A stretch of 64,000 nt of DNA, from positions 11,160,001 to 11,224,000 of the forward strand of contig NC_047017.1 in the NCBI RefSeq assembly GCF_902652985.1, read 5' to 3'. Below, piece by piece: positions 1 through 64,000 of the stretch (its first letter is position 1; each line of letters begins with the position of its first letter). The translations under genes were made by a program, and so were the position numbers. The notes under the pieces are model-generated. The model made no database searches. It worked only from the letters and a program-made list of their open reading frames with translations, and had not been told where the DNA came from. The DNA is from Pecten maximus (taxonomy: Eukaryota).

Positions 1-27076: not shown

Positions 27077-28816
27077 CTGTACATACTGTATAACGTTAAT
27101 CTGAACACATCAATCAAACAGTAAAATGTCTATAACGATGATGGCGGTGTCCTATTCGTGGCTAATTTTACGGTCTGTGTACCCTGTTACAACGAAGTCA
27201 GTAGTTGCTGCACGCCTCTAGAAACTATGTCATCTGCGGTCGTCAACAATAGGTGAAAAACAGACGAAACCACACGTATGATAAAACGAAATAGGATATC
27301 TTAGGTGTGTGGACATTTAAAATACTTGTGTCATAAAAAATGGATTATATGATAGAAAAATATATATCATGTTGACTTTACATACATTTTTAAATCGTGG
27401 TTTTGGGATAGACCGGTTAAAAAAAATTTTAAGGATGGTATAACTCAAATGATTCTAATTACAGTATCTTTACAGTACTGTGATATGGGTATAATACATT
27501 GTGGTTTCGAAAGATGTTTGTGAAACGTATTCACTCTATAACCGATATGGAATTATAAATAATAGTACAGTATGAGTCACCCGACCAAAACCCGAACAGA
27601 TGGGGAGGTTAGAATCGGCTGTAATTGGAGGTTTCCTGACTGGCATGATGTGTCTAACTCTCGACTCGGACGTGTAACGAGTTACGGATTAATCATATTG
27701 TTGGCCTGGGACACAGAGGGCGGGTTAAAGCGACAGTCATAATTATATTGTTAATCTGATGCGTTTAGACAGTTCTTTCTCAGCTGAATCAGAAATACAG
27801 ATCACACCATGTGAAAAGTTGATTGGATGATCACTCGTCGAGAATGGCCTATATGATTTTGATAATTTTAACAGGGACTTTTCAATTATGGACCGTGGGA
27901 TTTGATATTTCATTTTGGGGCTTTCCTTTAGATGACTGATCCACCTCCATTTTTTCAAAAGCCATACAAGGGCGCAGGTCTCATCCAAAACAGATTATAG
28001 GGAACGATATAGAGATGTATACTTATACAAATTTTGAGCTGAAAAATCCCACTAGATTTTTTTAAAGTAAATATTACGTTCTCCCATTTTAGCTTTATAT
28101 AAATTTGTCGTTTTATGTTTGAAAATAAAAGTTGTATCCATGTACATATAAAAATTGTATTTCTGTTTGAAGTAGAGTTATAAGCCCCGAAGCCCTTGTT
28201 TTATTCCCTTTTATCTCGAATTCCTGAGTTTCGGTCGTAAATGATTAGCATTGTACAACTAAACGCGTAATGTTACATAATGCTTGACCTTGAAAGTTTT
28301 TCTAGAGGAAAAAAAGACCTTCGGCGTTCTGAGAGTGTTTACCGATTACCTAACATGTTTACATGTGTCTTTACAGCACTCCTTTTATAAAGGCGCCACG
28401 AAAACTGTCATTTAATAAGTAACGTAAAACACATGTGAAATTGATTTATAATAAATACTTCGTTAAGAAAAACATGTTTTCTTGAGAAAACAGATTATCT
28501 GACTGTAATTTGTATATTTAAAACGGCGTACGACTTTCTCCACACCTTTCCTCAGCCTCGGTCTGTCACTGCTATCGTTAGTACATTTCTAACATTTGAA
28601 ATAAAACAACTAATTTTAACGTTTTCTGGAGATATAACATTTATTTTTACACTTACTTTATAGTTTTTAAGTCGTTTAATGATGTCGTTAGAGTATTATT
28701 TTAATTTTAGATAATGTATGATGCAATTTGTATAATTTGACTCATATTCTAGTAAAGTTTATTTTAAAATTTGATAAGCATTTAAAAAGAATCTAAATAA
28801 AATATGTAAAACTTAC

Positions 28817-28985
28817 CTGTGTAACTGTCGAAGCAGGTGGGTTGATATTCCGTGAGAATTTTGCCGGTACTGTAACTGAGAACCATACTGGTTTTCCCCA
28901 CCCCTCCGTCCCCTACAACCACACATTTCACCTCCCCCTCCGCGGCAGTAAAACTGTCCATCCCCTCGTCACGTTTAGTAACCAT
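28817..28985 (-). CDS. Rho-family GTPase exon 1 (start codon, G1 and switch I)
   Basis: aaaATGG start; [38 protein letters not shown]; donor ACA G|gtaagt. Confidence 0.93.
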
Positions 28986-29109
28986 TTTGATAAAGAACTG
29001 TTACGTCCGTTTGTGTCGTCTGCTTCAAGTAAAGTGAGAGAATCAGCGTTGCCACGGGCCCATGTGTATACCGTGTCTAAAAATAGCATCTGACATTGAG
29101 TATAATACA

Positions 29110-29160
29110 AGTTTATGCTGCACTTATGACGTCACTCACTTAACACTTGACGCCCCGCCC
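29110..29160 (-). promoter_or_regulatory. Proximal promoter of the Rho GTPase gene: GC box and full CRE
   Basis: GGGCGGGGCG (29151-29160, minus strand) and palindromic TGACGTCA (29127-29134), ~140-175 bp upstream of the ATG. Confidence 0.55.
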
Positions 29161-30332
29161 ACATGTTTAGTACAGTAATTAAATTATGAATGTGATCTAT
29201 TTATAGGTAAGTTGCAGGGATGAGTTGGACTTTACACTTGGGACAAGACAAAGTATTTCAATTTATTTCATGATCTAGCTTTATCTATCTCCGACCTGTT
29301 TAATTTATTTTAAACGTCACTACGAGATTGTGTGCAAATGTCGTGTCAGATAATACATTCATTAGTGTAATAAAGAGGGGAATAAAAAGAATCTTTACAA
29401 ATTTGGAAAAAAATATTCACGCGGTTATTTGAAGTTTTCGATCAGACTCATTTTTTATAAGATTACTGAATGGCTTCCATTTGGAAATCATTTCATGAGT
29501 GGTAGAATTCCTATTTTCCTTGAGAAATGTGTTCCAAATGTTTTGATATAAACATCCCTTACTAAATCATTGCCATCAATACTCGTATTAAAGAGTCAAT
29601 ACAAAGCCGTTATTCGTTAACGATCTACTTGTATATATGATTCATCATTTAATTCACATCCTTATAAGACTCTCCAGTAAACTGGAAATACAATTCCGTT
29701 ATGATTCAACCCCATAGCGGAAATGTATGATTCTAGTTTTTAACCGAGTTACAGACACTGTAGTCTTGCTTAAGTTCGAATGGCAAACCACTGTTCCAGA
29801 ATCAGTTGGAAGAGAACCCGTTACATCGCTAAAAGCAATGAGAGGATTACTATCATTATAATGATCATTTAAAGTTTTAGTTAAAATATATTCTATTGGC
29901 ATGTAAAATGGCAAAGGGATTAGCCAAGTTTTTTCCAACCTATAGACGATTTCTCCCATAAACTAAACACGTGTTGAAATTGAAGAATACAAACTATTCT
30001 TAAACATTATATCAGGTAGGTAATATATGTATTGTTATATATGTATTATGCCTCATAAATTATAGATATTATAGAATATAACAAGAGAAAGAGAGAGTGG
30101 GGGAGGGGAGAGACGAGGGGGAGTGGAGCGGGTAGAAGGAGATTTTTCTGATGTTGCCATCACTATAATATAAGATGATGAATTTTGAGATGGTGGACAA
30201 AAGATTGGGGAGGCTATAATTATATTCAGATGGAAAGAGAAAGTGTGGATCAATCAAATCCGTTCAAAAATCATTTTTACATTGATAATTCACGACATTA
30301 ATTGAGACCATTATTAGCATGGCATATGGACT

Positions 30333-30851
30333 GATTCTACCTATTCTACTGATTCCACTCGTTTATATCGACCGACTTTACTCGTTTATAACGACCGATT
30401 GTACTCGCTTATAACGACCGATTCTACTCGTCTGTATCGACCGATTCTACTCGTTTATATCGACCGATTTTACTCGTTTATAACGACCGATTCTACTCGC
30501 TTATAACGACCGATTTTACTCGTTTATATCGACCGATTTTACTCGTTTATATCGACTGATTTTACTCGTTTATATTGTATCGACCGATTATACTCGTGTG
30601 TATCGACCGATTATACTCGTTTATAACGACCGATTCTACTCGTGTGTATCGACCGATTGTACTCGTTTATAACGACCGATTGTACTCGTGTGTATCGACC
30701 GATTCTACTCGTTTATAACGACCGATTCTACTCGTGTGTATCGACCGATTCTACTCGTTTATAACGACCGATTGTACTCGTCTGTATCGACCGATTGTAC
30801 TCGTCTGTATCGACCGATTCTACTCGTGTGTATCGACCGATTCTACTCGTT
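30333..30851. repeat. 23-bp minisatellite (ACCGATTCTACTCGTTTATAACG)n
   Basis: Period 23 (30661, 30684...). Confidence 0.95.
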
Positions 30852-31263
30852 TACATTTTTATAAGAGATTCGTGTTCGGGATGATTTATATATACACATG
30901 TACATGCATGATTCCATTTATTATTTTTTCTATTTTTTTTTATCTTTCCCTCAAAGTACAAGGATTTTTAGATAGAATCATGAAAATGAGCTATCAAATG
31001 CCAACTTAAACCAAATACCTATTTACCCAAAGTTTGAAAATGTGCTGTGTATATATAACTAAAAAAGACAGCTGATATGAAAAAATATATGATTGACTTC
31101 CGATTGTTTCACCCTACCTGTCTATTGTTGAAAAATATGTTGGTGCTCATGCAGTGAACCGTTTTTTAAGGGACAGCTGGGAGGGTGGGAGAAGGGGGTA
31201 GGCATTTCGGAATTTTTTCCTCGGATCTCCGGAGTGATTTCATAATAACAGTTGAGGCTATGT

Positions 31264-31659
31264 TATATCATTTCTATTTTAGTTATATAGGTCACACGCT
31301 ATAATAATACGTAATACTTATATCATTTCTATTTTTAGTTATATAGGTCACACGCTATAATAATACGTAATACTTATATCATTTCTATTTTTAGTTATAT
31401 AGGTCACACGCTATAATAATACGTAATACTTATATCATTTCTATTTCTAGTTATATAGGTCACACGCTATAATAATACGTAATACTTATATCATTTCTAT
31501 TTTTAGTTACATAGGTCACACGCTATAATAATACGTAATACTTATATCATTTCTTTTTTTAGTTATATAGGTCACACGCTATAATAATACGTAATACTTA
31601 TATCATTTCTATTTTTAGTTATATAGGTCACACGCTATAATAATACGTAATACTTATAT
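31264..31659. repeat. 56-bp tandem repeat, ~7 copies
   Basis: TATCATTTCTATTTTTAGTTATATAGGTCACACGCTATAATAATACGTAATACTTA recurring at 31321, 31377... Confidence 0.95.
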
Positions 31660-32020
31660 TATTAACAGGGAAAACTTCTAGTTGAGGAAGTGTGTTGCCG
31701 GTTTCCGTTTGAGGCATGATTTTGCTAACAAAATGAGTATATCCAAAGTGAAACTGGAGTGTTTGTATGTGACCGTTAGTGATGGGCTATGACAGGGTAT
31801 ACATGTAGGAAGTATATAGCAGATTGCGAATTGGACACTTAAAAAAACAGAGGCCAAATTTGAGTGACAGGTGCCTTTTTATGCCTGATTTACGACAGTC
31901 GTCTCGGCATTACACATTTCTTTGAGATGCATTTACATGTCTAATGAATATGTAGGATGATTACAGCGCTATAAACACAATATCAAAGAAATCAGATTCA
32001 CACACATGACGTCCAAACCC

Positions 32021-33698
32021 TACGGTGGCGCATCTGAGCACCTTAAAAATCATACATGCACAAGACCATACAACTTTGCATCTTGTTTCCGGTTCACTAT
32101 CTTATACAACTTGGTATCCTGTACGTACAACTTAGTATTCTGTACGTACAACTTAGTATCCTGTACGTACAACTTAGTATCTTGTACCTACAACTTAGTA
32201 TCCTGTACGTACAACTTAGTATCTTGTACGTACAACTTAGTATCCTGTACCTACAACTTAGTATCTTGTACGTACAACTTAGTATCTTGTACCTACAACT
32301 TAGTATCCTGTACCTACAACTTAGTATCTTGTACCTACAACTTAGTATCCTGTACCTACAACTTAGTATCTTGTACGTACAACTTAGTATATTGTACGTA
32401 CAACTTAGTATCTTGTACGTACAACTTAGTATCCTGTACCTACAACTTAGTATCTTGTACGTACAACTTAGTATCATGTACCTACAACTTAGTATCTTGT
32501 ACGTACAACTTAGTATATTGTACCTACAACTTAGTATCTTGTACCTACAACTTAGTATCTTGTACCTACAACTTAGTATCTTGTACGTACAACTTAGTAT
32601 CCTGTACGTACAACTTACAACTTAGTATCTTGTACGTACAACTAGCTTAGTAAGTATCTTGCACGTACAACTAGCTTAGTAAGTATCTTGTACGTACAAC
32701 TTGGTATCTTGTACGTACAACTTAGTATCTTGTACGTACAACTTAATATCCTGTACGTACAACTTAGTATATTGTACGTACAACTTAGTATATTGTACGT
32801 ACAACTAGCTTAGTAAGTATCTTGTACGTACAACTAAGTATCTTGTACGTACAACTTAGTATCTTGTACGTACAACTTAGTATCCTGTACGTACAACTTA
32901 GTATCTTGTACGTACAACTTAGTATCCCGTACGTACAACTTAGTATATTGTACGTACAATTTAGTATCCTGTACGTACAACTTAGTATATTGTATGTACA
33001 ACTTAGTATATTGTACATACAACTTAGTATCCTGTACGTACAACTTAGTATCTTTTACGTACAACTTACAACTTAGTATATTGTACGTACAACTTAGTAT
33101 CCTGTACGTACAACTTAGTATATTGTACGTGCAACTTAGTATCCTGTACGTACAACTTAGTATCTTTTACGTACAACTTAGTATATTGTACGTACAACTT
33201 AGTATCCTGTACGTACAACTTAATATCCTATACGTAGAATTTAGTATCATGTATGTACAACTTAGTATATTGTACGTACAACTTAGTATCCTGTACGTAC
33301 AACTTAATATCCTATACGTACAATTTAGCATCATGTATGTACAACTTAGTATCCTGTACGTACAACTTAGTATCTTTTACGTACAACTTAGTATCTTTTA
33401 CGTACAACTTAGTATCCTGTACGTACAACTTAGTATCCTGTACGTACAACTTAATATCCCGTACGTACAATTTAGTATCCTGTACGTACAACTTACAACT
33501 TAGTATATTGTACGTACAACTTAGTATTCTGTACGTACAACATCGGATCTTGTACGTACAACTTAGTATATTGTACGTACAACATAGATATTTTATACGT
33601 CTAAAGTTATATATTTTACGCACAGTTTAATTATCATTTTGTTTATTCACTTTTCATTTTTCTTTCATTTTTTTCAATGGTCCTAATACGTTGCCGTA
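32021..33698. mobile_element. Putative non-autonomous TIR element (TACGG...CCGTA) filled with a 21-bp satellite (TACAACTTAGTATCTTGTACG)n at 32103-33590
   Basis: Left TACGGTGGCGCATCTGAGCACCTTAAAAA versus reverse complement of right end TACGGCAACGTATTAGGACCATTGAAAAA; flanks CAAACCC / CAAATCT. The array is unambiguous; the element boundaries are not. Confidence 0.55.
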
Positions 33699-35442
33699 CA
33701 AATCTAGTAAAAATCCAGATAAGAATTGATCAGTTGAATATTTTAAGATATAGACATAAATTCTGGTGCTGTCGACAGTAATTACCTATCTTGTGGAGAG
33801 GTCAATTACACCAAATTTAAACTTCACATTAAATCAATGTATTAAAAGAATAAATTATTTTTTAATATATTTTTTATTATTTTTAATATAAGTATCTATA
33901 TACGGTCATGGTAATTTCACGTTGACTAACGCCACATTTAACATAAGTGATACGTCTTATATATAGTTATGAATGGGACGCACACGATGCTGTCGGGGTT
34001 TTTTTCAAAGAAAACGCCTTAAAATAGCATATATCTGTGTATTCTTTGTTTATTTATATATTTACATAGTTGTATATGGTGTCAGTTTTTATCAGGCATG
34101 CTCGGGTCACGAATTACTTATTAGGGTTTCTTTAATCTCGGCGTACAAGGAACAAAGCGATCCGATATGAAGCGCCACTGTCCTAATCTTTACGCACCAG
34201 TTAGCATTTGTCCCAATAATGATCCGATTTATTGAGGAAAACCACAATTAAATGATCTTGACCACAGGCACGCGCGCGATGCCCGGAGGGGGAGGCAGGA
34301 ATACACTCCACGTTTGAGACCCACTTCCTTCATCTTCGGTGACGTCACAGTGTCCCGATACACAGCCACACGCAGATCTGTAATTAGAGGGTGTATCCGA
34401 GCTAATTAGCGACAATTACACGTTAAGTACTTTTGGTCAGTGTATCATGGCGCGGGAATGTTAATGGTACGAGCGGTTAGATAGACAGACCATACTGTTC
34501 TGGGTACATAGTACCACGGGGACTTGAGAATTCAGTAACTATTGTAGTATCTGATGTATAGATGGTACGGAGACACGTTAAGGTATTTGTATTTGTAGTC
34601 CGAATGATATCGGTCTGGCGGCGGTCCTATAAGAAAATCGGTAAAAATGACACCCCCGGAGTTAATTATATAACTAACGTCTGAAAATGTACTACACACA
34701 AAAGGAAAGGTCCAAAGACACACAGATTGTGACAAATTCAAATTCTCTGGCAAGTTCATGTGGTCCAGTTATCGTGGCACAGTAAGATAAAAACTCTTTC
34801 ATTTTTCACGAATAAATTATTACTTTCAGGTATTTAAGGTATTTGATTTCGGTTAGGGTTCAGAAAAAAATTTGTGTTGGGAATTGTGTCATTTTGGGTA
34901 AAAAATCATGATATTTTGCAATTTTTAAGGTCTTTTGAAGTGGTTACCATGGTTTTCACAGGTCTGAACAACATAGAAAAAAAGTTGACTTATCCTTCAC
35001 AGACAAAGCCAAACCAATGTTTTCCAAAAGTCGTTCGACCACAATATGGTTGCCAGCCGTCACCAGTAATCTGTAGCTGTTTTTATGTCTGTCAATTTAA
35101 ATCAATACACTACCCTTTATCCAGTTATATAGGTATCCGGTGTTTTTTTAACCGTTGTTACCAAAAAAGTGCCAAGTAGGACTGAGTACTAAGGTCGTTT
35201 TTCCGACCAGGAAACGTTCTTTCAAGGAAATGAAGTTGCGTCGTAGAAAATAATTATTAACACAACGACACCTTGATGAAATGTACTAAGTCTGAAAATG
35301 AATTTAATTAAATAGTGAACTAGTTACACGATGTACCTGTCAAGTCAGTAGAAGGAAGCTGTTATGTAAATTATTGTGTAGATTTGGTCTGGGCGTTGTT
35401 ATACTGTCGTTTCTGTGTGATTTCTCTCTACGTGATATCGTC

Positions 35443-35772
35443 ACTGGTAGATTGTCAGCCAAAGGAATGATAATCAGCTGAAAGTGGTAGAAATAAATAA
35501 ATAAATAAATAAATAGATAAATAAATAAAAACAAATAAATAAATAAATAAAATAAATAAATAGATAATACTGGTAGATAGTCCGCCAAAGGACTGATAAT
35601 CAGCTGAAACTAGTGGTAGTTATAAATAAATAAATAAAATAAATAAATAAAATAAATAAAATAAATAGATAATACTGGTAGATTGTCCGCCAAAGGACTG
35701 ATAATCAGCTGAAAGTGGTGGTTATAATAAATAAATAAATAAATAAATAGAATGAAATAAATAAACAAATAA
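35443..35772. repeat. Composite repeat: three ~48-bp units (ACTGGTAGATTGTCCGCCAAAGGACTGATAATCAGCTGAAAGTGG) each followed by (AAAT)n
   Basis: Units near 35443, 35568 and 35673. Confidence 0.85.
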
Positions 35773-37169
35773 CATTAAAATAATTGTGTGTTTGATTTTG
35801 CACATTTCCGAAATACTAGAGGTCTGAAATCACAAATAGATTTTTTTTCATAGAGAGGACGACATATATCCCGGGAGCGGAACCCTTGTATAACGAGTGT
35901 ATGTGCACGTTTCAAGTTTCTGACATGTTGTGCCGGGTATGTCCACTTATCTTCTGACATTTATCTAAACAAATATTGTCGTGTAATTTACTGGCATTAG
36001 TTCTAAGTGTCTTTTTGTAAAGGTGAGAACTGGACGACACCTAAACACTGACCTACACGAGTACACCGGTACAACTTTCCCTTAACAACCTTCTAGGTAA
36101 GATGTTAATTCCATGTTACCTGGTTACTGACAGGTGCATTTGATTGACAGGTGAGCAATGGGCCCTAGGCTAGTGACGTCAACAATTCACGGTGAAATCT
36201 AATTTCTGTTTACAATAGTTCAAATACATACCTTAGCCATGAGCGGCATGACTCTAATTCCGGGTTTTATTTAGATACTTATTGGTATGCCTTCTGTGTG
36301 TGGTTAACATGGAAACTTATTTTTGTTTATTGTATTGGGTGCTGGTTCTTTTTCCTTTTCTTGATTTTTAAAATAACTTTTCAAAATAATGAGGTTAAAT
36401 TGAAATTGATATGAAATTGATGATTGGGAATACATTTGTTGTTGTTTTACTAAAAAAAAAAAATGTTTACGTACATATACACCGGGAGATGCATGCACCT
36501 CCCAAGAAAAACCGCACAATACGAAATTATGATATATTTTTATGAAACCACGACTTTTAAGTGAACTGTCCGGTTAGAGGAAGCATCCTATTATACAACG
36601 TTCTTTCTCACGAGAATAGTTGTATGATGTAATGTTTAGGATCTGTCCATCCACCTGATTACACTCACTGACACTGCTAAACAAACAAGAACATTTCATT
36701 TAAACTATTTAATACTCTATTACTGCTAAAAACAAATTAAAAAAATGAAAATATGCTGATATATTACGGAAAATATTTTATCTGTAATATGTATAATTCA
36801 GATAATGTTAAGGACATTTGGTTACTTTCTGACATGACAGCGGACCGATTTATAGCCGTCTAGACTGACAGGACAGGTGAACCGCAGAGTTTACCTAGTT
36901 TAAATATTTACGCAAATAATTTCTGGAATGCAAATAGTCATGCTGATTTTTTTTTTCGAAACAAAAACTACACGTGTCGACACCTGCCTGAGGTAACAGT
37001 TTTTCTTGTGAAACTAAGTAAGTGTTAATTATATCTGTTAATGAAGTGACAAGTCTAGCGATAACATTATGTCAGTATTCGCACACGAAGTTAGGTGGAA
37101 AGTTGAGGATGACAAAGGCGTTAATCTCAGTGTCAATTTCAGCCGATGTGACATGTTACTTATCATCAG

Positions 37170-37198
37170 CAGAGACCTATATACTATATAGGTCTCTG
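37170..37198. mobile_element. 29-bp perfect hairpin, CAGAGAC family (probable excision footprint)
   Basis: CAGAGACCTATATA-C-TATATAGGTCTCTG flanked by perfect 7-bp direct repeat TCATCAG. Confidence 0.88.
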
Positions 37199-37567
37199 TC
37201 ATCAGCGACACGGACACTACAGGGACACTCTTAATAATGGAAGTCGACTGGGCGGGTCCCGAGAAAAAAATACGTTATAAACTTTGAAATGCTTTATTAA
37301 TTGATTAACGAGCGTTACGTCATGTGGTTTTTGTCTTTAAGCAGACGAGGGGATACAAACTCTAACGAAGTAAGATTAATATAGACAATGACTTACGGAT
37401 TCAAATAATAATGACCCCGAGAGATAATTGACTATTGTTATTAAACTGTTTTGTTCCATTCTGTTGTACTATTCTCCCTTATTGCCTACCTCCTTCATTT
37501 TACAATATTAAACCCTTACTTCAATACAGACATATGGTACCGTATGTTCGGTTCATTGTCTCGTGAA

Positions 37568-37603
37568 CAGACATGGTGTCAGGGCCAGAGGAAACTCGGG
37601 CTA
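37568..37603. mobile_element. Half copy (one arm) of the TAGCCC hairpin MITE
   Basis: CAGACATGGTGTCAGGGCCAGAGGAAACTCGGGCTA matches the right arm of the 18965/23721 copies. Confidence 0.85.
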
Positions 37604-38324
37604 CCGCTATCCATGTAGTACCTGGTGGCTACCTCACAGGACTACATCGCTCTGTCGCCATTGGTCAGATGGTATCACCGAAATGTATTGTCGCTGGTCA
37701 TTGGTTAGGTGGAATCACCGGTATGTATCGTCATCAGCTATTGGTCAGATGGAATCACGGCATTTCATCGTCGTCAGCCATTGGTCGGATAGAATCGCAG
37801 AATTACGTATTGTCGTCAACCATTGGTCAGGAGGAATATCTACGTCGTTGTTGCGAGCCATTCGCCTTTTTAATTCGATTATAGACTTTGGATCCAAATA
37901 TCTTTATCCTTCAAACGATCGGCGCCAACCCCCCAAGTTTAGATCAGATACCAGTGCCATTCTTTATCACGTTAAAACACTTGGATATTTTACTAACACA
38001 CCGAACTTTACTAATCCTTCTTAAACAAACACTGAGCCATAATATCAAAAGGTTAGTCTGTGACTGAAGGGACATACGGCCACAGTATATACACGATTAC
38101 GCAGAAAAATAAAGCCGTAGGTTACTCTATTAATTAATTCAGAGTATACACCAATGTCGAAATCCCTAATCAGTAAACTAAGTTGATACCAAACGAGATA
38201 ACAGGAGGCGGTTTGTGATAGCTATGTCCATACTTAGTTCTAGTATCACAAGAGTAAAAACCATGAAACATTATACATGTACTTATCGCCATTATGACTG
38301 AAGTTCAGAGAGGGGGCATCATAC

Positions 38325-39290
38325 CATCTCATTGGAGGAGAGGACTTTAGGCCGTCTCATTGGAGGAGGGGGGCATTAGGCCATCTTATTGGAGGAGGGG
38401 GCATTGGGCCATCTTATTGGAGGAGGGGCATTAAGTCATCTTATTGGAGGAGGGGGCATTAGGTCATCTTATTGGAGGAGGGGGGCATTAGGTCACCTTA
38501 TTGGAGGAGGGGGGCATCAGGTCACCTTATTGGAGGCGGGGGCATTAGGTTACCTTATTGGAGGAGGGAGCATTAGGTCATCTTATTGGAGGAGGGGGTA
38601 TTAGGTCATCTTATTGGAGGAGGGGGCATTAGGCCATTTCATTGGAGGAGGGGGGCATTATGTCATCTTATTGGAGGAGGGGGCATTAGGTCATCTTATT
38701 GGAGGAGGGGGCATTAGGTCACCTTATTGGAGGAGGGGGCTTTAGGTCATCTTATTGGAAGAGGGGGCATTATGTCATCTTATTGGAGGAGGGGGCATTA
38801 GGTCATCTTATTGGAGGAGGGGGCATTAGGTCATCTTATTGGAGGAGGGGTATTAGGTCATCTTATTGGAGGAGGGGGCATTAGGTCACCTTATTGGAGG
38901 AGGGGGCATTAGGTCATCTTATTGGAGGAGGGGGCATTAGGTCATCTTATTGGAGGAGGGGGCATTTTGTCATCTTATTGGAGGAGGGGGGTATTAGGTC
39001 ATCTTATTGGAGGAGGGGGCATTAGGTCATCTTATTGGAGGAGGGGGGTATTAGGTCATCTTATTGGAGGAGGGGGTATTAGGTCATCTTATTGGAGGAG
39101 GGGGCATTGGGTCATCTTATTGGAGGAGGGGGCATTAGGTCACCTTATTGGAGGAGGGGGCATTAGGTCATCTTATTGGAGGAGGGGTCATTAGGCCATT
39201 TTATTGGAGGAGGGGGCATTTTGTCATCTTATTGGAGGAGGGGGGGCATTATGTCATCTCATTGGAGGGGGGCATTAGGGCATCCTATTG
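38325..39290. repeat. ~28-bp G-rich minisatellite (TTATTGGAGGAGGGGGCATTAGGTCATC)n
   Basis: About 34 copies with variable G-run length. Confidence 0.95.
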
Positions 39291-39967
39291 GATGAGGTGT
39301 GAGGGACGATCTGGAGGGAGCTGTTTCTCAGGTCCAAACAGACTGGGTATCTTCAATCTAAAGTATATTTCACAATAAATAAAATGTTTAAGTCTTCATC
39401 AATGTACTTTTGTAATGCATTGTATTGTAAAATAGCACTGAGATGAAGATATATGTCGACCTATAGGTAATCCCTACCATCAGCTTTGTCTTCGCACGTT
39501 GCTGTCAGCGTGATTTCTTCAAAGGGCCATGACAGACCCCACGGTAAACACCGTGTAAAGTACACGAAAAACGAAACTAGAAACCGCCCAAATAACATTA
39601 TCACTTGAGAAACTCAACTCTACAGACACTGGTGGAGATAAGACTTTGTCCTTCATCTTTTGTCTGTTGCTAAGTTTATCTACAATAACGATACCGTACA
39701 CGTCTGGCCTGATTCGGGTTGATGGGAACTTCACAGTCTGTTGATGTTCATTCCATGGACAATTAAGAAGATTAATGTGTAAACATACAGGCTTTAGTCA
39801 CGTAACTGGTATTTTAGATCTATTTTATTATGAGAATTAAACATAATAGTATTTTTATGGTCCAAATCAACACTCCATCCCTGCCTCTGGTGGTTGTTTA
39901 TTACGAATACGGACTAGATTTTGTATCCTTTTTCGAAATCCGAGGATTAGAGCAGTTAACTTGTCTA

Positions 39968-42119
39968 CACCAAATACATTCGTCTTGACTGTCAATACAC
40001 ACAATATATTATAGTACTGTCTTGTCTGTCAATACACACAATAGATTATTGTCCTCGTCTTGTCTGTCAATACACTCAATATATTATAGTACTCGCCACG
40101 TCTGTCAATACACACAATATATTATTGTCCTCGTCTTGTCTGTCAATACACACAATATATTATAGTACTCGCCACGTCTGTCAATACACACAATAGATTA
40201 TTGTCCTCGTCTTGTCTGTCAATACACACAATAGATTATAGTACTGTCTTGTCTGTCAATACACACAATAGATTATTGTCCTCGTCTTGTCTGTCAATAC
40301 ACACAATATATTATAGTACTCGCCACGTCTGTCAATACACACAATAGATTATAGTACTCGTCTTGTCTGTCAATACACACAATAGATTATAGTACTCGTC
40401 TTGTCTGTCAATACACACAATAGATTATAGTACTCGTCTTGTCTGTCAATACACACAATAGATTATAGTACTCGTCTTGTCTGTCAATACACACAATAGA
40501 TCATAGTACTCGCCACGTCTGTCAATACACACAATAGATTATAGTACTTGCCACGTCTGTCAATACACACAATAGATTATAGTACTCGCCACGTCTGTCA
40601 ATACACACAATAGATTATAGTACTCGTCTTGTCTGTCAATACACTCAATATATTATAGTACTCGTCATGTCTGTCAATACACCCAATATATCATAGTACT
40701 CGCCACGTCTGTCAATACACACAATAGATTATAGTACTCGTCTTGTCTGGCAATACACACAATAGATTATAGTACTTGCCACGTCTGTCAATACACTCAA
40801 TATATTATAGTACTCGCCACGTCTGTCAATACACACAATATATTATAGTACTCGTCTTGTCTGTCAATACACACAATAGATTATAGTACTCGTCTTGTCT
40901 GTCAATACACACAATATATTATAGTACTCGCCACGTCTGTCAATACACACAATAAATTATTGTCCTCGCCACGTCTGTCAATACACTCAATATATTATAG
41001 TACTTGCCACGTCTGTCAATACACACAATATATTATAGTACTCGTCTTGTCTGTCAATACACTCAATATATTATAGTACTTGCCACGTCTGTCAATACAC
41101 ACAATATATTATAGTACTCGTCTTGTCTGTCAATACACACAATAGATTATAGTACTCGCCACGTCTGTCAATACACACAATATATTATAGTTCACACCAC
41201 GTCTGTCAATACACACAATAGATTATAGTACTTGTCTTGTCTGTCAATACACCCAATATATTATAGTACTCGTCTTGTCTGTCAATACACACAATATATT
41301 ATAGTACTCGTCTTGTCTGTCAATACACACAATAGATTATAATACTCGTCTTGTCTGTCAATACACCCAATATATTATAGTACTTGTCTTGTCTGTCAAT
41401 ACACCCAATATATTATAGTACTCGTCTTGTCTGTCAATACACACAATATATTATAGTACTCGTCTTGTCTGTCAATACACACAATAGATTATAGTACTTG
41501 TCTTGTCTGTCAATACACCCAATATATTATAGTACTCGCCACGTCTGTCAATACACACAATAGATTATAGTACTCGCCACGTCTGTCAATACACCCAATA
41601 TATTATAGTACTCGTCTTGTCTGTCAATACACACAATAGATTATAGTACTTGTCTTGTCTGTCAATACACCCAATATATTATAGTACTCGCCACGTCTGT
41701 CAATACACACAATAGATTATAGTACTCGCCACGTCTGTCAATACACACAATAGATTATAGTACTTGTCTTGTCTGTCAATACACACAATAGATTATAGTA
41801 CTTGCCACGTCTGTCAATACACACAATATATTATAGTACTCGTCTTGTCTGTCAATACACACAATATATTATAGTACTCGCCACGTCTGTCAATACACAC
41901 AATATATTATAGTACTCGTCTTTTCTGTCAATACACACAATAGATTATAGTACTCGTCTTGTCTGTCAATACACTCAATATATTATAGTACTCGTCTTGT
42001 CTGTCAATACACTCAATAGACAAAGCGAGTACATGTGGTTATATTGACAGACGATGCGGTGTTTTTGACAGACGATGCGAGTATATGTTGTGTATTAACA
42101 GACGATACGAGTATCTGTG
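39968..42119. mobile_element. Foldback-like element: 38-bp satellite (TGTCAATACACACAATAGATTATAGTACTCGTCTTGTC)n ending in inverted degenerate copies
   Basis: Array ~39980-42020, inverted units 42020-42119; flanking direct repeat GTCTA(CACCA) at 39963 and 42120. Confidence 0.6.
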
Positions 42120-42241
42120 GTCTACACCAGATCAGAACGTAACCCTGGAACTTTTCCAGTAGCGGTTTAAAATTTTAGATTTCTGATAGCAAAGTGTAAG
42201 TATCTTTCGCAAGTGTTGGCCAGCAAAGTCGAGATAGATAC

Positions 42242-42309
42242 TAGCCTGAGTTTCCTCCGACCCTGACCTACACCAGACATGGTGTCAGGACCAGAGGAAA
42301 CTCAGGCTA
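42242..42309. mobile_element. TAGCC hairpin MITE, opposite orientation with internal deletion
   Basis: TAGCCTGAGTTTCCTC...GAGGAAACTCAGGCTA; loop CCTACACC; 9-bp flanks GATAGATAC / GAGAGATAC. Confidence 0.85.
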
Positions 42310-43277
42310 GAGAGATACCAAATATTAGTCGAATAATCATTAGTAAAACAATTCATGTATAACTAAGCATCAGTTTGGAAGAATGGGAATTCTTTAAATT
42401 GGAAATAAACTGTCGTCTCCGAATAACTATCATCTTTCTAACGAATACAACTTATCAGACCCGACGTCATCCCTCACTTCACATACATCTTCACGTGGCG
42501 CTGAATTCCAGACCTTCCCCATAAGTTACTGTTGTTTAAGTATTCAGATAATTCAAGTTGAGTGATTTTTGTCTTGTCTGCCGCAAAACGTCTCCGAGTT
42601 ATTTTCAAATGACCGCGCGTCCTCGAAACTCCACGTATTACGATATACCCGGCCTGGAAGAAAGCTTGCGACCGTAACCCCTGAAGTACCGAGGACGCAG
42701 GGGAGTTCACTGCTTTTTTTGTGTGATTATTAAACAACAAAAACAATCATTTTCAATTTGGTTGATATTGATCGTTGTCAATATCAACCAAACTCTATTG
42801 TAAATAGAGCGCATAAGCAGACAACTCATAATACTATGTTACGTTTACTAGACAAATCATCCCAAGTTTATGGCCTAGGAATTCCAAAAACAGGGGATGT
42901 GGCATGCCGGAAAACTGCACTTTTAGTTAGGTGTTCAGCCTAGTTTCTCAGAACTGTCCTAACAGTCTGGAACAGTTGTTATATGGACATCATATAACCC
43001 GCTAAATAGTAAAGTGAATTTTAGGACTTCTCGGTCTTACTCCGTTTATAGTCATACTGAAACAAGTGGTTTGATGTATCAAGAATTTTCTATTCTCACT
43101 TCTCAGAAGAGGAATGTTTTGGGGGTAAAGCTCGATTAAAGTTACTTTAACTAGAAAATGTTTTTTTAAGATATAAATGCCCCCGCTGCCACTTGACACC
43201 CCAAAACTTCGGCAGTTCCTGAGACTAGCTAGTAGTACATTAGAGCGGAACTGGACTCAAGGATGTTCCATTTAGTC

Positions 43278-43390
43278 CACAGGGGCTTGGCACGATTTTC
43301 CAAATGATAGTCCATATATATATGTATATACTATATACATACATGTATATATATGGACTATCATTTGGAAAATCGTGCCAAGCCCCTGTG
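43278..43390. mobile_element. 113-bp hairpin element with 8-bp TSD
   Basis: ~44-bp perfect arms CACAGGGGCTTGGCACGATTTTCCAAATGATAGTCCATATATAT; TA-rich palindromic loop; ATTTAGTC on both sides. Confidence 0.92.
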
Positions 43391-45282
43391 ATTTAGTCCT
43401 ACTATTCTCCGACAAAATAGGACCGTGTACCCAAGGACTGGTCTCATTTGGTTAGTTTATATCGACGAGGTAGCATTCTAAAGTAAACAAGACAAACGGC
43501 TTTTGCAAAATGGACAAAATCGGTGAGGGTGAAAGAGTCGGCCATTGCCATGGCTGCCATTCACAACCGCCTTATTTTCATTCATCTATTTCCAAAACTG
43601 AAAACAGCTATTTCAGGCACCCTTACTCTTACCCTAACATGCAGTGGATGGCTTTCTGAACAGCTAAGAAAAGGAGTTTTATAAAAGTGGAAATGAGGCT
43701 CTTAACCAAAATTCAAATCCTTCATTATGAGGCTCACAACTTATCAATCAACCCTTGTAATTATAATAGCTTACAATAATTTTCAGAAGTGTGACCATTG
43801 AGCTTTAACCTTGATCGATGACCTCAAAAATCTAATCCAGTGTAGGGCTTGGTGTAACTATTAGGGCTTGGTGTAACTATCTGTTTAAAGAATCTTTTGA
43901 ATACTGTGAAGATTAACCAAAGGTCAATATATAGGCCACTAAAGGTCATGGGTCAATTTCAATCAGAGCGACATCTTTTGTTTGCATAAATCTTCTAACA
44001 ATGTTATGATTCATCGTTTGAGGAAATGTTGCTAATTATCTCTCATCATAATCAGACACTCCCAAATTTATCTGTACCCACCTTGACCAAAGTTTAAATC
44101 TCAATAACTGAGTAATTAAAATTTAACTTCTGGTCAAGGTGGAATCAAGTAAAGCTGGTCCTGTTTGTTAACACAACTGATATCCTTCCGATCTAGGAAT
44201 CTGTTAACAGGTTTATTGAATTAAATTGATCAGTTAGAAAACATCAGCTAACTGACATAAAATCATGACTCTAAGTTTTATAGTTCTGTAAAAGAAGTCA
44301 TCTAAACTGACAGACAGATATCATGCTATGTATGAATTCATGATGAACTTCATGCTGGGAATGTTCGAAACTGATGATTTATTCAGTAAACTTCTTGATA
44401 TCCCAGATTACTACTGATGTGATCTCATTTTATCTGAAATGAACATCATAGCACAATGGTGATTTGTTAAAATTATACAACTACTATAACAAGAATGTAT
44501 CATTTATTTCAATATCATAATACTCATGATTGATGACATTTTTTATTTGAAAGTTCTGGACAGCTGCCAAGAAAATGACTAAACTTGAATGGTACCACAC
44601 CCAGAAATCCTGTCAGCTTCATAAAGTACACTGTGTCCACTTTCCAAATATATTTGAGATGATTAGATATCTTCACACTTAAGTATGAAATGTGTATTAT
44701 ATTGTCTCTACACACAACATGAATTGATATTAATAGTGCTTTCAATATTATGAAAGCAAATAAATTAAAAAAAATTAAAAGTGTCATGGCAAAAGCTGAA
44801 CACCATAATTTTGAGAAATTTTCATTGTCTTAAATACACAGATCTTATCTCCAGATATTTCCAGCCTCTCCAACACCAGACAAAACAGTGATTTATTTCA
44901 GTCATAACATGGCAGGTGTCAGTTTCAGGATGTCCGTTACAATGTCGTTGATTTCAGTTTCTGTCTGACAGACTAGATCCTGATAACATGAAGTATACAA
45001 CACCTGCCTCACAAGGCCAGTCTGTCTCAGTGGCCCTGCTGCATGTACAAACACATTTGTATCAAATTACACACTTTTCCAGGTATGCATGAAGACACTC
45101 ACCAATTACCTGCATTTTTGGGGTATTCGTTTCTATATTCTATAAAGATGTAGTGCTTTTATTTCAATATTACTTGGAAAAAAACTTCACACAATGTAGA
45201 CATCATCATGAAAGTTTATACGAAGGACTGGAATTTCTCCCCACCTGCATGTTCAGAATATTTAGTTATCAACGCCTGTGTG

Positions 45283-45558
45283 CTCACACCTGTATGTATA
45301 TTCACACCTGTATGTTCACACCTGTATGTTCATACCTGTATGTATGTTCACACCTGTATGTTTGTTCACACCTGCATGTTCACACCTGTATGTTTGTTCA
45401 CACCTGTATGTTCACACCTGTATGTTTGTTCACACCTGTATGTTCACACCTGTATGTTTGTTCACACCTGTATGTTCACACCTGTATGTTTGTTCACATC
45501 CGTATGTTCACACCTGTATGTTCACACCTGTATGTTCACACCTATATGTTAACACCTG
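45283..45558. repeat. 14/18-bp repeat (GTTCACACCTGTAT[GTTT]) at the start of the MED6 3' UTR
   Basis: Begins ~5 nt past the MED6 stop; explains ORFs 45153/45208/45278. Confidence 0.92.
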
Positions 45559-45562
45559 GTCA

Positions 45563-45684
45563 TTATCTAATTAGTTTTGGTTTTTTCTCTGGTGGAGGTT
45601 TGATGACATTAGATGGCTTTTCTTCTGTTTTTTCTTGTTTTATCTCCTGTTTGACTGTCACTGCCTCTGGTTTGGGAGTATCCT
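45563..45684 (-). CDS. MED6: Mediator subunit 6, exon 8 (last)
   Basis: Acceptor ttttttatatttacag|AG, phase 1; EDTPKPEAVTVKQEIK...KPPPEKKPKLIR* (compare the MED6 C-terminal PPEKR motif). Confidence 0.85.
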
Positions 45685-46213
45685 CTGTAAATATAAAAAA
45701 AATCATCTTGAGGTACCGCATTAGAGAGGTTTATCTGACAAACATGATATTGTCTACAGGGTCCAGATTAGAGAGGTTTATCTGACAAATTTGATATTAA
45801 CTACATGTCCAGATAAGAGAGGTTAATCTGACAAACTTGATATTAACTACAGGGTCCAGATTAGAGAGGTTCAACTTATACATACATTAGATTTATCTAA
45901 GTTATATGACATTAATGAAAGGTGTCAGATAAGAAAGATGTTTTAATGTATCTGTTTATCTGATTATAAGTATCACCTTATGAAACCTAAGGTATATATC
46001 TGATATAGCGACTACAAGTCAGTGAGAATGATTAAAGTTAACTCTATTTTACAAACAGAAACAAACTGATGAGACTTCACAATACATGTTGTTCATGACG
46101 TTACATCAGACATATCAATCCCCATACAGACCACCACGTTATGAAGATGATCTGTTTATAATTTTCTATTGTACAGGTTATCAAACACAGTAAATGGTGT
46201 GATCTGGTGAAGA

Positions 46214-46516
46214 GTTTGGTTTGGTTTGGTTTATTTTGTTTAACATCCTATTAACCGCTAAGGTCATTTAAGGACGGCCTCCCGTGCGTGCGATATGCAT
46301 GCGTGTGGTGAGTGCGTATGTGTGTTTTGGGAGGCTGCGGTATGTTCGTGTTAAGTCTCCTTGTGATAGGCCGGAACTTTTGCCGATTTATAGTGCTACC
46401 TCACTGAGGCGTACTGCCGAAGACATCCGGCAGGACACCCCACCCGGTCACATTATACTGACAACGGGCGAACCAGTCTTCCCACTCCTTATATGCTGAG
46501 CGCTAAGCAGGAGCAG
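46214..46516 (-). mobile_element. 5'-truncated MetaSINE-type SINE
   Basis: Minus strand reads GACTGGTTCGCCCGTTGTCAGTATAATGTGACCGGGTGGG...TCAGTGAGGTAGCACTATAAA (Meta-domain-like, recognised from memory) and tail GATGTTAAACAAAATAAACC(AAACC)n. Confidence 0.75.
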
Positions 46517-47322
46517 TAAGTAAGGAGTTCTCATCTTAGTACTAAATTCTAACCCACTTATCTATAGCGACCCATACTTGGAAATTATTTTTTATAACAA
46601 GGATTAGCAATAACTATTATTCTAAAGTCCATGTCAAGTGGTGAGTGTGCATGTGATTTATCAAATAAAGACATGTATATGAATTATAAGTACATTGATG
46701 GTGGGTATATTTTCAATGATTTTCGAGGTCAAATAAATGGCATGAAGTACATAAACATACTAGTAGAAAATTTGTAGGGAATTCAGTTTGACAAACGTAG
46801 GTTTAAGTTTTAAATAGCAGAGTTTAACCGGTAATGCAAAATATACATCCTGTTAAATTTGTGCCAAAATAAATAATCTAATTAAAATCAGATCTCTCAT
46901 TACACTGTGTAGTGTAATGATGAAACACTTTTTTGTATCAAAGCCCAATAGCATGTCATGATAAATGTTATGAAGTTTCATAAAGATCAGATGAAAAATG
47001 AGCCTGCTGATCTAGATCCCCGACCAAGTTTAAAATGCTGAAAAAAGGTCAATAACTCTGTAAAAAAAAATGTCAAATCAAAATACCACACTCAAGAAAG
47101 CACAACTTAATGCCTAGAATATAAAGCATATCATGTTCAAAAGAGATTTTTTAAAACTGATTGAGGAGATCTATTACACAAAGTTCAAATGCTGAAAAAA
47201 AAAATCATCAAATCAAATGTCATGATCAAAATGGGAGTCAAACTTTAAAGAGACTGGTCTGAAAATGAGGGAGATCTCGAAATGAGGTTAAGATGCTGAA
47301 AACTAGAATAGCCACTTCTATA

Positions 47323-47762
47323 ATTAGGACAATACAATATCATACAACATCATAATTACCATAAGGACAATACAATATCATACAATATCATAATTACCAT
47401 AAGGACAATACAATATCATACAATATCATAATTACCATAGGTCAATACAATATCATACAATATCATAATTACCATAAGGACAATACAATATCATACAATA
47501 TCATAATTACCATAGGTCAATACAATATCATAATTACCATAAGAACAATACAATATCATACAACATCATAATTACCATAAGGACAATACAATATCATACA
47601 ATATCATAATTACCATAAGGACAATACAATATCATACAATATCATAATTACCATAAGGACAATACAATATCATACAATATCATAATTACCATAAGGACAA
47701 TACAATATCATACAACATCATAATTACCATAAGGACAATACAATATCATAATTACCATAAGG
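47323..47762. repeat. 38-bp repeat (AAGGACAATACAATATCATACAATATCATAATTACCAT)n
   Basis: About 12 copies with an internal 10-bp duplication. Confidence 0.93.
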
Positions 47763-48186
47763 TCCACAAGGATTCAAAGAGATTATTTAAAAATAAAGAA
47801 AGGGAATCTCCAGGATATATAAAACTGAAAAAGGGCAGTTACTCTTTGAAAATCATCAAATTAAAATGCTGTCTGGAAAATACAACTCCACATCACAGTT
47901 ATCAATACAAAGTTCCAAGGTGATTGAAAACTGAGGGAAGAGATCTCTAGACAAAAAATAATGTTACATACAGATTAGTATATAAAAATGTATCAGTAAT
48001 GATCTGTAATCTGATGTTGAAGTAGGATGTGGTTCATGGACAAAGCCATTTAAATTCGTCCATACATTTATTACAGTGTGTCTTTATATAGACTTGTGTT
48101 TTATCATTTTAGCATGAACAAACAGTAAAGGGACCATTTGTCTGACAATGTAAAATGAAATAAGATGCATGGACATGCTTTCATAT

Positions 48187-51006
48187 CATCTATCTCCACA
48201 GCTGGGGGTATCCCCTGGCCTAGTGACATCTATCTCTACAGCTGGGGGTATCCCCCGGTACAGTCCTAGTGACACCTATCTCTACAGCTGGGGGTATCCC
48301 CTGACCTAGTGACACCTATCTCCACAGCTGGGGGTATCCCCTGGACTAGTGACACCTATCTCCACAGCTGGGGGTATCCCCTGGACTAGTGACACCTATC
48401 TCCACAGCTGGGGGTATCCCCCGGTACAGGCCTAGTGACACCTATCTCCACAGCTGGGGGTATCCCCCGGTACAGGCCTAGTGACACCTATCTCCACAGC
48501 AGGGGGTATCCCCCGGTAGTGGCCTAGTGACACCTATCTCCACAGCTGGGGGTATCCCCTGGTATGGGCCTAGTGACACCTATCTCTACAGCTGGGGGTA
48601 TCCTCTGGTAGTGGCCTAGTGACACCTATCTCTACAGCTGGGGGTATCCCCCGGTAGTGGCCTAGTGACACCTATCTCCACAGCTGGGGGTATCCCCCGG
48701 TAGTGGCCTAGTGACACCTATCTCTACAGCTGGGGGTATCCCCTGGTACAGGCCTAGTGACACCTATCTCTACAGCTGGGGGTATCCTCTGGTAGTGGCC
48801 TAGTGACACCTATCTCTACAGCTGGGGGAATCCTCTGGTAGTGGCCTAGTGACACCTATCTCCACAGCTGGGGGTATCCCCTGGTACAGGCCTAGTGACA
48901 CCTATCTCCACAGCTGGGGGTATCCCCCGTTAGTTGCCTAGTGACACCTATCTCCACAGCTGGGGGTATCCCCCGGTACAGGCCTAGTGACACCTATCTC
49001 TACAGCTGGGGGTATCCCCCGGTAGTGGCCTAGTGACACCTATCTCCACAGCTGGGGGTATCCCCGGTAGTGGCCTAGTGACACCTATCTCTACAGCTGG
49101 GGGCATCCTCTGGTAGTGGCCTAGTGACACCTATCTCTACAGCTGGGGTATCCCCCGGTACAGGCCTAGTGACACCTATCTCCACAGCTGGGGGTATCCC
49201 CCGGTAGTGGCCTAGTGACACCTATCTCCACAGCTGGGGTATCCCCTGGCCTAGTGACACCTATCTCTACAGCTGGGGGTATCCCCTGGCCTAGTGACAC
49301 CTATCTCCATAGCTGGGGGTATCCCCTGGCCTAGTGACACCTATCTCCATAGCTGGGGGTATCCCCTGGCCTAGTGACACCTATCTCCACAGCTGGGGGT
49401 ATCCCCTGGCCTAGTGACACCTATCTCCATAGCTGGGGGTATCCCCTGGCCTAGTGACACCTATCTCCACAGCTGGGGGTATCCCCCGGTAGTGGCCTAG
49501 TGACACCTATCTCCACAGCTGGGGTATCCCCCGGTAGTGGCCTAGTGACACCTATCTCCACAGCTGGGGGTATCCCCTGGCCTAGTGACACCTATCTCCA
49601 CAGCTGGGGGTATCCCCTGGCCTAGTGACACCTATCTCCACAGCTGGGGTATCCCCCGGTAGTGGCCTAGTGACACCTATCTCCACAGCTGGGGGTATCC
49701 CCCGGTAGTGGCCTAGTGACACCTATCTCCACAGCTGGGGTATCCCCCGGTAGTGGCCTAGTGACACCTATCTCCACAGCTGGGGGTATCCCCCAGTAGT
49801 GGCCTAGTGACACCTATCTCTACAGCTGGGGGTATCCCCCGGTAGTGGCCTAGTGACACCTATCTCCACAGCTGGGGGTATCCCCTGGCCTAGTGACACC
49901 TATCTCCACAGCTGGGGGTATCCCCCGGTAGAGGTCTAGTGACACCTATCTCCACAGCTGGGGGTATCCCCTGGCCTAGTGACACCTATCTCCACAGCTG
50001 GGGGTATCCCCTGGCCTAGTGACACCTATCTCTACAGCTAGGGGTATCCCCCGGTAGTGGCCTAGTGATACCTATCCCTACAGCTGGGGGTATCTCCTGG
50101 CCTAGTGACACCTATCTCCACAGCTGGGGGTATCCCCTGGCCTAGTGACACTTATCTCCACAGCTGGGGGTATCCCCTGGCCTAGTGACACCTATCTCCA
50201 CAGCTGGGGGCATCCTCTGGTAGTGGCCTAGTGACACCTATCTCCACAGCGGGGGTATCCCCCGTTAGTGGCCTAGTGATACCTATCTCTACAGTTGGGG
50301 GTATCCCCTGGCCTAGTGACACCTATCTCCACAGCTGGGGTATCCCCCAGTAGTGGCCTAGTGACACCTATCTCTACAGCTGGGGGTATCCCCCGTTAGT
50401 GGCCTAGTGATACCTATCTCTACAGTTGGGGGTATCTCCTGGCCTAGTGACACCTATCTCCACAGCTGGGTGTATCCCCTGGCCTAGTGACACCTATCTC
50501 CACAGCTGGGGGTATCCCTCGGTAGTTGCCTAGTGACACCTATCTCCACAGCTGGGGTATCCCCTGGTAGTGGCCTAGTGACACCTATCTCCACAGCTGG
50601 GGGTATCCCCCGGTAGTTGCCTAGTGACACCTATCTCCACAGCTGGGGGTATCCCCCGGTAGTTGCCTAATGACACCTGTCTCCACAGCTGGGGGTATCC
50701 CCTGGCCTAGTGACACCTATCTCCACAGCTGGGGGTATTCCCCGGTAGTGGCCTAGTGACACCTATCTCCACAGCTGGGGGTATCCCCTGGCCTAGTGAC
50801 ACCTATCTCCACAGCTGGGGGTATTCCCCGGTAGTGGCCTAGTGACACCTATCTCCACAGCTGGGGGTATCCCCTGGCCTAGTGACACCTATCTCCACAG
50901 CTGGGGGTATCCCCGGTAGAGGCCTAGTGACACCTATCTCCACAGCTGGGGGTATCCCCCGGTAGTTGCCTAGTGACACCTATCTCCACAGCTGGGGGTA
51001 TCCCCC
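48187..51006. repeat. 40/47-bp minisatellite (GACACCTATCTCCACAGCTGGGGGTATCCCC[CGGTAG]TGGCCTAGT)n in MED6 intron 7
   Basis: About 60+ copies with two interspersed length variants. Confidence 0.97.
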
Positions 51007-51149
51007 AATAGTGGCTTGGTGAGAACTTGTCTACTTTGTATGTCCAAAACACAAGTGATTCTGCACACATCATATCAAACAATTTTACATATCATAATAT
51101 TATATTATACACTTTGTACATGTATAAGTTTACATTAGTTCCTCTAAGT

Positions 51150-51712
51150 CACATAAATACCTCTAACTACAGGTAACCACATAGATACTTCTAACTACAG
51201 GTAACCACATAAATACTTCTAACTATAGGTAACCACATAAATACCTCTAACTACAGGTAACCACATAGATACATCTAACTACAGGTAACCACATAGATAC
51301 CTCTAACTACAGGTAACCACATAAATACCTCTAACTACAGGTAACCACATAGATACATCTAACTACAGGTAACCACATAGATACTTCTAACTACAGGTAA
51401 CCACATAGATACCTCTAACTACAGGTAACCACATAAATACTTCTAACTACAGGTAACCACATAAATACAGGTAACCACATAAATACATCTAACTACAAGT
51501 AACCATATAAATACCTCTAACTACAGTTAACCATATACAAATGTAAATACCTCTAACTACAGTTAACCACATAAATACCTCTAACTACAGGTAACCACAT
51601 AAATACTTCTAACTACAGGTAACCACATAAATACCTCTAACTACAGGTAACCACATAAATACTTCTAACTACAGGTAACCACATAAATACCTCTAACTAC
51701 AGGTAACCACAT
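51150..51712. repeat. 28-bp repeat (ACATAAATACCTCTAACTACAGGTAACC)n
   Basis: About 20 copies. Confidence 0.94.
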
Positions 51713-52247
51713 ATACTGCTATAAGTAAAATGTCCTTTCTAGAAAGTTTTTTTTAAACTATGAAACTAGATATAGCACAAGACAGGTAGAGTTATCTCCC
51801 TTGCAGGTTACAATAAGTGTGTGCCACATCTAGTTGAGTGTAACAGAATGCTCGTGTAACAGAATGCTCATATATTTTCTAAGTACTAGTATTTCCACTT
51901 CGTGGAATAAAATTACAAAAAATCTTTTTGAACATAGAATTAAGAATTAAGTCCTGTAGGCATATCAATAATCTACAGACTACAGCTTCTGACCTTCCAA
52001 ATAAAATTGGTCCATTCTAAGCAGTTGTATACATGTGTAGCAACACACTAGCAAGTAAAATCCATTACCGTGGTAGTCATCCCCTCTCATCTCTAGTCGG
52101 TGGCGATAATCTGGAGATCTCACCTTTGACCTCTGTGGACTGGGTTGGGGATATAGATGACTCTGTAATGATGGGAACCTCACCTTTGACCTCTGTGGGC
52201 TAGGTTTGGGGTATGAATGATTTTGTACAATGATGGAAATATCTCAC

Positions 52248-52391
52248 CTTTGACCTCTGTGGGCTGCGTGGGGGGTATGAACTTAGGAGGGAATTTTTTA
52301 GACAACTCTCCAAGTAACAAGTCCACTCTCTGTCGCTGGAACATGGAGCTTGGCTCTTCTTTCTTCTTCTTTTCCTTTGAATCTTTTTTAT
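52248..52391 (-). CDS. MED6: MED6 exon 7
   Basis: atatcacag|AT ... AAA G|gtgaga; KKKKEEPSSMFQRQRVDLLLGELSKKFPPKF. Confidence 0.95.
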
Positions 52392-52848
52392 CTGTGATAT
52401 AAAAATTTAGATATCTATGATGCAAGGGAGATGACCACAAAAAATATATTCAGCTTTTAAAAATCTCAAGTTAGATTTTTAATTCAACAAAACTGACCTC
52501 CATGTACCAATCTAAGGATACTACAGATAGAATTTCAGGAACTCCTCATGTATATGTTCTAGTCTGGAAGTCCATGTATACCTCCATATACAGACTGTAA
52601 GTGTATACAGTAGGTTAGTGTATATCACTAGATGCTGTATACAAATGTGACAATATACCATTACTACATTGTACAAACTGTATTTATCCTGTAATGAAGC
52701 CCGAGGGGCCAACACAAAGTAGGAGATATTATAAAATGTATATATTTAGGCGCATACTAATACTAATTTTTGCCTATGAATGAATTTAAATAGTTTTAGT
52801 GCAACCACAGTGCTTGCTGCAGAAAACAATATTCAGAAATTGTAATCT

Positions 52849-54476
52849 CTTCTGATAAATACTTGTACAGTACAGACTTACCTGATAAATACTTGTACAG
52901 TACAGACTTACCTGAACTCTCCTGATAAATATGTGTACAGTACAGACTTACCTGATAAATATGTGTACAGTATAGACTTACCTGAAGTCTCCTGATAAAT
53001 ACTTGTACAGTACAGACTTACCTGAACTCTTCTGATAAATACTTGTACAGTACAGACTTACCTGATAAATACTTGTACAGTACAGACTTATCTGATAAAT
53101 ACTTGTACAGTACAGACTTACCTGATAAATACTTGTACGGTACAGACTTACCTGATAAATACTTGTACAGTACAGACTTACCTGATAAATACTTGTACAG
53201 TACAGACTTACCTGATAAATACTTGTACAGTACAGACTTACCTGAACTCTCCTGATAAATATGTGTACAGTACAGACTTACCTGATAAATATGTGTACAG
53301 TATAGACTTACCTGAAGTCTCCTGATAAATACTTGTACAGTACAGACTTACCTGAACTCTTCTGATAAATACTTGTACAGTAAAGACTTACCTGATAAAT
53401 ACTTGTACAGTACAGACTTACCTGATAAATACTTGTATGGTACAGATTTACCTGAACTCTCCTGATAAATACTTGTACAGTACAGACTTACCTGATAAAT
53501 ACTTGTACAGTACAGACTTATCTGATAAATACTTGTACAGTACAGACTTACCTGATAAAAACTTGTACAGTACAGACTTACCTGAACTCTCCTGATAAAT
53601 ACTTGTACAGTACAGACTTACCTGATAAATATGTGTACAGTATAGACTTACCTGATAAATACTTGTACAGTACAGACTTATCTGATAATTACCTGTACAG
53701 TACAGACTTACCTGATAAATACTTGTACAGTACAGACTTACCTGAACTCTCCAGATAAATACTTGTACAGTACAGACTTACCTGAACTCTCCTGATAAAT
53801 ACTTGTACAGTACAGACTTACCTGAACTCTCCAGATAAATACTTGTACAGTACAGACTTACCTGAACTCTCCAGATAAATACTTGTACAGTACAGACTTA
53901 CCTGAACTCTCCTGATAAATACTTGTACAGTACAGACTTACCTGAAATCTCCTGATAAATACTTGTACAGTACAGACTTACCTGAACTCTCCAGATAAAT
54001 ACTTGTACAGTACAGACTTACCTGAACTCTCCTGATAAATACTTGTACAGTACAGACTTACCTGAAATCTCCTGATAAATACTTGTACAGTACAGACTTA
54101 CCTGAACTCTCCAGATAAATACTTGTACAGTACAGACTTACCTGAACTCTCCAGATAAATACGTGTACAGTACAGACTTACCTGAACTCTCCAGATAAAT
54201 ACGTGTACAGTACAGACTTACCTGAACTCTCCAGATAAATACGTGTACAGTACAGACTTACCTGAACTCTCCAGATAAATACTTGTACAGTACAGACTTA
54301 CCTGAACTCTCCAGATAAATACGTGTACAGTACAGACTTACCTGAACTCTCCTGATAAATACTTGTACAGTACAGACTTACCTGAACTCTCCTGATAAAT
54401 ACTTGTACAGTACAGACTTACCTGAACTCTCCTGATAAATACCTGTACAGTACAGACTTACCTGAACTCTCCTGAT
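52849..54476. repeat. 30/40-bp array built from the MED6 exon-6 3' end plus donor site
   Basis: Minus-strand unit [GAGAGTTCAG]GTAAGTCTGTACTGTACAAGTATTTATCAG, ~45 copies including the true donor. Confidence 0.96.
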
Positions 54477-54530
54477 CCTTGAACTCCCACCAATAACCTT
54501 TACTGGGGTGATACTTTGAGAAGGACTGGG
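54462..54530 (-). CDS. MED6: MED6 exon 6
   Basis: tatctacag|CC ... TCA G|gtaagt; AQSFSKYHPSKGYWWEFKDQESS. Confidence 0.95.
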
Positions 54531-55509
54531 CTGTAGATAAAAATTATTTGTGGTCATTTTTAACATTTGATTCCAACACAAAGGAATTTGATCAAGCACT
54601 AGTTATTCTTATTCCAAAGATCATGTCCATACTGTATAGCCATTTATTTTTGTGGGTAAATATATTCAAAATTTTCATTAAAAACAAAAGAATCAAATTT
54701 TAACAATTTCAAAGTTTGTGATCTGGTGATAACAGGATATCTTATTTTCGCAAATATTGCCCACACTGTCAATGATGACAGAAATAGTGGAAATATCACC
54801 CCCGTGAAAAAAACTAGCTATATGATATGTTCCTAGAACCATGATGGTTAATTATGAAATATCCTTGTAAAATAAATGTAACTTGTTGACACAGTACTGC
54901 ACAGTAGAAAAGTAAAATTATAAACAATGAAAATGGAATTCTGCTTAGATCTCCTATTCGTTGTGAAAAATGTTAAACGTCAGGGGTTAAACTAGGCCTA
55001 GTTTACCATCCATTAATGGTATAAGCGGTTTTTCCTTTAGTCCAAAGCAAGAAAAAAAAATCCTGAACCATAGACAATTCCTCAAAGTAGGAAAATGCAA
55101 ATGATAATATCTTACAGGTCACTTTGATTTGAGAACAGGATATTATATTTAGCATGAGAATGATTTCATGAACAGAGATTTACTGGATTTTGGGGTAGTA
55201 AAATATTCCACATTTTCAATTACATTTGTATCAAATTTGATTTTGACTACCTGAGTATCTCAATTTCAAATGATTGAAAAAAATCACATCATCAATTCAG
55301 ACGCGAACTTCAAGACATTTCATATTTACCTTTATTCATTTTTCCATAAAAATGGACCTTTGATTACCTGGCTACGTGTAAACTTTTTCAAATTAAAGTT
55401 TAACATTAATATGACCTCTGTAAGTGATCATAAATTTCATCTGGCATGCATTAAGAAAATTTCCCAAAATTTGCAATACTGAACCAAATTAAAGTGTGTA
55501 TTATCTTAC

Positions 55510-55549
55510 CTTCATCAAATGCTGATTTCAAGTTAGACAAGGTATTTAA
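55510..55549 (-). CDS. MED6: MED6 exon 5
   Basis: ttctttttcag|TTA ... GAA G|gtaaga; LNTLSNLKSAFDE. Confidence 0.93.
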
Positions 55550-55789
55550 CTGAAAAAGAAAAGTGAATACTGTTAATTAGGACTTATTTGATTAGACTGA
55601 AAAGAGAAAAGTACCCACCAAGCGCTGTGAAAAATTGGTCGAGAAAACAATATGGCAGACAAAATTCTGTCAACAGAAAGACAAGACAGACATTTACCCT
55701 TTAACCTCTCAGCCCTCGTTGTTGACAATATACCATGAAAACACAGATGTTTGTAAGTATTTTCTTTAAATACCCCCGGTACTATTAGA

Positions 55790-56542
55790 TTGTACCTTTT
55801 TGTATACATGTATACACCATAATTACACCTTAATCTGTAATGGCCTATAGATAGTGACCATGGTAACTGACCAGTCTGGAGTTGTGTACCTTTTTGTATA
55901 CATGTATATACCATAATTACACCTTAATCTGTAATGGCCTATAGATAGTGACCATGGTAACTGACCAGTCTGGAGTTGTGTACCTTTTTGTATACATGTA
56001 TACACCATAATTACACCTTAATCTGTAATGGCCTATAGATAGTGACCATGGTAACTGACCAGTCTGGAGTTGTGTACCTTTTTGTATACATGTATACACC
56101 ATAATTACACCTTAATCTGTAATGGCCTATAGATAGTGACCATGGTAACTGACCAGTCTGGAGTTGTGTACCTTTTTGTATACATGTATACACCATAATT
56201 ACACCTTAATCTGTAATGGCCTATAGATAGTGACCATGGTAACTGACCAGTCTGGAGTTGTGTACCTTTTTGTATACATGTATACACCATAATTACACCT
56301 TAATCTGTAATGGCCTATAGATAGTGACCATGGTAACTGACCAGTCTGGAGTTGTGTACCTTTTTGTATACATGTATACACCATAATTACACCTTAATCT
56401 GTAATGGCCTATAGATAGTGACCATGGTAACTGACCAGTCTGGAGTTGTGTACCTTTTTGTATACATGTATACACCATAATTACACCTTAATCTGTAATG
56501 GCCTATAGATAGTGACCATGGTAACTGACCAGTCTGGAGTTG
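55790..56542. repeat. 94-bp array built from the MED6 exon-4 3' end plus donor site (8 copies)
   Basis: CAACTCCAGACTG|GTCAGT recurs at 56530, 56436 ... 55872; copies are nearly identical. Confidence 0.96.
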
Positions 56543-56612
56543 ATGACTGAGGCGAGGTCCGGAGCTTGGTACACCACTCCAGCGATGATGTAGTAGTCCG
56601 CCAATGGCACCA
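56530..56612 (-). CDS. MED6: MED6 exon 4
   Basis: atattacag|TG ... CTG|gtcagt; [28 protein letters not shown]. Confidence 0.95.
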
Positions 56613-57126
56613 CTGTAATATGATAAGTGTATGTGGATTTTACCTCAAATGTGTGTTCCATTATTTCAAACCTAATACATTGTACATGCAATTTGATAAA
56701 AACTCCTGTTTACTTAATAAACCTATTTAATGGAGAAAGTTTCAATACAATATCAGGATTAAAACACAGAGTTTTTTTTTTTTTTAGAAATGACATTCTA
56801 TTTGCTATTCTTGAACATAGCTAATAATATTCTCAGGTTAAAACACAAAAGATGATATTGGTAGATAAGTGAGGTTAGTAATTCTTTACAGCTTTCATTA
56901 AGTGCACTCTTCCACTTTACAAGATTAACGTCAGGGTGTGCTTACCAGGTATGTTGAATATAGTGCTTCAAATCAGGAGTGGGATCATGGTAACATATAC
57001 ATTTATTTATAAAAAAATATAGATACTGTATTTGAATGTACATGGATCAACATACAACCAAATGTTATTTTGACCCAAATTATGCACAATCCCCAACAGT
57101 AAGTACTTCTATAAGTTTATACAAAC

Positions 57127-57218
57127 CATGATTTGGACCATTTCTTTCCTGTTTTCTAACGACGTACAAAATTGGTTCTTGTGTATGCAATAATATATAT
57201 TCCACGCCAACCATGTTA
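57127..57218 (-). CDS. MED6: MED6 exon 3
   Basis: tcttatttcag|T ... CAT G|gtttgt; [31 protein letters not shown]. Confidence 0.94.
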
Positions 57219-57529
57219 CTGAAATAAGAATCATAATAATTACAAGAACATCTGTGAAGGTAATTATAGAATAGACAGGGAACAGGCTACAGACTTTGGC
57301 TATAACTGGCCAGGATACACAGTCCGATTTCAGTTGTAGAAGGCAAGAAAATTTCTGATCATCCTACACATTTTTACACTTCATGCGACTAAAAGTTTTG
57401 TGATATAGAAAACACAAACAGCTGACTGATAAACACATGGAATTCGTTAGATATTCTTTAGCAATACTCAATTAGAATCAGTATACATGTACAAGAATAT
57501 GATTGTATCTGATCTTGAGAAAAACTTAC

Positions 57530-57698
57530 TTTAATTGATCAAGGCTTAATCTCTGCATTTTGATGATTTCATTGTTGCAGGTGTGGTCGTAAAAAGGGTT
57601 GCTCCTCTCGCTGAAGTAGTCCATCACATTAGAGGTGTTCAGCAGTGGGATGAATGTGCTGTCATGCCAGCTAATGCCAAGAGCACCGGCATTCAAAT
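57530..57698 (-). CDS. MED6: MED6 exon 2
   Basis: aattttacag|AT ... TTA AA|gtaagt; [42 protein letters not shown]. Confidence 0.96.
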
Positions 57699-57798
57699 CT
57701 GTAAAATTAAAATTAAACTGAGCATTAGTAATGTAAGATTTTCCAAATCTTTGCAATCATAGAAATTTCTGGTCAGTTCTTGATATACATTGTACATA

Positions 57799-58159
57799 TG
57801 TAGCGAGACTGGAATGGGTCGATCATTGACGACAAGGTAGCTCAATTGACAGAGCATCCATCTAGTGATCAGAGGTCCTGGGTTCGAACCCTGATGTGGC
57901 TGCTACAATTTCTCTTGTTACAAAATTGGCCAGCTACAGCTTGCAAACCCTTGTTGAATATTGGGAGTATACTTAACCAGGGGATAACGGTACTTGTTGT
58001 CTTTGCAGGAGAAGACATGAAAAAAAGAGGAATTTAGCAAGACTTGACTGGATCGATCATCAGCAACCAAGTAGCTCAATTGGTAGAGCATCTGTCTGTG
58101 TTCAGAGGTCCCGTTCGAACCCAGGTCTGGCTGCTACATTTTCATTTTCTCCTGCTACA
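57799..58159 (+). mobile_element. 361-bp non-autonomous LTR element (TRIM) with tRNA-like sequence inside both LTRs
   Basis: LTRs 57799-57922 and 58033-58159 (TGTAGC/TTTAGC ... TACA). The internal part starts AAATTGG and ends with purine tract GAAAAAAAGAGGAA. TSD CATA/CATA. A box GTAGCTCAATTGG and B box GGTTCGAACCC lie in the LTRs. Confidence 0.8.
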
Positions 58160-58737
58160 CATAAAATGTACAGGTACATGCACTAAGTATGTTCTCTGAC
58201 TTAAAATCCGGCAATGTATCATGGTAAAATCAAAGGCTCTAAATAGAACAAATAATGTAAGAATTTCCATTTTACCTGTCATTTCTAGTTCGTTACAAAT
58301 GGATCGCACATTTATATATATATGTAGGGGTGTCTGGTTGAATCTGCCCAGGGAAAAATATATTTTATGTGTATAACTATACTCTAGTCTATGTAGATTT
58401 ACTTTTCATATGATTCAATAATCTACATGTATGAGTAATAAATATTACGCATTAAATAAGGTTCACGAGCTTTGTCTGGTATTGTTATTTGTCGATGTAA
58501 GTTCAAATTAATACAAATTTATTTATATAAGGTAATATGAGGTACATAAAGACACTATATTTCAAAGTGATTATAATCAAGTTTGTATTCTGATTAGGAT
58601 AATAACCCTTAAGCAAACATGGCTTACGGCACGCATGGATGTGGCGCTGGGCCGTGTTGTTACAACTGAGTTGCTCACAGTCAGAGTCTCTCATTTTCAG
58701 GCCTTCATTTCTAGGTGTGATCCATTTCATATAATGA

Positions 58738-59148
58738 TGTTGTGACATGACCGGGAATCGAACCCATGCAGGATCTCCCACTTGGTAGGCGAGCATTCTA
58801 ACCATTGTGCCAAAAATCCGGACGGTAGGCTCGAGGGTCTAAAGCTGCCTAATTTTACCACATTTCTCCCCATCTTAATTTTGATGTCCTTTTCGATCTC
58901 TCTGAGATCATACCCGGTTTGACTTACGGTAGCTACCACACATCATTTCTGACGGTGATCCATTCATATAGGACAAGAACAGTCATCACCAGATGGAGCG
59001 GGAAAATCCGTTTGTCGATGACGCCATTGTTGTGGCCGGACGGAGAATCAAACCTGGGACCTCCTGCTTGGTAGGCCGGCGTTCTAACCATTGTACCAGA
59101 AGTCCGGACGTTAGGCTCGAGGGTCAAACGCTGCCTAATTTTATCACA
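58738..59148 (-). mobile_element. 411-bp non-autonomous LTR element (TRIM) with tRNA-Gly-like sequence inside both LTRs
   Basis: LTRs 59148-59028 and 58862-58738 (TGTG...CAACA). PBS-like aTGGCGTCATCGAC follows the 5' LTR; PPT AAGATGGGGAGAAA precedes the 3' LTR. TSD ATGA/ATGA. Confidence 0.85.
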
Positions 59149-59445
59149 ATGATATATTATATCATTTGTTACCAACACCTTTGATTAGCTACTGTTATAA
59201 CGGAAATGAGTTTCACACTTTTGTCCTATTTTCCGGAAAAGTAGATAAAAGTGTCAAATGCTCTTCCGATACAACAGTACAGTACTTCAACTACATTGTA
59301 GCAAGCCTACAGTAGCTAAGCTGCAACTGGTAGCTGTGCTTATAGTCTCCATATACTTGAGTAGACAATATTTATCTTCGTTTAACTTAAATATTTACCA
59401 ATGTACTACATATATTTTCAATTATATACTTATTTCAATTATTAC

Positions 59446-59455
59446 CTTTGTCCAT
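59446..59455 (-). CDS. MED6: MED6 exon 1 coding part (ATG GAC AAA G), best candidate
   Basis: ataATGG context, donor AAG|gtaata, phase 1 joins exon 2 ([14 protein letters not shown]); lies just downstream of a promoter-like motif cluster. Total CDS 729 nt / 242 aa. Confidence 0.6.
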
Positions 59456-59514
59456 TATTGTGTAAATGAGGAGAATGCCGCAGACCACTAGTCGTTTCTA
59501 TTATCTTTGTATGG

Positions 59515-59541
59515 ACGACGCCATTTTGTTTGTCACGTGAC
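59515..59541 (-). promoter_or_regulatory. MED6 promoter: YY1-type AAAATGGCG plus palindromic E-box GTCACGTGAC
   Basis: GTCACGTGAC at 59532-59541; CGCCATTTT at 59519-59527. Confidence 0.55.
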
Positions 59542-59766
59542 CAAATGTGAGGCAGGTTCGATTAGAAATTCTGACGAAAAAGATTATCTTGATATCATGT
59601 TGGGTTTCGTTTCGGAGCATATTTATACTTCATACGATTTGTGTGTTTGCAATATACATAACATTTTCATCTTTCATAGAGTGAAAATGACACATCCACA
59701 TTGAAGAAGAACACGATATAATATCGGTATGCATTACAGGGTGGTAAAACATAAAGTACATCATAG

Positions 59767-60692
59767 CAGAGACATATATACAGAGAGATTAGTAACATCG
59801 CTATTTCCCCGTACACATAGTGGCTCCCTTTATTCGTGACCACTCAAGCATATCCCTTATCGAGAGCGTCCTGTCTCCTATCAAACACACGCGAGCGCAG
59901 GTAAATCGGGCTATGCGCATGTGTGTATCGTAGTATTGGAACTTATTCGACATGTTCTGGTTAATCCGCCATTACCAAAAACCAAAACATCGTCATTTTA
60001 AATACACACAGAAAGCACATCGTTTTATTTTGGCCACTACAAAAGTTACCACATTAACCAAAAACTATCAAACTTATGGGATATAGTCTTATTGATCATG
60101 CATATTGTTGTCATTTATCCGTATTTTCGAAAATCCATTGGGTCCTATTCGACATGTCCAAGTTTGTAATTAAGCCGCCATTACGTCAGACCAAAACATC
60201 GTCAATTTTAAACGCACACAAAAAGCACATCGTTTTATTTAGGCCACTACAAAAGTTACCACATTAACCAAAAACTATCATACTTATGGAATGTGGTCTT
60301 GATTATCATGCACATTGTTGTCATTTATCCGTATTCTCGAAAACCCCATAGGGACTTTTCGAAAATTGGAGATTCCCGCCGATCTTTCCTGCGTTGTGCT
60401 TGACTTTCATACTCAAAATACAAACACTTGGACATCAAATTGTGATATATTTCATATTGATGACACTTCTGCACTTTGATATTAATAAAATTAAAGCACA
60501 TAATTGGATCTTGGTGATGATTTCAAATAGAAATTATCGATAATTATGTGTCTGGTTTTCAAGTTTTCTCCAATATGGCGTCTAGTGAAGACTAAACCGA
60601 GCGACCGCAAAGGATTGTGGGAAGGTCAGGGGCCACTATGTAAACACAAGGGCAAATAGAGAGCTGCCAATCTCTCTGTATATATGTCTCTG
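59767..60692. mobile_element. 926-bp non-autonomous TIR DNA transposon (P-superfamily-like)
   Basis: Perfect 24-bp TIR CAGAGACATATATACAGAGAGATT with imperfect subterminal extension; 7-bp TSD ATCATAG; internal ~205-bp direct duplication (59940-60345). Confidence 0.88.
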
Positions 60693-60699
60693 ATCATAG

Positions 60700-60729
60700 C
60701 AGGGACATATATCTTATTATACGTCCCTG
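60700..60729. mobile_element. 30-bp hairpin CAGGGAC...GTCCCTG (probable excision footprint)
   Basis: CAGGGACATATATCTTATTATACGTCCCTG flanked by ATCATAG on both sides. Confidence 0.8.
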
Positions 60730-60964
60730 ATCATAGTGTCTTTAACATATTTCTTATTTTCAATCGATCATAACTATTCTTTGTCAGAGATCCCAATGCA
60801 TAGCCAGGGACATTTATATCTGACCCTTGTGATCTTGAAAATAGGTGAAGGTCATTAATACGAAGAAACTGCTGCTAATGGACTTCTGAAATGAAGAAGG
60901 AAAATCCTTGAACGTTTTATAAATACTTCTCTTTTTAGTAACTCTTCAACTACGAACAACATAT

Positions 60965-60980
60965 CAGAGACATGTCTCTG
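60965..60980. mobile_element. 16-bp palindrome CAGAGACATGTCTCTG (probable excision footprint)
   Basis: Perfect 7-bp flanking direct repeat AACATAT; identical to the first and last 8-9 nt of the 926-bp element. Confidence 0.82.
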
Positions 60981-61954
60981 AACATATACAAAAATGCTCA
61001 ATGTGTAACAGAAAGGAGAAATGAAAAATACCCAGGGTCTCGAACCAGTGACCTCTCGCGGTCCGAGCTGACTTATTTTCCCACAAGAATAAAACATTTG
61101 TTGTTCCCATCATAGGGGATAGATCCCTAAAGTTTCTCTCGATACATAAAATGATAGTGTAACTGTTACAACTTAATTTTTGATTGTTCAAAAAATATAT
61201 TTAGATGGACCACAAAAGTTAAATTCAACTTGCAGATCACAGTCATTCAACATAACATCATCTGACAGGACAAAATACCTGATAAAATTATGCATGTTAA
61301 TGAAAAAGATACAAATATATTTTAAAGATCGTTTGAAAGAATAAACCTGAAAAACTGAATAACTTCGTATCACAATATTTCGCCCCAAAACTGAAATCAA
61401 TCAAGTCTAATATTTCAGATTAAGATTTTAAATCACGTGTATATACGTGTCAAACTGACTACGGGTTGCTGTACCGGGATGTTACGTGGTAAGTTTGGAT
61501 CCTCCCAACCCCCACCCATGTACATCATATATATAAAAAAAAAATGTCAATAACGATTCTAAAATTATAAATATGACTTTCTTTCTATGATGTAGTGTGG
61601 AGCCCGAACCAGGATATGCCAAAACAAAAGATTGTTTTATAATTGCGAGAGAAGTGGGGAGATTATGCCCAGCGCGACGGATCAGATACGTGTCGGTGAC
61701 TTGCCTCGGAATGTATAGCATATTTGCAAACGTTTTTTTTTTCTTTGGGGGGGGGGGGGGGGGGGGGGGGGGGGTATCTATATAATGAACACCACGTCTG
61801 AATGTGCTATATATATACACACACTAGGGGAGGTCCAAATACAGTAGTCTGTAAAAAGTTCTCAAGCCCCTGTGATACATGTATAGGAGGTTAGCATGTG
61901 TCACCTAGTGTCCAACATTATGTACCATGATGACAACCATAGTATCCTGTATCG

Positions 61955-63000
61955 ACTCCATTACGATTTCCGCAAATTAAGATCATGCAAGTGTCATCTT
62001 TAAGATTTCTTGGAAGATGTATCACAGACTGTAGATGATGGAAAGCAGAGCGATGTCCTCATCATGGACTTCTCTAAGGCGTTTGATAGAATGAATCATT
62101 CTCTACTCTGTCACAAACCTAGATACTATGTAGTAAATGATAAATTCAACATCTGAATAGAAAGTTTACTATCAGGCAGTGAACATATGTGCTTGTCAAG
62201 TGGCCAAAAAATCTGAACCCGTCAAAGTAACATCATGGGTGCCTCAAGGCTCTGTCATCGGCCCATGTCTTTTCCTTCTCTATATAAACGGCATCTCCAA
62301 AAAACATCAACTCTACTGTTTAGCTTTTTGCTGACGATGCCTTCTTGTATCTGACAGTGAGTTCGAAGTCAGATGCAGATAGCTTACTTAAAGACCTAGA
62401 CATGTTGGCACTCTGGGAACGTCGTTGGAATATGTCATGTCATCCCGATAAATGTTAATCCTATCCATCAAAACCCAGTGCAGCTCTCTCACAAGCTACA
62501 TGGAAAGGAACATAATCATGTAACATAGGCGAAATACTTCAGAGTAACTCTCCAGTCAAATCCCAACTGGGAAGCCCATATTCAACCCTGGGCTTTTCAA
62601 GAAGAAACATCAAAATAGGTTCCAAAAATGTCAAAACGCACGCATACCGGGGTACTTTTCATTGGTAAGACCAGCCTTAGAATATGCTTGTCCTATCTGG
62701 GATCTATATTTGAAAAATGACATAAACAGGATTGAAATGGTTCAACGCAGAGCTGCCCGACTAGAGACAGCTCTAGTGTTGGAGATATGATAAACATCCT
62801 GGAGTGACGCTCTTAGTAAATAGAAGAAAAGACGCAAGGCTTGCATTATTTTTCAAAATCAAGCATGACCTAATGGCCGCAAAGAAAAGTCACTCATTCC
62901 CATTCTAATTCATATCAATTTCCATCATATAGAACACACACTGGAAAATCCTCATTCTTTCCCGGGACAATCACCGTTTGGAATGCCTTATCGTCACACA
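61955..63000 (+). pseudogene. Decayed CR1-clade LINE reverse-transcriptase 3' fragment
   Basis: Interrupted frames give DVLIMDFSKAFDR, GVPQGSVIGPCLF, LFADDA, LVRPALEYACPIWD, EMVQRRAAR, SFFPGTITVWNAL, with stops and frameshifts. Confidence 0.9.
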
Positions 63001-64000
63001 TCACTCTAGAATCTTAAAATCATATTTTATTCAGGCCTGTTAGTAAACCAAAATTATTTTATCATTTTTTTTCCAGCGTTTAAGCTCCCCTCTTTGCCAA
63101 TTAAGTTGTGCAATATCCTATAGATATCGACACCTTAGAACATTCAAAGAGGTAAAGTCCTGCATGGTTTCACATGGATATTGTCCTCGTACGCATTGGA
63201 CTTTTGCAATGACGTCACAATTACTGTCATTCACCATGAATGCAAGAAAAATAGCAATCCAACCAGTACATTGATATTAGCTATTAATGCATTCTACTAT
63301 ATATATTGTCGTAAAGGCACCAAAAACATGATTATATAACATATACCAGTAAACATGAGATACATCGATACTACTTAACACATTTACATGCATAGTGTCG
63401 AAACCACACTGCTCTCCTAAAACGTAACCTCAGTACCATCACAAAAGCTTCTGGATAAATATTGTTTACTGCTTAAGCGGCATTAACATAAAACCATTAC
63501 TTGAATTATATTGCGCAACTTTTAATTACTTCCTAAGATGCAGAAACCCATTCTACAAACATGTAATACAAGATATATTTGAAAAAAAAATGCTCGCATC
63601 ATACCATGCATAGCAAATTTAGCATATAGGTATTGATACTGTCCGTGAGTATTAGCACATTCAGCAGGGAATGGAATTAAATACTATCGACAGTTATGTC
63701 ACCGAAACATTCCCTCTACCCCAGTTACCGATTCCCGGCGCTTATTAATCCGCTGAGCCTATTTTTTTCACTGCTTTTACGCTAATTTTTACAAAGGGAT
63801 CGCGAGATGTAAATATACAAAATTAGTAAACAAAAATCAAATCCTATATCGAACGTTAACGTTCCGGTTTACGCTGTTTTCTGTTTCACAATTTACATTT
63901 AACCAGTCTCCTGATTTAACTGTATTATTTATGCAGTCATGCAAAAAGTAAATGTAACTTGGGGGAAAAAAGTACACGGTATCAGAGATCTGTATATATG

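Follow-up and report, generated by a model that had tools for sequence, protein, structure and literature searches.

In lancelets, the 'mirage' minisatellites of Adh3, the globin genes BflGb6 and BflGb9, troponin C and PGBD5 are tandem repeats that span exon-intron boundaries of both types; in the accessible parts of the published accounts their length is described as unstable, splicing as intact and their origin as unclear (PMC3087553, PMC3902484). Intron 7 of human F7 carries a 37-bp VNTR with 5-9 sites, and the portion of the report consulted describes mutagenesis in which the upstream-most donor was chosen and downstream donors functioned once the first was disabled (Borensztajn et al. 2006, PMC1557585). 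A 31-bp VNTR lies at the exon 13-intron 13 boundary of human CBS and, according to the part of the account available, is linked to lower enzyme activity (PMC1395315). No genome-wide rate of arrays at donors versus acceptors and no donor-proximal zone was found in the accessible parts of the literature searched, which included PMC10078293, PMC13196383 and PMC8096271, with subscription papers and supplements largely outside its scope.

Three boundary arrays in MED6

The window analysed here is a 64,000-nt stretch of the Pecten maximus genome (contig NC_047017.1) that contains MED6 on its minus strand. A profile search matched exons 2, 3 and 4 to Pfam family PF04934, and the eight coding exons, with GT-AG at every intron, give an uninterrupted ORF of 242 aa (Table 1).

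Table 1. MED6 coding exons and the arrays at their ends, in window coordinates (a slash marks the exon-intron junction).
Feature	Position	Strand	Remarks
MED6 coding exon 1	59446..59455	-	10 nt; predicted start; ATG and phase-1 GT donor suit exon 2
MED6 exon 2	57530..57698	-	PF04934 match
MED6 exon 3	57127..57218	-	PF04934 match
MED6 exon 4	56530..56612	-	true donor CTG/GTCAGT; PF04934 match; RNA contigs of X6 and X8 join true end to exon 5
MED6 exon 5	55510..55549	-	X6 and X8 show a 979-nt joint with exon 6
MED6 exon 6	54462..54530	-	true donor CAG/GTAAGT; five RNA(-like) runs show its junction with exon 7
MED6 exon 7	52248..52391	-	true donor AAG/GTGAGA; 52248 joined to exon 8 in X9, X11 and X15
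MED6 exon 8, coding part ending at stop codon	45563..45684	-	loose RNA-contig ends match exon-8 start
Array A	55791..56542	-	8 units of 94 bp, each with 13 nt of exon and 81 nt of intron; donor repeated identically 7 more times
Array B	52852..54476	-	45 units: 18 of 40 bp in a 5' block, followed by a mixture of 30 and 40 bp
Array C	52112..52281	-	2.8 units of 60-64 bp with about 80% likeness; further donors at 52184 and 52124

The initial annotation had described three MED6 donors amplified together with their exon ends, and arrays A, B and C do run from exons 4, 6 and 7 into the introns that follow. A recount returned the same numbers of extra donors, 7 at exon 4 in the 94-bp unit and 44 at exon 6 in the 30/40-bp units, and the two reported at exon 7 are present. 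In all three arrays the tandem unit consists of the exon end, the splice site and the adjoining intron. The annotated range of 13-30 exonic nt per unit holds at the lower bound and fails at the upper, the arrays beginning 13, 15 and 34 nt within exons 4, 6 and 7, respectively.

Array A has one mismatch over all 8 units and no clear direct repeat at its ends, and is young and probably variable in copy number. In array B the donor positions number 45 (1 true and 44 copies) and read CAG/GTAAGT at 41, CAG/ATAAGT at 3 and CAG/GTAAAT at 1, so that 40 of the 44 copies are perfect; its 30-bp unit is without the 10 nt that lie between two TCAG words, a 150-nt stretch of it occurs again with one mismatch, and it ends in a 9-of-10 direct repeat of the exon sequence at its start. 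Array C is old. The units of the three arrays are unrelated (pairwise scores equalled in 116, 358 and 268 of 1000 shuffles) and their divergence extends from the single mismatch of A to the approximately 80% likeness of C, which bears out the annotation's view of independent events of different ages.

A cryptic coding exon within the 94-bp unit was excluded by eye, with a stop at the fourth codon. A dispersed satellite carried by a transposon does not fit the units, whose sequence is that of MED6 exons and introns; in the genome sample described below, a match to another sampled segment was seen for only 1 of the 38 arrays that span donors.

Repeats make up 31% of the window and 47% of the MED6 gene span. 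A 14/18-bp minisatellite (45275-45558, minus strand) begins 4-5 nt past the stop codon of MED6, within what is presumably its 3' UTR, and a 47-bp array of 3.3 copies (45720-45871, minus strand) stops about 35 nt short of the acceptor of exon 8, close to the branch-point zone, and does not span this acceptor. Large minisatellites with 46/37-bp and 28-bp units (48190-51022 and 51150-51713) occupy about half of intron 7, away from splice sites. The window also holds a MITE-like long inverted repeat with arms of about 45 nt and an AT-rich centre (43276-43390), and tandem units of 155 bp and 324 bp (24161-25643 and 26107-27011), whose periods recur at many sampled loci and thus mark dispersed repeat families, not local duplications. 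A long exon at 2950-4242 (plus strand) presumably belongs to a WD-repeat (WDR20-like) gene, and an exon at about 22640-22950 (minus strand) to what we take to be a Rho-family GTPase gene.

The arrays in independent DNA samples

Two DNA runs, X4 and X5, come from different samples and studies. On array B the summed contig depth was 1764 in X4 and 2457 in X5 against about 25-31 in the flank, or about 60-100 times the flank. Array A gave a 94-nt record at depth 145 against 29 in the flank in X5 (about 5 times) and 49-79 against 29 in X4 (2-3 times); the window has 8 copies, and summed contig depth does not equal copy number. Array C was assembled through in X4 at single depth. An assembly artefact is ruled out by the raised depth on A and B in both runs and by the contiguity of C in X4. 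The arrays are therefore real, and A, with its unequal depth, probably varies in length. X4 differs from the window by two synonymous changes at the end of exon 7 (52267 and 52270); its state at 52267 is shared by both downstream copies of array C, and is either the ancestral state or a product of gene conversion.

Donor choice in MED6 RNA

For MED6, four studies with five RNA or guessed-RNA runs (X6, X8, X9, X11 and X15) supplied contigs of 717-791 nt. Those of X6 and X8 join exons 4 (at its true end), 5, 6 and 7 at the first donors, and those of X9, X11 and X15 join exons 6, 7 and 8 in the same way. No splice form using a downstream donor was present in the contigs of the five runs, in which rare forms are lost and could be missed, and RNA pieces located in the arrays were only of low depth and unspliced. 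The statement that the spliceosome ignores the copies is therefore true of the main mRNA, and MED6 itself seems unaffected by its arrays.

Products were computed for use of the extra donors. All 7 at exon 4 and the 5 computed at exon 6 would place a stop at least 140 nt ahead of the last junction, and 52124 at exon 7 would place one 56 nt before the junction. Splicing from 52184 would yield a protein of 248 aa whose stop codon lies in the last exon, and no contig spliced there occurs in any of the three runs examined; the absence of this form is weak evidence that donor choice is made at splicing and not only by decay.

Donors, acceptors and intron background in a genome sample

The annotation had proposed a comparison of array edges at donors, acceptors and random intron positions. 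Seven Pfam searches of the 918-Mb genome gave 497 exon matches outside MED6, of which 456 entered the sample, and 201 exons were added through tblastn among paralogues. Hits that were uncovered or on unplaced contigs were removed, as were 11 helicase hits that were transposon-like or lacked introns, leaving 627 homology-anchored exons in 222 segments (1.6 Mb) from seven conserved gene families. Exon ends were our own calls, not annotation, made from a codon model and splice matrices with repeats ignored; neighbouring pairs were phase-compatible in 269 of 345 cases, and in six cases where the call had fallen on a later copy of the donor it was reset to the first. Arrays were those reported by TRF with a period of at least 10, and they occupy 20.7% of the sample.

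Donors were enriched over both acceptors and introns. An array spans the donor in 38 of 565 cases and the acceptor in 12 of 560 (Fisher p=2.3e-4), the acceptor count being 14 of 562 before the exclusion of two that lie inside arrays; in the strict subset the figures are 28/430 and 9/429. Under the intron null, 2.9% and 2.8% of positions fall within the first or last unit of an array, respectively (2.0% without dispersed families, in a first, smaller sample). The donor rate is 2.3 times the null (segment bootstrap 1.6-3.1) and the acceptor rate 0.76 times (0.34-1.24), the acceptor-spanning arrays having the mirror layout at background rate. Matched by segment, 17.1 spanned donors were expected against the 38 observed (p=2.6e-6). 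By tertile of array density, 2/191, 15/190 and 21/184 donors were spanned against nulls of 0.9, 3.0 and 5.2%, with the lowest tertile marginal. The excess persists under three other TRF settings (1.6-3.0-fold) and on both genome strands (17/281 and 21/284), which rules out a strand bias of TRF as its source. One kinase exon in the sample (C12:28894309) has arrays on both its acceptor and its donor, and two sampled genes bear arrays at two donors.

MED6 has three of seven donors and none of its acceptors spanned by an array. For the donors P=0.0008 if the intron background applies, 0.009 with the donor rate of the whole sample and 0.037 with the 11% found for donors in array-rich regions; this last value puts MED6, itself in a repeat-rich region, in the upper tail, and many similar genes are expected. 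The importance that had been attached to a core Mediator gene is not upheld, as nothing here is special to Mediator.

A donor-centred zone

Array starts are concentrated on both sides of the donor. Their density is 1.3-1.7 per 1000 nt from -50 to +50 and 0.52-0.72 deeper in; 10-nt bins hold 5-11 starts within this interval and 0-7 (mostly 4 or fewer) beyond it, and array ends at acceptors number 0-7 per bin throughout. For a zone of 50 nt to either side, the bins having been partly picked on the same data, the ratio to background is 2.56 (2.0-3.3) at donors and 1.08 (0.71-1.46) at acceptors. It rises to 4.0 (2.7-5.8) for donor arrays of at least 10 copies, short arrays showing an approximately 2-fold excess (1.97, 1.16-2.95, for fewer than 3 copies). 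GC content was rejected as the cause, since the excess stands against a GC-matched expectation: local arrays start 36 times on the exon side of donors and 35 times on the intron side, with 14.0 and 12.4 expected, and the acceptor counts are 12 against 14.0 (exon side) and 18 against 12.7 (intron side, p=0.096). In some cuts the intron side of acceptors is mildly raised, 1.3-1.7-fold.

Forty-two arrays begin inside the intron, 0-50 nt from the donor, and do not copy the exon end; they are as enriched as those that copy the donor. That they are aged donor-spanning arrays is not supported, as only 5 of the 42 reached across the donor on lenient extension, with 6.4 expected. Arrays filling short ancestral introns were also rejected: in 46 of 47 cases the array ended at least 106 nt before the acceptor called next. 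The bias is thus tied to a zone around the donor and not to the splice signal, which supports only in part the mutational bias at 5' splice sites that the annotation had offered.

Further cuts were made. A motif-only, annotation-free replicate on 439 arrays away from called exons gave strong donor words in sense and antisense at 23/16 and 13/9 (p=0.34 and 0.52), in the same direction as the donor excess and not significant. Exact duplications of 8-30 nt showed no excess near donors (1 vs 2, at very low counts), and in phase-compatible introns 56 arrays lay nearer the donor and 39 nearer the acceptor (p=0.10). A difference in GC skew, as a sign of R-loops, was unsupportive (p=0.73), CpG on the exon side was lower at array-bearing donors (1.2-1.5 vs 1.8 per 60 nt), and no convincing G-skew or CpG signature was found at them; their donor score was slightly higher (p=0.024). 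Copies keep GT in 91% on average (37 arrays, 461 copies), with no extra divergence at GT that would indicate selection eroding copied donors. Copy number is within a tenth of a unit of a whole number in 18 of 30 donor-zone arrays and 70 of 142 other regular arrays, consistent with duplication of local unique sequence.

Origin and tolerance of the arrays

MED6 carries three independent boundary minisatellites. These, and the excess at donors, probably come from more births or more growth of short tandem duplications in a donor-centred zone of about 100 nt in this genome; the counts are of standing arrays, which blend birth, growth, loss and selection. Local unique sequence would first be duplicated, sometimes between short direct repeats such as those at the ends of array B, and ordinary minisatellite turnover may then follow. 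Tolerance probably comes from an upstream-first choice of donor, which mutagenesis showed for F7 and which the MED6 RNA contigs match; nonsense-mediated decay is predicted to serve as a second safeguard. In keeping with such a choice, copies keep GT without extra decay. We tentatively extend this to a more general statement, that minisatellites of this animal are by preference born and expanded within about 100 nt around 5' splice sites, in a zone oriented by transcription, whether or not the donor is copied; donor recognition would then leave a mutational footprint in DNA. Our best guess at the cause of the zone, and a doubtful one, is that DNA is damaged or slips in a transcription-coupled manner at the place where the donor is engaged by polymerase and U1, suggested because the bias follows gene orientation.

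Tolerance can lift donors to background at most, so the excess needs another cause, and survivor bias by itself, which the annotation had given as its second reading, cannot raise the rate above that of introns. The true exon is the upstream-most copy as it had stated, but any tandem duplication across a donor gives that layout, which is therefore no evidence of survivorship. Arrays do occupy a fifth of gene-region DNA (31% of the window), MED6 alone reaches only P=0.037 at the array-rich donor rate and the motif-only replicate is not significant, yet survival predicts background or less and donors exceed it, 2.3-fold overall and in all three density tertiles (the lowest only marginally), so that survivor bias or chance is a very improbable explanation. 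It is hardly credible that the extra donors are retained to tune MED6 output, as U1 decoys or by unproductive splicing. The 40 perfect donors of array B, a divergence of 0.05-0.07 at -2 to +2 across arrays (among the lowest positions) and the premature stop that downstream use in A or B would produce agree with tuning, but low divergence is expected of young, homogenised units and of an alignment anchored on its centre, no downstream form appears in the RNA contigs, donor-free arrays are equally enriched and the depth of array A is unequal between samples. Most likely the MED6 arrays are functionless.

An excess centred on the exon, produced by chromatin or methylation on both flanks and mostly pruned by selection at acceptors because an upstream acceptor copy would capture splicing, is rather unlikely. 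Harm by upstream acceptors is a reasonable supposition, and the raised intron side of acceptors (1.74-fold for long arrays), their low exon side (0.84) and the scarcity of two-copy acceptor-spanning arrays (ratio 0.33, n=2) would fit; such pruning would nevertheless have to remove about half to two thirds of arrays and land on background, even for intronic arrays that copy no acceptor, and donors with arrays are poorer, not richer, in CpG on their exon side. Longer persistence or further growth of arrays next to donors, where erasing deletions would hit the exon or the donor, accords with the largest excess being in long arrays (4-fold vs 2-fold). Equal shelter would be expected by the branch point and acceptor, yet between 40 and 90 nt there the number of array ends does not exceed background (15 in five 10-nt bins), and arrays of fewer than 3 copies are enriched at donors too, which makes persistence quite improbable. 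With a donor-centred zone as the preferred reading, the orientation-dependent excess makes the question of array origin testable, and a mutational cause would tie splicing to the birth of tandem repeats and to one route by which introns are proposed to be gained. Such arrays are present at about 7% of the donors sampled, and the genome therefore offers many natural tests of upstream-first donor choice.

Comparison with known systems

As far as the accessible parts of the sources extend, the MED6 arrays resemble the lancelet mirages in having units of tens of bases and in keeping normal splicing. The mirage accounts are case reports from another animal group, without a donor, acceptor or background rate or a donor-proximal zone; if the donor-zone reading is true, mirages would be its visible by-product across animals. 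Human CBS likewise has a VNTR on an exon-intron boundary, and an association with lower activity is reported for CBS only. Each unit of the CBS VNTR carries a donor. The likeness to F7 includes a first unit that contains the exon-intron junction, silent identical donors downstream and use of the upstream-most donor, again from the parts of that report consulted; F7 concerns one intron and was tested by mutagenesis, whereas MED6 has up to 45 sites and three introns, and its donor use was read from RNA contigs. The structure is thus already known from the mirages and the F7 VNTR, and the measured donor-centred zone is what is new.

Follow-up and report, generated by a model that had tools for sequence, protein, structure and literature searches.

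The window, a 64-kb stretch of the Pecten maximus genome, contains a short sequence in which two direct repeats carrying tRNA-like units enclose a non-coding interior. The question is whether this sequence represents a tandem dimer of a SINE, duplicated host tRNA genes or a miniature LTR retroelement (TRIM), and, in the last case, which primer and which helper served it. According to the analysis described below, it can be regarded with high confidence as an old copy of a Helenus TRIM with a primer site that matches tRNA-Arg, which was likely transcribed by Pol III and likely mobilised by a Gypsy helper.

Structure and location of the window copy

The element occupies positions 57799-58159 of the plus strand (361 bp) and has an LTR-interior-LTR layout with the outer ends TGTAGC ... 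GCTACA. On the same strand, it is flanked by the target site duplication (TSD) CATA (57795-57798 and 58160-58163), which was assigned from the sequence, self-alignment and the TSD counts in the family. The 5' LTR (57799-57922, plus strand, 124 bp) is of the Helenus-2_PeMa type, with the T-tract reduced to three T; by eye, 105 of its 124 bases are identical to the 129-bp LTR given for this P. maximus family in the available part of PMC10886601. The 3' LTR (58033-58159, plus strand) is 127 bp long, and the two LTRs share 98 of 121 aligned bases (81%, E-value of the match 2e-21). The interior (57923-58032, 110 nt) contains TGG four nucleotides past the first LTR (57927) and terminates in a polypurine tract (58019-58032, plus strand) that is shortened in the window copy. 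The first-pass annotation had described the two repeats, the 110-nt interior, the TG..CA outer ends and the TSD with exact coordinates, and both the TGG and the purine tract ahead of the second LTR were found where it had placed them. Self-comparison of the window revealed no second copy of the element.

The description of the LTRs themselves had been too uniform, since the same boxes, loop and ends had been attributed to each of them. Only the second LTR has the whole A box GTAGCTCAATTGG (58072-58083); in the first (57838-57849) it reads ...AATTGAC. As for the B box, GGTTCGAACCC is whole in the first LTR only (57881-57891), and the second (58113-58122) has lost its first G. The loop CTAGTGA is present in the first LTR (57862-57868) and absent from the second, and TG..CA describes the outer ends of the element, while the second LTR begins with TT. 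Box A (TRGCY..YGG) and box B (GGTTC) of Helenus are each intact in one LTR of the window copy. The tRNA-like unit of the first LTR was placed at 57831-57903 of the plus strand, the position at which the LTRs of young sister copies give tRNA-Thr(AGT) calls; the second LTR contains TTTT at 58139-58142. ARAGORN called no tRNA in the window, and the single tRNA match of Rfam, in the second LTR, was sub-threshold (21.9 bits, cut-off 29).

A coding exon of MED6 lies at 57530-57700 of the minus strand (Pfam Med6, E-value 5e-13), and an RNA contig is spliced from position 57700 to the sequence at 59449. The element is located antisense within the MED6 intron 57701-59448, approximately 100 bp from the acceptor. 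The insertion was present in three other samples, and no empty allele of the locus was seen in these three DNA runs; since the DNA contigs show presence only, fixation is not proven. The window copy is an old, decayed intronic insertion that is likely inactive.

Other repeats were observed in this region. The same MED6 intron contains, on the minus strand (58695-58862 and 59000-59148), a 92-nt direct repeat, 86% alike, with tRNA-like boxes, which may represent a SINE or else a second family of Helenus. A near-perfect tandem array with a 94-bp unit and a palindromic TGTATACA motif spans 55697-56654. Perfect 24-bp inverted repeats (59767-59790 and 60669-60692), 878 bp apart and MITE-like, are located just upstream of the first exon of MED6.

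The dispersed LTR family and its probable tRNA-like promoter

In a DNA search against the genome of the species itself, 40 of 1181 candidates were scored, and these contained 44 matches. The exact 20-nt 5' tip of the LTR occurs 744 times in the genome (reversed control, 0), which points to at least 744 LTRs of the family. The samples analyzed below were drawn by similarity or exact motifs and are biased to young copies. The fetched loci contained 77 distinct multi-LTR elements, of which 30 with eroded or undefined ends were excluded and 47 had TG..CA at both ends. An exact 4-bp TSD was found in 30 of these 47 intact copies versus 2.1% in the control of mismatched flank pairs and, with one mismatch at most, in 40 of 47 versus 13.7%. 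At other lengths, exact duplications were found in one (3 bp), two (5 bp) and none (6 bp) of the 47; among the 17 copies without an exact 4-bp TSD, 7 differ at more than one base. The targets are TA-flanked: 24 of the 30 exact-TSD copies have T at -2, and 20 have A at +2. In addition, 27 lone full-length LTRs were found among 73 LTR starts examined, and 14 of the 27 have an exact 4-bp TSD of their own; 40 of the regions in this sample were picked for their unpaired look, so that the figure is not a genome-wide rate.

These counts agree with the 4-bp TSDs of Gypsy-type insertion proposed in the first-pass annotation, and they bear directly on the reading of the locus as a tandem dimer of a tRNA-derived SINE mobilised by a LINE. 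The A and B boxes and the tRNA-like fold in each repeat would suit such a dimer. However, it would not explain the fixed TG..CA ends, the constant 4-bp TSD (30/47) or the primer site and purine tract between the repeats; moreover, an A-rich tail is absent, and the tRNA-like unit begins 32 nt inside the repeat. The reading is refuted by the TSD counts together with the solo LTRs and is rated as very improbable. Assignment to tRNA-derived SINEs (SINE2) was rejected, with no 5' tRNA head, 3' tail or variable-length TSD found. The earlier view of the sequence as a true LTR element, namely, a TRIM that has 4-bp TSDs and whose LTRs each contain a tRNA-like unit, was upheld.

Several unusual arrangements were seen among the loci. 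One of them (L146) contains three head-to-tail LTRs with 6-nt spacers followed by an Arg interior, and another (L212) has two solo LTRs, separated by 8 bp and each flanked by a TSD of its own. Further Helenus subfamilies seem to be represented in the genome by L080, L082, L188, L189 and L200, whose related LTRs are older and are combined with other interiors and TT linkers.

In young LTRs, ARAGORN called a tRNA in 12 of 13 loci, either Thr-AGT or Ser-AGA, at LTR positions 33-105. The warning of the first-pass annotation that such elements are easily mis-annotated as tRNA is borne out by these calls, and the same calls are the argument for duplicated host tRNA-Thr or tRNA-Ser genes or pseudogenes. 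Such an origin is hardly credible, since LTR subtypes within a single family differ in their anticodon (AGT versus AGA), the units are located in dispersed LTRs with TSDs, and those of the window copy fall below the Rfam cut-off.

Of 135 full LTRs, 101 have an intact B box and 98 an intact A box. TTTT is found within the last 30 nt in 122 of the 135 and upstream in just 2, and it is absent from 80 of 88 interiors. The tRNA-like piece is likely the promoter of the element, and the boxes with the terminal TTTT fit a Pol III unit, from which Pol III transcription is inferred. For Helenus as a whole, Pol III transcription has been proposed and is unvalidated, according to the available part of PMC10886601. 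RNA contigs from three of four runs contain family sequence (run X24 gave no cover); starts, ends, strand and polymerase are not readable from these contigs, which often extend into unrelated flanks.

The last observation, together with the intronic position of the window copy, would suit a variant of the preferred reading in which host genes supply the genomic RNA through Pol II read-through, with the tRNA-like unit as a passenger. As an obstacle for Pol III, the T4 tract is a further point in its favor: the T4 in the first LTR should end many transcripts early, and a full-length RNA assumes read-through. Against the Pol II variant, the window copy is antisense to MED6, and the boxes are kept both across subtypes (B in 101 and A in 98 of 135) and across the families published in PMC10886601, as far as its available part goes. 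We consider this variant improbable and retain Pol III as the likely polymerase.

The tRNA-Arg primer site and relation to known families

In the family, the interior begins with TGGCGAGCTTGCC, four bases past the LTR. Matching of the primer site to the 3' ends of host tRNAs, suggested in the first-pass annotation, identified tRNA-Arg(ACG), with which the family site agrees over 13 nt. A pattern composed of the T-arm and the primer-site complement had 11 matches in the genome (control, 0), and all eight tRNA calls in the five loci scanned with it were tRNA-Arg(ACG). The exact 13-mer occurs at 58 genomic sites: 53 in the family, including a few assembly duplicates, one in another LTR remnant and four unrelated. 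In the window copy, the site (57927-57945, plus strand) is decayed and interrupted by a 6-nt duplication that other alleles lack (it is missing in one allele of run X1 and in run X5); once the duplication is removed, 11 of 12 bases match. The interior body (57948-58018, plus strand) is of the Arg class and contains two predicted hairpins. Its alignment scores were 124 with the Arg class, 61 with the His class and 45 with the Lys class; therefore, the element was filed as a sister subfamily of Helenus-2_PeMa and not as Helenus-2_PeMa itself.

With a total length below 1000 bp, a non-coding interior, a tRNA-derived LTR, a primer site, a polypurine tract and a 4-bp TSD, the window element is almost certainly a member of Helenus. 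The first-pass annotation had used the name Ajax for tRNA-bearing TRIMs; this was mistaken, since in the available part of PMC10886601 (Kojima 2024) the tRNA-bearing TRIMs are named Helenus and Ajax is the type that bears 5S rRNA. The same source gives 4 bp as the TSD of Helenus in animals and 51 Helenus families in pteriomorph bivalves. Cassandra of plants and Ajax of nemerteans are, like Helenus, described as TRIMs whose LTR contains a Pol III promoter, but their promoters are 5S rRNA-derived. Ajax also has a 5-bp TSD and a Leu primer in the portion of PMC10886601 considered here, unlike the 4-bp TSD and Arg primer of the present family; membership in Ajax was rejected on this TSD and on Rfam, which gave a weak tRNA match only. 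In the bivalve biv-TRIM, as far as the accessible part of PMC6934838 describes it, solo repeats, tandem arrays and interior hairpins likewise occur, but no canonical primer site was found and no tRNA-like promoter is described for the repeats.

The LTR family is already published as Helenus-2_PeMa, and only the interior with its primer is new relative to the available part of PMC10886601. Helenus-2_PeMa and the Arg subfamily share the 4-bp TSD, the 3' interior and the purine tract. They differ in the interior, which is 90 nt long with a tRNA-Lys(CTT) site in the former; in the latter, it measures 110 nt, contains a tRNA-Arg(ACG) site and differs in its 5' body. By sequence comparison, the latter is a sister subfamily with a primer unlisted in that source. 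The Lys-class interiors of the genome are identical to the published one at about 88 of 90 positions by eye. Helenus-1_ArIr of Argopecten irradians, as presented in the same part of PMC10886601, has a near-identical LTR with a Lys-type 93-nt interior and a Lys primer, which suggests that the Lys configuration is ancestral.

Three motifs of the Arg interior had no matches in the supplement of PMC10886601, and the Arg-ACG primer is listed for no animal Helenus in its Fig. S2; the Arg primer of wasp Helenus given there is Arg-TCT. In a search of the literature for non-autonomous LTR elements of bivalves, primer sites and tRNA-Arg, only PMC10886601 and PMC6934838 were found to be relevant. The Arg interior may have an entry in the current Repbase or Dfam.

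Exchange among primer classes and candidate helpers

Interiors with Lys, Arg and His primer sites were all found on the same Helenus LTR. Exact junction patterns gave 221 Lys, 47 Arg and 18 His matches, although stringency differs among the patterns and the 18 His matches are not all on the family LTR. The His site matches host tRNA-His(GTG). The Arg and His interiors are homologous and have a common predicted hairpin with changes on both sides, while the second predicted hairpin, ahead of the purine tract, is common to the Lys, Arg and His classes. The pairing pattern (89% of cells paired and three pairs changed on both sides, in nine related sequences with weak statistics) is suggestive, and the folding energies of the interiors were not clearly beyond those of shuffled sequences (z from -0.06 to -1.75). 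By eye, a hairpin before the purine tract was also seen in the interiors of Helenus-3_PeMa, -4_PeMa and -5_PeMa as published in the accessible part of PMC10886601, with a C-G to G-C swap. The hairpin ahead of the purine tract is a candidate packaging signal.

Most Arg copies have a distinct LTR subtype with an AGA loop. This Arg-type LTR is present at both ends in 25 of 33 single-unit elements with an Arg body, and 9 of 11 Lys-body elements have the other LTR type. Combinations of the classes were nevertheless found. Locus L002 has the structure LTR-His-LTR-Arg-LTR with a chimeric middle LTR, and L007 has the structure LTR-Arg-LTR-Lys-LTR; each of them keeps one exact TSD. Lys and Arg are also mixed in L156, which has no exact TSD. 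In L124 and L003, Lys-type LTRs and Lys-type purine-tract ends flank an Arg interior, and the LTRs of L124 are 98.4% alike. The comparison of these sequences indicates that the primer classes exchange and recombine. The window copy likewise combines a Lys-type LTR with an Arg interior; with a median LTR-LTR identity of 94.6% in the Arg class, it is the second lowest of 33 and could be either an early member of the Arg class or the product of an old recombination. LTR position 104 was dropped as a marker of recombination, since CpG decay gives the same appearance. Tandem arrays occur both here and in Cassandra, for which template switching and LTR-LTR recombination are the two proposed routes in the available part of PMC7215508.

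Some loci may preserve traces of priming. In L115, an LTR of the family stands alone, lacks a preceding purine tract and continues into a stretch that agrees with the tRNA-Arg complement at 22 of 23 nt, a tail that reaches 10 nt past the primer site of the element; in sequence, this is the form expected of plus-strand strong-stop DNA. In L002, the His interior contains exactly 18 nt of the tRNA-His complement where sister copies differ. Copying of a tRNA halts near 18 nt, at the methylated A58. In L053, an LTR with a longer Lys-like tail is fused to an inverted His-class element. Against relics of tRNA copying counts the fact that no primer match of 15 nt or more was found in full Arg-class elements, the sole 15-nt match in the genome being located in a different LTR remnant. 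The L115 insertion (L115:1386-1640; G000:C15:5305074-5305330) is a composite one inside a minisatellite. Approximately 80 bp past its lone LTR, a different element contributes an LTR end on the opposite strand that matches tRNA-His over 19 nt, and the whole looks like captured cDNA ends.

As for the helper, a Gypsy with the same primer site is present for the His class and was not found for the Arg class. The former is a Gypsy-type element of approximately 8.7 kb that encodes gag, protease, reverse transcriptase, RNase H and integrase in Gypsy order. Its LTRs measure 770 bp and have TGTA..TACA tips, its purine tract is similar, and each of the two copies checked has a 4-bp TSD. Its features fit those of the kind of helper needed, which makes it a candidate helper. 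Loci L108 (G000:C17:2450506-2459265) and L109 (C9:39785445-39794210) contain a young His-primed Gypsy family with 4-bp TSDs, LTRs 99.6-100% alike and a third ORF after pol (199 aa, zinc-finger-like motifs). A 34-nt stretch common to the His-primed Gypsy and the His interior of L002 was dropped as proof of partnership because it is mostly LTR tip and tRNA-templated sequence.

Searches with 15-nt (1 match), 17-nt with one mismatch (7 matches) and 13-nt (58 matches) sites revealed no coding Arg-primed helper, and the Arg-site matches outside the family showed no gag/pol similarity (3-kb loci, 20 kb at the remnant and 9.8-kb stretches). An Arg-primed helper may have a decayed primer site or lie outside the assembly. 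The Arg-primed element suspected in a long LTR of L086 turned out to be a nested His-primed Gypsy adjacent to a remnant. In L086 (2228-2780) and L089 (830-1380), an LTR-like end of approximately 140 bp precedes an Arg primer site of 19 nt and a further stretch of about 400 bp. This sequence is present twice, flanking an internally deleted Gypsy copy, and is possibly the remnant of an Arg-primed element.

Such a remnant (L067/L086, L089), possibly derived from a helper, is part of the case for a reading in which the element is the same but each primer class has a helper of its own, the Arg Gypsy has disappeared or is missing from the assembly, and genomic recombination or gene conversion produced the mixed copies. 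It would also account for the LTR subtype being mostly linked to the interior (25/33 Arg-body and 9/11 Lys-body elements), and co-evolution of Helenus with its helpers is favored in the available part of PMC10886601. What separate helpers explain less well is that a single exact TSD is retained by two mixed tandems, which would not result from a crossover between two loci, that Lys-type LTR and purine-tract ends surround an Arg interior in L124 and L003, and that the composite insertions L053 and L115 join ends of different primer classes. Recombinants between primer classes could also arise via genomic gene conversion. Separate helpers are a serious possibility, although somewhat less likely than not. 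It is suggested more tentatively that the Lys, His and Arg cassettes are interchangeable on one LTR, packaged in the same Gypsy particles and swapped by template switching; a literature search on co-packaging in TRIMs found nothing relevant.

For the Gypsy-mobilised Helenus TRIM preferred here, the following cycle can be proposed. Pol III would start near LTR position 33, in the tRNA-like unit, sometimes pass the T4 tract of the first LTR and stop at the T4 of the second, with R corresponding to the tRNA-like unit. A Gypsy particle would take up this RNA, minus-strand synthesis would be primed by tRNA-Arg and plus-strand synthesis by the purine tract, and a Gypsy integrase would insert the product at TA-flanked sites. 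There is about an even chance that the different primer classes come together in shared particles and swap the primer-bearing part by template switching.

For genome annotation, the family means that tRNA finders will call hundreds of its LTRs tRNA-Thr or tRNA-Ser genes. For Helenus, it adds an Arg-ACG primer class beyond the published catalogue and natural recombinants among primer classes on one LTR. According to its available part, PMC10886601 leaves open whether Helenus changes its primer together with the helper or by a helper switch, and with this family the question of primer versus helper change is testable in one genome. If the cassettes are indeed interchangeable, the Arg class would have been moved by a helper that uses a different tRNA, and a Pol III mini-retrotransposon would be able to change its primer and keep its helper.

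Follow-up and report, generated by a model that had tools for sequence, protein, structure and literature searches.

The 411-bp element on the minus strand at positions 58738-59148 of the window (the whole 64,000-nucleotide stretch of Pecten maximus DNA analysed here), which we call element 2, is a Helenus TRIM. Helenus elements have been defined as TRIMs with tRNA-like LTRs, a primer site and a purine tract (Kojima 2024, PMC10886601). The architecture is already known and hence not novel; what is new is the family, absent from the 13 listed scallop families. In animals, Helenus elements produce 4-bp duplications and were probably moved by Gypsy elements, and 51 families have been reported from bivalves; the available part of PMC10886601 gives their transcription by polymerase III without experimental validation. 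Taken as a whole, the best explanation, to which we assign a probability of about 0.88, is a Helenus TRIM with a polymerase III/Gypsy mechanism, belonging to an old, low-copy family retained in gene-dense DNA.

Structure of the element

Every part previously listed for element 2 is present in the sequence (Table 1). The LTRs, the primer site, the purine tract and the ATGA duplication are all in place, and its earlier description as a tRNA-in-LTR mini-retroelement holds. A single A separates the 5' LTR from the primer site, which starts at 59026, and identity between the two LTRs is 81.6% when gaps are counted. Element 2 contains no open frame of 150 aa or more and has no coding capacity; with two LTRs, a length below about 1 kb and non-coding content, it is a TRIM by definition. 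Boxes A and B are the motifs established for tRNAs. The tRNA-like pieces of both LTRs score below the Rfam tRNA cut-off of 29 bits.

Table 1. Features of element 2 and its surroundings (positions in the window)
Feature	Position	Strand	Remarks
Target site duplication, 3' side	58734-58737	.	ATGA on the plus strand; perfect 4-bp
3' LTR, element 2	58738-58862	-	125 bp; 4-nt insertion before box B
tRNA-like piece, 3' LTR	58743-58811	-	Rfam tRNA 16 bits
Polypurine tract	58863-58876	-	Abuts 3' LTR
Internal part	58863-59027	-	Non-coding, 165 bp; common to 7 other aligned two-LTR copies
Primer-binding site	59014-59026	-	11/13 bases complementary to host tRNA-Ser(AGA) 3' end plus CCA
5' LTR, element 2	59028-59148	-	121 bp, TG...CA ends
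tRNA-like piece, 5' LTR	59037-59105	-	Rfam tRNA 15.6 bits; best host match tRNA-Gly(GCC)
Box B-like motif, 5' LTR	59044-59054	-	C-to-T change here; 3' LTR box B intact
Anticodon position, 5' LTR	59070-59072	-	ACC
Box A-like motif, 5' LTR	59087-59098	-	Most uniform segment among copies (0.90)
Target site duplication, 5' side	59149-59152	.	ATGA on the plus strand; perfect 4-bp
Element 1	57797-58160	+	Other, abundant Helenus family; matches Helenus-2_PeMa by eye
MED6 intron 1	57699-59445	-	RNA contig joint in 2/4 runs; Pfam Med6 on exon 2
MED6 exon 1	59446-59530	-	5' end approximate, contig overlap of 83-85 bases

The tRNA-like piece and the primer tRNA

Two different tRNAs are involved in this element, as the sequence-only reading had proposed when it likened the LTR piece to tRNA-Gly(GCC) with an ACC anticodon and the primer site to the 3' end of a tRNA-Ser. 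In a comparison with nine host tRNA types plus two Gly-derived variants, a set outside which Ala, Val, Asp, Glu, His and others lie, host tRNA-Gly(GCC) gave the best alignment to the LTR piece in 8/8 LTRs. ACC is the majority triplet at the anticodon place, present in 25 of the 33 aligned LTR rows. For the primer site, the 11/13 fit to tRNA-Ser(AGA) is the best among the host tRNA types compared. The primer-site pattern occurs in 16 host genes, 12 of which were fetched and all proved to be tRNA-Ser(AGA), and seven of the ten two-LTR copies fit this primer at 9-11 of 13 bases. The LTR's tRNA piece is not the primer, the LTR being Gly-like and the primer Ser, nor is it a functional tRNA.

It could be argued that a functional tRNA-Gly(ACC) gene forms the LTR piece, or that the element consists of adjacent tRNA-derived SINEs or pseudogenes, since ARAGORN calls the solo LTR at L024 a tRNA-Gly(ACC) and ACC is the majority triplet. 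However, ARAGORN found 0 tRNAs in the window and called only 1 of 24 family loci, the pieces lie below the Rfam cut-off and have neither a cloverleaf nor an A-rich tail, and folding against shuffles gave no excess for the LTR pieces (z -0.03 and 0.54, against -1.79 for host Gly). Moreover, many copies have TG...CA ends, a primer site and a purine tract, with a 4-bp duplication flanking the complete unit. The functional tRNA or SINE-pair reading is refuted by the two-LTR structure with its duplications, and we hold it to be extremely improbable.

When the genome was searched for a further host tRNA combining the LTR's anticodon arm with a 5-base variable loop, the only match was a copy of the family itself. 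Among the copies, column uniformity is 0.90 in box A, 0.87 in box B and 0.84 at the LTR start; this small surplus of box A may reflect CpG content as much as function in an old family. In the host genome, clusters of tRNA-Gly(GCC) genes lie at C5 13.70-13.72 Mb and C18 2.25-2.27 Mb, with variants that ARAGORN calls Gly-ACC and Trp-CCA, and clusters of tRNA-Ser(AGA) genes lie at C13 18.7-21.2 Mb.

Copies, target sites and age of the family

Element 2 had been taken as a member of a family, and other copies with its structure do exist. A search of the same genome turned up 28 matches spread over about 25 places, counts that are lower bounds and that include two places looking like duplicates of others. 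LTR-only, internal-only and pattern searches yielded one extra fragment and otherwise places already found, and because they kept returning known places we regard the family as small. A tight LTR-start pattern matched the genome 11 times, versus 0 for the reversed control; this result and the 28 matches argue that element 2 is not a product of chance.

Of the 20 loci scored, four are without one end; two LTRs are present in 10, and the members of a pair are 67-86% identical over aligned columns. A perfect 4-bp duplication flanks 9/20 of these loci and a perfect 5-bp duplication 0/20; L002 provides a tenth 4-bp duplication once its extra LTR starts are included. Eight of the first nine follow an N-Y-R-N target pattern (background 0.25), which the tenth does not fit, and this preference was noticed after the fact and not set beforehand. 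The solo LTRs with duplications reveal later recombination between LTRs.

LTR-LTR divergence, which had been proposed as a measure of age, makes all copies old (pairs 67-86% alike), and the median pairwise LTR identity is 78.7% over 33 aligned LTR rows, in which one locus stands twice. The family is old, without any young copy; it has few copies and is probably extinct. Its copies lean to the chromosome ends, as 12 of the 23 family loci on the 19 large contigs fall within the outermost 22% of their contig half (KS P 0.025).

No match to the family was found in the viral contigs searched. A metagenome match to an 18-base LTR word (L168) lies on a GC-rich, bacterial-looking contig with likeness to that word only, and was rejected as chance; likewise, an apparent element 2 match in L277 proved to be a cross-match to box B. 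In four RNA runs searched at 90% likeness, no contig covers element 2, a result to be read with the limit that assembled contigs cannot show absence.

Relatives within and beyond Helenus

Words of 17 and 16 bases from element 2 occur within the Helenus supplement only in Helenus-2_PiNo and Helenus-3_PiNo, families of the pen shell Pinna nobilis with sizes of 121/178 and 122/182 bp and 4-bp duplications (PMC10886601). By hand count on the printed sequences, the 5' LTR in the window agrees with the Helenus-3_PiNo LTR at 97/122 positions (80%) and the solo LTR L013 at 106/122 (87%), and the internal blocks of element 2 and the pen-shell family are colinear as judged by eye. Both have LTRs of 121-122 bp, the same purine tract, a 4-bp duplication and a primer site starting TGGCGTC. 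They differ in that the host of element 2 is a pectinid scallop, where copies are few and old, the internal part of 164-182 bp is without the pen-shell middle segment, and the family's anticodon arm is Gly-like with ACC. Whereas the scallop primer site fits host tRNA-Ser(AGA), PMC10886601 labels the primer of Helenus-2/3_PiNo 'tRNA-Glu-NNN'; since the homologous scallop site fits tRNA-Ser(AGA), we suggest that the pen-shell label be rechecked.

The 13 scallop families (Helenus-1 to -5_PeMa, Helenus-1 to -4_ArIr and Helenus-1 to -4_MiYe) share with element 2 the architecture and the 4-bp duplication, but use tRNA-Lys or tRNA-His primer sites according to PMC10886601, unlike the tRNA-Ser site of element 2; in the part of that source available, no likeness between element 2 and these families is visible outside boxes A and B. 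The sequence-only reading had envisaged a diverse family, and this is borne out. Element 1 matches Helenus-2_PeMa and element 2 is nearest to Helenus-2/3_PiNo. The two may represent independent tRNA captures or diverged branches of one old bivalve lineage.

Other known TRIMs are more distant. Cassandra is likewise non-autonomous and has a polymerase III gene piece in each LTR, but it is a plant element with 5S rRNA LTRs and validated transcription (PMC10886601), whereas element 2 is a scallop element with tRNA-like LTRs whose polymerase III transcription is proposed. The biv-TRIM of Satovic et al. (2019, PMC6934838) is also a small bivalve TRIM for which horizontal transfer was proposed; it is without an identified canonical primer site, and a tRNA-derived LTR is not described in the part of PMC6934838 available.

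The likeness to the pen-shell family is a hint of horizontal transfer, which may have occurred between the pen-shell and scallop lineages, in either direction, instead of common descent. L013 is nearer to Helenus-3_PiNo (87%, by hand count) than the scallop copies are to each other (median 78.7%), even though host WDR20 is just 67-71% identical to that of oyster, pearl oyster and mussel. Element 2 is unlike all 13 pectinid families in the available supplement, and transfers of bivalve TRIMs and SINEs have been proposed, one of them with Pinna nobilis (PMC6934838, PMC11481361). However, Helenus elements and bivalve SINEs are described as staying conserved for very long (PMC10886601, PMC11481361), and a low-copy old family could have been overlooked in other bivalves. 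Based on these sequence comparisons, we judge a transfer possible, at somewhat less than an even chance. Neither a term search of the available text of PMC10886601 nor a wider literature search returned an account of Helenus genomic distribution or horizontal transfer.

Candidate Gypsy partners and proposed mechanism

At 12 places in the genome, an LTR-like end is followed by a perfect Ser primer site, and 10/12 continue into long open frames. The three such loci that were scanned encode protease-RT-RNase H-integrase, in Gypsy order, two of them with an extra BTB-domain frame. These Ser-primer Gypsy families are partner candidates by class only: element 2 and these loci have no sequence in common beyond the primer site, internal or LTR, and a search with the purine-tract junction pattern matched only the family's own copies (7/7) and no autonomous partner. 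The extra frame is an observation in its own right. It is a third frame, placed after the integrase, with Pfam BTB_2 (BTB/POZ), and it lies at 6939-7973 of L138 and 6996-8237 of L141 (C5 19.72 Mb and C275), both Gypsy-type elements with an 18-base tRNA-Ser(AGA) primer site; our literature search found no paper on a BTB_2 frame in such Gypsy elements.

According to the proposed mechanism, polymerase III would initiate at the tRNA-like piece in the 5' LTR, and the T run that immediately precedes box A in the 3' LTR would terminate the transcript, an end point suggested in part by the Cassandra account (PMC10886601). The transcript would keep a short terminal repeat, as reported for Cassandra (PMC10886601). 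A T4 run 22 bases into the internal part counts against such a transcript, which would have to read through it. The RNA would then be primed by tRNA-Ser(AGA), to which it is complementary, and by the purine tract, and a Gypsy particle would presumably reverse-transcribe and integrate it, with the observed 4-bp duplication and the N-Y-R-N preference. The copies, which are found mostly in gene-dense regions and often in early introns and beside other Helenus, would most likely be short old elements that were retained there.

Position in MED6 and neighbours in the window

The sequence-only reading had placed both elements near the MED6 promoter. They lie instead within MED6, because RNA contigs join 57698 to 59446 in 2/4 runs and exon 2 encodes Med6, which puts elements 1 and 2 in intron 1. 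Element 2 has the orientation of MED6; the exon 1 donor is 297 bp away from it, and the most 5' of the contig ends about 380 bp.

Several other features of this region were observed. A 48-bp imperfect inverted repeat, or hairpin, adjoins element 2 in MED6 intron 1 (59190-59279). A repeat that is very abundant and has perfect terminal inverted repeats of 24 bp (59765-60694) lies just upstream of MED6 exon 1, and a 35-bp insert in the internal part of the family copy L009 is derived from its ends. Within MED6, a 94-bp unit is tandemly repeated with 100% identity (56000-56636), and an RNA joint ends at the edge of this array (56530-56612). Farther away, a large WDR20 exon (2884-4272) encodes protein 94% identical to that of Mizuhopecten yessoensis.

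Distribution of the copies

The idea that such elements cluster, put forward together with possible targeting to open chromatin or to existing polymerase III/TFIIIC sites, holds in part. Different Helenus families do lie closer together than chance: another family occurs within 1 kb of 5/22 copies, where 0.23 or 0.51 would be expected (Poisson P at most 2e-4). Three families served as queries for this count, with the window and one short window left out; the expectation of 0.23 derives from 3 Helenus-like loci in 57 control windows, that of 0.51 from 17 region-matched windows, and two of the five close-neighbour cases rest on short matches near E 1e-5. The L186 copy is nested in a Helenus-1_PeMa-like LTR, at its box A region, and is flanked by a duplication of its own, GCTT. 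L197 (4400-5290) brings together, in less than 900 bp, an element-1-like remnant recognised by eye, half an LTR of a third family and the family copy. In L287, a Helenus copy was matched by eye to Helenus-1_PeMa.

Some further details of these loci can be recorded. In L186 (4638-5314), the LTR start of the copy is additionally present as three 30-bp copies in head-to-tail order. The 5' LTR of the L197 copy is interrupted by about 240 bp of SINE-like sequence that has a tRNA head and an (AAAC)n-type tail, and at a distance of 3.6 kb (8915-9175) two element-1 LTRs stand head to tail.

Targeting to tRNA genes, on the other hand, found no support. Across the 76 tRNA-gene loci, about 204 kb of non-redundant sequence, there is one marginal Helenus match and no excess, and no real tRNA gene lies within 5 kb of the 19 family copies inspected. 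The element-1 family, for its part, has a neighbour within 1 kb in 2/40 copies (0.4-0.9 expected), these 40 being about every second of the first 100 listed among 738 exact motif matches. Clustering of its motif on C1-C3 is weak, with 2 gaps under 10 kb versus 0.5 expected.

Regarding gene starts, manual reading, applied to the family copies only, placed 6/19 near one. These include intron 1 of a VPS25-like (ESCRT-II) gene (L188), ClpP (L197), the divergent pair TMEM101/XRCC4 (L200), the start of a WD40 gene about 590 bp away (L187), and motif clusters at L192 and L193. The assignments rest on Pfam, run on 145 hand-picked frames out of 446, and on sequence reading; the WD40 gene, which a PDB search did not name, we take to be STRAP-like. 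An automated promoter score first gave 5/19 copies versus 5/80 (P 0.02, with 40 scattered controls). The final comparison at 2 kb, to which 17 region-matched controls and 3 held-out copies had been added, gave 5/22 copies versus 13/114 controls (P 0.14), versus 8/34 when only region-matched controls are used, and 0/3 in the held-out copies; the promoter motif list came from general knowledge, and was revised once in the light of individual cases. The contrast in CpG between near and far sequence was not significant (11/19). Hence, the copies sit in promoter-dense regions, and the promoter excess vanishes against region-matched controls.

The pile-ups could also be insertion hot spots, with a Gypsy integrase drawn to existing Helenus LTRs or to open chromatin directly downstream of the promoters of housekeeping genes. 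The close neighbours of 5/22 copies against the 0.23-0.51 expected, the nested copy of L186 and the 6/19 copies placed near gene starts by manual reading of the copies alone would fit such an attraction. However, neither the promoter score (P 0.14, level with the matched controls, and 0/3 among held-out copies) nor the younger element-1 family, with a neighbour in only 2/40 copies, bears it out, and there is no surplus of Helenus around real tRNA genes, which are the principal TFIIIC sites. We therefore consider hot spots unlikely. Retention is the reading we prefer: copies likely adjoin other Helenus because such elements survive best in gene-rich DNA. Old SINEs accumulate in the gene-related DNA of bivalves, which has been read as survival bias (PMC11481361), and this bias fits the stronger signal in the old family. 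Even so, retention alone does not obviously account for the nesting in L186, or for neighbours within 1 kb being 10 to 20 times as frequent as expected.

Significance

This analysis adds an old family to a published class, together with its primer tRNA-Ser(AGA), an N-Y-R-N target preference and candidate Gypsy partners. For genome annotation, it means that Helenus LTRs can inflate tRNA gene counts, as one was called tRNA-Gly-ACC here. The remaining interest lies in the co-occurrence of Helenus families, far above chance in this sample, and in a nearest relative that comes from another bivalve order. A bolder scenario, which we rate as quite improbable, would combine a Helenus jump between pen shell and scallop with pile-ups of unrelated Helenus families in first introns of housekeeping genes, produced by Gypsy integrases targeting existing Helenus LTRs or promoter-proximal chromatin. 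If true, this would be an example, from animals, of polymerase III-type TRIMs seeding their own insertion hot spots.
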